This document shows, piece after piece, positions 1 through 64,000 of a DNA stretch of 64,000 bases. The translations under genes were made by a program, and so were the position numbers. The DNA is from an uncultured virus (IMG/VR IMGVR_UViG_3300038318_000302) (taxonomy: Duplodnaviria > Heunggongvirae > Uroviricota > Caudoviricetes): IMG/VR virus record IMGVR_UViG_3300038318_000302. One strand, written 5' to 3'. Within the stretch, counting starts at the first letter, position 1; every line of letters starts with the position of its first letter. The notes beneath the pieces were generated by a model that did not search any database, was not told the DNA's origin, and saw only the letters and a list, made by a program, of their open reading frames with translations.

Positions 1-53
1 TAACTACTTTATATGGAGATGGAATAAAATGTTTACTTTTCTTTGTCATCTAA

Positions 54-1742
54 TCAAGAATTAGTTGCAGAAGATTCAATAATAGCACTTAATATAATAT
101 GCTGCATAGTACCAACAGAAACAGCGGATTGCATTAAATTCATATTAACTATATTAACATAATTCATCGTTATATAAACAACATTTTGATCTGTTTTGTG
201 ACCATAAACATCTAATTGTATAGTACATTTAAAATATCTTCCGCCTAAATTGTACAAATTNNNNNNNNNNGGTATTTGAAATATAAGCTGAACATTTATT
301 GTTCCTGCCTGATAATGTATTAATGAATTTGCGTTAGCATATGCGTTAGTTACATTAGAAATAATGGGAATAACCGGAATAAAAGATAATATTCGGGGGA
401 ATTCAGAATTATAATATGTTCCTAATCGATACGGATTATATGGAGTTGATGAATAATTTATAAAAAAGTCATTACTTGATCCTTGAGAAGCAATTCCGCC
501 AATTGCCGAACCAGAAAAATCAAATGTAGTTGTTAAATCTATTCTAAATATATCAGTAGGAAAAATTCCTGCTTGAGCAATATGCTTTTGTTCTATTATA
601 TTACTTTCTATTTGATCTGAACCTATGTTATTAACTAGATATGATAATTTAGACAAAGAAGTTAAGATAGAATCGTCTTTTGTTATAGCAGTAGGCTTTT
701 CTGTTAAAATAGGAAAATTTGTTAAAGATGTCTTTATTCCATCTCCACTATCATGATTATTAACTCTATATTGAATCTTTCCAAAAGCTGTTTCTATTGT
801 ATCATTACTATTAACTTGAAGAGCAGATGTAGCATTAGAATAACTTGAAGATATCTTTATTCCTGTTGCATATTTTAAAAGATTAATATATTTTTGAATA
901 TTCAATAATATTTTAGAAAGTAAATCTCCTTTTTTAAGATCTCCTGGAGTTCCTGACACATCTGGATCATCAGGATATTGTTTAGAATAGATAGCAACGT
1001 CTGTCGTAGCTTCATTTAAATTATTTTGAGCGGTATTTATAATATTCTGGTTAGCTTCTCCTACATTGTTAATATTTGTATTAATACCTTGTATTGTTGT
1101 ATCAAATAAATTTTTTGATACAATTCCTCCTACTTTGTCAAGAATATTAGATATTGCATTACTAAAATTAAAAAATATACCATTATTCCATGATAAAGAA
1201 TTCCCTGTAACAGAAGATATTAATTTACTTATCTGAAATTTAGCCAAATTCCAAACAGAGTTATTATTTTTTTCACCAAGTAAATAATCAGAAGAAGAAG
1301 GGTCAGAATCTGTAAAAGAAAATAATAATTTATTCGTCGTTGTATCGAAAACTCCTGTTAACCCATCAATCAACAAATTATTAGAAGACACATGATATTC
1401 CTTCCCGCTACCTAGATCATCAATAATAATATTACCATTATTATCAGTATATTCCACCTTTGTAGAAGATATAGCTAATGCTAGAACATTAGATTTATCC
1501 GTCAATTTATACATTTTGCCAACAGATAAACCATTAGCTGCAGCAGTATTAGATAAATCTGAATAAGTAATAGCGGTAACAACTTTAGGATTAAGAGCAA
1601 CCCAAGCAGCTGCTGATGTATCATATATCTTATGAATCTGTTCTGAAGTATTAGTATCATACCATATCAGAACATTATTGGTAGGAGCAGTAGATCCTAT
1701 ATATACGCCAACGACCTGACCTAAATTTTTTGAAGTAGACAT
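54..1742 (-). CDS. Putative virion structural protein (tail/baseplate-associated)
   Basis: 562-aa Asn/Ser/Thr-rich ORF directly downstream of the portal; N-terminal 'IGSTAPTNNVLIWYDT' and repeated 'D(T/S)I..A..K' segments typical of tail-associated proteins; 10-N gap at 261-270. Confidence 0.45.
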   Translation of the reverse strand: MSTSKNLGQVVGVYIGSTAPTNNVLIWYDTNTSEQIHKIYDTSAAAWVALNPKVVTAITYSDLSNTAAANGLSVGKMYKLTDKSNVLALAISSTKVEYTDNNGNIIIDDLGSGKEYHVSSNNLLIDGLTGVFDTTTNKLLFSFTDSDPSSSDYLLGEKNNNSVWNLAKFQISKLISSVTGNSLSWNNGIFFNFSNAISNILDKVGGIVSKNLFDTTIQGINTNINNVGEANQNIINTAQNNLNEATTDVAIYSKQYPDDPDVSGTPGDLKKGDLLSKILLNIQKYINLLKYATGIKISSSYSNATSALQVNSNDTIETAFGKIQYRVNNHDSGDGIKTSLTNFPILTEKPTAITKDDSILTSLSKLSYLVNNIGSDQIESNIIEQKHIAQAGIFPTDIFRIDLTTTFDFSGSAIGGIASQGSSNDFFINYSSTPYNPYRLGTYYNSEFPRILSFIPVIPIISNVTNAYANANSLIHYQAGTINVQLIFQIXXXXNLYNLGGRYFKCTIQLDVYGHKTDQNVVYITMNYVNIVNMNLMQSAVSVGTMQHIILSAIIESSATNS

Positions 1743-1748
1743 ATTTCT

Positions 1749-3515
1749 TTATTTAATAATATTATTACTTTCTTCTTTATTTAAATATTTTGTAAAAGCC
1801 TTTGCAAAAATATCATTGTTCCCCTTTTCTTCATCGCTATTATCTTCTTCTGAAGAATATTTATCAAAAGGATTCTCATCTTCATTATTATTTTCTTCAT
1901 CTCCGTTATCTTCTTCATTATTATTTTCTTCATCTCCGTTATCTTCTTCATTATTATCCTCTTCGTTCCCTGATTGTTGAGACATTTGTTGCATCTGCTC
2001 TTGTTGCTTTTCAGCATTATAAGATTGAAAATAAATAGAGTTCTCTATTAAATCTCCAATATCTCCATCTATTTTTGGCAAATTATATTTTTGTCTAACT
2101 TCATTTATCGTCATAAATGAGCCTAATCTCTTAACATCCATTTCGAGTTCTTTGTCTATGGTCATACCATTCAATCCCATAAACACGAATTCATAATCTG
2201 GATCTATTGCCTCAACAATATACTTATTTATTTTTCTTTGAATAAACTTTAAAATAGGATAAAGTCCCTTATCCTTTGAATTCTGAAGTTTTTCAGCCTG
2301 ATTCCCTTCAAATAATCCACTACCATTAGCTCCTCTACTTATATCCCATCCTATCTCTGATGGATCAATAGAATAAATAGCACAAGCAATTTTTATAAGA
2401 TACTCTTGCCAATTAGAGAACTCCATATCTCTATTTGTCTTTTGCAAGTCTACCCAATCTACATCTGCATCTACCACTGGAGTCTTCCATGATTGCATAA
2501 CCCCAGTTATCATTGCTTGCCACTGTTGCTTAAATTGTTGAAGAGCCTTTTCGCTTACATTCCCCTTTATCTTCAACATTCCTTTAGGAGCAGATCCTTG
2601 GCTAAAGAATCTTCTATTATATTCATCAGACCACAATAAACTAGTAACAACATTAATAAGTTGCTCTAATTCTGAACAACCATAACCATTATTAATTATA
2701 GAAGTGCTCGGATTCCGAATACCAAAACATAGTTCCCAAGGATAAAATTCATTAACAACGGCTCCTTGATAAACCTGAACATATTGAGGAGTATAACCAT
2801 TAATCTCTTTAGAAAGATCGACCGTTAAATCTTGATTTGCCCAAATGTTAGCTCCTTTTCTTGAGAAAAAAGGATTCTTATAATCTTCTTTAAAGGCTGA
2901 ATCTGCAATTCTAAAAGTAGAAGCATCTGTAGCAAGGAACGATTCTAGTTGACCTCTTCTATTCCTTACACATTCAAATGTCATTTGATCATAAGTATAA
3001 GAATCGTCTACAATTTTACGTATAAAGGTATCAAAATCATCATTTGTCCATGAATTCTTACCACCACAATTTAAAATAAAATCCGTTATTGAATTTGCAA
3101 CTTTTTGTTCCCTCTTGGTCATTTCATAACCACTGTCAGATATTTTCTTTCTAATTACAAATCCTGTATTATATCTATCTGCTTGAGGCTCTGCAAAATC
3201 AGCTACTTGATTCTTTCGTGTTTTTATGATTGAATTTATTATTGGCGTAGCTGCCATAGCTCTCAAAGTTGCATAAGAAAGCGAATAAGGCTTTCCTTTA
3301 TATCCAAGACTAGCATTAAATTGAAGAGGATCTATTAAAAAAGCCTTATTATCAGAAGAAGATTTCTTTTCTATTTTTTGATAAGCAGAACCTCCTGCTA
3401 TTATATCTGATGGACTATCAGACTTCATGGCTTTTTCAATAGTCCTAAGCTGCTTTGCTTGTATCTTTCTACTTGCTAAATCAAGAGATTTTAATTGTTC
3501 AGCGTAACTTCCCAT
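1749..3515 (-). CDS. Portal protein
   Basis: Portal motifs: 'GYGCSELEQL', 'YNRRFFSQGSAPKGML', 'DMEFSNWQEYLIKIACAIYSIDPSEIG', 'MTINEVRQKYNLP'; acidic C-terminal tail. Confidence 0.9.
   Translation of the reverse strand: MGSYAEQLKSLDLASRKIQAKQLRTIEKAMKSDSPSDIIAGGSAYQKIEKKSSSDNKAFLIDPLQFNASLGYKGKPYSLSYATLRAMAATPIINSIIKTRKNQVADFAEPQADRYNTGFVIRKKISDSGYEMTKREQKVANSITDFILNCGGKNSWTNDDFDTFIRKIVDDSYTYDQMTFECVRNRRGQLESFLATDASTFRIADSAFKEDYKNPFFSRKGANIWANQDLTVDLSKEINGYTPQYVQVYQGAVVNEFYPWELCFGIRNPSTSIINNGYGCSELEQLINVVTSLLWSDEYNRRFFSQGSAPKGMLKIKGNVSEKALQQFKQQWQAMITGVMQSWKTPVVDADVDWVDLQKTNRDMEFSNWQEYLIKIACAIYSIDPSEIGWDISRGANGSGLFEGNQAEKLQNSKDKGLYPILKFIQRKINKYIVEAIDPDYEFVFMGLNGMTIDKELEMDVKRLGSFMTINEVRQKYNLPKIDGDIGDLIENSIYFQSYNAEKQQEQMQQMSQQSGNEEDNNEEDNGDEENNNEEDNGDEENNNEDENPFDKYSSEEDNSDEEKGNNDIFAKAFTKYLNKEESNNIIK
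1879..1956. repeat. 33-nt tandem repeat encoding EEDNGDEENNN in the portal tail
   Basis: About 2.4 copies of the unit tcttcattattattttcttcatctccgttatct. Confidence 0.8.
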
Positions 3516-3578
3516 TTTACAAATTATTATTTAATAAAATAATAACTGTTAATCAATGAGAGAATTATACGGATACAA

Positions 3579-3902
3579 TTAAATACCTTTTAAAATATTG
3601 TTGATATTATTCTGATCTTGAACGTCAAAAATAATAAATTTATCCGACAAATCCTCATATAATATAACAACACTATTATCTTCTAATTCATAAAGATCCG
3701 TATTATCATCTATACTAACTATAACGGCTCTTTCTCTTATTTGCTTAAAAAGTTTATTAAATTTTATTTTATCTTCTTCTTTATCACAAGAATTTGATGA
3801 AATATATTTTAATCTATTTGCTGAAGTATCAAGTTCCATTGATACTCTTTGTAAATCAAACTCAAGAGGATCTCTTAACTTTGTTAAAAAATATGATTTC
3901 AT
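3579..3902 (-). CDS. Hypothetical protein
   Basis: 107-aa ORF with ATGA overlap on the stop of the upstream kinase-like gene. Confidence 0.6.
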   Translation of the reverse strand: MKSYFLTKLRDPLEFDLQRVSMELDTSANRLKYISSNSCDKEEDKIKFNKLFKQIRERAVIVSIDDNTDLYELEDNSVVILYEDLSDKFIIFDVQDQNNINNILKGI

Positions 3903-4978
3903 ACGATTATATTTTTTGTAGTAGGAACAAATTCAGATCTTTGTTTACCTTTACCAATTTGCATCTTCCAATATTTTTGAAATTCGCATAACCACATTTC
4001 AATTTGATGAAGCGTTATGTTGCATTCTTTCACTATTTCGTATTTTCTTGTCTTTTTATTAAAAGTAACATAAGGAGTTTTTTCTCCTCTCTGTTTACTT
4101 ATTTTATCAAGATATTTTGAAGCATTATCTCTTAAAAGATAAATAGCCTTCTTCTGGTTCTTGAATCCCCTTAATGAAGGATAAATAAGTCTAATTCCAA
4201 CGGATGCTCCTGGCCCAACATTAGTATAGTCATTTTGCGTCCATTTCATAAATTTTCTATCTGTATATTTACTTATATAAGTAAAATCTTGAAAAAATTC
4301 ATGAGCAATAAATCTTGCTACTCCTGGAAGTTTCTCTAATATTGAAATTAATTCCTCTGGAGTTTTAGAAGAAAGAACAGATTTTATTATATTATTGATA
4401 TTTTCATGAAGAGCAGGAATAACCACTCTTGTATAACAATAATCTCTATCCTTTTTCGGAGCTGCCATTGAATTGATAAGATATGCAGAAGTATATGGAT
4501 TTTGTCCACTTTCTCTTACAACTCTTATAAAATCCGAAAATTCATCTTCATTATATTTATCAAAATCTGGTATTCCATTACGCCATCTACTCGCGGACAT
4601 CAATTTTCTACAATTAAATAAACTTCCCTCCGTTATCTTTTCTTTTGCGTCAAAAGTAAATGTCTTAGGATTATTGAAAAATCTAAATACCATAATCTTC
4701 CATACAAGATTCTTCAACGTTAAATCATTATCTAAAATGATATTTTTTATTTCCCATTGAGAATTTTTGTCTAAGTCTCTATAAACATTAGTAAATTTGT
4801 ATTTGTCTAATATCTTATCTTTTGTCCAAGGACGCTCTTTTTTATCTATAAAACGTCTTTTCCAAATCATTAGACGCTCATACATAGTTTTAAAGAACAA
4901 TTCTATATTAGGCTCATAAATATCTAAAGTAGAGCTTGGTAAATCTTCGTACCAAGGGAAAATCTTATACATTTCCAT
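3899..4978 (-). CDS. 5-hmdU DNA kinase-like protein (aGPT-PPlase clade 1 family)
   Basis: Motifs 'YKFTNVYRDLDK', 'FRFFN', 'YTSAY', 'GPGA..G', 'IEMWLCEFQKY' match the family as I know it. Confidence 0.8.
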   Translation of the reverse strand: MEMYKIFPWYEDLPSSTLDIYEPNIELFFKTMYERLMIWKRRFIDKKERPWTKDKILDKYKFTNVYRDLDKNSQWEIKNIILDNDLTLKNLVWKIMVFRFFNNPKTFTFDAKEKITEGSLFNCRKLMSASRWRNGIPDFDKYNEDEFSDFIRVVRESGQNPYTSAYLINSMAAPKKDRDYCYTRVVIPALHENINNIIKSVLSSKTPEELISILEKLPGVARFIAHEFFQDFTYISKYTDRKFMKWTQNDYTNVGPGASVGIRLIYPSLRGFKNQKKAIYLLRDNASKYLDKISKQRGEKTPYVTFNKKTRKYEIVKECNITLHQIEMWLCEFQKYWKMQIGKGKQRSEFVPTTKNIIV

Positions 4979-5279
4979 GTTTAATTCTTATTAAAAATTC
5001 TCTTTTTGCTTCTATATTCTTTTTTAGAATTAATTTATGCAATATCTTTTTGTTTAATTTCTTAAAAGGTCTATTACATGAATCATATAATTGTGTATGC
5101 CTAGCATCAAAATTGCAATAATTCCCAACTGTATCAGGTTTATACAATTCTTTTACAAAAAGTTCAGGAAGATAATCATTACCAGTAAGTTTCTTTACTT
5201 CAAATTTCTTATCTCCCCAAATCTTCTTATTTGTTACAATATCTCCAACTTTTATACCATTATAAATATCTCTTTTCAT
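4965..5279 (-). CDS. Hypothetical protein
   Basis: 104-aa ORF overlapping the start of the next gene. Confidence 0.6.
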   Translation of the reverse strand: MKRDIYNGIKVGDIVTNKKIWGDKKFEVKKLTGNDYLPELFVKELYKPDTVGNYCNFDARHTQLYDSCNRPFKKLNKKILHKLILKKNIEAKREFLIRIKHGNV

Positions 5280-5308
5280 TTTTTATAAAAACTTTGAAAA
5301 GAAAATTA

Positions 5309-5331
5309 TAGGCTAGGATTTTCCTAGCCTA
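5309..5331 (-). terminator. Intrinsic terminator-like hairpin
   Basis: taggctagg/cctagccta inverted repeat followed by a T-rich tract on the minus strand. Confidence 0.7.
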
Positions 5332-5333
5332 AT

Positions 5334-6968
5334 TTATTTATCAAATTGGAAAGCAATCATTTGACGAGGCGTTAAACTCAATTTCACATTATCTTTAAGA
5401 TTCTTCAAAATTGTATTACAAGCTACAATATCCACGATTTGACTACAAATCTGACGAACTGTATCATTATAATTTCGACGAGCCGTGATTTGATCAGAAT
5501 CAGAAGCATAATTAATAGTAGGCGGTGTAATAGAATTAGAAACGCTTTCATTATCAGAAGGACATTCTCTCAATTCATCATAATCATAAATAAAATAAGG
5601 AACGCTAACATCTAATCCTTCCAACCAATATGGTTCAACATTCCTAGCAGGCTTATCTCCACAATCTTCCAAAAAAGTATCTGCATTTGCTTCTGCAATT
5701 TTTAAATCTGCTAATTTTGCAGGAAGAACGATACTTGTTATCTGTTCTTTAACTTCCTTTCCGGTCTTTTCAAATTTAATTGAATTATTATAATCTGATA
5801 TTGAATCAAAAAGTTGAGACTTTTCTATGTCAGTTTTCTCATCTTTTTCTATGCCATTTTCCTCATCTAAATTAATAGCCTTTTTAGCATTAGATTTATT
5901 TTTTGAATCATTATTCTTATAATCTTCAACTAATTTCTTTAATTCTAAATTTTTCTTAACTTGATGAGAACCCCAATACACACCTTCTCCTGTTATATAA
6001 GCATCATCTATAAGAGTTGATGCTCCATTCTTGTTTTTCCCTATAATAGCAACATAATTTGAATCTTTTGAGCCAATATGATGAACACTTACATCACTAA
6101 ATTTAGAAAAATCTGTTCCTGGCCATATTTTTTCCCTATTCTTTGTTAAATAATTTAAAAAATCTTTAGACATATAGCCATTATCACCATAAATAGATGA
6201 TTTTTCATCATCTTCAGATTCATCTTTCTTCCCTGATTTATTTTCATTATCAACTATTTTAATCTTATTATCTTTAAGATTTTCCCAATCTATGTCTTTA
6301 TTGTGCATAGAAAAAACGGTTTTTCCCCTATACTTTATATCATAGTCATGGTCTTTTTTGTCATTTGGGAATCTTCTTTCAACAACTACATTATCTCCTG
6401 TTCCATCATCTTTACCAAGCTCTCTCTTAATAACTTTTTTTATTAAATTAGTCGTTGTTATATTCTTATTCTCTTCTTTATCCTTTTTCTCAATAGACTT
6501 TATTTTATTCATCATATCATTATAAATCTTCTCCTTGTCGGGATTCTTTCCAAATGAATCTATTTTAGCATAATAAGGAAGTTCTTTTTCTTTACTTAAA
6601 AAAGAAGAAACAGAAGAATATTTTCTTCCATTATCATTTGTTAGATCTCCCTCTGCTATAAGATCTCCTACTTCTTTATATACTCTATTCGCTTCAGAAT
6701 CTATATTCTTCTGATAAGAAGAATTACTTTCTCCATGGTTACCTTCTTCTTTCTTTCTTCCTCCAAATTGTTGCCCAACTCTTCCTAATTTACGATTCTC
6801 GTAATTATCTTTATAAACACCTTTCTCCAGATCAACATCTTCAGATTCTTCTATATAATCTCTATCTTCCTTATCATAAAGATTTTCTGAAAAACTCTTA
6901 CAGATTCTGTTAATCTGTGATTGTTTAACCCTTCTAAAGGTCTCTGTAACATCATTATCGTAACTCAT
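5334..6968 (-). CDS. Putative internal head protein
   Basis: Highly charged 544-aa ORF; leader with 'ICKSF' and 'DLEKG', internal 'DIEKS'. Confidence 0.45.
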   Translation of the reverse strand: MSYDNDVTETFRRVKQSQINRICKSFSENLYDKEDRDYIEESEDVDLEKGVYKDNYENRKLGRVGQQFGGRKKEEGNHGESNSSYQKNIDSEANRVYKEVGDLIAEGDLTNDNGRKYSSVSSFLSKEKELPYYAKIDSFGKNPDKEKIYNDMMNKIKSIEKKDKEENKNITTTNLIKKVIKRELGKDDGTGDNVVVERRFPNDKKDHDYDIKYRGKTVFSMHNKDIDWENLKDNKIKIVDNENKSGKKDESEDDEKSSIYGDNGYMSKDFLNYLTKNREKIWPGTDFSKFSDVSVHHIGSKDSNYVAIIGKNKNGASTLIDDAYITGEGVYWGSHQVKKNLELKKLVEDYKNNDSKNKSNAKKAINLDEENGIEKDEKTDIEKSQLFDSISDYNNSIKFEKTGKEVKEQITSIVLPAKLADLKIAEANADTFLEDCGDKPARNVEPYWLEGLDVSVPYFIYDYDELRECPSDNESVSNSITPPTINYASDSDQITARRNYNDTVRQICSQIVDIVACNTILKNLKDNVKLSLTPRQMIAFQFDK

Positions 6969-6987
6969 AATTTTAAAATTTATATTG

Positions 6988-7992
6988 TTATTTTATTGGT
7001 AAATCGTAAAAATACTCTAATGTATATTCCTTTTTATTATAACTGTATTTATCTTTATTGATATTAATGTCTTCAATTAATCTATATATCAATCTAACAT
7101 CTTCATATACGGCTACTTTATTATACACTTCAATACTTAACCAAGTCATTTTCAAATTAAAAAGAATCTTCTCATAATTATTGTCATAATCAGAAATTCC
7201 AAAAAATTTTTCAATATTCTTTGTTATATATGAAGCCAACTTCTCTATGCTAATATTTTCAACATCAATATTCGTTGGAGATATATTTTTAATAAACTTA
7301 TTAAAAGTTACTTTCCCAATTCCTTTCCTAAATTTAGGAATATTATCTGATGTATCTCCTACTATTACTTTATATAAAAGAATTTCAATAGGATTAACAC
7401 CTTCAACTTCTATATCATTATTAAAATAATTTTTCCAATATAAGCATTTATCTTTTGTACAATATATTTTAAGATATTTAGAATTATTGTTAAACAATGC
7501 TACTCTACTATTAAGAATTTGTCTTATATCACTATCTCCTGTAATAATTACAGATTCCTCCCCTTTTATATCTGAATAATACATAGACCAAGCAAAAAGC
7601 AAATCATCTCCCTCCGCTCCATCAACTCTAGAGACTATTAATCCCTTTCTTCTAAATAGATTCTCTATCTCATCTATAACAGAACAAAATTCTTCGTAAT
7701 AAGTTCCTCTATTTCTTGTAAGAGCATACTTATAATTTTCATAATATTTATATCGCCAAGAATGACTATCTATAACTACTATGACTTTTTCTATATCTTT
7801 AAATCTATTTATAGTGGCGCACATATCAATGATTATTTTTCTAATAAGTATTTCTCTCTTCTTTTTATCAATAAGAGAGAGTCTTATTATCTCTTCATTT
7901 TCTTCTGGAGTTTTCTTTCTATCTTGATAGTATGTGCACCAAACTCCAAAGGACTTATGGATCAAATAATTTCCATCGAATATTATATTCAT
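6988..7992 (-). CDS. 5'-3' exonuclease / T4 RNase H-like flap endonuclease
   Basis: 'IFDGNYL', 'DS.SWR...Y..YK', 'EGDD', 'TGDSD', 'GDTSDNIP...GIGK'. Confidence 0.88.
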   Translation of the reverse strand: MNIIFDGNYLIHKSFGVWCTYYQDRKKTPEENEEIIRLSLIDKKKREILIRKIIIDMCATINRFKDIEKVIVVIDSHSWRYKYYENYKYALTRNRGTYYEEFCSVIDEIENLFRRKGLIVSRVDGAEGDDLLFAWSMYYSDIKGEESVIITGDSDIRQILNSRVALFNNNSKYLKIYCTKDKCLYWKNYFNNDIEVEGVNPIEILLYKVIVGDTSDNIPKFRKGIGKVTFNKFIKNISPTNIDVENISIEKLASYITKNIEKFFGISDYDNNYEKILFNLKMTWLSIEVYNKVAVYEDVRLIYRLIEDININKDKYSYNKKEYTLEYFYDLPIK

Positions 7993-7995
7993 AAT

Positions 7996-8766
7996 TTATC
8001 CTAAAAATTTTATATTCTTAACATTATTCTGTTGATTTTCAATAGGCTGATTTACATCTGTAGCATAACCATGTTTGAATCCCATGAGAGTAGCAACTGT
8101 GTCTGTAACTCCTCGATGTTTCTGCCTTATTTTGCCAAATTTTCTATTAATATGTTCATCTAGCATTTGATTATTCCTTATTGTTAAAGAAGTAACCTTG
8201 ACTTTAAAATCATCGTCTTCCTCTTTTGTTTCTTCTTCTTTTAGACGCAATTTTGCATCTAGTCCTCTTACACATCCTGATAAATAAGTCCTTTGAAATT
8301 TATCTTTATTTATTTTTTCACCGTTTAGACGGTGAACTCCATCTATATCTTTCAACTTTTTATATTCTTCATTAGAAAAATTAACAAAATTTCTACTAAG
8401 TACTTCTCTTAACCAATTAACCATATCTATATTTTCTTTCTTACCAAACATAATAAGGTTTTTATAAGATGTTCCATATTCAAAACATCTACAAAAATTG
8501 TGAGAACAAAGAACGGTTAATAATCTATATTCCCATGAACCTCCTATGGCTTTGTAAGTATATCCGCTCGTAATTTGTTCTAATATCAAATCTTCTTCGC
8601 TCTTAGATTTCAATTCAACCTCACTCATAGTCAAATTGTATTCGGACAATAATCTCTGTATTACTGAAGCCGCATTTGCGGCTTCTCCTAAAGAATTTAT
8701 TGATTTTGCTCCTTCATATAAATCCTTTAATTTTTTTAATTTACTAATAACCTTTTCTAGTTCCAT
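7996..8766 (-). CDS. DUF2786-like protein
   Basis: N-terminal 'KLKKL......EAANAA...QRLL.EYNL' helical motif. Confidence 0.7.
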   Translation of the reverse strand: MELEKVISKLKKLKDLYEGAKSINSLGEAANAASVIQRLLSEYNLTMSEVELKSKSEEDLILEQITSGYTYKAIGGSWEYRLLTVLCSHNFCRCFEYGTSYKNLIMFGKKENIDMVNWLREVLSRNFVNFSNEEYKKLKDIDGVHRLNGEKINKDKFQRTYLSGCVRGLDAKLRLKEEETKEEDDDFKVKVTSLTIRNNQMLDEHINRKFGKIRQKHRGVTDTVATLMGFKHGYATDVNQPIENQQNNVKNIKFLG

Positions 8767-8929
8767 AATTTTTATTTTTTAAGTTTATATTATTTCCTCT
8801 TATCTGTAGGTAAAGATACTAACTTTTTATCAATAGACAAAATTTTTTCCAATAAATCTTTAGATTTTACCAATAATTTAACTCTTATTAATAAAAAATG
8901 GAATATCTACTTTCACAAGCAAATATTCC
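8767..8929 (-). promoter_or_regulatory. Repeated terminator + Bacteroidota-type promoter cassette, copy 1
   Basis: Minus strand: TTTG (8838-8841), 19-nt spacer, TATCTTTA (8811-8818), A-rich leader; upstream hairpin. Confidence 0.8.
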
Positions 8930-8942
8930 TAAATCAATAATA

Positions 8943-10418
8943 CTAAAAATCTTTTACGAATCCTAAATAATGTTTTGCCCTCGTATAAGCAACATATTGT
9001 AGATTATATTCCTGTTGTCTCATCCAATCTACTTTCATGCAACATTTAAGAAGAAACTTATCTTCTCTTATTATGAAAACCCTATCGCTCTCCAATCCCT
9101 TTGCCTTATGAACGGTACTTAAACAAATACCACTTTTCTTCTCATCTGAAAAGACACTTTCTATCCTGTCTATTACTTCAGAAGATTTTTGCAGTCCTCC
9201 TGAAAGAACTTCAATGGCATCTACCTTATCCTCATATATTTTATAAAAATCATTTTCTTTAGCTTCTGCTTCCGAACAATGTGTCTTTGCAATTACTTTT
9301 CCTATTATCTTCCCCTCTTCTCCTCTTAATTTCTCTAACACTTCAAGAATATTTTTTCTCCTAGTATGCTCTATCATATTTATTAGATTTTTCCCAATAT
9401 CTCTTCCTTTTACATATGCCTTTGTACCATTAGATATAAATTTCATACATAAACCTACTAATGGAGCTGAAACTCTACAAAGAACCATATCTCCATCTTT
9501 TATATTCTTAATATTATCTTCTCTATTAATAATACCATCAGGAGCACTAGGATTGGCTTCTATCGTTGGTACAATGGTTTTTGCTAATTCTATTATAGAT
9601 TTATCACATCTATAGCATATAGATAAAGGTAATTTAGCTGTATGTGGCAAATTTTTTAATATATTGAAACTTTCTACATCTGCTCCGCAAAAACCATAAA
9701 TAGCCTGACGAGGATCTCCTACAGCTATAAATCTACCATTCTTCTTTATACACTTTAAGAATAGATTTCTTTGAGAGGCATTCAAGTCCTGACATTCATC
9801 TATAAAAACATAATCATATTTATTTACTCTTACATCTAAAACATTAGGAAGATAAATCATGTCAGTAAAATCAATATATTCATAATTCTTCGTTCCCCAT
9901 TTTATCAAAGACATACTAACTTCACATTCATTATCAACAATGAATAAGTTATATTTATAGGCCAAATCATTCAAATCATTAATATTGTTAACAAGATTTA
10001 CTCTTCCTATATTGACTAATTGTTTAATATTAGTTTTCCATTCTCCTAATTTTTCTTTTGACAAATCTGAAGAGGGAGAAATATATCCTTCTTTCAAATC
10101 ATCATTAAACTTTCTTGAATACTTAGTATTATCAATTGAAGAATGTAAGGTTCTCAATATTGAAGATGCTCCTAAAGAATGAAGAGTACGAACTTCTACA
10201 TTTTCTAAATTTCCGATCTTTATCTTTAATTCATCAACAATAGATTTATTAAATGCTAGAAAAAGCACATTCTTATCTTTAGGAATTAATTTCAAAGCAT
10301 TGACTATTGTCGTGGTCTTTCCACTACCAGCAACTGCATCAATTACTGCATTACCTCTACACTTCTTTATAAAAGTGTAGACTGCTTTTTGATATTTGCT
10401 TGGTTTAAAAATTCCCAT
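8943..10418 (-). CDS. UvrD/Rep-like SF1 helicase (paralog 1)
   Basis: 'AVAGSGKTT', 'DECQD', 'VGDPRQAIYGF', 'STVHKAKGLE', 'YVAYTRAK'. Confidence 0.92.
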   Translation of the reverse strand: MGIFKPSKYQKAVYTFIKKCRGNAVIDAVAGSGKTTTIVNALKLIPKDKNVLFLAFNKSIVDELKIKIGNLENVEVRTLHSLGASSILRTLHSSIDNTKYSRKFNDDLKEGYISPSSDLSKEKLGEWKTNIKQLVNIGRVNLVNNINDLNDLAYKYNLFIVDNECEVSMSLIKWGTKNYEYIDFTDMIYLPNVLDVRVNKYDYVFIDECQDLNASQRNLFLKCIKKNGRFIAVGDPRQAIYGFCGADVESFNILKNLPHTAKLPLSICYRCDKSIIELAKTIVPTIEANPSAPDGIINREDNIKNIKDGDMVLCRVSAPLVGLCMKFISNGTKAYVKGRDIGKNLINMIEHTRRKNILEVLEKLRGEEGKIIGKVIAKTHCSEAEAKENDFYKIYEDKVDAIEVLSGGLQKSSEVIDRIESVFSDEKKSGICLSTVHKAKGLESDRVFIIREDKFLLKCCMKVDWMRQQEYNLQYVAYTRAKHYLGFVKDF

Positions 10419-10560
10419 TTTATTAATATTATTGATTTCTACAGTAAAGGTACTACTTATTTTCCAATAGACAAAATTTTTATCAATAAATTATTGGTTT
10501 ATCGCCAATATTTAACCTTTTTTAATAAAGACTACATGTATCACTACAAATAGTCTTCTT
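10419..10560 (-). promoter_or_regulatory. Regulatory cassette, copy 2
   Basis: Same conserved blocks, TACCTTTA box, upstream hairpin. Confidence 0.78.
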
Positions 10561-10568
10561 TTGTTACA

Positions 10569-10850
10569 TTAATAACAATTTAAAATAAGGTTAGAATCTT
10601 CTGACAATTTAACTAACTTGTTTTCACTAGCATCACAATAACAAAATATAATGCTGATTCCTAACCTTTTGCTTACCTTATGCCACACAATACAAAATTT
10701 ATTAAAATCCTCTGTCATATATAACCTTGCGTTATTTACACATATATTCCATCCATTATTAGGTTTCGTTCTATATGCAAAAGTTATACCGCCGAATTTC
10801 CTTTCACTATCTTTTACTATTCTTTTTACAAAATTATATTCACTAATCAT
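10569..10850 (-). CDS. Hypothetical protein
   Basis: 93-aa ORF with ATGA overlap. Confidence 0.55.
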   Translation of the reverse strand: MISEYNFVKRIVKDSERKFGGITFAYRTKPNNGWNICVNNARLYMTEDFNKFCIVWHKVSKRLGISIIFCYCDASENKLVKLSEDSNLILNCY

Positions 10851-11392
10851 TTCTCTAAATTCTTTAATTGGTCATTTAGCAATTGCTTATGAAGAACTTC
10901 ATCATTAATTAACTTAGTTAATAACTTTAGAGAAATCTTTGATGTAGGAGTCTCCGGAATATTGCTTATCTTATCTACCAACTTATTATAATTATCTATC
11001 GTAGCGCTTTCTGATTCTATTGCTATTTTTAACGCTTCAATAGTATTTCCTCCTATCTTTACAGAAGAACTATTAAATTTACTATATTTGGTCTCTCCGC
11101 CTAACTTCTTGATAAAATCTCCTAATTTAGCATAATGTTTCATTTCAACTAAGGCTATCCCTAGCATTAGTTCTCCTATCTCCTCATATTTTATTTCCTG
11201 AAGAGTGTATAAATTAATAGCCGTTAATTCTGAAAAATTAGTTGAACCATCAAATGCAGAATAGAACCATTCCGCAATAACTCCATCATCAGGCTTTACA
11301 TTTTCTAAATCAGGATAATCATAATCAGAATTTGAATACTTAATGACATCTACTAAACCATCCGTCAATTTATCAAAAGAATTTTTAATCAT
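10847..11392 (-). CDS. Ferritin-like diiron protein (rubrerythrin/bacterioferritin-like)
   Basis: 'SELTAINLY', 'EMKH', 'ESATIDNY', 'DEVLH' four-helix diiron motifs; start placed at MIKNSF rather than the longer track ORF. Confidence 0.75.
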   Translation of the reverse strand: MIKNSFDKLTDGLVDVIKYSNSDYDYPDLENVKPDDGVIAEWFYSAFDGSTNFSELTAINLYTLQEIKYEEIGELMLGIALVEMKHYAKLGDFIKKLGGETKYSKFNSSSVKIGGNTIEALKIAIESESATIDNYNKLVDKISNIPETPTSKISLKLLTKLINDEVLHKQLLNDQLKNLEK

Positions 11393-11393
11393 A

Positions 11394-11777
11394 TCATTTC
11401 TCCTTTCTAATTTTAATTCTATATTTAAGAATCTCAAGATACTCACTTAACAAAGTTGCTTGTTTAAATAATAATCTCCTTTCAACAACATTAGTTATCT
11501 TTTTATCAAATTTATCTCCAGATATAAAATCCTTAAATTTTTCATACATCTTAGATAATTCAGAAAATTGAAACTCTAAACTTTCTAAAGGTGTTTCACA
11601 TGATTTATATTTAGATTCAAATTTACTCTTAGATAACCAAAATAAATTATTATCAATTTTAACACAATATCCGTCCTTATGAATATCGCTTTCATCTACT
11701 TTTATATTATTCTTAAATGCCTTATCTGCATTCATAGAAGTAGCTAAAACTGCTCTTATTCCTATATAATGTTTCAT
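11394..11777 (-). CDS. Conserved phage protein (YIG..V.A..M N-terminal domain plus helical C-terminal domain)
   Basis: 'MKHYIGIRAVLATSM...GY.V....W.SK..FE..Y' and 'LL..Q...L..YL.IL..RI', a pattern I recognise from Bacteroidota phage proteins. Confidence 0.5.
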   Translation of the reverse strand: MKHYIGIRAVLATSMNADKAFKNNIKVDESDIHKDGYCVKIDNNLFWLSKSKFESKYKSCETPLESLEFQFSELSKMYEKFKDFISGDKFDKKITNVVERRLLFKQATLLSEYLEILKYRIKIRKEK

Positions 11778-12559
11778 TAATAGCTAAATTTTTCCACTCC
11801 ATAATTTTTAATTAGAACTTTTTTTATCGTGGAATAATTAAGACTTATTTGATTTTCTCTGCTAGGATGCTTTTTAATAAAATCTCCCCACTTCCTTATT
11901 AACTTTTCATTGGCTTTCTTTTCCGCTTCAAAACTCCTGTACTCATTAGCTCCCCCTTCATTTTCTCTATGAGGAAATTGTCCAAAAAATTGATTGCATC
12001 TTACAACTCCCTTATTCAATAGAATATTCACAAGAGTAAAATCATAATCTTCTTTTAATGCCATCTCTTTATCAAAAATAAAATTACAATCTGGCATTAT
12101 ACAGATCAAATCATTAACAATTAATTTATCATACGAAAAATTAACATCCTTGACATAATTCATACGATTGGAAGTAACAGCTATTCCCCCATATTTTAGT
12201 CCAGTTCTTTTTAATTCTCCCAGCATTGTTTTTACAACTTCATTAAATGTTGCCGGAATAACCTTTCTTTTCTCTTGTCCTTCTGGAAAATATATCTTTC
12301 TCAAATATCTTAAATCATCACTAACTTGAATACAAGGAAGTTTCAAACTAAATGCTATTTTAATAGCTTTATTTCTAGCATCGCATATATCATCTCCACA
12401 TTCTATAACTCTTTTCGCTCCTCCTCTAATATAAGACTCTTTTTCTCCCTTATTAACAAAGAAAGTACAATCTCCAACTAAAGAAGTTATTTTATCTATA
12501 TTTTGTGGTCTGTTATGAGATATAACAGAAATAAATGCTCCTAATTCCCTATTTTTCAT
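11777..12559 (-). CDS. TET-associated/GREB1-like glycosyltransferase (GT-A fold)
   Basis: 'SHNRP', 'RN', 'QVSDDL', 'KEDYDF', 'V.R.N', 'GG' motif order. Confidence 0.65.
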   Translation of the reverse strand: MKNRELGAFISVISHNRPQNIDKITSLVGDCTFFVNKGEKESYIRGGAKRVIECGDDICDARNKAIKIAFSLKLPCIQVSDDLRYLRKIYFPEGQEKRKVIPATFNEVVKTMLGELKRTGLKYGGIAVTSNRMNYVKDVNFSYDKLIVNDLICIMPDCNFIFDKEMALKEDYDFTLVNILLNKGVVRCNQFFGQFPHRENEGGANEYRSFEAEKKANEKLIRKWGDFIKKHPSRENQISLNYSTIKKVLIKNYGVEKFSY

Positions 12560-12587
12560 TGTAATTTTTTATATAAAACTTTGAATA

Positions 12588-15407
12588 TTATAAAAATGTA
12601 AACTTAAATCCCGTCGTTGCAATATTTCTTCCAAGTTCAGATAACCACATACTAGAGCAAACATCGTCATGACTACCAACACTCTGTAATCCATTATCAG
12701 TAAAAGCAACAGATCCTAATTGATCAAATATTATATCTTTCATCTTCCTTGAATATTCATCTCCAGTAGGAATATGTATTTGACTTCTCTCAAACATTAT
12801 TGCTAATCCTGGCCATCCCTTCCTAAGATCATTCTTTTCCTTTCCTGTATTATGAGGAACAACAGGAAGTCCACATTTTGAAGCTTCATCAGAAAAAATC
12901 TGTTGAAAAACATTACTTTCAAAAACCATTACATCTGGTCTAAATTTAACATTTATTGCTTTTAATATTTGAAGTTGCTCCTGATAATTCTTTCCTTTTC
13001 CAATTTTAATATTCATTAACCACATACTATCATCTTCGTCAATACCATAAGTAGAAAAACAGTAATAGTCTCCTCCTGTAGAGGAGGATATTGCAAAGTC
13101 ACAACCCGTTACAACTTTAGTAAATTTCTTGAAATAATCATCTCTATTGGAAACTAATGTATAAGAATCCATTCTTATAAGGCTGTTTCTAAGAATAGAT
13201 AGAGGAAATATAGAACTATCTGAAACTATTGGTCTACATAAGTTTTCACGACTAAAAATTATGTTCCCTTGCGTCTCTTTCTTATCTATTAAAGCCTTAT
13301 ACGACCATCGTTGTGGCCAAAGTATACGACCGTCTGGAAATATTGCAGGATATTCTATAACGAACCATCCCTTCTTAGTCTTAAGATCGCCATATAGATC
13401 TTGTTGATGAAATGGCGTTCCAACTACTATTATCTGTCCCTTAGGAACCAACATATTCATTATTACCGATTGAAAATAATCTATACTTTTTTGTCTCTGT
13501 AATGACGAATAGATAACATTATCTTTTAAAACATCATCTGCAACTATACAGAATGGGTGTGCACCACGAACAGAAGAACCAAATCCTTTTCCAGTTAATC
13601 TAGCACCATTTCTACACACTATATTAGTGCTAGCCCAGGCTCCTTCATTAACGTTCTTAGGATATAATCGTTCTCTTAATATATCGTTGCTTTCGATGGT
13701 TCCCTTTAATATCTCAATAAGATCTACTGCCTGTTGTAGCGAAAATGAAAATAAAAATATTCTATTACTATTTGATGCAGTAGGTCTTGCAGAAAATTGA
13801 TTACCATTAGGAGTTCTATAACGATATAATTGCCATGCTAGATAAGCATTAGAAAAGTAGTAAGAATTATGAGTTACCGTTCCATCGCCTAATAAAAATC
13901 TATGGTCACCATCCGTAGTAATAGAAACATACTCTCCAGGACCAACATCAGTTATCTTTATTGATGATACAACACTAGGAGTTATTCCATCGATAGTTCC
14001 CCAATCCTTATTTGATTGTTTTGTTTCCCAATCGTATTTAATCTGTTTATGCAAAATTCTTACAGGTATTTCATCTATCTTGCCGGAAATAGAAACTCCC
14101 CAATATTCATAATCCCTTTTAAGCTGTTTGTTATATTTTCTTCCTCCTGAAAGATATGTTCTAAATCCCAAACTATTCGCAAGATAACGAAATTGATAAG
14201 CAAGTTCCTTATGAATACTTCCCCAATGATAACCATTACACCAAAGATCACCATCTGTATCTAATAATCCCGCAAGCAATTCAAGTCTAACCTTACGACT
14301 ATTATAAAGATATTGTTCTGGAATATGCTTGTGACCAAATAACTTATATGCTCTAAAATAAGTTGTTAGTTTACAATGCTTAATATTTCTTTGATTCTTC
14401 TTTCTATTAAGATAACCATCATAAAATATATGATCACTATAACATTTGAGATTTTCATTCCAATAAGAATGATCACAATTTATTCCTAATTTATCGGCAT
14501 ACCAATCACAATAATCTAATATCTCTTTATATGGTTTACAAATTACCAATCGATCTGTATATCCATCTCCTAACCAAATTCCTAGAAAATATGGTTCAAT
14601 AAGAACCTTTCGTTCAGGCATATCCCAAGCAACCTTAAATGTTCTTATTCTTTCCTTAATATAATTTTTAGAATAAGATAAAAGAGTTGGCATATCAATG
14701 TCTACAATATGTTTTTCGTGTTCCTCTAGACATCTACCTCTTCTTCCTATCTTTATCACAGTATTAATATGACGACTATTAACTATGTAACTATCTCCCT
14801 TACTTTGGTCTATACGATACATATGGTCATCCTTGCCCCTATGAATAGCTGTAACTATTCTTGGAGTTGAATCAACTCCCATTAAGTAGTCGCCAACTCT
14901 AATATCTTCCGCTTTTTTTACTCTTCCATCGGACATAAGTACCTCAGTATCAGTTGCTAGAGACTTACCGTGGTCTCTGGCGGCTTCTATACATAGCTTA
15001 TTATGATGATGTACAAGATCACCCCACTCAATGTGATGATATGATAGCTGAAAATTAGGCATTACAGATGTAATAAAATAAGTAATATTATTACATCGTA
15101 GTACATCTTCTATTGCTTGCGATAATCTATCTGTATATTTAGGAGAAAAATCTATATCTTTATTACCAGTAAAAACGACTTGATATGTTTCCTTTAACAT
15201 ATTGTCTATTATACTATCAATATCTCCCTGATTCCCTCCTAATAACTCTAGAAGAGCCGAATCATCAAGACTATCTACTATTTCATCTACAATTCTCAAG
15301 CATTCCGCCTTATGCAATACAGAATGAGATAATATATTATCATTTACACTTTTATATTCCATTCCTTTTTTTAATAAAAAACCGACAAAAGAAAAATATT
15401 CCTTCAT
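12588..15407 (-). CDS. terL: Terminase large subunit containing an intein
   Basis: Walker A 'AARDHGK|S', 'VRGAHP', Walker B 'ADDV', 'VVGTPFH..DLY', nuclease 'GCDFA', 'HDD'; true start may be MEYKS at 15362. Confidence 0.92.
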   Translation of the reverse strand: MKEYFSFVGFLLKKGMEYKSVNDNILSHSVLHKAECLRIVDEIVDSLDDSALLELLGGNQGDIDSIIDNMLKETYQVVFTGNKDIDFSPKYTDRLSQAIEDVLRCNNITYFITSVMPNFQLSYHHIEWGDLVHHHNKLCIEAARDHGKSLATDTEVLMSDGRVKKAEDIRVGDYLMGVDSTPRIVTAIHRGKDDHMYRIDQSKGDSYIVNSRHINTVIKIGRRGRCLEEHEKHIVDIDMPTLLSYSKNYIKERIRTFKVAWDMPERKVLIEPYFLGIWLGDGYTDRLVICKPYKEILDYCDWYADKLGINCDHSYWNENLKCYSDHIFYDGYLNRKKNQRNIKHCKLTTYFRAYKLFGHKHIPEQYLYNSRKVRLELLAGLLDTDGDLWCNGYHWGSIHKELAYQFRYLANSLGFRTYLSGGRKYNKQLKRDYEYWGVSISGKIDEIPVRILHKQIKYDWETKQSNKDWGTIDGITPSVVSSIKITDVGPGEYVSITTDGDHRFLLGDGTVTHNSYYFSNAYLAWQLYRYRTPNGNQFSARPTASNSNRIFLFSFSLQQAVDLIEILKGTIESNDILRERLYPKNVNEGAWASTNIVCRNGARLTGKGFGSSVRGAHPFCIVADDVLKDNVIYSSLQRQKSIDYFQSVIMNMLVPKGQIIVVGTPFHQQDLYGDLKTKKGWFVIEYPAIFPDGRILWPQRWSYKALIDKKETQGNIIFSRENLCRPIVSDSSIFPLSILRNSLIRMDSYTLVSNRDDYFKKFTKVVTGCDFAISSSTGGDYYCFSTYGIDEDDSMWLMNIKIGKGKNYQEQLQILKAINVKFRPDVMVFESNVFQQIFSDEASKCGLPVVPHNTGKEKNDLRKGWPGLAIMFERSQIHIPTGDEYSRKMKDIIFDQLGSVAFTDNGLQSVGSHDDVCSSMWLSELGRNIATTGFKFTFL
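13866..14963 (-). mobile_element. Intein with LAGLIDADG homing endonuclease (366 aa) in the terminase P-loop
   Basis: Starts 'SLATDTEVLMSDG', ends 'HRFLLGDGTVTHN' followed by Ser+1; internal 'YFLGIWLGDG' and 'LLAGLLDTDG'. Confidence 0.92.
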
Positions 15408-15442
15408 CGGTTTAAAATATATATAATGAATAAGAGAATCTT

Positions 15443-16033
15443 CTACTTTAGTATATTATATATGCTTTTCTTCAAATTGTCTAAAAGATTCTTTTGATTA
15501 TCTACACTAACAGTCTTATCTAATTTTAAAAATCCTATATACTTATCAATTAATAGTTTCACTTCATTCGTCTTACTTATAACATCAAGATACGCCGACG
15601 CAACTCTAATTGAATCATTAAATATTAGCTTAAACTCTCGTTTTCCATTAGTATACTTTAAGAATCCAAAAGCATATAATAAATCTAATAATTCAGTTGC
15701 TTGATTAAAATCTAATGTAGATTTTTTTACTAATACGGTCTTACTTAACACTATATTAGGAGCCTGAGAAATATCTCCATTATTAGTTAGAATATTCCAT
15801 ACTAATATTGCTTTTTCTGAAACTTCCTTTCTATTCTTATCATTAGAAAGAAATTTATTTAGTTTTTCTTTTTCGGTCTTAGAATTATCTATCTCTTTAG
15901 ATTCAATATAATCTGTAACTACCTTATCATTCAATAAGACAAATTCCGCTTTATTGTCATCAGATAGTTTTTTTACTTTCTCTATTATATCCTTATTGAC
16001 ACATCCCAATATAACAACTTTATTCTTATTCAT
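15443..16033 (-). CDS. Hypothetical protein (possible winged helix)
   Basis: 196-aa ORF coupled to the upstream gene. Confidence 0.55.
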   Translation of the reverse strand: MNKNKVVILGCVNKDIIEKVKKLSDDNKAEFVLLNDKVVTDYIESKEIDNSKTEKEKLNKFLSNDKNRKEVSEKAILVWNILTNNGDISQAPNIVLSKTVLVKKSTLDFNQATELLDLLYAFGFLKYTNGKREFKLIFNDSIRVASAYLDVISKTNEVKLLIDKYIGFLKLDKTVSVDNQKNLLDNLKKSIYNILK

Positions 16034-16689
16034 TAGTCCTTACATTTAAATTCAAAAAATTTACTACCAATTGCTCTTTTGACATTTTCGGAAGATTGTT
16101 TTTCATTTTTCTTAGATCTCAATTTTCTCACAAAATACTTAAATAATTCTGCGGTTGCTTCAACATCATTCATTGCTCCATGAGCATCTGTAATTCTTAT
16201 ATTCGCCTTTTTGCAACATTCTCCTAGATTTATCTTCTCTTCTCCTGTTAATCCCCACTCCATCTTTGCTAAAAGCATAGTGTCTATTAAATTAGGCTGA
16301 AGAAAGTCTCTAATTGTCTTTTCTTCAAAATTAAAGGCTTTTTCTAGAAAATTATCATCAAATATAACATTATGTCCAACAATAACCAATCTTCCCTTTT
16401 CTCTCGTTTTAGCATTAGCCATGTGAGAGTTCCAAAAATCTGAAGCTGTGTGTACGAATTCATTTAAATTTATTCCATGATTAATATCGCTCATATTAAC
16501 CATAGTATGTTGTAATGCTTCTTTTTCTATTGAAAGATCTTTGTATGGTTTTATGTAAGTCTCCCACCGATCAACTTCTTTTAGCGTATGATAATCTAAT
16601 ATTACGCAAGCATACTGTGTGATAGGATTCTTATCAGGATCTAACCCTCCTGTTTCACAATCATGAATTAAATAATTCGATTTAATCAT
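16033..16689 (-). CDS. DEDDh 3'-5' exonuclease (DnaQ-like)
   Basis: 'DCETGGL', 'GHNVIFD', 'AHGAMNDV'. Confidence 0.9.
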   Translation of the reverse strand: MIKSNYLIHDCETGGLDPDKNPITQYACVILDYHTLKEVDRWETYIKPYKDLSIEKEALQHTMVNMSDINHGINLNEFVHTASDFWNSHMANAKTREKGRLVIVGHNVIFDDNFLEKAFNFEEKTIRDFLQPNLIDTMLLAKMEWGLTGEEKINLGECCKKANIRITDAHGAMNDVEATAELFKYFVRKLRSKKNEKQSSENVKRAIGSKFFEFKCKD

Positions 16690-16691
16690 TA

Positions 16692-17003
16692 CTATATTTT
16701 TTTATTCAATTTCTCAAATTGTATCCATTCCGCAGTTTGCTTTATTGTAAACTTTCCATTTTTATCTCTTCTTATAACCTTAACAAACAACTTTCTCCAT
16801 TGCTTTAATGTATATGGTTTGCAATACTTAAAAGTATTATCATATTTGTTGTTAGGCTTTTGTTCTTCCATAGAGGCTATCTTTACAATTTCTCCAGGAA
16901 CCCAAGGAATAGATAAAAATTTATTCCAAGACCAATTCTTTGTTACATTTCCATTATTTCTTAAAAATTTCGGAAATTCTGTTTTTGATAAAATTGCTTT
17001 CAT
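16692..17003 (-). CDS. Hypothetical protein
   Basis: 103-aa ORF in operon context. Confidence 0.55.
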   Translation of the reverse strand: MKAILSKTEFPKFLRNNGNVTKNWSWNKFLSIPWVPGEIVKIASMEEQKPNNKYDNTFKYCKPYTLKQWRKLFVKVIRRDKNGKFTIKQTAEWIQFEKLNKKI

Positions 17004-17082
17004 ATTTTTTAATAACTATGAAAAAGTCGGCAATTTCTTGATAAGAAGAAAAATACCGACTCCAACTAGACAAAAACTAACC

Positions 17083-17355
17083 CTACAACACTTTCTTAAC
17101 TCCTGAAGAAACTTTAAAAGTAATATTCTCACTTGCGGGAACACTAACTTTCTTTCCATTCATAGGATTGCGACCATTATGAGCGGCAATACTCTTTTTC
17201 TTAAAAGTTCCAAGACCATGAAGAGTTATTTCATCTCCCTCATCCCTAACTTTCTCAATAACTACCTTTGCAAAGGCATCGATAACTTGTTCAACTTCGC
17301 TTTGAGACTCTCCGGTCTTTTCAGCTAAAGACTTAATCAATTCAATTTTCTTCAT
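17083..17355 (-). CDS. hup: HU/IHF-family DNA-binding protein
   Basis: 'MKKIELIKSLAEK', 'LHGLGTF', 'GRNPMNG...VPA'; start set at 17355 because the longer ORF overlaps the tmRNA 3' end. Confidence 0.9.
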   Translation of the reverse strand: MKKIELIKSLAEKTGESQSEVEQVIDAFAKVVIEKVRDEGDEITLHGLGTFKKKSIAAHNGRNPMNGKKVSVPASENITFKVSSGVKKVL

Positions 17356-17385
17356 TACAATTTTTATTAATTTAACAATAAATCG

Positions 17386-17874
17386 TGGAGGATATGGGAG
17401 TCGAACCCATGTCTTACTATCTTGCATCAAATTATATAATTACATGCTTAGTTTCAATAATCTGAAACGTGATAAACTTGTTTAAGGTCTACATTCAAGA
17501 CCGGAGTTGTTTGGATTTTACACCAATTCCACCAGAATATTTCGTCTTTTTTGATCTGGAATGAAATATTCAAATAAACCTACTGGTGACATAATGACTT
17601 TTTTACTCTGGGATTCTTATGTCCGTACCAGATAATGATTTTTGATTTTTAACGTGATTAAAATCCAAACACACGTTTTGTATGCTTTATGTTCCTTGGC
17701 TACATACTTCGCCAGGCGCTAGCAAGCTACTTACGCAGCAGCTAATACACGAGAGCGGTTGTACATTGGTACAACTTTAGTTTTCTTTGCTCTTAATTTT
17801 AGTGTTACTTTTATGGAGTAACTAACCTACATGATAATTTTTATCTCCATAGCAATCAAACCCGAAAATCCCCC
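17386..17874 (-). ncRNA. ssrA: tmRNA
   Basis: Acceptor stem GGGGGAT/ATCCTCC with G3:U and discriminator A; T arm ATGGG-TTCGACT-CCCAT; tag frame 17731-17790 encodes AKKTKVVPMYNRSRVLAAA*. Confidence 0.92.
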
Positions 17875-17904
17875 AATATTTCAAAGAACTATTTTTACAT
17901 TCTG

Positions 17905-17978
17905 TAGGAACAGTTGGACTTGAACCAACGATCTTGAAATTATAAGTTTCCTGCTCTAACCTACTGAGCTATGTTCCT
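17905..17978 (-). tRNA. tRNA-Ile, anticodon UAU
   Basis: AGGAACA/TGTTCCT acceptor, GCTC/GAGC D stem, loop CT-TAT-AA, T arm GTTGG-TTCAAGT-CCAAC; CCA not encoded. Confidence 0.9.
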
Positions 17979-17988
17979 TTGTTAAAAA

Positions 17989-18118
17989 TTGAAGTTTCAG
18001 GAGTTAAACCTGATTTTTGAAATCGATAGCCTTTCAAATTCAATACTGTTGATAGTTTTCTATCAGTTATTTCTATGCCTATCAGTATTGAGCGTCTATA
18101 TCGTTGCGCCAAACTTCA
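17989..18118 (-). ncRNA. tRNA-like RNA with expanded anticodon arm
   Basis: TGAAGTT/AACTTCA acceptor, GCG/CGC D stem, TCAGG-TTTAACT-CCTGA T arm, TTTGAAA/TTTCAAA variable arm, 9-bp TCAATACTG/CAGTATTGA stem without a 7-nt loop. Confidence 0.65.
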
Positions 18119-18191
18119 ATCTTTATAACCTTGATTAATTTTAATTAACCTTCTGTATCATTATTCATAACATTCCTCCTAATTTCATTTT

Positions 18192-18563
18192 CTAAGTGTC
18201 TATAACTTTGAATTTATTTTCGACTAATGTTTCCATTATCTTTTCAAATCTTTTATCTCTTTCTTCTTCTGTTTCAAACCAGACAGATATGTTAACTTTG
18301 GGAATAAACTTAGTTGGTTCTATACCCTTGTTTATTGTTATACCATATTGAAATCTCGCTCTAGGCTTTTCTATAAATCTGGTATCCTTTTCAATGCTCT
18401 CAATTCCACGAAGTTGTAATACTACTCCAAAGTCTTTTAAATAAATAACTGAAGTTAAACAAACTTCTTCTTCAGTATCTTCTTTTTCTTCTTTTGATTC
18501 CTTATCATTGATATTTTTTGCTTTCCCACTCTCTTCTGGAATTTGACTTTCTCTTACTTTCAT
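18192..18563 (-). CDS. Hypothetical protein
   Basis: 123-aa ORF. Confidence 0.6.
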   Translation of the reverse strand: MKVRESQIPEESGKAKNINDKESKEEKEDTEEEVCLTSVIYLKDFGVVLQLRGIESIEKDTRFIEKPRARFQYGITINKGIEPTKFIPKVNISVWFETEEERDKRFEKIMETLVENKFKVIDT

Positions 18564-18654
18564 AATCTTCTGTATTTTAGAATCTCTATAACTGTATTCA
18601 TTTCTTTTAATTTTTCTGTATATTGATAAAAATCTTAATTTTCTGTAAATTTCT

Positions 18655-18824
18655 AACTCGTCAGGGAAGCCCCCCTTAGGGAGGGTAAAAGGTTCGATAA
18701 CTTCGTTATCTCTCCTTACCCTCCGACGAGTTTTACTTCGTAAAACTCTTTATTATTATATATATATTAAAAAGAAAAATTATAATAAAAAGAAAAGTCA
18801 TAGTCTTCGATACGCGTATACGCG
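18655..18824. other. Structured non-coding locus (nested hairpins, AT-rich tract, palindrome)
   Basis: Inverted repeats at 18655-18662/18725-18732, 18680-18688/18716-18724, 18696-18710 and 18728-18748; palindrome CGCGTATACGCG at 18813-18824. Confidence 0.6.
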
Positions 18825-19084
18825 AGAGAAAGAATATTATCAATTTTTCATTTTAGGCGAAATTTTTGGTGCTAGAGAGTCTTTTCTCAGATAATGTATA
18901 ATTTTACTATTTATCGAAATAAAGATTGGAGACGGCATTTCCAGTGGTGGGTTTTTAATTTTACGATTGCTTACTCTTCGTAGTCTTCTTCCTTCTTAGT
19001 TCTATTTATCAATTTCATAGGAGTTTTAGATAATGCTATATCAGTACCAGTAATAGCATCCATCATTTTCTTAGCAAATTCTTT

Positions 19085-19531
19085 TCACTCATTCTTTAAT
19101 AATTTCACGTCTTTAAAGTGTTCAACTAATTCTTTAGCAGTTGCTTTATGAACAACTGTAGTTCTAAATCCAAACTCCCTATTCCATGAGTCTAAATCCG
19201 CTTTATGAAGCATACAATTTTTCCATGTATTTACATTGGTAAACCATTGATTAACATCACTATCATCCCTCAACGCAGCCAAGGCGAGGAACAAATCCTC
19301 ACTCTTTCCGCAATCGATAACTTGAGATTGATCATAATAATTGCAACATTTATTATCACGTGGTGCATAAAATGGATAACTATCAATCAAATCTTCATCT
19401 CCTTCACAGACGAGCAAGCATTCCCCTTCATCTTCCTTATCACTCCTGTTCATTGAACGATAGCCTATCTTCCTAAGTTTTTCTCTTAACTCAGGAGTAT
19501 TCTTTCTAATAAAACACGGTTGCGTATACAT
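19085..19531 (-). CDS. Conserved Bacteroidota phage hypothetical protein
   Basis: 'PCFIRKNTPELREKL..IGY', 'FLALAALRDDSD..QWF', 'HKAT..EL.EHF'. Confidence 0.65.
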   Translation of the reverse strand: MYTQPCFIRKNTPELREKLRKIGYRSMNRSDKEDEGECLLVCEGDEDLIDSYPFYAPRDNKCCNYYDQSQVIDCGKSEDLFLALAALRDDSDVNQWFTNVNTWKNCMLHKADLDSWNREFGFRTTVVHKATAKELVEHFKDVKLLKNE

Positions 19532-20192
19532 AATCTACATTTTTATTTCATTAAACATTTTTGAACTAATTACCTTCTTTTCATCAGGAGTTAACTCTTT
19601 ATAATCTTCCACATCATTAAGAGAATACTCTAAATGTTTAACAGCTGCTAATAGATAATTTTTATTACCCATAATTTTGTTAATGTTAATTTTCATTTTA
19701 AATTCCTTTCTTTATTTACAATATTTGTTTAAAAATTCATTAAGTTCTTTATCATTAAGGTCTGTCACTTCCTTATTCTTTAGATAATATATTCCAACAT
19801 AATGCTCTAACTCTTTAAAAATTTTTCCTCTATCAACACAGAAACTAATTCTATAATATCCATTATCTAAATAATTTAAAAAGTTATTTTTATCTTTTGA
19901 TAATTTTCTTAGTTTCCTTATAATCTCTTTCTTTTCCATAATATTATCCCCATATTACGTGATTAATAAAATCAATAATCTTATCCCAGAGTCCAAATAA
20001 CGGGAATAGAATTAGGACCATTACTAGTATAATTAATGCTAACCATATTAAGCAGCTCCAGATAGCTCTATAGGGTTGTACGAGGGTATATTTACCGAAG
20101 TGACCGTTCATTACGGCTAAAAACCCTGTTAAAATGGTAATAAGTTTATTCATGACATTTTGCCCGTTACTCCGATAGCACAGAATTAAATT

Positions 20193-20684
20193 TTATCTAC
20201 CAATTAATTCTTTTCTTATCTTAAGAAAAGAGCGACTCTTTCTAGCGCCAAATAATTTTGATGCTTTATGTATAGCTTCAGACCTACATTCATTAGACCT
20301 GTCTACCCATGGCAAACAAGTCCAAGCGCAATTACAGTGATTCCACACTGTTCTTTGGGACACATCCATAATCTTAGCAATTTCAGAATAGGTTTGCCCC
20401 AAACACATCCTTAATGCTTGTTGAATTGCACAGGCTCCTGATTTTTCACCCTTTAGCTTTACCATAATCTTATTTTTTTTAAGTTTAATATTATTTTCTT
20501 CTACAAATATAACATTTTCCTTGTCCTTTCTCGCCATACCAGCACATGGCGGAATATTATAATCTACATCACATTCTCTCCTTTTTTCAAAAACGCATTT
20601 TCGACAAGTAAATGTGTTTACAATCCGTGATTTAATTTTTTTGCCCTTATAGACAAATTGATTTTCATTCATAGATTTTTCCAT
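20193..20684 (-). CDS. Cys-rich domain fused to a helix-turn-helix
   Basis: 'C..C.F....C......C...R.D..NVIF' plus 'TYSEIAKIMDVSQRTV'. Confidence 0.55.
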   Translation of the reverse strand: MEKSMNENQFVYKGKKIKSRIVNTFTCRKCVFEKRRECDVDYNIPPCAGMARKDKENVIFVEENNIKLKKNKIMVKLKGEKSGACAIQQALRMCLGQTYSEIAKIMDVSQRTVWNHCNCAWTCLPWVDRSNECRSEAIHKASKLFGARKSRSFLKIRKELIGR

Positions 20685-20842
20685 AATTTTTTATTTTTTA
20701 AGTTCTATATATTTAATTTCTACAGTAAAGATACTACTTATTTTCCAACAGACAAAATTTTTATCAATATTTCTTTGGTTTTTACCAATAATTTAACTTC
20801 TATTAATAAAAAATGGAGAAATTTAATATAATTTCCCCATTA
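20685..20842 (-). promoter_or_regulatory. Regulatory cassette, copy 3
   Basis: Conserved TTTG...TATCTTTA blocks, leader and hairpin. Confidence 0.78.
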
Positions 20843-20863
20843 ATCTAGCATCTTAATTGAATT

Positions 20864-21385
20864 CTAATACTCTCCGTTATTTAATTGAGTTAATGCGTTC
20901 TTCTGTGCTATCGAGAACATTGTAATCTTATCCCAATCCTCTTCAGAAATTATTTTTATTCCTAAATTTGTAAAATCATATGCACAAGTTGTTATCTCTG
21001 TATTAAATCCTAATACCGTATATTGTAATTGCTTTAAAATTATTGGTATTTTAATTTTGATATTCTGTAATGTAGATATTGATATTTCTATTGCTACTAT
21101 CTTTTGTCTAGAATCTTTATCTTCATTAGCAATAACTCTAGATATACTAATTACAGTTTGAATATTTTGATTATGAATATTCTCCGGAAAAGAAATCTTT
21201 TTAGGAGAACCATCTAATCTACATCTTATTGACAAACTATTAGGATTGGGCAATAATTCTAATAGTTTTAGAACATAATGTTTTGGTAGAAGTATGCTAC
21301 AATTATTTATTATTTGCTGCTCTTCAACAGAATGCTTTTTGAACATTCTTTTTATTCTTCTTATAAAGCTATTTATGATTTTCAT
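20864..21385 (-). CDS. Hypothetical protein
   Basis: 173-aa ORF with ATGA overlap. Confidence 0.55.
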   Translation of the reverse strand: MKIINSFIRRIKRMFKKHSVEEQQIINNCSILLPKHYVLKLLELLPNPNSLSIRCRLDGSPKKISFPENIHNQNIQTVISISRVIANEDKDSRQKIVAIEISISTLQNIKIKIPIILKQLQYTVLGFNTEITTCAYDFTNLGIKIISEEDWDKITMFSIAQKNALTQLNNGEY

Positions 21386-21900
21386 AATTTCATTTTTGTA
21401 AAATCTTCTACATCAATATAATCAATTCCAAAATTCTCAGCAGTCTTCTTATCAGAATCAGAAAATTGTCCTTCCTTTCCTGAAGCGTCTCCAATCATAA
21501 TAGCTTCATACTTTTTAAAGATAGTATCACCTAAAGATGTCTTATAAAAGAAATCTAGCATTCCTACATTAGGCTTTCTATCTTTATCGTTCTTATCTAA
21601 AGATGCACAATATTTCATACATACTGGAACATTAGTATATCTTTGTAAGGCATAAGCAATAGTCTTTATCTTAGTTTCAAAATCAGTTTTACTAATATAT
21701 TCAGGAATTCCTCCTTGGTTTGTAACTATTGCAATAAATCGTAATGATACTTTATCATTAAATTTCTTAATAGCTTCAAAAACTTCTTTTCTTATTCTGA
21801 AATCTGTGAAATCTTCTGGAAACGTTTTACCAGAGGCGGTCTTTATTAAAGTTCCGTCTAAATCAAAGAATAGTATAGTTTTACTTTTAAAATTTATCAT
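21382..21900 (-). CDS. HAD-family polynucleotide 3'-phosphatase-like protein
   Basis: 'FFDLDGTLIKT.SG', 'TNQGG', 'RKPNVGM', 'IGDASG....FSDSD'. Confidence 0.85.
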   Translation of the reverse strand: MINFKSKTILFFDLDGTLIKTASGKTFPEDFTDFRIRKEVFEAIKKFNDKVSLRFIAIVTNQGGIPEYISKTDFETKIKTIAYALQRYTNVPVCMKYCASLDKNDKDRKPNVGMLDFFYKTSLGDTIFKKYEAIMIGDASGKEGQFSDSDKKTAENFGIDYIDVEDFTKMKL

Positions 21901-22105
21901 ATTAATTCCTCCTCATCTTTCCATACATAATAACAATCAGATTTTCGATATTCTCGTTTTCCTACATAAGTATCATCTCCAAATTGAACAACTCCTTTGT
22001 CTCCTGCGGAAATAAATTTAGAAATTAAAATTAAAGCAGATTCTTTGGATATAAAATCTCCGTAAATTTTAATATGTATTCCTATTGATTTCATTTTATT
22101 CATAA

Positions 22106-22783
22106 TCATCTACTCTTAATATATTGAAAACATTTGTTCTTATTCTCAATACACTCTATTGCTTGATCTTTATTTCCACCTCTATCTGGATGAACTTTTA
22201 ATATCTTTTCGTGATATTTTTGCATAAGTTCTTCTTCGGAAGCTGTTGACGTTAATCCAAAATATATAAAAGAATCCTCTGGAGCTACTACATCATCAAA
22301 TAAATTACCAAACATTGAATTTCCAAAACTTGATGAAAAGAATTCAAAATAAGCTGCAAATCCTTCTAAAATTCTCTCATGAAACTTCCTATCAGCTTCT
22401 TGTGTTTCTTTTTCCCATTCTTCTTTCCATTTACGTTCACGAGCTTCTTTTATTTCTCTTTCTTTTCTTTCTGATTCCTCTTTAAATTTTCTTTGTTTTA
22501 CAAAAGTAGGACACACCTTATTTTTCATAGGAACTATTATAGTGGCATAAAAATAATTCCATAATCCGTCTGATAACCCATAAGGAATTTTCTTAGAAAT
22601 AGAATCCCACTTTTGTTTTATTACATCGACAGAATCATCAAAAATATTTGCATCATCAGGCTTGTCAAATAGTTCATAAGTAGCAAAAAGTTCTTCGGCT
22701 AACTCTCTCAAAAATTCCTTTTGCTTAGACTTATCAAAACCGTTTTGAAAATTAAATTTCTTAATATATTCTTTAGGTTTCAT
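22106..22783 (-). CDS. Protein with C-terminal J-domain
   Basis: 'FGL...A...EL..KY......HPDRGG'. Confidence 0.75.
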   Translation of the reverse strand: MKPKEYIKKFNFQNGFDKSKQKEFLRELAEELFATYELFDKPDDANIFDDSVDVIKQKWDSISKKIPYGLSDGLWNYFYATIIVPMKNKVCPTFVKQRKFKEESERKEREIKEARERKWKEEWEKETQEADRKFHERILEGFAAYFEFFSSSFGNSMFGNLFDDVVAPEDSFIYFGLTSTASEEELMQKYHEKILKVHPDRGGNKDQAIECIENKNKCFQYIKSR

Positions 22784-23243
22784 ATTATATTTTTTTTACA
22801 AGTTATTTATCAATCCAATTATCTTCATAATCAAGGCAATCACACTTTTCTGAATGATAAGATTTCTTTTTATTAAAAAATTTCATAATAATTATTTAAT
22901 TTGATAATTTAAAATTATAATTCTAAAACCCTGTTTTTTAACACTTTTATTATTTTATCTGAAGGTCTTATTTCATTTTTAGTAGAGATAAAATCATTCT
23001 CTATGCCATTAACCATATCTGAAAGTTTACTTAGATTATCCCAATTATCTAGAATATAAGTTGCAGCCTGTTTATCAATTCTCATTTGAGCCTTTTCTGA
23101 CTTTGGAGCTAATTTGTTTATCTCTTGATAGGCTTCGTCATTGAGAAACTTAATTCTCTTATCTATAACAGTATTAATCATAATCCTTTTATTTTTTAAT
23201 TTTATGAAAGACTACATTTGTACAATCCGGTCTAGCCGTACTT

Positions 23244-23411
23244 TTACCAACCTCTATTATCTGTGGCGTAGACTTCTTCATCATTTACATACACTATTAG
23301 ATTTGTTTTTACTTCATCTGGATCTACATAAATATCAGATTCTACTTCAAATCTAACTGCTCCGGATTTAAGTAAATCCTTAAACAAGCTTTTAAATTCT
23401 TTCTGTGTCAT
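23244..23411 (-). CDS. Small hypothetical protein (55 aa, not in ORF track)
   Basis: MTQKEFKSLFKDLLKSGAVRFEVES... begins immediately after cassette copy 4. Confidence 0.6.
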   Translation of the reverse strand: MTQKEFKSLFKDLLKSGAVRFEVESDIYVDPDEVKTNLIVYVNDEEVYATDNRGW

Positions 23412-23562
23412 AATCTTTATTTTTTAAGTTTATATTTAATTTCTGAAGTAAAGATACTAACTATTTTCCAATAAATAAAATTTTTTCCAATAAATTATTG
23501 GTTTATCGTTAATATTTAACTCTTATTAATAAAAAATGGAAGAATTTAACTCATTCTTCCAT
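23412..23562 (-). promoter_or_regulatory. Regulatory cassette, copy 4
   Basis: Conserved blocks plus tggaagaat/attcttcca hairpin. Confidence 0.78.
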
Positions 23563-23587
23563 AATCTTTATATAAGAATAATCAGTC

Positions 23588-24613
23588 TCATATAATAGCA
23601 GTTCTTGTCGTTCCTATTGTAAAATAAAGATGTGTTCCATCATATTCTAATAGTCCATCTACGGCAGTTGCCTTTAATGTCGTTGCTTCTAATTTTAAGG
23701 AACTTAATGGCATAGGCTGTGCACCTGCTCCACTATTTAAAGTATTAGCCGCACCTACTCCAGTTGAAGCATAACTAACCGCCGAATACATAAAGACTCC
23801 AGCTCCGCTAATAGGAGTAACAGTAGAGGTCAAAACGCAAGCGAATAGAAGACTTATTCCGGTCGAGTTGGTAACTAAACACGGGATTCCCCCAGACGTC
23901 GTTAAGGCAACTAATTGTCCTACATAATAAGCTGAATTTGCCACGATAATCTGTCCTGATACTACATCACTAGTATGAGTAAATCCGATAGCTCCATTAA
24001 TCGCTAAAGCAATATTCGCCGTATTATCCATATAGAATGTAAATCTATTAGCAATAACCGCTCCCTTTGCAGTTGATTCAGAATAAAAACATCTAGCTGT
24101 ACTTCCTGATGTCCCAACGTAACAAGTTCCGTCTTCTAAAGATATTCTAGAAGACGCATTAGTATTGCTATAATAGATAGCATCTCCACTACCAGAATAG
24201 ATAGATGCCTTAGAAAACTGTAAATTCTGAGCACCTGTACCTGAAAATGTTAATGTAACTCCTGTTGTACTATTTAAGACAACGTGCGTTATTGAAACCG
24301 TTCCTGTAAAATTAGCGATATGATTACCAACGATAGTCGTACCAAATTTTATTGAAGATGTAAGATTTACGGCTGCCTTAAATGATATATTTTCTGTATA
24401 AGTTCCTGGAAATATAAATACAGTAGTCCCAGAAGTAGCTGCATTTATTGCTGCTTGAATTGTTAAAAATGGTCTATCGGCAGCTCCGTTATTAGAGTCA
24501 TCACCATTTTTAGACACATAAAGATAATTTTGTGGAGCAACGGCTCCTGCTTGTATCTTAGATACTGCTGAATCTATATCCGCTCCTGCGTGAGAACTAA
24601 CATAATCTGACAT
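23588..24613 (-). CDS. Putative fibre/spike protein with pectin-lyase-like beta-helix
   Basis: 'YVSKNGDDSNNG...PFLTIQAAINAA..G..VFIFPGTYTENI'; fibre-type N- and C-terminal segments. Confidence 0.65.
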   Translation of the reverse strand: MSDYVSSHAGADIDSAVSKIQAGAVAPQNYLYVSKNGDDSNNGAADRPFLTIQAAINAATSGTTVFIFPGTYTENISFKAAVNLTSSIKFGTTIVGNHIANFTGTVSITHVVLNSTTGVTLTFSGTGAQNLQFSKASIYSGSGDAIYYSNTNASSRISLEDGTCYVGTSGSTARCFYSESTAKGAVIANRFTFYMDNTANIALAINGAIGFTHTSDVVSGQIIVANSAYYVGQLVALTTSGGIPCLVTNSTGISLLFACVLTSTVTPISGAGVFMYSAVSYASTGVGAANTLNSGAGAQPMPLSSLKLEATTLKATAVDGLLEYDGTHLYFTIGTTRTAII

Positions 24614-24614
24614 A

Positions 24615-24818
24615 TTATTTTACTTTAAATTGATAATCTTCCTTAGTCTTGAAATCTTCTGAATCTGAAGTTTTTAAATTGTAATAAGTAGGTTGTACTC
24701 TTAACTTAAAACCGTCAGAGGTAATAAATGAAGAATCATCAGATGTTTTAAAATATTGAGTGTATTTCTTCTTAATGTTACAAAAGGGCTTCCCTAATTT
24801 TCCTAAAAATCCTATCAT
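24615..24818 (-). CDS. Small putative virion-associated protein
   Basis: Repeated 'KTSD...F.T.DG' motif, adjacent to the fibre-like gene. Confidence 0.45.
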   Translation of the reverse strand: MIGFLGKLGKPFCNIKKKYTQYFKTSDDSSFITSDGFKLRVQPTYYNLKTSDSEDFKTKEDYQFKVK

Positions 24819-25081
24819 ATCATTATATTAAGACTACCAGATATAATAAATACTTGTTCGCCATCTGGAACAAAGAAATATTCTGTTTCTCCATCATTTA
24901 GAACAATCTCAGAAGAAGGTTGACTTGCTAACCTAAATGAAGTGTCTCCAATAGCCTTTAATCTAACTATATTACCCTCAAGATTTTCACTAACAAGTCC
25001 AGCACTAAATGTTGAACCAAATCCAATTCTTAGCACTTGAACGGCTCTAGAATTAGAATCAATTGTAATTATTTTGCTCAT
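24815..25081 (-). CDS. Hypothetical beta-rich protein
   Basis: Start placed at MSKIITID after an A-rich leader. Confidence 0.5.
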   Translation of the reverse strand: MSKIITIDSNSRAVQVLRIGFGSTFSAGLVSENLEGNIVRLKAIGDTSFRLASQPSSEIVLNDGETEYFFVPDGEQVFIISGSLNIMI

Positions 25082-25382
25082 TGTATATAAGTTATTAATA
25101 TTTATATCAATATAATAACTGAAACTATTAACGAAAAAGAGAAGTATCTCAATAAGATACTTCTCCATCAAGTTTTATATGATCAGTACTTTTTATTTCA
25201 TTAAATCTTCTACTTTCACATTATTAAATGATTCTGTTATATCATGAATCTTTAATGAATCTATTCTCTTATACTTCTTCGATAAATCTATAAAGACATG
25301 CTCTTTATCCTTTGAATCTATTACTTCTTTAATTTTTCTAATTGGCTCATGGGCAGATTCTCTTGAACCGAAAAATTTTACT

Positions 25383-25994
25383 TTAAATACTGGCATCTTT
25401 AATTTCTTTAATTTTATTTATTATTTTATCATGATAATCTATATTTGCCGTTGGATTATGTAATTTTATTGCCTTTTCTATTGAATGATTCGGATTATAA
25501 TAGTCTTGCAATATTCCAAACATCTGTAATGATTTTACAGAACTATATCTATCGTTTAAATGATATTTGTCTCTTCCTAAGATTCTATTTACCTCTTTTA
25601 CATACACCGGAGTTATCTGTAATACACCAACATCATCTTTAGTTCCTACTGCATTAGAATCTCCTCTACTTTCAACTTGAATAAGGGCTTTTATAAATGT
25701 TTTCCATTTATCATAAGTTTTTTCTTTGACTAAAACTGTTTTACAATGAATTGCAGAGCCGTAATAACTTTTGTTAGTTTCGCTACTGCCTACAACTATA
25801 GAGGGGATTATCAACAATACTATCGTTATTTTTCTTCTATACTTTTTAATTAATAGACTTACTATTATAAGAATACATACTATACAATCTACAATTTTAT
25901 TTATCTTATCTTTCATTTGTTCATCTTTTAGGACATGTTTTAAATATACATAACTTTCCCGTCTCTTTGCAAAATGCTCTTTCTGTATTATCAT
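25383..25994 (-). CDS. Lysozyme-fold muralytic enzyme with N-terminal hydrophobic segments
   Basis: 'ALIQVESRG', 'GVLQITP', 'HN'; start uncertain. Confidence 0.75.
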   Translation of the reverse strand: MIIQKEHFAKRRESYVYLKHVLKDEQMKDKINKIVDCIVCILIIVSLLIKKYRRKITIVLLIIPSIVVGSSETNKSYYGSAIHCKTVLVKEKTYDKWKTFIKALIQVESRGDSNAVGTKDDVGVLQITPVYVKEVNRILGRDKYHLNDRYSSVKSLQMFGILQDYYNPNHSIEKAIKLHNPTANIDYHDKIINKIKEIKDASI

Positions 25995-26107
25995 CTATTT
26001 TTTTTAGTATAATAGAAGGACATCTTTCACTATCTTTTGTCCATTCAATCACTTTCTTCTGATTCTTTGATTCTGAGAATCTATTCTTTTTCTTTCTTTC
26101 CATAATT

Positions 26108-26561
26108 TTATCTTTTAAAGAATATTTTATAAAAACCTTGATATTTTAATATTTTATTGTCTTTCAAGAATTTTCTTATAAAATCTAAAGGACAATGCCA
26201 CTTTAAATATTTTACGTCTTTCCTTGAAAATTCCGCTATCTTAATCTGACAATCCCTTATCCATTGACTTTTATTGTCCAGAGAATTATTATCATCGTAC
26301 CAGATTTGAATTAACTTCTTATCTATATTTTCATTTCTATTGGTTTTATCTATCAAATTCTTATAAAGGTCTATATGCTTAATTACAGCAGTCTTATAAG
26401 CTCTTTCTTTAAAGAATTCAAAGTCCTTCTTAGTTATTCCTATAAAAGATAATTTCAGTAAAAGAGAAGGACGGTATTTTTTGGCACCATTCTGTTAAAA
26501 CGTAATAATCATTATAAAAATTAGTAAATAAATTCATTTTCTTTTCTATTTTCTTCATCAT
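26108..26561 (-). pseudogene. Hypothetical gene interrupted by a one-base frameshift
   Basis: Span is 454 nt (3n+1); removing one base from the T6 run at 26477-26482 joins MMKKIEKK...EWCQK to YRPSLLLK...FFKR. Confidence 0.55.
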
Positions 26562-26857
26562 TCTAAATTTAAAAATAGAATATAGTTGCTTCACAGTAAC
26601 TATATTCCTTGCTTAATCACTAACCCTCAAAAACAAAAGATTTACTCAAAAATCTTAAAAACCTCACCTTATTTTGTTTTGACTTCTTAACTTATCTATA
26701 ATTGATTTCTGCTTTAATTGACGAAGCGACTGTATATAATCATCGTCATAATTGAATCCCTTACTCAATAATTTCTTACAATTATCATATTGTATCTTAT
26801 CAATATAAGACATCTTAAATGGATAATTTAATGAAATTAAGATAACTTTTCTTATTG

Positions 26858-27361
26858 TCATAATCTTTCTCTTTCGAATAGAAGTTTTTCAGTTACCATT
26901 TCTTTATCATCAGCGGGCATATCTTCTAGTTTCCCCGTCAATAGAAGAAGAGCCGTTCTTTTGGATACTTTATTCCCATAATAATGAAAACATGATCTAG
27001 AAGAATTAATTATTCTATCTGATATTCTATCAATTAATAATTTTTCTTCCTCTTCCGTTGTTATATAAGGAAGACAATATTGTGGCGGTACTAACTGCCA
27101 ATTTCCTGAATAGTCTTTTACATTAAATCCTCTATTTAAACATTCGTTATAAATCAACTTATAACGATTATATGTAAAAAGAAATTTATTCATAAAGAAA
27201 AGGACATGTCCCTTGCCTAGGCAGAACTTTGTGGGGATAGGTATAACTTTCCCCTTATGATTGAAGAGTATTCCCGGCAATCTTTTTATTTCTCTATGTT
27301 CTGCTAACAGATGTTCGTCGGTCAAGAACTTCACCGGAATAGCACTATTAATTCTTGTCAT
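26858..27361 (-). CDS. denV: Pyrimidine dimer DNA glycosylase (T4 endonuclease V-like)
   Basis: 'MTRIN', 'LTDEHLLAEHREIKR', 'LGKGHVLFF', 'EC..RGF'. Confidence 0.9.
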   Translation of the reverse strand: MTRINSAIPVKFLTDEHLLAEHREIKRLPGILFNHKGKVIPIPTKFCLGKGHVLFFMNKFLFTYNRYKLIYNECLNRGFNVKDYSGNWQLVPPQYCLPYITTEEEEKLLIDRISDRIINSSRSCFHYYGNKVSKRTALLLLTGKLEDMPADDKEMVTEKLLFERERL

Positions 27362-27926
27362 TAACTAAGAAATTATTATTTTGTCAAAATTAACATTCAA
27401 CTTTTCGTCAAGATTAAATACCTTAACACTTCCCCTATTTCTCCAAGAACTTATTTTAATTTTCTTATAATCTTCATTTGTAAGATCTGTTACGTTATCT
27501 GGTTCTAATAAATAATTAGTTCCGTTTACTGTAACATCATTAGACTTTGTAAAGTCTACTTTTACTCCTTCTATTGAAAAAATTTTCTCCATAACCTTTA
27601 ATTTTTAAATGTTCTTTTTCTTTATTATATCGTAAGCGTTGCTATAATTAATCATTTTAGACTTAGCATATTCTATCTGTGCTTTTAATGTCCCATCTAC
27701 CCAACAAGAATCCTTTAATATTTCTTCGTAGTCTTTAGGGTGATTGTTCATTGTCTCCATTACCCTACTTAAATATCTTTGATATTTAATTCTCTTTAGA
27801 TTAAGGCTAAATAAAATCTTATCAACCTTAGCCTTCTTATCTATTTTAGCGAAAGTTTCTTCACCCATATCTATTCCATCTGATAGCATCTTCTTACCAG
27901 TAGAATAAAAATTTTTAAGACTATTT

Positions 27927-28487
27927 TTATTTTTCATAATCTCGAATTTTTTCTAATTCCCATATTTCATCAATGCCCGAATAACCAATTAATTCGGCAA
28001 AAGGATAACGTATTATCTTCTGATAATGGGGGTTGGGATCAAATACTATATTTGCGTTTTCATCGCACAAAACTAGATGTTTTGTTTGCATAGGAATACT
28101 AATATTATTCTTATAATAATCAAGTGAAAAAACGGAAGCAAACATAATTTTATGACCTTGTATTGGAACTCCTCCGGCTATTTTTAATGTTTGTGAAGAT
28201 ATTAGCGCATCAGTTTTAAATTCTTTATCCTCAAAACACGATTCAATAGGAAATACAAGATATTTTTGATAGATATAATTGTAAAGAGAATGACCGAATT
28301 TATATCCTTCTTTTTGCAAGTCACATATGAAAGAATTATACCATTCCGAACCAAGTTCGATAAAATTCGGAACATCTTCATATTTTTTATCAAACAAGGT
28401 GCAGAAGCAGCATTTCATACAATCTCCATGATGTTGCTCTATCTTCCTTTGATAGACCTTGTGCGGAAATAAATCATTATTTTCCAT
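27927..28487 (-). CDS. Hypothetical protein, possible papain-like fold
   Basis: 'Q....GDC..CC', later 'HLV' and 'FDPNP'. Confidence 0.4.
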   Translation of the reverse strand: MENNDLFPHKVYQRKIEQHHGDCMKCCFCTLFDKKYEDVPNFIELGSEWYNSFICDLQKEGYKFGHSLYNYIYQKYLVFPIESCFEDKEFKTDALISSQTLKIAGGVPIQGHKIMFASVFSLDYYKNNISIPMQTKHLVLCDENANIVFDPNPHYQKIIRYPFAELIGYSGIDEIWELEKIRDYEK

Positions 28488-29536
28488 ATCTTAGTTTATT
28501 TAATGTTAAAAGATACAATTTCAATATCTCTATTATGAAGTTTCTTAATGACAACTATCTTCCCATACTCTCTTTAAAAGAGCATTTTCATATAGATTAA
28601 TAACCTTTATTACACTTTCATTCATAAGATTATTATCCTTAGCAAAAGCAATTAATTTATTTAAAGTTATAAACTTACTTTCCATAGCAATTATATTTTG
28701 TTACTCTTGTCTTAGTCCTTTTAATAGTTACAATTTGTCCTATTTTATATTCTTTTTTTTTCATAACTATTCTATTTTTAATTCGTTTAATTCCTCAAAA
28801 TCTAATATCAGCAAACCACTCATCATCCCTGACTAGAACATAGTTCATAATACTGTTAACAATTTTCTTTGTGTTACAATCTGTAAATATCTGATGTTCT
28901 AACCTATAAGAATGATTCTTTCCGCTATTTAAAGGTTTTAAGTCTATTTCCATTCTATCAAGAATGTCATTAATTTTCTTATCTAACACATCATATTCAT
29001 CTATAGAAATATAGATATGTTCCCATTTACTAAAAAACTTGACAAGTCCTTCACTTCTATTATTTATATATTCCAATAATGGAATATCTGTACTTGGCGC
29101 AAATCTTAGTACTATTATTTTCTTTTCCATAATTGTAAGTTTATTCGTATCTATAAGTAACTAATTTAAAAATAAAATTAAAATCATCCCCTAATACAAT
29201 TGAATCTCTGCTTTCCACTGCAGATTTAGAAAATTCATATCCCGCAGGACAATTCTTTTTAGCAAATTCCCATAAGTTGATATTCGACCTATCGTATCCT
29301 TTTGGTAATTTAAAGGTAAATGTTTTAAAGACCTTCTTCTTTCCAATATTTTCTATTCCCTTATCAGGAACTACTATTGAACAATCTACATTAGATAATC
29401 TAGATAAAGCCTTTTGGAAATTCTCTGCAGATATTTCTACTTTAGCTATTACCATTCTAGAATTACCGTCTACTAATTCTATTGATGTAGAATTTTGATT
29501 TACCAATAAGGTAATTTTTCCATTTAAAGTTTTCAT

Positions 29537-29692
29537 AATCTTTATTTTTTTAAGTTCTATATTTAATTTCTACAGTAAAGGTACTAACTTTTTATCAATA
29601 GACAAAATTTTTTCCAATAAATTATTGGTTTAATGTTAATATTTAACTCTTTTTAATAAAAAGGAGTAATAATTTTCACAAACTATTACTCC
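29537..29692 (-). promoter_or_regulatory. Regulatory cassette, copy 5
   Basis: Conserved blocks, TACCTTTA, ggagtaata/tattactcc hairpin. Confidence 0.78.
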
Positions 29693-32600
29693 TGCACTCA
29701 TTAATATAAAAACTTAAAAAATATTTGTTTAAAGCGAATCAAACCTTTCTTTTTACTTTATAACTGACTATCTACAAATCTTATATTCTTTTTCTTGACG
29801 AATATAATATCTTCGGCATTATGTTTTCTGATTGGTTCTAAAAGTTTTACCTTATAACTAATTTCCGTCTCTCCTAATACCATTATCTTTATGATATTAG
29901 TTTGTAGGGTATTATAGAAGAAATTCTTTACGTTATGATAATACACCCCTCTCTTCGGCTTTTCTAAGTCTTTGTACATAATCTAATGTTCCTTAGAGTT
30001 CGTAGTCTTTAAATCTTGGTAAACTGTGTTAGAGGTTTTTTTAACCTCCTTATATAGATCGTAAGAATCGTCTAATAGTTCATTTTCATGAAATATCTTA
30101 TTACTTTTCTCCAAAGTGGACATCTTTGTCTTCAATTCTGCAGATAGGCTCTTTATATTATCCGCCATGGTAAATAAGAGATTCTTATCCTTTTGCTGAA
30201 CTAGAGCATTAATATCGGTAACTAGATAGTCCATTATATCACAGATAATGTAAAAAGCTATGCTAAAAATAGACATACTCTCCGTATCTTCTTTTGAAAG
30301 ATTTAGGTCTTTTATTGATAATTCCTTGTCTCCTAGATTTTCAACTAGATTCTGAAGAGCCTTTATCCTTATCTTATCAATAATCTTCTTTATTTCTAAT
30401 TCCTTATCATAGCGTTCTTTATTGCGCCATTCTTTTTCTTTCTTAAGAAGAATCTGTATATTTTTAGACTTAAAAAAAGCATTATTAAATTCAGACATTA
30501 CATTTTCAGGAATTTTTCCCTCAATGTCTTTTATATTATCTTCTTCCATAATATTATAGTTTTATTTTCTTAGTAAGGACAAGCTCTCCTATGTAACCAC
30601 GCTTTTTTATTTCGCTTAAGAGTTGATTATCGGTCAAGTAACTAAGTATATCACTGATAGGTTTTCCAATCAACTCTTCCGTGTTTAATTGTTCTTCTTC
30701 GTTGGTTTTATCTTCTACTTTTTTATTAGTTTTATTCTGTAATTTTAATTTTCTATCTATACACTTCTTACAAAATACTCCTACTCCTCCAATAGAGTTC
30801 TTTCTATTTGTAGCCTTAAAGTTAGAAAGTAAATACCAATGCTTACAATAAACACATCTTTTATATTTACGATTCTGTTTATCTACCATTAACGAAGAGG
30901 ATTCCTTTCCATCAGAAATCAATACACTTAATTCTAAATTCGTATCTGAAGAAATAATCTTCTTCTTTTTGATATGAATATCCCTTATAGGATTTTCTTT
31001 TTTAACGGAAACTTTATTTATTGGATTTCCGTTAACAAACATAGGTTCTTCTTTCATAACTTTATCATTCTATTAATTAAATCTTTTCCATTCCTAATAT
31101 CTCTCTTATATCTTTTACATTCCTTTATTAGTACAAAAACAATATAATTTCTCATAATCTTATCCTTCTATTCTATAAATTTTATTACATTTTGTACACT
31201 TATACAAATTGTCTTCATTATTAGAATCTAATTTCAAGAACTTTATTTTTCCACCACAAGAACATCTCCAACAGAAAATATTCTTAACAAAATTAAATAT
31301 TTTTCTCATAAGTCTTAATTATAGATAATCCTCAATATACTATCTTGATTAACTTTGATAGAATCTATTTGATTGCTAACTCTTTCTATCCTTCTATTGG
31401 TATCTAGATAAGAAATTGTCGACATACTTAACAGAAGAAAAATTAACCCTATTACAACTGCCTTAAAAAGATTATCATTATTTTCCATTTATTTAGAATT
31501 ATAACTGTTGATAAAATCCACTAAAAATTCAATTTCATTAGAACTCTTTTTATTATCAAAGAACTCTGAAATAGCATCATATAATTTAGCTTCTCTTGCA
31601 CTATTAAAACTTCTTCCTAAACATGTTCTAGAGAAAAAGGTTTTATAAGTAAAATCTTTACAATAAGAATTTGTAGCATATTGCTCACTCTTATCATATT
31701 TCCCAATAACTTTATTTAAGAGGGAATCTATCGCCACGTTATTCAATTTTTTATCTTTAAGTATTTTATTTACAAATTCCCTTCTAGCGTCGAAATATTC
31801 TCGTCTGGCTTCCTCCGCTTTCTTATCATTAGCGTTACTTTCTATTTTAATCATAATATTGTCTCCTATAATTAAAAGTTTTACAATTATTTATACTATT
31901 TCTTTTTACATTGCTACGATTGTCATAATTTAATCTTGACTTCCTAGCTCGTTTTTCTTTCGAAATCTTCTTATTCCTTAATGTTTGTCGCTCTAAAACT
32001 TCTTGATAATCATCTGAATAATGATTTTTTAAACTATGATACTTTCTATATCTATAGTCGTCATCTGTATTTGATAAGCGCTCTTCTATATATTCTCTCA
32101 TAATCTTAATTATTTAAAAGTTTTAAAATTGTATAAAGTGAAACTCTATTAGGATCTGTATATGAAGACTTTAATATAAGAAAATCCTGAACTTTATAAA
32201 AAGAGTTAGTTACACTTTGTTCTATATCAATAGAGAAATCTTCACCAAAATATAATATGTTATTATCTGATTTTGTAAATCTTATGATTTTTATATTACG
32301 TCTATTATCTATATTTATGTTATCCAAAATCTTTCTAACTTCATTTAAAGAATCAGGAAGTTTTTCATCCTTACAAATAAGCGCTACTTCTCTTCCTACA
32401 AGCATATTCCTATATTCATTTTCAGAAATAGGAATACATCCTGTTTTCTCTATTATAAATTTATCAAAGGGAGTTAGAGTATTCATAATCTTATTTTGTC
32501 CAATATTCAACAATAGAATAACATGTACTTCTCCTATTAGGCTTTCTTACAAGATAACCTATTCCATATTTTCCGAAATAGGGTTCTGGATTTAAATCGT

Positions 32601-32710
32601 CCTCATTCTTTCTACGAGAAACGTACCCTTTGAACAAAGAACTCTTAACTAAAGAGTAACCTTTTGATTTTAAATCTTCATATGTCATAATAATATTTTT
32701 TTAAATTCAC

Positions 32711-33151
32711 TTAATTTTCATACCAATTAGGAATTTCTTCATCCTTCTTTTCATTGTCAACCCAGATTATTATGCTATCCATCATAGTTTCATAATCTTT
32801 GTCAAATATTTTAAGATGATTTTCATCTGTATCTATAAGACTTTCCTCTACTCTTCCTACAGCCCTTAATCCTTCTCCGCCAAGAACATATCTTATAATT
32901 GCAATAAAATTTTTAAAAAATGGAGTAATTTTAAGGCGAGTCATTCCATCTATATCTTCATTATCTTCAATTTCTTCAACAGCATTTATATTACCGTTAT
33001 TGAATCTTTCGTAATAAAGTTCATTAGCAGCTCTCAACACTTCTCCTCTTAGAGATTTTGCCCTTCCTGTAGAAGGAACTAATTCTTTATACAGTTTATC
33101 AAGTTCCTTTTGGAACTTTCCATTCTCATTCCAATAATTTAAAGTTTCCAT
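32711..33151 (-). CDS. Conserved phage hypothetical protein
   Basis: 'YW...GK.Q......L...LVP..G......GE.LRA...LYYE.FNNGN.N'; first gene behind cassette copy 6. Confidence 0.65.
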   Translation of the reverse strand: METLNYWNENGKFQKELDKLYKELVPSTGRAKSLRGEVLRAANELYYERFNNGNINAVEEIEDNEDIDGMTRLKITPFFKNFIAIIRYVLGGEGLRAVGRVEESLIDTDENHLKIFDKDYETMMDSIIIWVDNEKKDEEIPNWYEN

Positions 33152-33294
33152 AATCTTTATTTTTTAAGTTTATATTTAATTTCTGTAGGTAAAGATACTA
33201 CTTATTTTCCAACAGACAAAATTTTTATCAATAAATCTTTGATATTTAACTCTTATTAAGAAATATTGGAAGAATTTAACTTATTCTTCCAATA
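33152..33294 (-). promoter_or_regulatory. Regulatory cassette, copy 6
   Basis: Conserved blocks plus tattggaagaat/attcttccaata hairpin. Confidence 0.78.
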
Positions 33295-33303
33295 AATACT
33301 CTT

Positions 33304-34497
33304 CTAAAGTCTTTTTCCTCCCTTAGTCTTAGAAGGGGGAACTTTATCTTTAGCAACGGCGAAATTACTCTTTCTAACCTTAAACCTATTAATTGGAGTA
33401 TAATCATCCGTAGTCTTGGGATTCTCGTGTCCTGATAATTCCTCGTTATATGCTGAAGTACGTTCCTCCGTTTTCTTCCTCTGCTCTCTTATCTTCTTCA
33501 AAAACAACTCCTTGACACTTTGTGCCTTGCTATGCTCCGTCTCTGTAATTGACTTTGGTTTTAGATCAGTAGTACTATCCTTATTCTCATTCTTCACTTC
33601 TATATCATTAAAATCATAATTTATCAAGCTAGGATAATTCATTTGCGCATTGGGATCAAAATCCCCACTAATTTGTACGAACTTATTATAATAACTATTA
33701 TGAAGACCCGCAATTAATTTAGCAGGATCATATTGCATACGAGCTGAAATACGTCCTAGTATTATCTCTTTAAGATTAATGGTTTTTAGAATTTCCTTCT
33801 GTATATGAGCGTTTATCTCTACGTTGATATTCATGTCGATAGCCCCATTGACATTAATAACATCCCCCTCGCTTTCCTTTCTTAACTGCTCAAGAGTCCT
33901 TAACATAGCATTATATGCCTCTACAGAATTCAAGGAGATATATCGCATCTTCATCTTGGAATACATCCATGCTAACTCTTCCAATCTGGGGCGCTTATTA
34001 TACAATCGTACATCTGCTACCTTGTTGCGAAACTCCTCACGCTTTCTCTCAACCTCTACTATGTTTTTCTTCAGTACCGCCCTTACTTCATCCTCATTGG
34101 TAATTACTTCATTATCCTCCCCCATTATCTTTACGACCTCAGCAACCGTAAACATTCTGCCAAGCAATTCTACAACATCACCCTCAAATGCAGATAAGGC
34201 ATTTAGATTCTTCTTTCTTCTTCCAATACTTCCAAAGGCTATTGCATGACTAGCATTCTTTTTCATTAGGAGCTTATTATACCTTGTTTTCATGTTCAAC
34301 AATGTTTCTTGCTCCTTTGGCGATAGATTCCCTATATACCTACGAAAATTTTGCGTAGCCATAGCAATATTAACAACACCACCATCACTAGTATCAATGA
34401 ACTTATTTTTCAATATCGGATGATTAACTAGGGCTATATATTTATAATACGCTTTTTTATTTACTACTCCATCAGGAATTTCTATTTTATTTTCCAT
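33304..34497 (-). CDS. DUF2280-like protein, candidate terminase small subunit
   Basis: HTH-like segment followed by 'REEF......VRLYNKRPRLEEL..MY' and 'LEQLRKE'. Confidence 0.45.
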   Translation of the reverse strand: MENKIEIPDGVVNKKAYYKYIALVNHPILKNKFIDTSDGGVVNIAMATQNFRRYIGNLSPKEQETLLNMKTRYNKLLMKKNASHAIAFGSIGRRKKNLNALSAFEGDVVELLGRMFTVAEVVKIMGEDNEVITNEDEVRAVLKKNIVEVERKREEFRNKVADVRLYNKRPRLEELAWMYSKMKMRYISLNSVEAYNAMLRTLEQLRKESEGDVINVNGAIDMNINVEINAHIQKEILKTINLKEIILGRISARMQYDPAKLIAGLHNSYYNKFVQISGDFDPNAQMNYPSLINYDFNDIEVKNENKDSTTDLKPKSITETEHSKAQSVKELFLKKIREQRKKTEERTSAYNEELSGHENPKTTDDYTPINRFKVRKSNFAVAKDKVPPSKTKGGKRL

Positions 34498-34814
34498 TAT
34501 ACCATTCTTTTACTACAGTTATTATTACAATAATAATAATTGTAAAACCTAATATGTTTCTTCTTTATCTTCCTCTTATTTCTATTTATCAATACCTAAA
34601 CAAAATAAAAAGTTCCAAGACCTACGTATTTCTACATATAAAATCTTGGAACTTTATACCCTTAAAATAATATCTTAATATAAATTATCAATAAATATAA
34701 CTTTGCTATTATAGATACTTTTATCTTACTTAATCTTTCTATCTTTTTTGTCGATCATAGTTTTTGCCGTCATGCCGGTAGCGCAGCATTATGTTGTTAG
34801 TATTATAAATTATA

Positions 34815-35261
34815 TTATTCGCGTACTCTGTAAGGATTATATCCGTCTCCACCTTCGTCCCAAAGGTTGTCGTAATTTCTCTCGAGTTTTCTTCTTTCCT
34901 GCTCCGGGATGTTCATGATTGGGTCGGACTCTTCTTTCTCTTCTTTTTCCGGTTCGCCCTCTGCAAGAATATCCTCCATAGTAAGGTTGATAATCTTATC
35001 ACAGTCTTCTTTGCTGATAGATACTGCGACGTGATCCTTGTCGCTTATCAGGAGCAGATAGCTTTTATAAGTTCCGGTCTTTACATTATAGGTTTTGCCC
35101 TCCAACGTCATTTCAATATTAGATGTATCATAATGTTCTGTTACCTCTACTCCATCCTCAGCTGTAATGCGCGTGTATGTTTCCATGCTACGTGTTACTT
35201 TGACGATGACCTCAGCACCTTTAGTACTCTTAATATTCAATGTAGTAACTTTGGTTTTCAT
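34815..35261 (-). CDS. Hypothetical protein
   Basis: 148-aa ORF ending 'YDNLWDEGGDGYNPY'; first gene behind cassette copy 7. Confidence 0.65.
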   Translation of the reverse strand: MKTKVTTLNIKSTKGAEVIVKVTRSMETYTRITAEDGVEVTEHYDTSNIEMTLEGKTYNVKTGTYKSYLLLISDKDHVAVSISKEDCDKIINLTMEDILAEGEPEKEEKEESDPIMNIPEQERRKLERNYDNLWDEGGDGYNPYRVRE

Positions 35262-35421
35262 AATTTTTATTTTTTAAGTTTATATTATTTCCTCTTATCT
35301 GTAGGTAAAGGTACTACTTATTTTCCAATAAACAAAATTTTTATCAATAAAACTTTGGTAAAATACGATTATTTAACTCTTATTAATAAATATTGGAAGA
35401 ATAAGTTAAATTCTTCCAATA
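35262..35421 (-). promoter_or_regulatory. Regulatory cassette, copy 7
   Basis: Conserved blocks; hairpin loop inverted relative to copies 6 and 8. Confidence 0.78.
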
Positions 35422-35435
35422 CTTATAAATTTTCT

Positions 35436-35921
35436 TTATTCCTCATAATCTTTATTCGTTCCTAGAAGATGTTTCGTTTTATCATTATAAGGAATACATT
35501 GCTCATATACAGGATTTATTGCTATCGTTTCATATCTATCTTTCAAAAAATAATCCCTCTTAACAATATTGGAGAATAATGCCGGTATCCATACATCACC
35601 ATCTAAATCCCTTACAAGAACCTTATCAAAAGGTCGAAAATTAAATTTATTCTCTTCCTTATCAATATTTATACTTAGAATATCATTGACAAAAATCTCC
35701 TTATAAGGATTTTTTAGAAAATAATTCATATAATAATCATAGCCAATATAATCAGTATCATTATCAATGAATAGGAATGGGGCATCTAAATTTGATACTA
35801 TTTTTCCATTACTTTCCCAATGATACCCAATATCAAATAGTTTTTCTTGTATAGCTTCACTCTTATCGGAAACATATACCTTTGTATTGTCTAAAATTTT
35901 TCTCGCTTCTTTTATTGTCAT
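35436..35921 (-). CDS. Hypothetical protein sharing its N-terminal domain with the dUTPase
   Basis: 'EARK.LD.TKV..SD.SE.IQ.KLF.IGY.W...GK......APFL.I'; C-terminal 'FRPFDKVLVRD'. Confidence 0.7.
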   Translation of the reverse strand: MTIKEARKILDNTKVYVSDKSEAIQEKLFDIGYHWESNGKIVSNLDAPFLFIDNDTDYIGYDYYMNYFLKNPYKEIFVNDILSINIDKEENKFNFRPFDKVLVRDLDGDVWIPALFSNIVKRDYFLKDRYETIAINPVYEQCIPYNDKTKHLLGTNKDYEE

Positions 35922-36178
35922 AATTTTTATTTTTTAAGTTATTTCTTTTTAGGTAATCCGATAATCTTAAATGTAACCCACATCTTTTTACCTACACTAT
36001 CAGTTTTCTCTGACTTAAGATGATATCCATCACTCCATTTACTAGGGTCACCTAGTTCACTAGCAGTACTATATCGAGTAAATTTATATCCATCACCTTG
36101 AATAACTCTTACTCTATATTTATCAAGATTCTCCTCACCGTCTTTAGGTAATGCAATTTTAACCATTTTCTTTTTCAT

Positions 36179-36341
36179 AATCTTTATTTTTTAAGTTTAT
36201 ATTCTTTATTCTTTATTTCTATAGGTAAAGGTACTACTTATTTTTTAACAAACAAAATTTTTATCAATAAATCTTTGATAAAATACAATTATTTAACTCT
36301 TATTAAGAAATATTGGAAGAATTTAACTTATTCTTCCAATA
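36179..36341 (-). promoter_or_regulatory. Regulatory cassette, copy 8
   Basis: Conserved blocks and hairpin. Confidence 0.78.
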
Positions 36342-36381
36342 AATATTTATTATCATTTTTTAATTATCGGATTACAAATCT

Positions 36382-36993
36382 TTACATTTTTTGTATATCT
36401 TCATGTAGTTCTTTTGCATTCTTATCTAATATATTTATCCATATTTTTTTTATATTATCATATTCATAATTATTATTATATTTTCCTTCTTCATAGAAAC
36501 TTATTGTTGATAATGATTCTTTGCTATAACCTGCTTTAAGTAAAGCATCAAAAGGAGATTCTCCTTTTAATTCTTTAAATTTACCAGTCCAAAAATAAAA
36601 AGTGTATATTTTATATTGTCCTTTATAGCTTCTTATACTTTGCTCTATCGTTCCTATTCCTGATACATTTTCTTTTAATTTCAGAAGATACCTTACATAA
36701 CTTAAATATTTTATCATTACTCTATCCCTTGCTATCTTCTTTCCAATACTTTCTGAAAACGTATCATTATCACTACATTTTGCTACACCTTCAAAAATCA
36801 TTCTATTATTTACAAAAATATTTCCATCCTTATCATACAAATTCTCCAAATACTTATGTCTTAAATCTATAAACATGGAATCATTTAATCTCAATCCATA
36901 TTTATCTTCAAGATAAGATATATTAAATGACTCTATGATAAGAGCGGTTACTTTCTTTCCCTCTACTTTATAATTAATTGTTACTTTCTTCAT
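36382..36993 (-). CDS. Hypothetical phage protein
   Basis: 'GVAKCS.ND.F...IGKKIA..R' motif common in phage proteins. Confidence 0.6.
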   Translation of the reverse strand: MKKVTINYKVEGKKVTALIIESFNISYLEDKYGLRLNDSMFIDLRHKYLENLYDKDGNIFVNNRMIFEGVAKCSDNDTFSESIGKKIARDRVMIKYLSYVRYLLKLKENVSGIGTIEQSIRSYKGQYKIYTFYFWTGKFKELKGESPFDALLKAGYSKESLSTISFYEEGKYNNNYEYDNIKKIWINILDKNAKELHEDIQKM

Positions 36994-38338
36994 AATTTTA
37001 TTATTTTTATTTATTATACCAAATCACATATTCATATTTAGGCATTGTTTCTTTCGTCCATTTAACTGCTTCTGAAGGTTCAACTACCTTATGTGACTTT
37101 CCAGTCTTTGCAGAAACAAGATTTCCCCATCCGTCATAGTCTATTAACAAACCGTTATCACAATCTTCCTTAAACTCTTTAATGGTCATTAGATCTGCAT
37201 ACTCAGGAATATTTAATTTACTTTTAAGTTTTTTATCATCTATCATTGCTGATTCTTTTTTAGTCATAATAAGATATTAAAAAAAACGGGGAGGTGATTC
37301 TTGACTCCCCTACAATAAAAGAACACATTTTTTTAATTGTTAATTATGTTATGAATCACTTTTAATAGTTTTCTTTGGTAACTTGTACTCTTTATAGTTC
37401 TCTTTTACAAGAGTATCTTTAGCCGTTATACTAATATATAATAAAATTTTATTATCATTAATAGGATTATTATCCGCTCTTATCATAATAATTTATTTTT
37501 TAATTTTTACGAATATTGCATTCTTACCATCTTTCCTATTCTCTGCTAAACATACGAGTTTTCTATTAAAAAGAGGACAAAATATCTCTTTCTCATAATG
37601 ACACCCTTTACAAGTATTTGTTCCCTCTACTAATTGTAGATCTTTCTTTCCCTCTTTTAGTATATCTCCTATTTCAGGCTCTTTGTCTAATTTCATAATT
37701 TATTATTAACTATTAAATACAATAATATTGCTGCGATAAAACCAATTAGAATAACGAATATGGAATAAAGAATCTTTTCTATTTTATCATCATTTTTTCT
37801 TACCCATAGACCTAATTGCCATAATCCTAAAAATAATAGACAAAAGATTCCTATCAATATAAGTACTCCGTTTTTTATCATCATTTTCTTTTCCTCCAAT
37901 ATCCTGTTTTACTATCCCAATAAATTCCTAAGCTATCAAGATGACTCTTTTGTTCATCGTCTATTTCGGTATAATTCCAATCCGTTCCATCTCCAGGTTC
38001 ACTAAGATAATCATTCAAATCAACAACATCTTTAGGAATAATCTTAATTCTATTTACATTTTTAGACTTAGATATACTTTGTATTCTCCTAGCCTTTGTA
38101 ATAATATTATAAGAATTACTTCTAAACTTATTTTCTTTATCTCCACATATCTTTGAAGTATCTACACTATCAACTTTTTCCTGATATGTTACCGTTCTTT
38201 GTATCTTATCTAATTTTTTATTACAACTAGATAGACAAAGAATCATTCCTATCAATATTAACGATTTATAATTTACCATAATTTATAAATTTAAATTGGA
38301 ATTATAAACTTTGGTAAAATATTTTTTTATTATAAAAT

Positions 38339-39463
38339 TTATATAGAATCGTACTTCTTTTTAAGTTTCGACACTTCTTCTATACTTAATAATGCACTTT
38401 CGTGAAGATAATTATCAAATATTTTATCGGCAAAATTCCTAATTTTTAATTTTGCCTCTGTAGTTAAATAAAATTCGCTATTTTCTTTTGACAATTTATT
38501 TAATTTAGGAAGAACTATTTTAGCAGCTTTCAACATTTTCTCACGATATTCAGGATTGAAATAATTTGAAGTTTCTTTGCGTTTAAATTCCTTTATATTA
38601 CTTTTAGCAATATCCCAAACATTAGAATTTTTACTTGAAATATCCCAAGTACAACTTGCAACTCTTCCCCAATGATCTGAAAAACGATAAATATTTCCTA
38701 TCTCATTATCAATTAGATATTCTGATTCCGATTTTGGACTTTTATGCCAAATATATTTACCGCTTTTTTTCATTGTGTCCCATTTATCATCAATATCTTT
38801 CCAAGATTCTTTTCCTGTTAATATACTTTTAAAAACAGTTTCGGTATCAAGATAATAATCATCGATAGTAACTTGAGGAATAATAATATTTGCCGAAGTA
38901 TATCTTGGAATTTTTTCTTTTACTGAATAAAATAAATTAAAAAATTCGTTTAATAATTTCGATAAATCGTCAACCCCATATTCCCTTTTTCCTATTTTTT
39001 CTTCTCTTGATTTTTTCTTATCGTTTTCTATAGAAGTTTTAATTTCTTTAATTTCATCGTGAAGATCTTTTTGTTCTTCTCTTATTCTTTGTACGAATTT
39101 ATTTTTTTGAATTTCATCACACCAGGCTCTTTCAAAAAATAATTTATAAGAAGTTGTTCCCCTTGTGTATTTACAATTAAGACTATTTTCAAAATCTCCC
39201 TTTATGTGTTCCCATTGATTTTGTTTATTTTTAACTTCTTCATTTATTTTTCTTATCATTGTTGAACTAGCTATTGCCTTTTCTTTTCCATTGGTAATTT
39301 TAACCCACTTTCCTCTTTCTATTTTCTTATAAGTTCCATCACTCCACTTTCTTATTTCTCCTATTGGAGCAACTGCTTTTTCAATATCAATATTAAAAGA
39401 CTTTAATATATTATTTCGAATATCATCTTTTCTTTTCTTAATATCATCACCACTATATTCCAT
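38339..39463 (-). CDS. Putative internal head protein
   Basis: Leader 'ILKSF..DIEKA..IGEIRKW....YKK...GKW'; C-terminal 'YRFSDHWGRVASCTW'. Confidence 0.45.
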   Translation of the reverse strand: MEYSGDDIKKRKDDIRNNILKSFNIDIEKAVAPIGEIRKWSDGTYKKIERGKWVKITNGKEKAIASSTMIRKINEEVKNKQNQWEHIKGDFENSLNCKYTRGTTSYKLFFERAWCDEIQKNKFVQRIREEQKDLHDEIKEIKTSIENDKKKSREEKIGKREYGVDDLSKLLNEFFNLFYSVKEKIPRYTSANIIIPQVTIDDYYLDTETVFKSILTGKESWKDIDDKWDTMKKSGKYIWHKSPKSESEYLIDNEIGNIYRFSDHWGRVASCTWDISSKNSNVWDIAKSNIKEFKRKETSNYFNPEYREKMLKAAKIVLPKLNKLSKENSEFYLTTEAKLKIRNFADKIFDNYLHESALLSIEEVSKLKKKYDSI

Positions 39464-39533
39464 AATAATTATTATTCTTAATATTATATCTAAATAATAC
39501 TTGTAACGATAAAAAAAAATATGATAGATTAAT

Positions 39534-40094
39534 TTAAATTTCAGATACTTTATTTATCATCTGCTCTATATCTGATATAGAATGATTAAAATAATTATTC
39601 AAGCTTTCTCTAACTTCATTCCATTCATCACGATTTTCTATTCCTCCTAATTTCATTAATTTTTTCATCAACCATATCTTATCATCATTCGTCATTATCC
39701 AATATCTACTATTTTCAATAAAATATTTATATGGTTCCTTTTTATCAAATTTATTTTTGTTATAGGCTCTAGAAGCTCCCACTATATCTGCATACATTTC
39801 TTTCATGTATTTTTCTGGAATCTTTACAACCTTAAATTTACCGTTCTTATAATTCCTATCTATCCAATATTCCCAATGGTGTTTATTATGGTTCTTGTGA
39901 TGAATCCAAGCTAATTGATATTCATAATTATTACCGTCTCTATTATAATATTTTGCCGAAGCGAAAAACTCTTGAGGAGAAAACTTCGATAAATCATGAA
40001 CTATTCCTAACCAAGGAATTCCTTCTTTACAACATTCTATAAAGACATAATATTTATGGCGACATATAATCTTAAAATAATTCCAATATTTCAT
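39534..40094 (-). CDS. DUF5662-like HD-type protein
   Basis: 'HDLSKFSP.EF', 'AWIHH...NKHHWEYW', 'EM.AD'. Confidence 0.7.
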   Translation of the reverse strand: MKYWNYFKIICRHKYYVFIECCKEGIPWLGIVHDLSKFSPQEFFASAKYYNRDGNNYEYQLAWIHHKNHNKHHWEYWIDRNYKNGKFKVVKIPEKYMKEMYADIVGASRAYNKNKFDKKEPYKYFIENSRYWIMTNDDKIWLMKKLMKLGGIENRDEWNEVRESLNNYFNHSISDIEQMINKVSEI

Positions 40095-40712
40095 TTTTAT
40101 TTATAAATTTTCTTTATCTCAGAAATATCTATATCAAACAATATTTTTCCATCCTTAGTGACTTCAATTTCCTTATCTCCATTACTATAACCATATTCAA
40201 CATATTTTGCTCCAATACATTTATTACACTTCTTCTTAATTTCTTCTTTTATTTTGTCAAAATATTTTATAGGTATAATAGAAGAATCATATTTACATTT
40301 CATATCTTCCCATTCGCCATCTTTATAAACAGAAAGATAAAGATAATTAACTTGTTGCATATTATTTTCTTTAATATTTTATTTGTCATAATATTTATAA
40401 TTTAATTATTTGTTTTATAAGAATCTATCATTTCCAAAGAATCTAGCCTAATTTTAAGATCAGATAAGTACTTATCAATACACCTACATATCTCTTTCAT
40501 TAGATCTTGATTATAACCATCTCCATTAGTTTTAAATGAAGCAACTACTTCGGAATAATCCCCTGATTTATTATTCACACTTAAATAAAAATTTTTCTTA
40601 CTATCTAAAATTTTTTTAATATTTTCCAGATGATTTATTCTATCAACTAGATTTGAAATTTTACTAACTTCTTCTACTGTCATAATATTTATAATTTAAT
40701 TATCATTATTTT

Positions 40713-41411
40713 CTATTCTAATCCCGTATGTCCATAACCGCCTGTTCCTCTTTCTGTTTTATCTAAATCTTTAACTTCTACAAAATTTACTTTTTGATAG
40801 TCGGATATAACCATCTGTGCAATTCGTTCTCCTTTTTTAATTGTAAATTGATGATTGGAGAGATTAACTAATAAAACCTTTATCTCTCCTCTATAATCTG
40901 AATCTATTGTACCAGGACTATTTAATACCGTAACACCAAATTTTAATGCTAACCCTGAACGAGGACGTATCTGTGCCTCTAAACCTTCCGGAAGAGCAAT
41001 AAATAAATCTGTTGGAATAAGTCTTCGTTCTAGGGGATAAAGAATTATATCATCTTCTATATTTGCCCTAATATCCATCCCTGCACTTCCTAATGTTTCA
41101 TACTTAGGAAGTTTTTGTTCTCCTCTATTTACAATTTTAACATCTTTTTCTAATTTTATATTTAATATAAAAGAAGCAGAAATCTTTCTATATTCTTCAT
41201 TAACACCTTCCTCTTCGTGTCTCCCACATCCATATAGCAAATATCCATCTTTTTCAATATAAAGGAATGGAGCATTTTTATGTTGTATATTTTTTCCTTC
41301 CTCTTTCCAAGAATATCCGATACTAAACAGCTTCTTTTGAATTTCTTCACTATTATCACTAATACATACCTTTGTATCGTCTAATAATTTTCTTGCCTCT
41401 TCCTTTGTCAT
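40713..41411 (-). CDS. dut: Trimeric dUTPase with N-terminal extra domain
   Basis: 'AGMDI', 'RPRSGLA', '[10 protein letters not shown]', 'ERIAQ', 'RG.GGYGHTG'. Confidence 0.93.
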
Positions 41412-42081
41412 AATATTATTTTATAAAATTAATTGAAATATCCCAAAATAAAAATGCTAAATAAATCTGAAATTTAAGCTCTCCCTTTTCTACTTTTGTA
41501 AAAGTATAATAAAATTTTATAACGGGAATAATAAAAATGTCTATTCCTAAAAAATTTAAAGCTCTATCTTTCTCAATAGTAAACTCTTTATATGTTTTAA
41601 TTATCATCTTTTTCTATTTAAGATTTCAATAAATCCTGTAAATAATACTCCAATTCCTAAAATTATAATAGTCGGCATTGAATTGTTTTCAAATGAAACA
41701 ACCTTTCTTATTCCCAATATAATAACAATTAAGATAGAAATTATAAATATAAATAGCATTAATCTATTAAAATTTCTAAATTCTTTACTCATATAACTCA
41801 ATTTTCCTTTAATTTCTTAATTAATTTATCCGCATATTCTATAGATTCATTTACACATTCTTGATAATCATTATTAGCTAAAAGAGCATTTAAACATGAT
41901 TTAGCAATCTCATATCTTCGTTGTTCCCAATCTATAGATTTACTTTCTCCTATTACGGTTAATTCTTCTTTAGGATAAGTTTTACCGCCTTCGTCAATAT
42001 ATCCTAAGAACCATACTCCCTCTTTTACAGATGCATACTCCTTTACATCTATTATTTCTCCCGTTTTCTTAATCTTTGCTT

Positions 42082-42531
42082 TCATAATTCTATAAATTTT
42101 TTAATTATAAAATTTAAATCTTCAAAATCTTTATTTCTTTTATATTTCATTTTTTCTTTTAATATAGAATATACTCCAGCATATTTAATAGAATCTTTAA
42201 AAACAAAAGATCTTTTTAATTCTTTTACCAGCCAAACATTAAAAATAGTATTTCCCCATTTAAATTTATAATAATTTTGCAATGAATCTTTATATTCGTC
42301 ATTTTCTTCCTTTGGACAAGAAGCGCTTAAAAGTCTAAATTTATCCTTATAAGATTCATTACAAACCATTTCAATATCTACATCATGAGGATCTCTTCCT
42401 ATTGGAATATCTTGAACTTGTAATGCTAAACTTCCCACTACCATAAAATCAAAATCTAAAGATTTAAAATATTCTCTAAAACTTTTCAAATCATTTGTCA
42501 TATTGACAATATTAATTTCGTCTTTATTCAT
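42082..42531 (-). CDS. Nucleotidyltransferase-fold protein
   Basis: 'VVGSLAL' and 'HDVDI' (GS...DxD), C-terminal 'R.KD..DL'. Confidence 0.6.
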   Translation of the reverse strand: MNKDEINIVNMTNDLKSFREYFKSLDFDFMVVGSLALQVQDIPIGRDPHDVDIEMVCNESYKDKFRLLSASCPKEENDEYKDSLQNYYKFKWGNTIFNVWLVKELKRSFVFKDSIKYAGVYSILKEKMKYKRNKDFEDLNFIIKKFIEL

Positions 42532-42816
42532 AATATATTTTATTAAATTACAATATTCTGTTTAGCCTTATTCATTTCCTTTTCTATTTCTTCTTTTATT
42601 GCTTTTAACCCTGCTTCTTTTATTTTATCTGGAATTTCCATAGATAAAGAAACAATTTTCTTTTTCCCACTTCCCGCTTTATCTCTAAAAAAACAAAGAT
42701 GATTTTTATTCTTTTCTATGTCAGAAAAAATTTCTAATATAACTCTAAGTCTAATATATTCTTTTCGTTTGATAAAATCTTTATTTATTTTATCAAATTC
42801 TTCTGCTGTCATAATA

Positions 42817-43632
42817 TCAATATTTTATAATTTTTTCCATATATATCACATCCAGATCATTTATCTTATGGTATCCTCTTTTAGAATACCAATCTTCTAA
42901 ACTTTCTGAACATCCTAAAATAATCTTTTTTACACTATTAGTCTTTGCTACTTCTTCTGCTTTTGATAAAATAGACGTACCATATCCCTTACCATGTAAA
43001 TCATCATTAACATCTAAGTCATAGATATACGATTCATTACTTTGATAAATAACCATAGATAAATGAGAATAACCCTCTACATCTATAATGTGTAAATGAA
43101 TGTTATCTTCTGCATCCCTATGATTATTAATAACATATTGTGAAGAATTATTTTCAGGTATTCGATAATTATAAATTTTATTCCTTACTCCTTCTCGTCT
43201 AGCTATCGACGATAACATACACAAATCCCCAGAATTATCGCATTCAATAAACTTTGGTCTTTTTATAACATTTATATTCTTTCCATCATATTCAAGTAGT
43301 CCCCAATATTTTGGTATCTCTTTTAAAGATAATAAACCCTTTGGAACTAGATAATATCTAAAATTACCGCAAGCATTTTCTTTCTTCCGACATTTCTTTT
43401 CATTATCTCTCAAAAAATCACTTCTACTTGTTTTTACTTCTATTATATACGATAAAAATCCATTTGTTCCCCACACATCAGGATTTTCTATTCCAATAGT
43501 GACGAGTTCCACCGCTACTATCTTACAAGAATCTATCATACTTCCATCAGAAGTATATTTTATTTCTCCATTGTGTAGCCATTGGGCTCCCTTTTGACAT
43601 AATCTGTAATGTAAAGAATCAGTTTTACTCAT
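42817..43632 (-). CDS. MmcB-like PD-(D/E)xK domain fused to a GNAT acetyltransferase
   Basis: 'PDVWG', 'IEVKTSRSDFL.D', 'RYYLVP'; C-terminal 'V....HGKGYGT.IL...E' and 'WY.KRGY'. Confidence 0.7.
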   Translation of the reverse strand: MSKTDSLHYRLCQKGAQWLHNGEIKYTSDGSMIDSCKIVAVELVTIGIENPDVWGTNGFLSYIIEVKTSRSDFLRDNEKKCRKKENACGNFRYYLVPKGLLSLKEIPKYWGLLEYDGKNINVIKRPKFIECDNSGDLCMLSSIARREGVRNKIYNYRIPENNSSQYVINNHRDAEDNIHLHIIDVEGYSHLSMVIYQSNESYIYDLDVNDDLHGKGYGTSILSKAEEVAKTNSVKKIILGCSESLEDWYSKRGYHKINDLDVIYMEKIIKY

Positions 43633-45272
43633 TATTAATATATTATATAATCAATGATTTTAATAACCTTGATTATTTTTTATATTGAGTCTTTCTTTGT
43701 CTTTTCCAATTAGAATGAGATTTATATCTATTAATAAATCTATCAAAATAATCTACATACATAAGAACACTTTCTTTTATTAATTTTCTATAGTATGCAG
43801 AATTATCAATATTTTTAAGTTTTGCTCTAAAATAATTATTTTTACTCATAATAAAATTATTCCTCCAATAGATATAAATATTAAAATTACACAAATAATA
43901 CTTATAAGTATAGCATTGACAAAAGATATATGCGAATAATGATTATGAATCAATCCTAATATTTCAGAATAAATCACTTTTAATGAAAAGAATATTATAC
44001 ATCCCCAAAAAATAAAATTCAAAACCCAAGATATTATATTTATTGCTTTCATTTTATTTATATTTTTTAAGTTAGAAAAAATTTGTCTTGAAATTTCTTT
44101 AATAACTTTTCTAGATATTCTATTAGAAATTTTTTAAACTTCTTCTTTCGACATCATAGAATAAGGATCTTCGAATGCAACACTACTCATAATTAATCTA
44201 ATTTATGTATTTTCCAATCTTTTAAAAGATTTCTATAAAAGAAACGATAACTTTATAATCAATCTAATTTAATAGTCATAACAAAAGAATAAACTATAAA
44301 TTATTGTATATCATTAAAATCAATCATTTCACAATCTTTTATTTTTCCTTTATTCTCTTTTAATTCTTCATATTTACATAAAATCATATTCATTTTCTCT
44401 AATTCGTTCTGTATCTCTTCTTTAAGATCTTTTTTATTTTCTTTTTGTCTTATCTTATTAGCTAACATTAAAGCTGTTGATAATTCAACTAATACAGAAG
44501 AATTATCTGACAATAAAGACGCTAATGAACCTATCTCTAACGTTTTATTCCCATTATTTCCATATACGATTTTACCGTCAGAAGAACCATAAAAGATAAA
44601 ACAAAATTCTTCTTGATTATTAATATTATTAATTAAGTTTTCAATGTCCTCTTTCTTCATTATTCATAAAATTTTTAATATCTTTTCTAACTTCCTCTAA
44701 TGAGATAAAATGATCTTTTTCTAAAACATTTATTTTTTCCTCTATAAAATCTCTCATTTTATAAAGTTTATTTATAACTTTTGTCTTTTGTCCTAATTCT
44801 TCAACTTTTTCATCATATATAAATCTATATTCACAAGAAGATGGACTAAATCCAACTTGTTTTAAAGAAAAATCTGATTCAATAAATCTTGAAAGATATG
44901 TATTATCTATACACAAAAGACTATCATTTCTAATGTTTTCAGATCTTATTTTTTCAACTTTAATTATCCTCCCCATATAAGTAACAATTATATCATCATC
45001 AATTTCTATATTGAGAGGAACAAATAGCTTTTGAAAATATTCTATTCCATAAGATTCCTTTTTTGGAATTTCCTTATTATTAACGGTAATTACTTTTCCA
45101 TTATCGTGAATTGAATAAACCGTAACTTCTTTTGAAGAAATTATATTCTTATAAATTCTTCCCTCTTTTATTTTCATTCTTTTTCTTTTTTATTTTCGGA
45201 ACAGGAACATATTTTGTTTCTTTTTCAATTGTATCATAGGCTTTATTAATATTGTCTTCATAAGCCTTTCTT

Positions 45273-46766
45273 TTAATTTCTTCCATAATCAAATTTCCTT
45301 TTTAAATCGTCTATAAACTGAAATTCTTTCACATATATTAACGTTGATTTTGCTCTCGTAATAGCTACATATTTTAAATTTTGTTCTTGTTCTAACTGCC
45401 AATCTTGCGTAGCATACTTGCTTGGAATTAAATCTGGACAAAGAAAGAAAACCTTGTCATTTTCCAACCCCTTTGCTTTATGAATTGTGCTTAATAAGAT
45501 TCCCCTTATTTCATCTGAAAATATATTACTTATTAAAGTTTTTAATTTCTCAATGCTATTAACTTCAGACATTAAACATTCTATTACTTCAATTTTTTCA
45601 TTTAAGTCTTCCATCTTAGGATGTAATGAAGGATGACTTACTCCTCTTTTTGTCAATTTATTAAATAACTTATCTTTTTCATGAATTAATTCAGTAGATA
45701 AGCCTTTTAAGGTTTTACTTCCAGTCTTAGACACTAATGCTAATATTCCCTCTCCAATATCCTTTCCTCTAATCTTAGACTTAACTTTATTTTTCATTAA
45801 CCAAAGACAAGTCTGAACTAATGGTTTTAAATTTCTACATAAAATCCAATCTCCATCTTCTAACTCCATTAGACTTCCTTCTCTAACTATACCGTCCTTA
45901 GCATTTTTAGAATAAGATATTTCAGGAACAATATTCCTCGCTTCTAAAACAATATTTTTTGCACATCTATATGATACACTAAGAGGAAGATTTAAAGAAT
46001 CTCCATTAATAGCAGATAGATTTGAATAACTATTAGCATCTGCTCCGCAAAAACCATAGATAGCCTGACGAGGATCTCCTACTGTTATCAATCTTCCTTT
46101 TCTATTTAGCGCATTTTTAATTAAGTTTTGTTGAGCAACTGAAAAATCCTGACACTCATCACAAAATACATAGTCATATTTACGTTGTCTAATTGTTCCG
46201 TCTACAATCGGTTGATAAATCATATCCATAAAGTCAAAATTTCTTTTGTCCTTATTCATAAGTTCAAAAACCTTTCTTGCTATCTTAGCATCCAAAGAAG
46301 AAACATTTAAATTATAATGTTCACTTATTTTATCAATATTTTCAGAAGAAGGCTCTAATAAATTACATCTCAATAAATCTACTATTTGAGTTATAATGTA
46401 AAAATACCATCCCTTTTTATTTTCATCTACCTTTGGAAAAAGTTTCATAGCTCTTTCAATTTTAGATAAAGATTTATTGGCACTTATTTTTGCATAAGAA
46501 CCGTATCTTGATAAAATACACCGCCATCCATAAGAATGAACAGTCATCACTTCTACATTTTCTCTTTGTTTTATTCTATCTTTTAATTCATTTACAACAG
46601 ATTTATTAAATGCTAAAAATAAGGCACTATTAGATTTTTTTACAAAATTTAGTAAATGTACGAGTACAGTAGTCTTACCACTTCCCGCAACCGCCGATAT
46701 ATTTATATTTTCATCTGTAGTTAAAAACGATCTATAGATTGCTTTTTGATATTTACTCGCTATCAT
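45273..46766 (-). CDS. UvrD/Rep-like SF1 helicase (paralog 2)
   Basis: 'AVAGSGKTT', 'DECQD', 'VGDPRQAIYGF', 'STIHKAKGLE', 'YVAITRAK'. Confidence 0.92.
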   Translation of the reverse strand: MIASKYQKAIYRSFLTTDENINISAVAGSGKTTVLVHLLNFVKKSNSALFLAFNKSVVNELKDRIKQRENVEVMTVHSYGWRCILSRYGSYAKISANKSLSKIERAMKLFPKVDENKKGWYFYIITQIVDLLRCNLLEPSSENIDKISEHYNLNVSSLDAKIARKVFELMNKDKRNFDFMDMIYQPIVDGTIRQRKYDYVFCDECQDFSVAQQNLIKNALNRKGRLITVGDPRQAIYGFCGADANSYSNLSAINGDSLNLPLSVSYRCAKNIVLEARNIVPEISYSKNAKDGIVREGSLMELEDGDWILCRNLKPLVQTCLWLMKNKVKSKIRGKDIGEGILALVSKTGSKTLKGLSTELIHEKDKLFNKLTKRGVSHPSLHPKMEDLNEKIEVIECLMSEVNSIEKLKTLISNIFSDEIRGILLSTIHKAKGLENDKVFFLCPDLIPSKYATQDWQLEQEQNLKYVAITRAKSTLIYVKEFQFIDDLKRKFDYGRN

Positions 46767-47085
46767 TTACACACTCCATTTAATCCAACTAAAATTAGAG
46801 CTAAATTCTACTCTTATTGATTTTTCATCTAACATAAGTTGATTGAATCTAGAAAGAAAATTTCTTTTATCTGTTGAAACATTCAATTTCAAAAAGTTTG
46901 TAATATTTACGCCCTCAAGTTGACAAAAATTTATTGAATCGCCGGATCCTGTAAAATCAGAAGTAAATTTATCAACCAGAAAATATAAACAACTTTTATC
47001 AGGGCAAATTATTTGTAATATTATATTTCCATCATTAATCAATAAATTTATTGAATTTTGATATAAATTGTAATTATCTTCCATT

Positions 47086-47709
47086 TTATAAAACCTTATT
47101 CTTTTTATAATATCTTATCATATTCTTAATGTGAGCTAAAGAATGCATATATCTACTATTCGTTATATTATTCTCTTCTAAAAAATCTGCTGTTTTTTGT
47201 CCTCTTAATCTACTTCTACAAATCTTCTTTTCTACATCATCAAATCTAAGATTGCTCATTAATAATTCCACAGTATAAATTTCTGAATTATCTCTTAATT
47301 TAGGATGTACTACTATTAACTCTGGAGTCAATTCTACCTTTTTCTCTTTTAAAATTTTTTGATACTTTCTATAAAAATTCCTTGATAAGCTTTTGTTAAA
47401 ATAATAATAGAATAGATTTTTATTCCCAATCTTAAATTTTAAGATACATTTATCCATCATTATATAACATTCTGTTATCAACTCGTCCTGAGAAGGAATT
47501 TCAGAAATAGAAGTAGAATTCAACAAACGAATGTAATTATAGATATTCTTATTTACAACATTCTGCATCATTTTAAAAATATATAGCTTATAACCATTTA
47601 TCGTGTTTTCATTTCTATGTCCATATCTTATACGCAAGATACAAATGTTTAGAAATTCCTTTTTAAAATAAAATTTTTTTTTACTAAAAAGTCGCTGTTG
47701 TAAATCCAT
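47086..47709 (-). CDS. Sigma-factor-like protein
   Basis: Region 2-like 'DELITECY....KCI.KF......FYYY' and a C-terminal HTH-like segment. Confidence 0.5.
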   Translation of the reverse strand: MDLQQRLFSKKKFYFKKEFLNICILRIRYGHRNENTINGYKLYIFKMMQNVVNKNIYNYIRLLNSTSISEIPSQDELITECYIMMDKCILKFKIGNKNLFYYYFNKSLSRNFYRKYQKILKEKKVELTPELIVVHPKLRDNSEIYTVELLMSNLRFDDVEKKICRSRLRGQKTADFLEENNITNSRYMHSLAHIKNMIRYYKKNKVL

Positions 47710-47724
47710 ATAAACACTAATTTA

Positions 47725-48051
47725 TCAAGATTTCTTAAATTGTCTTACAGATTCATGAAGTAAATATTCCTTTTTTTCTTTTATTTTTTTTTCATAATGT
47801 TCATGGCTTCTTTTCTTTAAAAGATCTTGCTTATCTTTGATAGACATACCGTTAAATCGTCCTATATTTATATTCTTTTCTGAAAGCGGTATATTTTCAT
47901 CTTTATTTATAAAATCTCGAATACATCCGCATTCCGGACATCTTTGATGTTCTCCTATCAATTTATCACCTTTATAAATAAAACTTTCATTGAAAAATTC
48001 ATCTTCTTTATTAAAGAGCTTACACTCTTTATTTCTGCAAACATATTTCAT
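47725..48051 (-). CDS. Zinc-ribbon protein
   Basis: 'C....C' and 'CPECG'. Confidence 0.6.
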   Translation of the reverse strand: MKYVCRNKECKLFNKEDEFFNESFIYKGDKLIGEHQRCPECGCIRDFINKDENIPLSEKNINIGRFNGMSIKDKQDLLKKRSHEHYEKKIKEKKEYLLHESVRQFKKS

Positions 48052-48532
48052 ATCCTTCTTGTTTCACCCCATATTTTAATATTAATAAAGCATCAGAAAT
48101 ACATAATGTAACTTTTACATCAGGAAATAGTTTTTGAGCTTCTATCTTTAATTTATTTTTCCATTCTGTCTTCGTTTTATGACCTCTTACGCCAAGAGAT
48201 AATGACTTCATCCATCTTGCAGGAATAACTTCATTGTTAGGAATCTTTAGACTTAAAAGAGCCATTTCTAACCATCCAAATCCCTTCCCAAAATTAAACA
48301 TTGCACTACCTCCCATGCCAGGAAGACCGCCTACCTTTTCGAGATAACAGACACTATTATATTTATAAATTCTCAAAAAACCGAGAAGATCCTGAGGAGC
48401 TTCTGGCATCTTTACGACTTCTATTAGTCTACGTTTATCAATAGAATAAACGGCAATACCGCCAGCTTTCCCAGGATCTATTCCTATTAACTTCCTGTCT
48501 TTAAAAAATCTTAATCTTTCTTTATTGTCCAT
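48029..48532 (-). CDS. RuvC-like Holliday junction resolvase
   Basis: 'IGIDPGKAGG', 'LEKV', 'FNFG', 'P..W', 'DALLI'. Confidence 0.85.
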   Translation of the reverse strand: MDNKERLRFFKDRKLIGIDPGKAGGIAVYSIDKRRLIEVVKMPEAPQDLLGFLRIYKYNSVCYLEKVGGLPGMGGSAMFNFGKGFGWLEMALLSLKIPNNEVIPARWMKSLSLGVRGHKTKTEWKNKLKIEAQKLFPDVKVTLCISDALLILKYGVKQEGYEICLQK

Positions 48533-49027
48533 ATTTTAACATTAGATAGTCCTTTTAATAATTGTATAATGAAAATTATTATTTATGGAATAAAAATAAT
48601 ATATGCTGATTAATTTTTTAATTTTTAAATTGATTAATAATTTTATTAACTATGCTAAAATTATTTTGTTTTTAATTGATTATAATTCGGATTATTTTTT
48701 CTGTTACTCAAATAGCATTCTTTTAAATCTTTTGAATTAAAACTATCAGGAATATATTTTTTTATTATATAAACTCCAGGCTTGGATGTTGATAATAAAA
48801 AACCTCCTCCTCTTAATGAATTCCTAACATCATCTATCATTACAGGATAAGTCACCTTATCTAGATATCTATCCTTCTTAACTTCAATTTTTTTGTGCGT
48901 TGAAAAACCGTCTTTATCAAAACATTGTAAAATTTCATATCTAGATATTTTATCATTCAATTTTCTATTATTTATAATTTTCTTAAATTCGTTCAATATC
49001 AAAAATCTTTTACTTAATAGCATAATC

Positions 49028-50896
49028 TTAATTATTTATTATTTTACTTATTCCATCTTTCTTTTCAACTCTCAAAATATTTGAAAAAATAGAAGTATCT
49101 TCTACATTTTGAGTAATCATAAGAATAGTTGTCTTCAATGAATTTAATGTCTTAATAACATTCAAAGTTCCCTCTGCATCAATAAATCCAAGACTTTCAT
49201 CTAAAAGTAATAAATTAAGACCTCTTCCATTTGAAGACATATTTATTAAATGCTGTATGCCTAATATTCCCGCTATATTTATTCTATCTCTTTCTCCCCC
49301 ACTCATTCCCATAAAAACTTTAGCGTTCATACCATTATTCATGACTTTTATGTCAATCTTCTCTCTAACACTCTTATCTTTTAAGATCTTATAACCATTA
49401 ATCTCCACAGAAAGATTTGAATTAAACTTTCTGAGATAAGAATTTGTTATTCCTTCTATTATTTTTACTGCATTATTAGCTAAATAAGTCATAAATCCAT
49501 TTTTGCCCATGTAATATATCCAAAAATTAACCATGTCTAAATTATGACTATTTCCTTTTATCCTTTCATTGATATCTTTTATATCATTTTCTTTTTGTTT
49601 TATTTTCTTATCTAGCTCCTCAATAATTTTAAAATTATTATTGTTTTTCCTTGTTTCTTCTATTTTATTTTTAAATTTTTCAATTGAAGATTCACAACTT
49701 TTAATATAATAATCAATACTAGATATTTTATCTTTTATGCTTTTTTGCTTAAAATCTAATGAATCTAAATCTTCCTTTCTCCTATCATTTAATCTTATAT
49801 TCTTTTTTATTTCATTCAATTGTAAATCTATTGATTTTATCTTTTTAGATATATCTTTATTTTCTTGTTCTGCCGCTTTTTTTGCTTCTTCTGCTTCTTT
49901 CTTAGACAAATTTAAATTATTGTCTAACATAAATTCATGCCCACAATTAGGACATTCAACTGTACTATCTAATGCTGATTTAATTTCTCGAAGAACAGAC
50001 TTATTCTCATCAAACATTTTAGATAACTTCTCTTCTTTCTCTTCTAATTCCTTTTTATTATTCTTTAATACACTATCATCTTGAATTTCTAAATTCAAAT
50101 CTTTTATCTTATCCTTTATATCAGATAAATTTGAATTTAATTCATCTTTCTTTTTATTATTATTAACAATTTCATTCTCTTCATTATCTATGTTATCATT
50201 CAAATCCTTTATTGCTTCTTCATCACTTAAAACTTTTGTCTGTATTTTTTGTTCCTTAAAAAAATCTAACTTCTCTTGTAGAGAAGAAAGTTTAGCGTTT
50301 AATTCTAGTGATGCGGAAGATAAAATTTTTTGTTTCTCACTCAAATTATTTAGTACAGGATTTATCATATCCGCACTTGTAATTCTATTCAACACTTCCT
50401 TTTTCTCAACATCTCCAGCAGTAAAAAATGTATAATTATTATCCTGTGATATAATGAAATATCTTAACAAATCTTCTCTACCTATTCCTATCAAATCAAA
50501 GATTCGTTTATTAGCTTCATTAACAGAAGTAACCTGTTTATTTTGTTCTCCATTTTCAAATATAGCAACCTTTGCACTATGATTTCCTCTAAAGAATTTT
50601 CTTTCAATCTTTAAAGATTCTTTTAAGACAGGATTTTCCAATTCAAATTCTATATAACACGACTCAGCATTATCATTTATAAAAGACTCTTTATCAACCT
50701 CGTCTCTCAATGGTTTATTGGTAAGAGCTATTGCAATGGCTTCAAATATAGTTGTTTTCCCAGCACCATTATTATTACTATCGGCAGCATCTTTGTTAAC
50801 ACCAGACACCACCGTACAAATTCCATTATTAAATTCATACTCACTATCAATATGAGCAAACAAATTTTGAAATTTTATTCTTATGGGATTCCACAT
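49028..50896 (-). CDS. sbcC: SbcC/Rad50 (gp46-like) ATPase
   Basis: 'NGAGKTT', coiled coil with 'CPNC' hook, 'MSGGE', 'LLLDE'. Confidence 0.92.
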   Translation of the reverse strand: MWNPIRIKFQNLFAHIDSEYEFNNGICTVVSGVNKDAADSNNNGAGKTTIFEAIAIALTNKPLRDEVDKESFINDNAESCYIEFELENPVLKESLKIERKFFRGNHSAKVAIFENGEQNKQVTSVNEANKRIFDLIGIGREDLLRYFIISQDNNYTFFTAGDVEKKEVLNRITSADMINPVLNNLSEKQKILSSASLELNAKLSSLQEKLDFFKEQKIQTKVLSDEEAIKDLNDNIDNEENEIVNNNKKKDELNSNLSDIKDKIKDLNLEIQDDSVLKNNKKELEEKEEKLSKMFDENKSVLREIKSALDSTVECPNCGHEFMLDNNLNLSKKEAEEAKKAAEQENKDISKKIKSIDLQLNEIKKNIRLNDRRKEDLDSLDFKQKSIKDKISSIDYYIKSCESSIEKFKNKIEETRKNNNNFKIIEELDKKIKQKENDIKDINERIKGNSHNLDMVNFWIYYMGKNGFMTYLANNAVKIIEGITNSYLRKFNSNLSVEINGYKILKDKSVREKIDIKVMNNGMNAKVFMGMSGGERDRINIAGILGIQHLINMSSNGRGLNLLLLDESLGFIDAEGTLNVIKTLNSLKTTILMITQNVEDTSIFSNILRVEKKDGISKIINN

Positions 50897-50897
50897 T

Positions 50898-51989
50898 TTA
50901 CAGATTTTTTATTAAGTTAACACCATATCTCATCTTTTCCCCTCCTATCTTTTGAGATGCACAAAATCGAATAAAATCTTTAAAAAGAGATTTTTTATCA
51001 TAACAAAGTGCATCTTTTGATAAAGCGTTATCTACCGCATCATCCTCTTCAACACTTTCAAATCTACAATCTAGTCCCTTCTTAGACAATTCTGAAACAT
51101 TTATCTTATCGGCATCTACTTTCTTTCCTTGGAATACAATTCTAATATGATCATATTTCTCCCCCTCATATTTTTCAATTATATTCCTTATACTTTCTGA
51201 ATCTGAAACATTTACTTTTTCCTTTATATACTTCGGAAACTTTGAAGAAATATGCTTTATTGAAGCATCATTATATATTATAGTAAATCCCTTATCTGTT
51301 ATTGTCTCTCCAAAATTATTCTGATAAGCTGATCCAGTATAAATTACATTATTAGCAATCTTGCTAGCGTTATGATAATGTCCGATTAATACTTTACTAA
51401 AATCTTTAAATAAACTCGGCTTAATAATGGATTTAACCTTACTACCATCATTATTCATAACTCCATCAAATCCGGAATGAGTTATTAGTATTAATTTAGC
51501 ATTTGAATTTATATCTCCATCTGTTTCACAAGAATCAATCAAATCTAATAATTTACTATATTCTTTCATCCACTTTTCATCATTAAAAAATGGAATAAAA
51601 CAAATTACTAGATCTTTATCTATTATCTTCAATCCTGCCTTTCTGTATAAATGTATATTAGGATTGGAATATACATCTAAATAGCTTGAATAATCATCTT
51701 CATTCGTTTTATCATGATTGCCAGGAATTAAAAATAATTCTAATTTTTTACTAAAACATTCTTTTACTATATCATTCCAAGTAATTAGACAATCTAAAGG
51801 TTGACCGCTCCTACTCGTAAAAATATCTCCACCGATAAGAATATTACTTATATCATATTCTTCGCATATGTTCTCAATCTGATGAAAAATATCTCTTACA
51901 AGTTCTCCATTATCTTTATTTAAATGTATATCATTGACTAATAAAGCAATAGGTCTATTTTGTTTATTATTCTTCATCTTCGTCTTCAT
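50898..51989 (-). CDS. sbcD: SbcD/Mre11 (gp47-like) nuclease
   Basis: 'DIH', 'GGDIF', 'PGNHD', 'GHYH', 'GS.YQ.NFGE'. Confidence 0.9.
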   Translation of the reverse strand: MKTKMKNNKQNRPIALLVNDIHLNKDNGELVRDIFHQIENICEEYDISNILIGGDIFTSRSGQPLDCLITWNDIVKECFSKKLELFLIPGNHDKTNEDDYSSYLDVYSNPNIHLYRKAGLKIIDKDLVICFIPFFNDEKWMKEYSKLLDLIDSCETDGDINSNAKLILITHSGFDGVMNNDGSKVKSIIKPSLFKDFSKVLIGHYHNASKIANNVIYTGSAYQNNFGETITDKGFTIIYNDASIKHISSKFPKYIKEKVNVSDSESIRNIIEKYEGEKYDHIRIVFQGKKVDADKINVSELSKKGLDCRFESVEEDDAVDNALSKDALCYDKKSLFKDFIRFCASQKIGGEKMRYGVNLIKNL

Positions 51990-53082
51990 CTAAATATGAA
52001 TTCTTTAAATCTAAAAGATCCTTTTGTCTAGAATTCTTTATCTTTATATTCAAAACATCTAGATATTTATTGTGTTTCTTATACAAAGCAAAGAATTCTC
52101 TCGGACTTTTCCAACTAATTTTCCCATTAAGAAAGGTTATCTTACGAGCTCCTTCTTTTTGTAAAATTCCTTTCTTAACAGCATATTCTATATCCTCATC
52201 AGATAAAATTATACCATAACCTAACAAAATCCTAATAGTAGTTTTTATACGACTACCAAAATCATTCTTAACTACTTTTACCTCTGTTAACTGTGAGACT
52301 TCTTCATCATCTACTTTTTCATATCCTTTCAATCTCATAGATAATCTTAAACAGGGCAAAAGTTCTACCCATTCTCCTCCCGTACTTTTCCTCACAGATG
52401 GACCAAATCCACCAATAGTCTCATATTGGTGATTAAGCATTATAAAATGTATATCACGAGTATACATTTCTCCCATCATAAATTTTGCAAACATCTTTGC
52501 TGATTTTGCAAAAGCTCCAACTTTTTCATGTTTTAAATCAGAAATATCTGTACCATTATCAAACTTCTTAGAAAGAATTTCTGTATTTTCTTCCATCGTA
52601 TCTAATTCCGATTTGCTAAGAGTAGCCCCTATTGAATCCCATAAAAAGAAAAACTTGGGCTTTCCTAAATGTTTATCGGCAAATAATTCATCTGTTTCTG
52701 TTAATAAATTCTTAACCATCATAAACATTTTCTCAACATATCTTATTCTGATAATAATTATCTTATTTACATCTAGTCCCAACTGTAAGGCATAATCCTT
52801 GTTATCTCGATTTTCACTAGACAATATTACCGGAATACCATTATCTTTGTTTTCTTTCATGAAATATTTCATAGACATTAATCCTAGAGTTGTTTTTCCA
52901 CTACGACTTTTGCCTGCTATTTCAATAATACCTGTTGGCAATCCAAAGGTATGAAGATTATAATCTAAAGTTGGACTTCCTGTATAAGCCCAACTATTAA
53001 CTTCTTTAAATCCATCCTTATCTGAAAACTTAATAACATCTTCATTATTAAATTTCTTTACAATATTATCTATTATGCTCAT
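51967..53082 (-). CDS. recA: RecA/UvsX-like recombinase
   Basis: 'IIEIAGKSRSGKTT', 'WDSIG', 'STGG', 'VVKN'. Confidence 0.85.
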   Translation of the reverse strand: MSIIDNIVKKFNNEDVIKFSDKDGFKEVNSWAYTGSPTLDYNLHTFGLPTGIIEIAGKSRSGKTTLGLMSMKYFMKENKDNGIPVILSSENRDNKDYALQLGLDVNKIIIIRIRYVEKMFMMVKNLLTETDELFADKHLGKPKFFFLWDSIGATLSKSELDTMEENTEILSKKFDNGTDISDLKHEKVGAFAKSAKMFAKFMMGEMYTRDIHFIMLNHQYETIGGFGPSVRKSTGGEWVELLPCLRLSMRLKGYEKVDDEEVSQLTEVKVVKNDFGSRIKTTIRILLGYGIILSDEDIEYAVKKGILQKEGARKITFLNGKISWKSPREFFALYKKHNKYLDVLNIKIKNSRQKDLLDLKNSYLDEDEDEE

Positions 53083-53096
53083 TTCTTAGAATAAAA

Positions 53097-53128
53097 GGAA
53101 TCTATAAAGAAAATTCTCTATAGATTCC
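53097..53128 (-). terminator. Intrinsic terminator-like hairpin
   Basis: ggaatctata/tatagattcc inverted repeat with T tract on the minus strand. Confidence 0.65.
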
Positions 53129-53137
53129 AAGTTAAGA

Positions 53138-54370
53138 TCAATTATTCTTCAATTTTTTACGAATTTGTTCCAATGTTAATTTCCCTCCGCTTTTCTCTTC
53201 AGAATCATCATTTTCTTCCTCTTCCTCGTCTTCAGGATCTTCTTCATTTTTAGAATCTGTTACTTCTCTTATCTTATCACGAATATCATCATCTGTCATA
53301 GATTTCTTTACATGAACATCTAAATTTTTCATATGGATATAATGTTTTAATTCTGTTCTATCCATATCATCAAATTTATCTGTTTCTTTAGAATCCTCTT
53401 CCTCTTCCTCTTCTGAATCCTTAGAAGTATCTTCCTCCTCATCTTCCTTAGAATCCTCTTCCTCTTCTTTTTCTGCTTTTTTAACAGAATGTTTTTTAGA
53501 AGATTTCTTTTCTTCGGAATCATCAGAATCATATTGAGCCTTAACATCCTCTACCTTTTCTAACCAAGTATCATCATCAAAAAGTCCCATGTCATTTTCT
53601 TCATCAAAATTCTGCAATCCCTCTAATGCATGAGTAAAATCTTTTATTCCATACTTTCCTATGATCTCAGTAAGAGGTTTCTGATCAATAAATTCTTCAA
53701 GCTCTTTATCAGTTAAGGGACGTGAAATAGGCTTTTTGGCAAATGATACTTCATAATAATTCTCTCCCTTCTTTTTATTAGGATTTTTCATATATTTTAC
53801 CAATATTGGCAATCCTTCATCAGGGTCGGTAAATGGATCAGTAGTAATAACATCATCCTCATCTTCATTAAAGGTTAACTTATTCATGCCATCCCGAACC
53901 ATCTTTTTAAATTCCCACAATTTAGCCTTTAATGGTTCATCTTGATGAACCTTATCCGCATAACATAACCAACTATATTGAGGATTCAAAGAATTTTTAT
54001 TAACTCCAGTTCCAACAAGAGCATCCATCTTTTCTTGATCATTTGCGTATTTTTTCTTAGCAAATTTTACATATTCATCGACAATATCCATTTTAGTACC
54101 GCCATGAACACGACTATCATTTACTCGACCACGATAAGTACCACCATCACTACCATTAAAGGTTAACCAATAAGCCTTTCTGTGAACATAGAAGGAATCT
54201 TCTCCAGGATGAGCCGGAAAGATTCTTATCTTTATAGTCTTACCATCTTCTAATGATAAATAGTCATTAGAATTTGCACCAAGCATAGAATCATCTTCGT
54301 CAATTGATTTCTTTAAACTTTTGATTGAAGTTGCCTTAAATTGACTTCTAAAATTACTTACATCTTTCAT
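53138..54370 (-). CDS. Single-stranded DNA-binding protein (gp32-like)
   Basis: 'IRIFP', 'DP..G', long acidic tail, position beside recA. Confidence 0.65.
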   Translation of the reverse strand: MKDVSNFRSQFKATSIKSLKKSIDEDDSMLGANSNDYLSLEDGKTIKIRIFPAHPGEDSFYVHRKAYWLTFNGSDGGTYRGRVNDSRVHGGTKMDIVDEYVKFAKKKYANDQEKMDALVGTGVNKNSLNPQYSWLCYADKVHQDEPLKAKLWEFKKMVRDGMNKLTFNEDEDDVITTDPFTDPDEGLPILVKYMKNPNKKKGENYYEVSFAKKPISRPLTDKELEEFIDQKPLTEIIGKYGIKDFTHALEGLQNFDEENDMGLFDDDTWLEKVEDVKAQYDSDDSEEKKSSKKHSVKKAEKEEEEDSKEDEEEDTSKDSEEEEEEDSKETDKFDDMDRTELKHYIHMKNLDVHVKKSMTDDDIRDKIREVTDSKNEEDPEDEEEEENDDSEEKSGGKLTLEQIRKKLKNN

Positions 54371-54382
54371 TTTTAAAAAATT

Positions 54383-54901
54383 TTAATCAATTAATTTTTT
54401 ATCTTTCTTTATCAATATATTATTTATTTTTCCCTCTAATATATCATCAGGTATATCATTATTCTGAATAGTTAAGGACAACTTATTTAATTTTTCAGAT
54501 TTATCTTTAGCTGACCAAAATACACTATTCATATAATCTCTTATCTTTTGAACCTCTATTAATCTCTTTCTAAGAGCTTGAAATCCCCTATCTTGTAATA
54601 CCGCTGATGATAAGGCATCTACAGTAGGATTCTTTCCTTTGTTCTGTTCTGTCAACTTTAATCTAATCTTCTCCTTTATTTTTGCTTCATATACATCAAT
54701 ATTTAATTTAAGTTCTGAAACTTGACTTTCAGCATCCGCTAAGAGCAATCCAAATCTATTAACTATGATAGGAAAGGTTATTAATTCTCCTATTATATTC
54801 GAATAATCAATCTTTAAAAGATCATCAATATTTATATCATCAAACTCTTCGTATGATAATCTATAGATATTATCTCCAATGCTTATTTTTTTTACTGACA
54901 T
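54383..54901 (-). CDS. UvsY-like recombination mediator
   Basis: Helical protein starting 'LKID..N...E', ending 'KS.KL'; located beside SSB and recA. Confidence 0.5.
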   Translation of the reverse strand: MSVKKISIGDNIYRLSYEEFDDINIDDLLKIDYSNIIGELITFPIIVNRFGLLLADAESQVSELKLNIDVYEAKIKEKIRLKLTEQNKGKNPTVDALSSAVLQDRGFQALRKRLIEVQKIRDYMNSVFWSAKDKSEKLNKLSLTIQNNDIPDDILEGKINNILIKKDKKLID

Positions 54902-54904
54902 AAT

Positions 54905-55282
54905 TTATGATTTTGGTTCATGAATATCTATTTCTCCACATTTAATCCTTCTTACAACTTCAAACATCGCATAATGACACATCTTAAACAAATCTATTGC
55001 CAAATAACTTTTAGGTTTACCAGAAGTTATATATCTTTGAAGATATCTCGCTATTTGATAAGTATTTACAAATTTTCCACCTTCTTTATCATAAAGCATT
55101 GCTTTTGTATCAACTCCCTTTGATATTCCCCTTGCATATTTATCAGAATATGTTCCATTAATATGCTTTATCAACATAGATATAGCCTTTGCCATATCTG
55201 GTTCATTACGCTCTATATTAGAAAACTCTTCTAAGACTTTTTTAGAAAGCTCTTCTTTCTCTAAATTATTTTGACTCATCAC
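54905..55282 (-). CDS. DUF3310-like protein (possible nucleotide kinase)
   Basis: 'I..TY..KY', 'RYLQRY', 'DL.K..HYA'. Confidence 0.55.
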   Translation of the reverse strand: MMSQNNLEKEELSKKVLEEFSNIERNEPDMAKAISMLIKHINGTYSDKYARGISKGVDTKAMLYDKEGGKFVNTYQIARYLQRYITSGKPKSYLAIDLFKMCHYAMFEVVRRIKCGEIDIHEPKS

Positions 55283-55931
55283 TATTATATTTATAATTTA
55301 TTAAATAATTTAATGTCTTATAATTTATACAAATTCCTCCTAATAAAAGAGAACTAAACATATTATTTACTTTTAATGCTGCCTTATTCAAGTTCATAAC
55401 GCAATAATCACATATCTTTAAAAAATTCTTATTTCCTAACAAAATTTCTTCTTCACAATAAAACTCCATCGCTAACCAATCACATAATTTAACAACAGAT
55501 TTTATATTACTATTATTACATTCTATATTTTTAATAACCAATTTAGAATTTTCATCTTCATCATTGAATTCTTTTATTGCTAAATGATGTGACAAAGAAT
55601 CTAATTCTTTCCGTAGTGCATTTCCATTCCAATCATTATACTTTGTCTCATGAGATATATCCCTAAGAAGTAAAGATTCATCCCAATCATGAAATAAAGC
55701 ATAAGTAGTACAATCTAATATAAATTTATCTACAAATAATTGTACCTTATCATCAATTTCATCTTTATTAATTACTACTATTGTATTATCTAATAGTAAC
55801 CTTGTAAAAATAGCTACTTTATACGAGTGCTGAGAAACACTTTCTTTCTTAAAAACATCTTTTTCACTCCACTGCTTAATGTTATCAAGCCTTTTTAAAT
55901 ACTCTCCTTTAAAAATTTTTTCAAAAATCAT
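55266..55931 (-). CDS. HD-domain deoxynucleotide hydrolase (YfbR-like)
   Basis: 'ESVSQHSY.V', 'ALFHD.DE....DI', 'VK..D'. Confidence 0.8.
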   Translation of the reverse strand: MIFEKIFKGEYLKRLDNIKQWSEKDVFKKESVSQHSYKVAIFTRLLLDNTIVVINKDEIDDKVQLFVDKFILDCTTYALFHDWDESLLLRDISHETKYNDWNGNALRKELDSLSHHLAIKEFNDEDENSKLVIKNIECNNSNIKSVVKLCDWLAMEFYCEEEILLGNKNFLKICDYCVMNLNKAALKVNNMFSSLLLGGICINYKTLNYLINYKYNSDESK

Positions 55932-55937
55932 AATAAT

Positions 55938-57968
55938 CTATTTTATTAAAACATACAATTTTGTATTACTATCTGAATAAAGTCTCTTTTCATTACGAAA
56001 CTTATCCTTTTTTACAATTCCACTAATAGCTATAACAGAACCTTTTAATTCCTCAATATCTTCCGTCATTCTTTCTAAGCAATCTGGCCATATTACTATA
56101 GATATAATTGTGTTATTACAATCTATCTGCAAACTCGCCATCTTGCCATTCTTTATATCTCTTTCATTATAATAGATAACCTTTCCGGCTACTACAACTT
56201 TCTTTCCTTCCTTTACTCTACTGAATTCATTATTATCTACATATAATTTAGCAAATAATTTATTAGGAATAAGATTTTCGATATAATTCTCATAATCTAC
56301 TTCTCCGAATCCTGTTAACTTCTTCTGTTCCATTATCCAGAAAGCGTTTGTCATACTATCACTTCCGCAATATTGCTCAGGAAGTTCTTTTTCTCCTCTT
56401 ATATCTATTAAATACTTTGAAAGTATTTTTTTTCTATCTTTTATTACGCTTATATCCTCAATAAGATCAAAAGCTCCAGATATTATCAAAGCCTTAACAA
56501 CCGTCTTATTTACCTTTGAAGGAACTCTACTTAAAAATTCTTCAAGATTGAAAAACTTTCCTCCTTCTTTTCTCGTCTGTAAGATTAAGTCTACTGCTTT
56601 TTCTCCACAATGCTTAATTTTTAGCAAACTAAAGAATATACGATTATCTTCTTTATTACAAGTAAAATTCTTATCAGAATAATTAATATCTGGCGGACGT
56701 ACTTCAATATCAGAATCAGTTTTCTTCATTTCCGCCAATCGATACGGAATGTCTTCTTCCTTAGCATATTGAAGAGATGTGGTCCAAAACTCTAGTGGAT
56801 AATTGACTTTGAACCATTGAGACCAATAAGACATTACAGAATAAGCTGCGGCATGAGACTTATTAAAAGAATAACCAGAAAAGGCATTCATCTTTTTCCA
56901 AATCTTATCTGCTTCATCTGAAGGGCAACCGTTTCTTATTGCTCCCTCTTTAAATCGGTCTCCTAAAGCATTTAATTCTTTATGTTTTTTCTTCTTAATA
57001 TATTTCCTAGCATTCTCAGCTTCAATAAGACTTAGTCCTCCTAATTGGTGGATTATTGACATCATTTGTTCCTGATAAACTAGCAAAGAATAAGTTTCCT
57101 CCGTTATATTTTTTATGCCATAATCATATTTAGGTTTTTTCTTTCCATTCTTTATAGCGGCATAATCAAGATGTGCACCACTATCCATTGGACCAGGTCT
57201 AAATAAAGCCGTCATTGCTATTAAATCTGAAAGTTCTGTAGGCTTAACTTGTTTACAATAATTCATCAATCCTACTGTTCCAAACTGAAAAACATCTTCA
57301 CACCATCCCCTCTGAAAATATTTAAAAACTTCCTGATCATCAAACTTAATTTTATTAACATCTAATACTTTAGATGTATTTTTCTTTATAAGATTTAATA
57401 TATCATGAAACTTACTTAATTGAGAAAGTCCTAATACATCCTCTTTCAAAAAGAGAGCTGATTCTGTATATTTACCCTCCCACTCTGATACTAATAAACC
57501 GTTTATCTTCTTTATTGGCATCAAATTGAATAAATTAGTCTTCTCTCCTTTTGAATTCTCTTTTGGAACAATTATTACAGCTGAAGGATGAACGCTCTCT
57601 GCCTTTGGAACATTTAAGGCATATTTCGTCATATGAACTATATCTGGATTATCTTGAACAAAATTATATAATTGTTTAGATTTTGTAGCATAAGATATAA
57701 AGTCTGTAAACGTATAATCTACTTGATCATCTATGTCTTTTGTTAACTTATTAACGGTTGCAAAAGGGATGCCCTTAATCTTGGAAAAGTCCTTTATACA
57801 AGTCTTAAGTTTCATTCTCGTATAAGTTCCTACGGAACAAGAATAAGCATAACCATATTTTTTCTTAATATAATCTTTAACTAAATCTCTACCATATGGT
57901 TCCCAATCTAAGTCCACATCAGGTAAATCAGTGAAAAATTTAGTTATATTTACATCCTTAACTCTCAT
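55938..57968 (-). CDS. dnaE: DNA polymerase III alpha, C-terminal part (palm, fingers, HhH, OB)
   Basis: 'LPDVDLD', 'HPSAV', 'KEDVLGL', 'FRPGPM', 'VYQEQ', 'YSFNKSHA', 'PDIN.S'. Confidence 0.93.
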   Translation of the reverse strand: MRVKDVNITKFFTDLPDVDLDWEPYGRDLVKDYIKKKYGYAYSCSVGTYTRMKLKTCIKDFSKIKGIPFATVNKLTKDIDDQVDYTFTDFISYATKSKQLYNFVQDNPDIVHMTKYALNVPKAESVHPSAVIIVPKENSKGEKTNLFNLMPIKKINGLLVSEWEGKYTESALFLKEDVLGLSQLSKFHDILNLIKKNTSKVLDVNKIKFDDQEVFKYFQRGWCEDVFQFGTVGLMNYCKQVKPTELSDLIAMTALFRPGPMDSGAHLDYAAIKNGKKKPKYDYGIKNITEETYSLLVYQEQMMSIIHQLGGLSLIEAENARKYIKKKKHKELNALGDRFKEGAIRNGCPSDEADKIWKKMNAFSGYSFNKSHAAAYSVMSYWSQWFKVNYPLEFWTTSLQYAKEEDIPYRLAEMKKTDSDIEVRPPDINYSDKNFTCNKEDNRIFFSLLKIKHCGEKAVDLILQTRKEGGKFFNLEEFLSRVPSKVNKTVVKALIISGAFDLIEDISVIKDRKKILSKYLIDIRGEKELPEQYCGSDSMTNAFWIMEQKKLTGFGEVDYENYIENLIPNKLFAKLYVDNNEFSRVKEGKKVVVAGKVIYYNERDIKNGKMASLQIDCNNTIISIVIWPDCLERMTEDIEELKGSVIAISGIVKKDKFRNEKRLYSDSNTKLYVLIK

Positions 57969-59623
57969 TTCTTAATCCTATTAATATCAATATCTAAATT
58001 ATTCCAATTTGTATCTTTATCTACATATATTCCATTTCCTCCTACTAATGGAACATAATCACCATCTCTAAATGTTATATTCTTACCATCAATCATTTTT
58101 AAGTGATAAGCATTATGAGCTGAAACTCTACTTGCATTCAAAAAACGTTCAAAGTATAAATGATAAGGTATTGGATCTATCTGTGTTATATCTAGACAAT
58201 ATGCTACTAAACTTCCACAAGCAGAACCACGACCAGGACCAATCATTATTCCTTGATTTTTACTCCAATTAATAATATCTACAAGAATCAAAAAATATGA
58301 ACAAAGATCATTAGGAACAATAAGATTGCATTCCAACTGTATTCTTTTCATATATTCATCCATATTATCAACTTTTCCAACTAATTTTTTTTGTATTCCC
58401 TTTTCGAGAAGATCAAAAAATAACCCTTCAGGATCTTTTACTTCAAACTTAGGAATTTTTCTTTCCGATGTATCTATTGTAAAATTACAACATTTTGATA
58501 ATTTAACAGTATTATTAGCTCCTTCTATAATTATATTTAATAACGCTGAAGTATCATCTAACCATTCATCATAAGATTTTAAGGTATCTCCTAAACTTTT
58601 AAAATATTGATTTTCTGACTCCGGATTTACAACACCGCTATCTTTATTTAAATAAGATTTAAGCTCATGTTCTTCTTCGTCTAAATAATAACTATCATTT
58701 ATCAAGATGGGTTTAACCTTATCTTTATATAGGCATATATACTTATCTATATTAGATAAGTGCTCCTTAAAAAGTTGATTAGACACATATTCAACCGTAT
58801 CTATTTGATAATATACTTTTTCAAAACTTCTCCTATATTTTTTTATTAAATTAAAAATATATTCTTTATCATTGATATAATAATTAAATTCGCTTTCTTT
58901 GGGAATTACTATACATAGTCCTTTTCCTAATTCATAAAGTTCGTTATCTGGAATAAATTTATCATAATCTACATTAATCTTTTTAGATATTAAGAGAAGA
59001 TTCTTCCATCCTATCTCATTCAAACAATAAAGTTTTACATCGAACGTTTCTTGTAATTCTTTATCCTTTTTATAGTTTATTGCAACAGTAACTGTTTCTC
59101 CTATAATAGGCTTAATTCCGAATTTCTGACAAGCAAACTGAAAACTGAGAGTTTCTGCTAATACATTCTTATCACAAACTCCTAGAGTTTTCATTCCTAA
59201 AAATTTAGCCTTTTTTGCCCACAATTCACACGAACTACTTCCATTCATCAACTCGTATTCATCGTGTACTCCTAAATGAACAAAGTCAGCTATATGCTCT
59301 TCAGAAGATTTTCCTAGATATTTAAAATCATTAAATTCCGGTTTATAAATAATTTCATTATAATTGTTTTTGTCTTTTTTTAATGGAGAATAATAATATT
59401 TTCCGCCGAATTCAAATAGAATATAATTAACTTTTCCTTCATCCAATAAATCAAACTCTTCATCTGATAAGATAAAAGAAAAATCTTCATCTATAACATT
59501 TCCATCAAATGAATGAAGATATAGAAAATTACCTACGTCGTCAATACTAACAATATCAGAATCAGATATTTTAGATTCCGATATTGCTAATTTGTTTATT
59601 TTACACCAATCTTCTAATAACAT
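57965..59623 (-). CDS. dnaE: DNA polymerase III alpha, N-terminal part (PHP domain and start of palm)
   Basis: 'HLGVH..Y', 'KPIIG', 'GPGRGSACGSLVAY.L.IT.IDP....L.FERFLN..R'. Confidence 0.93.
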   Translation of the reverse strand: MLLEDWCKINKLAISESKISDSDIVSIDDVGNFLYLHSFDGNVIDEDFSFILSDEEFDLLDEGKVNYILFEFGGKYYYSPLKKDKNNYNEIIYKPEFNDFKYLGKSSEEHIADFVHLGVHDEYELMNGSSSCELWAKKAKFLGMKTLGVCDKNVLAETLSFQFACQKFGIKPIIGETVTVAINYKKDKELQETFDVKLYCLNEIGWKNLLLISKKINVDYDKFIPDNELYELGKGLCIVIPKESEFNYYINDKEYIFNLIKKYRRSFEKVYYQIDTVEYVSNQLFKEHLSNIDKYICLYKDKVKPILINDSYYLDEEEHELKSYLNKDSGVVNPESENQYFKSLGDTLKSYDEWLDDTSALLNIIIEGANNTVKLSKCCNFTIDTSERKIPKFEVKDPEGLFFDLLEKGIQKKLVGKVDNMDEYMKRIQLECNLIVPNDLCSYFLILVDIINWSKNQGIMIGPGRGSACGSLVAYCLDITQIDPIPYHLYFERFLNASRVSAHNAYHLKMIDGKNITFRDGDYVPLVGGNGIYVDKDTNWNNLDIDINRIKK

Positions 59624-59626
59624 TAA

Positions 59627-60847
59627 TTATAAATTTCCTAGAATATTATCCTTATATCCATCTATCTTTGTTGCAAAGAAATTTTTAGCTAACAAAGATA
59701 CGTCCCAATAATCATCAACTTTAGAAGTTGAATTTATATCTTCTATTTTTCTCATTGCAGTAGAAGCTTCATTAGTATGATCTTGCCCATTTTTATCTTT
59801 TATATCTTTTTTATATTCAATATAAACCTTTAAATACAAAAATATAACATATAAATAATTAGAAAAACCAGATAGCTCTTTTATCATATTAATATCATAC
59901 TTATTCTGTAAAGCTATCGATGTAAGATTTTCTATTATGATATTCAAATAAAAATCTATCTCTCTTAATCTATTTACTGGGACACCATGCTTAAATTTAA
60001 AATCTATCTTAAATTCTTTGGCTCCTAAGTGATATAATTCATTGTGTTTAAGAAGATTCACACTACTTACATTATCATAATCAAAATATTTTAACATTTT
60101 AGGAGCAATCTTATTCCAATCATAAATATGTAAAGATTGAGAATTATGAGTCTGTGAACCTAATTTTATTCCTAAACAAGCACTTATCATTTCAGAAATA
60201 AAAGAAAATTGGAAAACATTAGTAGGCAATCCCCAATGTAAATCATTGCTTCTATTCTGAACTGTTGTAACTAATTTGTTATCTCTTATCTTTAACATAA
60301 TAATATCATTACAAGGAATATCTTTAGTTGATGCTCCTAAGTCAAAGTCAGGATTCCAAATAGACAAAACTACTCTACGAGTAGTAGGATCTTTAGAAAG
60401 CATTTTAATGGCATCTTCAATCTGATCATATCCTTGAGAAGCATGCATATTCTCTTCAACAAATTTATCTTCGGTATGAACACCCCAATGACGAAGCCTG
60501 AATCCATAAGGAGCATGAAAAACTTTCTTATCATCACTATATTCTATCATCTGCTTATTAAAGAAAGACAAAAATTGTGTGTCACAACGTCCTTCAAAAA
60601 TCCACATAGCTTCTGCAAAAAGGAAGAAGGGATTCTCACATCTATGAAAACCTCCTACTAACCTTCTATATGGATTGCCTAACGAACTCTTAAAATTTAA
60701 TAGTTCTTTTACCTTCCCTCCTCTACTATCTTTCCATTCGCATTTTTTTAATATATACCAATTTAAAAACGGATAAAACTCTGAAAGATCGCCTGTAGCA
60801 ACACCTAATTGTGGTACAACAACATGATTAAAATCGATATTACGCAT
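59627..60847 (-). CDS. Thymidylate synthase-like enzyme, candidate dUMP hydroxymethylase
   Basis: 'YG.RLR', 'TRR', 'DIPCN', 'NRSNDLHWGLPTN..QF', 'SLHIY'; long C-terminal extension. Confidence 0.8.
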   Translation of the reverse strand: MRNIDFNHVVVPQLGVATGDLSEFYPFLNWYILKKCEWKDSRGGKVKELLNFKSSLGNPYRRLVGGFHRCENPFFLFAEAMWIFEGRCDTQFLSFFNKQMIEYSDDKKVFHAPYGFRLRHWGVHTEDKFVEENMHASQGYDQIEDAIKMLSKDPTTRRVVLSIWNPDFDLGASTKDIPCNDIIMLKIRDNKLVTTVQNRSNDLHWGLPTNVFQFSFISEMISACLGIKLGSQTHNSQSLHIYDWNKIAPKMLKYFDYDNVSSVNLLKHNELYHLGAKEFKIDFKFKHGVPVNRLREIDFYLNIIIENLTSIALQNKYDINMIKELSGFSNYLYVIFLYLKVYIEYKKDIKDKNGQDHTNEASTAMRKIEDINSTSKVDDYWDVSLLAKNFFATKIDGYKDNILGNL

Positions 60848-60893
60848 AAATTTAATTATTTATTAATTACCCTATAAATAACTTTGAAAAAAA

Positions 60894-60923
60894 ATAAGGA
60901 AGTATATTTAAATACTTCCTTAT
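60894..60923 (-). terminator. Intrinsic terminator-like hairpin
   Basis: ataaggaagtat/atacttccttat inverted repeat followed by a T run on the minus strand. Confidence 0.7.
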
Positions 60924-60945
60924 AATCAATAAATAAAGAAAATAA

Positions 60946-62007
60946 TTATTTTTTACCCTTCTTTGAAATTTTCTTCAAATTAGGCTTAGAAACTTTCTCA
61001 TGACTTTCTTTAGTATCTTTATCTAGAGCCTTTTCCATCTTCTTTCTATTTTCTCCTAGACGATTGTCTATCCCATTAATAATATTACTCATATCATCCC
61101 AAAGAGATTTTACAATTTCTATTGCTTCATCAAAAGTTATATCCTTAATCATTGGAGTATCATTCCAACACGGTTTAAAGTCAATACCCTTTTCTTCCAA
61201 TAAATCTGTTTTCTTAATCATTAGATTAAGATACAAATTACAAGTTATCTCATTGTCCTTATCTGGATGTAAGAAACAATTTTCAACCAAAATAACTCCT
61301 CTCTTAGAATTTTTCCCAATATGTTTAATAGTTACACCAGCATTGCTAACATAATTATAATCATATTTCTTCGGATCAAATAATTTCTTAAATGGGTCTA
61401 GATATTTACGAACTTCTTCATTATTCTTGAAATCTAGTTTTATTCCCTTCTTTGAAGCTCTCTTTTTCTTAGAAGTTACAACTTTCTTTTCTTTCTTAAC
61501 TTCCTTCTTGAGATTCTTTTTTGTAGATTCCTCTTCCTTAACTTCATCAGCCAATTCATCAGATTCCTCTTCTGTCTCTTTCTTCTTAGAAGTCATAACC
61601 TTCTTTTCTTTCTTAACTTCCTTCTTAGGACTCTTCTTTGTTTCTACTTTTTTCTCCTCTTCTTCAGAATCCTCTTCTTCCTCATCGTCCTTTGAATCTG
61701 ATTTAGTATCATCTTCCTCATCATCAGATTCCTCTTCTTCCTCATCGTCCTTTGAATCTGATTTAGTATCATCTTCCTCATCTGTTTCTTCAGAATCCTT
61801 GGTGTCATCTTCCTCCTCTTCATCTTCTTCATCATCTGCAAAGGATTCTGCCATTTCCAATAAAGAATCGGTATCTTCATCTTCCATTCCATCAATACCG
61901 TTCTTCTTCAAGATCTCTAGAAGACCTTTTCTAGCAACCTTTTCATCTTCAGTCTTAAGACCAATCTTCTTCAATCTCTTAACGATTTCTGTACTTAACT
62001 TAGCCAT
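60946..62007 (-). CDS. Acidic/lysine-rich hypothetical protein
   Basis: 353-aa ORF with long D/E tracts and a globular C-terminal part. Confidence 0.7.
   Translation of the reverse strand: MAKLSTEIVKRLKKIGLKTEDEKVARKGLLEILKKNGIDGMEDEDTDSLLEMAESFADDEEDEEEEDDTKDSEETDEEDDTKSDSKDDEEEEESDDEEDDTKSDSKDDEEEEDSEEEEKKVETKKSPKKEVKKEKKVMTSKKKETEEESDELADEVKEEESTKKNLKKEVKKEKKVVTSKKKRASKKGIKLDFKNNEEVRKYLDPFKKLFDPKKYDYNYVSNAGVTIKHIGKNSKRGVILVENCFLHPDKDNEITCNLYLNLMIKKTDLLEEKGIDFKPCWNDTPMIKDITFDEAIEIVKSLWDDMSNIINGIDNRLGENRKKMEKALDKDTKESHEKVSKPNLKKISKKGKK
61665..61782. repeat. 60-nt tandem repeat encoding an acidic segment
   Basis: Two near-identical copies containing cctcttcttcctcatcgtcctttgaatctgatttagtatcatcttcctcatc. 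Confidence 0.8.
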
Positions 62008-62031
62008 AATTTTTACAATTTAAAATTTTTA

Positions 62032-62682
62032 TTAATAATTATCTTCAATATTACAAGTAGTATAGACACGATTCGATTGTATCAAATCATTACCGTACTT
62101 TTTAATTATCTTTTTCTTTTGCATTTCTATTATATAAGATGCATCTACGGGTTGATCTCCCGTTTTCTTAACATCATCCCTAATTTTCTTCTCTTGGGGA
62201 GTGCTAAAATAAACCCTGTTAATTAATGCTATTTTGAATCCTCTTAGATAAAGGGAAAAAACTGATCTTTCCTTTCCGGAAAGTCCTTCCAATAAATCTA
62301 CTCCGTGAATTATGAACTTATTTTTACTAACATTTATTTCAGAATCACAATCAACGCCATAATCCATATTAACAGCATCCATCTTAACCTTATAACTTTC
62401 ACGCTTAATATATTTAATAAAATCTCTTGCTTTGTTAGAAGCTGCAGCTTCTAGATAATATTGCAACGGAACGGGTTTAGATGCTTCTCCAGCCCGATAT
62501 TTAAGCCACCTTCTTCCATAAGATTTAATTGACTGAAAAATCTTCAATCTAAATTCTTGAAGAAGATCTTCATATTCGTATGAAATTTCTCCATAAGAAT
62601 AAATTTTACCAGCATACTTTTTTGCGATATATTCATATCGATCAAAAAGCTTTTCTGAAACAGTTTTATCTTTTTCGTTCAT
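62032..62682 (-). CDS. Phage sigma-70-like factor
   Basis: 'LFDRY......YA', 'YEDLLQE', 'YL.....NK.RD', 'LS.KER.VF.L'. Confidence 0.7.
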   Translation of the reverse strand: MNEKDKTVSEKLFDRYEYIAKKYAGKIYSYGEISYEYEDLLQEFRLKIFQSIKSYGRRWLKYRAGEASKPVPLQYYLEAAASNKARDFIKYIKRESYKVKMDAVNMDYGVDCDSEINVSKNKFIIHGVDLLEGLSGKERSVFSLYLRGFKIALINRVYFSTPQEKKIRDDVKKTGDQPVDASYIIEMQKKKIIKKYGNDLIQSNRVYTTCNIEDNY

Positions 62683-62797
62683 AACGATTACAATTAGTTT
62701 TACAATTACACTACGAAGTTACGTCTTTTTTCGCAATAAACAAAATTTTTTCCAATAAATCTTTAATTTTTCAATGATATTTAACTTTTATTTAATA
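62683..62797 (-). promoter_or_regulatory. Regulatory cassette, diverged copy 9
   Basis: TTTG (62741-62744), 19-nt spacer, TAACTTCG (62714-62721), same upstream blocks. Confidence 0.65.
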
Positions 62798-62799
62798 AT

Positions 62800-63222
62800 T
62801 TATAAGATTCTAAAGGCTTTATTCTTGTTAACAGAAATAATTTTATCAGAAGATTTTAAAGAAAGAGTACCATCTTCATTAACACCTTCCAAAGAATAAA
62901 CATCGCCATTATACGAAAAATCATTCCCCTTCGTATAATAATTTCTTTCATCTTCTTCTGTTAACTTAAAAAGAGGAGATCCAAAATTAAACAATTTTCC
63001 TCTATATTCTTCATATTTACTTTCGTCGTTCAATATACTTTTTAAAGTATTTCTCTTAGCAATTTCGTTTATCTTTTCAGATTTATATCTCATTACTCTT
63101 TTATAATATGCCTTATCCCTTGGATTAAAGTATATCTTACTTCTAAATTTTGCAATTATATATTCTTTCTGAATCTGTTCAAAATATTGCACTACAGAAA
63201 GATTTCTTTTTGAATTTGACAT
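62800..63222 (-). CDS. Hypothetical protein
   Basis: 140-aa ORF. Confidence 0.6.
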   Translation of the reverse strand: MSNSKRNLSVVQYFEQIQKEYIIAKFRSKIYFNPRDKAYYKRVMRYKSEKINEIAKRNTLKSILNDESKYEEYRGKLFNFGSPLFKLTEEDERNYYTKGNDFSYNGDVYSLEGVNEDGTLSLKSSDKIISVNKNKAFRIL

Positions 63223-63272
63223 AACTCATACTATTTACGATAATAATATATGATTTATCAATTTAAATTATT

Positions 63273-64000
63273 TTATCTCTTTATTTTTCCGATCACATCA
63301 AAAACAAAATTATCGATAGAAATAGGATTGCTAAACACCTTTTTAACTTCAATATTATTACAATCTCCTAAATCTTTCTCTAACATACACACGCATGCAA
63401 ATGTATTAAAATATTGTTTTAATCTTAAACCAAATTTTTTAATCTCCCTTAAAGCATCATAATCATAACTTACAATTATATTCCTAACTTGTTTAAGTAA
63501 TAATTTCTGTATCTGAATGTTAGATATTTTCTTGCCAAATGTACAAACACAACGAATTGAATTATCTAGATATAATTCTAAATATTTATCCACGTTTATT
63601 TTATCAAAAACTCCTTCAACTAATATTACAGTCTCTGTCTCTCCTTTTACTATATCGTCATATCCAAAGAGAAGAGACGCGAAATCTGTCCCTAAACTAT
63701 TATTATATCTCAATTTACCTTTTGGCACTATCTTAGAAGAATATCTCCCCAAAAATCCTCTTATCTTAAGATTGTCATATATCGGTATCAAAACATAATT
63801 TTCATACTTAGGAAGAATATCTGAATATCCTAACTTGTATTTATTACAATCACCTCTAGTTATATGTCTACTTCTAAGATATTCAGAATCTTTATATATT
63901 CTAAACCCAATAGGCATCTTTATTTCAGGAAGTTCCTCTACGTTAATAGAATTTTCAATCTTCTCTTCCAACTGCATTCTAATTGACTCTAGAACATCAG
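63273..64000 (-). CDS. DnaG-like primase (5' end outside the window)
   Basis: TOPRIM 'LVEGVFD', 'FGK', 'YDYDA', 'KDLGD'; frame is open to the window edge. Confidence 0.85.
   Translation of the reverse strand, partial: DVLESIRMQLEEKIENSINVEELPEIKMPIGFRIYKDSEYLRSRHITRGDCNKYKLGYSDILPKYENYVLIPIYDNLKIRGFLGRYSSKIVPKGKLRYNNSLGTDFASLLFGYDDIVKGETETVILVEGVFDKINVDKYLELYLDNSIRCVCTFGKKISNIQIQKLLLKQVRNIIVSYDYDALREIKKFGLRLKQYFNTFACVCMLEKDLGDCNNIEVKKVFSNPISIDNFVFDVIGKIKR

Follow-up and report, generated by a model that had tools for sequence, protein, structure and literature searches.

An RNA gene of an uncultured phage with the frame of tRNA-Leu and a long folded arm replacing the anticodon arm

Introduction

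Bacteriophage T5 carries, within its tRNA cluster, the gene rna1 (AY543070.1, 30501-30644), whose GenBank note reads 'tRNA-like stable RNA with unknown functions'. T5 RNA1 combines an acceptor stem, a Leu-type D arm, and a T arm with a long arm where the anticodon arm would be and a separate variable arm of 6 bp, and together with T5 RNA2 and RNA3 it is among the closest known counterparts of the RNA described here. The tRNA cluster of phage T4 likewise encodes two small stable RNAs, RNAC and RNAD (species 1 and 2 RNA), whose role is described as unknown in the available text of two studies (PMC3014915, PMC9697503). T5 RNA1 and the T4 RNAs are still annotated or described without a function.

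Three further systems are of interest for comparison. Engineered tRNA scaffolds keep the acceptor, D, and T arms, whereas the anticodon stem-loop is replaced by a cargo; according to the available parts of the report, such scaffolds are recognized by E. coli factors, and their cargo is protected (PMC3753655). Oversized tRNA genes are known from the large Lak phages, whose host Prevotella belongs to the Bacteroidota, and the accessible text describes predicted tRNA introns, intron-less tRNA-Thr alleles, and a matching identity of the product (10.1101/356790). Allo-tRNAs also deviate from the canonical tRNA shape, but those covered in the available text have an anticodon, a tRNA-Sec-like D arm, and G73 or U73 (PMC5389517).

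Here, we describe an RNA gene in a 64-kb stretch of DNA from an uncultured virus, the whole of which we refer to as the window. The fold of this element, its upkeep by selection, and the absence of an anticodon loop are established, and we add strain-level proof of selection on the T stem, the variable arm, and position 48, as well as covariation at the tRNA elbow. In a literature search that covered subscription journals and the old T5 papers thinly, we found no description of the class to which we assign the element, and the element itself is not described in the available text of PMC7609411 and PMC6582537. The 10,006 viral RNA candidates of PMC10690425, as presented in the accessible part of that study, may include members of the class.

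Results and discussion

The original prediction had placed a 130-nt tRNA-shaped element beside tRNA-Ile and tmRNA and had left the strand unstated. The element is real and is encoded by the minus strand at 17989..18118, reading 5' to 3' from 18118 to 17989; its 130 nt end at the discriminator A73, and CCA is not encoded. The 5' strand of the acceptor stem (18112..18118) pairs with 17996-17990, beginning with U1-A72 (7/7 Watson-Crick), and is followed by U8 and G9. The Leu-type D arm (18092..18109) has a 3-bp stem with A14, A15, G18, A19 (18101), and A20a, and its loop contains GA at 18102-18101 where GG is usual. A long arm (18040..18091) replaces the anticodon arm. Its 9-bp stem (18091-18083 with 18048-18040, U26-A44 counted in) encloses 34 nt, which include a 17-nt unpaired stretch and an inner hairpin of 6 bp with an AAAA loop (18065-18050). 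The variable arm (18016..18038) has 7 bp and a 9-nt loop, position 48 (18014) is the partner of A15 and an A in the window allele, and the T arm (17997..18013) has 5 bp and the loop UUUAACU, in which U56 (18006) faces A19. All 37 named pairs of the element are Watson-Crick and its five stems are perfect, as had been predicted for the 7-bp acceptor stem; the Leu-type D arm, the 7-bp variable arm, and the 5-bp T stem had also been part of the prediction.

Folding of the minus strand gave a minimum free energy of -29.4 kcal/mol (z = -3.48), a stability that was equaled in 1 of 200 shuffles. The centroid fold was the cloverleaf minus the first T-stem pair, the probability of which was 0.45, and the minimum free energy fold allows an alternative 8/4 arrangement of acceptor and T stems. 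The fold also confirmed the predicted 9-bp stem that encloses 34 nt with an AAAA hairpin instead of an anticodon arm. An 8-mer at 18086-18079 recurs within the long arm at 18067-18060, and if the first copy paired in the alternative way, the fold would be less stable by 1.5 kcal/mol (about 0.09 in pair probability, compared with 0.9). As a side aspect, CUAU of the variable-arm loop (18029-18026, minus) has its complement, AUAG, among the unpaired nucleotides of the long arm (18082-18079). A kissing contact of 4 bp is thus possible, with no covariation seen at these positions.

A frame script that asked for a perfect 7-bp acceptor stem and a T arm, along with U8 and A14, found two places on both strands of the 64 kb, namely the element and tRNA-Ile. 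Neither ARAGORN nor Rfam at the gathering score called the element; annotation tools miss genes of this class. At E values up to 10, the sole Rfam overlap was a weak match to YrlA Y RNA (RF02553; 16 bits and E 5.9, compared with a gathering score of 69) in a different register. We rejected this candidate: in YrlA the T arm precedes the D arm, unlike in the element, and the D arm in the weak match is that of tRNA-Ile. Canonical bacterial tRNA-Leu shares with the element the D-arm type, A73, the long variable arm, and, in other strains, A15-U48. However, the element has no 5-bp anticodon stem with a 7-nt loop and a Leu anticodon, carries 33 extra nucleotides, and has a longer variable arm, and it was rejected as a regular tRNA-Leu. 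Allo-tRNAs of the 8/4 and 9/3 types were rejected as well, as the element has no anticodon, a Leu-type D arm, and A73.

The comparison with T5 RNA1 was more favorable. The two RNAs share the same five-arm centroid layout, and the features found in the element (the frame arms, a long folded arm, the elbow, and a position as a phage gene beside tRNA genes) suggest that it is a member of the T5 RNA1 kind. The differences are that T5 RNA1 keeps G19-C56, has a longer long arm that is unrelated by eye, and belongs to a phage of E. coli; moreover, stability is annotated for T5 RNA1, whereas for the element it is predicted. A frame model (R1), built without the element, scored T5 RNA1 with 46.7 bits, a second allele of the element (L146, see below) with 37.7 bits, and the window copy with 34.9 bits; since real tRNA-Leu scored 28-40 bits, R1 tests the frame and does not tell the class apart from tRNA-Leu. 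T4 RNAC, which ends in a T arm like the element but has no Leu-type D arm, reached only 17.6 bits. R1 revealed no clear second element in the window, the next score outside tRNAs and tmRNA being 13.8 bits (E 0.09). The engineered scaffolds are man-made; their likeness to the element is one of working and not of family membership.

The element stands at the head of an RNA cassette, 73 nt past the upstream stop codon and 10 nt ahead of tRNA-Ile. All parts are on the minus strand: a 123-aa ORF of no known family (18192..18563), which is kept in related phages, forms the upstream flank and is followed by the element, a 10-nt spacer (17979..17988) that is both the 3' trailer of the element and the 5' leader of tRNA-Ile, tRNA-Ile(UAU) at 17904..17978, confirmed by ARAGORN and Rfam, tmRNA at 17383..17874 (RF00023, 54.3 bits), and, as the downstream flank, a gene for an HU-like DNA-binding protein (17083..17355; phrog_379, E 1.9e-23). 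None of the three RNA genes encodes CCA. AUA is the top Ile codon in 16 long ORFs of the window (358, compared with 279 and 39). We found no convincing promoter between the upstream ORF and the element; there was one 9-of-12 sigma70-like match, and such sites were fewer than in shuffles. The Bacteroidota -7 motif had no match in 17900-19600. The 520-nt non-coding stretch 18564-19084 upstream of the 123-aa ORF contains hairpins and palindromes and may hold the cassette promoter or an origin. In the RNA run X15, one 248-nt contig with a depth of 5 covered 17780-18027, and the RNA run X16 had no contig on the element. As neighboring ORFs were covered similarly in the RNA runs, the X15 contig is no evidence for transcription of the element.

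The window encodes proteins typical of large phages, namely terminase, portal, helicases, DNA polymerase III alpha, RecA, and HU. Shine-Dalgarno-like words occurred at 6 of 47 ORF starts, and this scarcity, which we take as a sign of a Bacteroidota-type host, suggests that the phage probably infects Bacteroidota. The runs that contained half or more of the stretch were labeled fermentation, manure, or plain metagenome. Among 45 syntenic loci, counted without de-duplication, 41 had both flanking genes, and 36 of these 41 had a gap of 39-180 nt without any RNA gene. The element was present in two of these 45 loci, L146 and L147, and absent from 43, which indicates that it is dispensable at the clade level. 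Some syntenic relatives have other RNA sets between the 123-aa ORF and HU. The gap in L150 (3419-5145) contains tRNA-Met, tRNA-Asn, tmRNA, tRNA-Gln, tRNA-Glu, and tRNA-Leu, and the same gap in L148, L149, L151, and L172 contains single tRNAs. The gap is an RNA-gene hotspot, to which the element is a recent or patchy addition. When the cassette was compared by blastn with 50,697 phage records, the 20 matches listed of 205 covered tRNA-Ile only.

L146 is a complete second allele that is 95% identical over the element, with five substitutions and one insertion. The T-stem pair 18011/17999 is A-U in the window and U-A in L146 and in run X5, and the variable-arm pair 18035/18019 is G-C in the window, A-U in L146 and X5, and G-U in X13. 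Position 18014, corresponding to position 48, is A in the window and in L147, and U in L146 and in the runs X5, X13, and X15; the U48 of L146 restores the Leu-type A15-U48 pair. Four of the five substitutions in L146 therefore form two double-sided compensatory pairs, one in the T stem and one in the variable arm. The chance of obtaining two or more such pairs among five random changes is 6.8e-5 in a uniform model that ignores mutation bias. The insertion falls into the unpaired stretch of the long arm. Among the rows listed, X5 had all six changes of L146, X15 had the changes at 18019 and 18014, and X13 (depth 3.4) had these two changes with 18035 unchanged, which corresponds to a G-U intermediate. 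The X runs were examined as assembled contigs. L147 is 99.8% identical to the window over the cassette and hence no independent case.

It was in principle conceivable that the element is a decaying tRNA-Leu pseudogene with a chance insertion. Its deviations from the class consensus at positions 13, 19, and 56, and the A48 of the window allele, would agree with such decay, as would the substitution rate between the window and L146, which is higher in the element (5/130) than in tRNA-Ile (1/75) or tmRNA (8/492). However, all pairs survive the five substitutions, and in two of them both partners are exchanged, which already contradicts decay and leaves this explanation scarcely credible. As the strain changes are compensatory and no pair is broken, we conclude from the alleles that the element is kept by selection and is not decaying, as had been anticipated from its intact stems. 

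The original prediction had also suggested that A19 and U56 form a compensatory elbow pair. In a GA-pattern scan of phage relatives, we obtained 21 loci, 19 of them distinct. Six of the 19 had GAG, the second G of which may serve as position 19, and all six kept C56. Nine of the remaining 13 loci had U56. After dropping one near-duplicate, U56 was present in 8 of 12 GA relatives, compared with 2 of the 104 GG matches listed (Fisher p 3e-8), in a test that uses sequences related to one another and GG matches taken from the first 120 listed of at least that many. With no rows dropped, U56 occurred in 9 of 19 GA loci (p 3e-7 compared with the GG matches listed). The A19-U56 swap is real covariation, the elbow is kept in the element, and the pair suggested originally holds. 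A scan for shorter middles gave a weaker signal, with U56 in 5 of 9 unambiguous GA cases and normal-looking tRNAs included. As this set contains a normal-looking phage tRNA-Leu(CAA) with A19-U56 (L203), the swap is an elbow variant that phage tRNAs tolerate in general. Among 185,579 prokaryote genomes, the GA variant of the pattern had two matches, both from one partial duplication of a real tRNA-Leu. Separately, we noticed a phage tRNA in L187 (294-379) that combines a Leu-type D arm and A19-U56 with a GUA (Tyr) anticodon, a possible identity mismatch.

To place the element in a wider context, we searched viral_contigs with a class pattern in which 60-90 nt separate a Leu-type D arm from a T loop, and obtained at least 120 matches. 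The matches listed from this search and the GA scan comprised 130 distinct sequences. We discarded 32 of these, in which the acceptor or T stem was poor or the T loop was an inner one, and 98 had the full frame. Among the 98 listed class members, 97 had U48, 78 had A73, and 5 encoded CCA; the D-arm type was imposed by the search pattern, whereas U48 and A73 were not. Rfam, applied to 20 of the at least 120 pattern loci, returned only tRNA and one group I intron; the latter match (L104, 206-635, minus; 72 bits) encloses a class member at 287-418. Covariation in the class alignment extended to 7 of 7 acceptor pairs, a result that is inflated by the choice of rows, as 60 rows were hand-picked from the 98 sequences pre-filtered for pairing and 6 rows with an A-U elbow were added deliberately. 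The middles of the class members resembled the element's middle no more than shuffles did. Judged by its frame, the element is one member of a large class with a tRNA-Leu frame and unrelated middles; this class, which includes T5 RNA1, was absent from the original prediction.

The unrelated middles could indicate that the RNAs work as antisense or guide RNAs, in which the frame merely bears a long arm that pairs with a phage or host transcript. Middles without mutual resemblance are expected of guides, and the long arm of the element offers a 17-nt unpaired stretch. However, the long arm has no match of 11 nt or more on either strand in the rest of the window, and the strain insertion sits within this unpaired stretch. 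We regard a guide function as improbable.

We also considered that the element is a processing signal and nothing more. RNase P reads the tRNA elbow, so a tRNA shape could guide RNase P and 3' nucleases to free the cassette from the upstream mRNA, after which the released RNA would have no task. The position of the element at the head of a cassette without a convincing promoter in between fits this idea, as does the preserved elbow. On the other hand, tRNA-Ile and tmRNA have tRNA-shaped ends of their own, 51 of the first 80 listed pattern loci lack any called tRNA or tmRNA over distances of up to 1.5 kb, and T5 RNA1 is annotated as stable. Furthermore, the variable arm is under compensatory selection, which is more than a cutting signal should need. 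We therefore think it unlikely that processing is the whole story.

The element had further been suggested to be an intron-containing tRNA, a reading that gained no support from viral_contigs or from the contigs of four runs. A Lak-like tRNA of this kind would lose 33 nt at 37/38, and its halves would be joined. The arm indeed has exactly 33 nt above a 7-nt loop and begins with C32 U33, Lak phages have predicted tRNA introns in the accessible text (10.1101/356790), ARAGORN with introns allowed read the L146 allele, in another register, as a tRNA-Cys with an intron, and a gene for a polynucleotide 3'-phosphatase lies 3.3 kb away. However, such splicing would yield a Leu body that carries a GAU (Ile) anticodon and self-paired loop ends (C32-G38, U33-A37), and the intron-less alleles and matching product identity of the Lak phages were not found for the element. 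The archaeal bulge-helix-bulge is defined as 3-4-3, whereas the best such fold of the element has a helix of 6 bp instead of 4 and one bulge, and it is a minor state. A group I or II intron was rejected, as the excess of 33 nt is far too short for a core of several hundred nucleotides and there was no Rfam match. An exact pattern of the uninterrupted form had no match in viral_contigs, no contig in four runs skipped the insert, which was covered by two DNA runs only, and an anticodon-like arm was present, by a loose test, in 6 of the 98 listed class members. Finally, no RNA ligase or splicing endonuclease families were detected among 41 window ORFs searched against Pfam or 14 against PHROGs. 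An intron is thus very improbable.

Another possibility is that leucyl-tRNA synthetase (LeuRS) of the host charges the element, which would then donate leucine off the ribosome or sequester LeuRS or EF-Tu. The bacterial Leu identity set is present (A73, U8-A14, G18-U55, a 19-56 pair, U54-A58, and A20a, with A15-U48 in other strains), except that 19-56 is swapped to A-U, that the window allele has A48, and that the variable arm is long. According to the available text, E. coli LeuRS requires neither the anticodon arm nor the variable arm (PMC9976931). For Aquifex, the portion of the study at hand reports that G19C abolishes leucine charging, whereas the swap G19U:C56A restores it to 0.54, and that charging is 1.51 with G13C and 0.45 with a deleted anticodon arm (PMC2377443, Table 1). 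These findings favor charging. The same table reports that a longer, Ser-type variable arm lowers charging to 0.023 and U48A to 0.16, which speaks against it, as the element has a 7-bp variable arm with a 9-nt loop and, in the window allele, A48. In addition, the swap tested in Aquifex was U19-A56 and not A19-U56 (PMC2377443), and A73 is missing in 20 of the 98 listed class members. Leucine acceptance hence seems distinctly unlikely as the function.

We tentatively favor, at somewhat under an even chance, that the element is a stable non-decoding RNA that acts as a decoy for a host protein recognizing tRNA bodies. In this scheme, the element would be transcribed at the head of the cassette with tRNA-Ile and tmRNA. 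Host RNase P would cut the 5' ends of the element and of tRNA-Ile, the 10-nt trailer would be trimmed, and CCA would be added to the element; this processing needs the elbow, which A19-U56 preserves. The mature RNA would then accumulate and offer a tRNA elbow, an acceptor end, and a long variable arm to the host protein, most likely an anti-phage tRNA nuclease or a tRNA-modifying toxin, which would be soaked up without decoding, and the long arm would be the freely changing module. The partner protein is hypothetical. A decoy for anticodon nucleases, as originally proposed, fits poorly, as there is no anticodon loop to present; readers of the tRNA body or the variable arm fit better.

We favor the decoy because defenses that cut the variable arm exist, because the variable arm of the element is under selection, and because the middles turn over like parts in an arms race. 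According to the accessible text, both Septu and retron-Eco7 cleave tRNA-Tyr in its variable arm, and additional phage tRNA weakens Septu; the rescue was obtained with a complete, translation-competent tRNA-Tyr and not with a non-decoding decoy (PMC13096335). As the conserved frame positions are equally needed by RNase P, the CCA enzyme, and LeuRS, they do not single out a toxin as the target. The natural compensatory alleles in the T stem and the variable arm, together with the class-wide 19-56 swap, show which features selection keeps.

For the class as a whole, we propose, as a bolder and rather unlikely generalization, that its members are natural tRNA scaffolds that serve as phage counter-defense RNAs: a host-matured and possibly leucylated Leu frame would trap effectors directed at the elbow, the acceptor end, or the variable arm of tRNAs, and a swappable arm would be tuned to the target. 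If true, this would account for T5 RNA1 and define decoy RNAs as a phage response to tRNA-targeting immunity. Either as a decoy or as a charged non-decoding tRNA, the element would represent a new layer in the conflict between phages and tRNA-targeting defenses and provide natural scaffolds for stable RNA expression.

Several other features of the window and of its relatives deserve mention. The peptide encoded by the tmRNA tag frame (17790-17734, minus) has 4 of its 19 residues exchanged in L146 relative to the window, and this frame accounts for 6 of the 8 tmRNA substitutions; a fast evolution of the phage degradation tag is possible. A short motif ahead of tmRNA is shared by the window (17887-17876, minus) and L150 (about 4346-4357), and it resembles an antitermination boxA. 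Long closed hairpins directly precede tRNA-Met in L172 (3517-3604) and tmRNA in L150 (4264-4344); they had no Rfam match, and their fold z scores were only -1.5 and -1.9. The gene for the large terminase subunit (12588-15407, minus) has an insert of about 380 aa, at about residues 137-519, which by eye resembles an intein. The window also encodes the above-mentioned polynucleotide 3'-phosphatase (PF08645, 21382-21900), a 5-hmdU DNA kinase domain (PF18723, 3899-4978), and a glucosyltransferase-like protein (11777-12559, minus), which may be signs of nucleic-acid end repair and DNA hypermodification.
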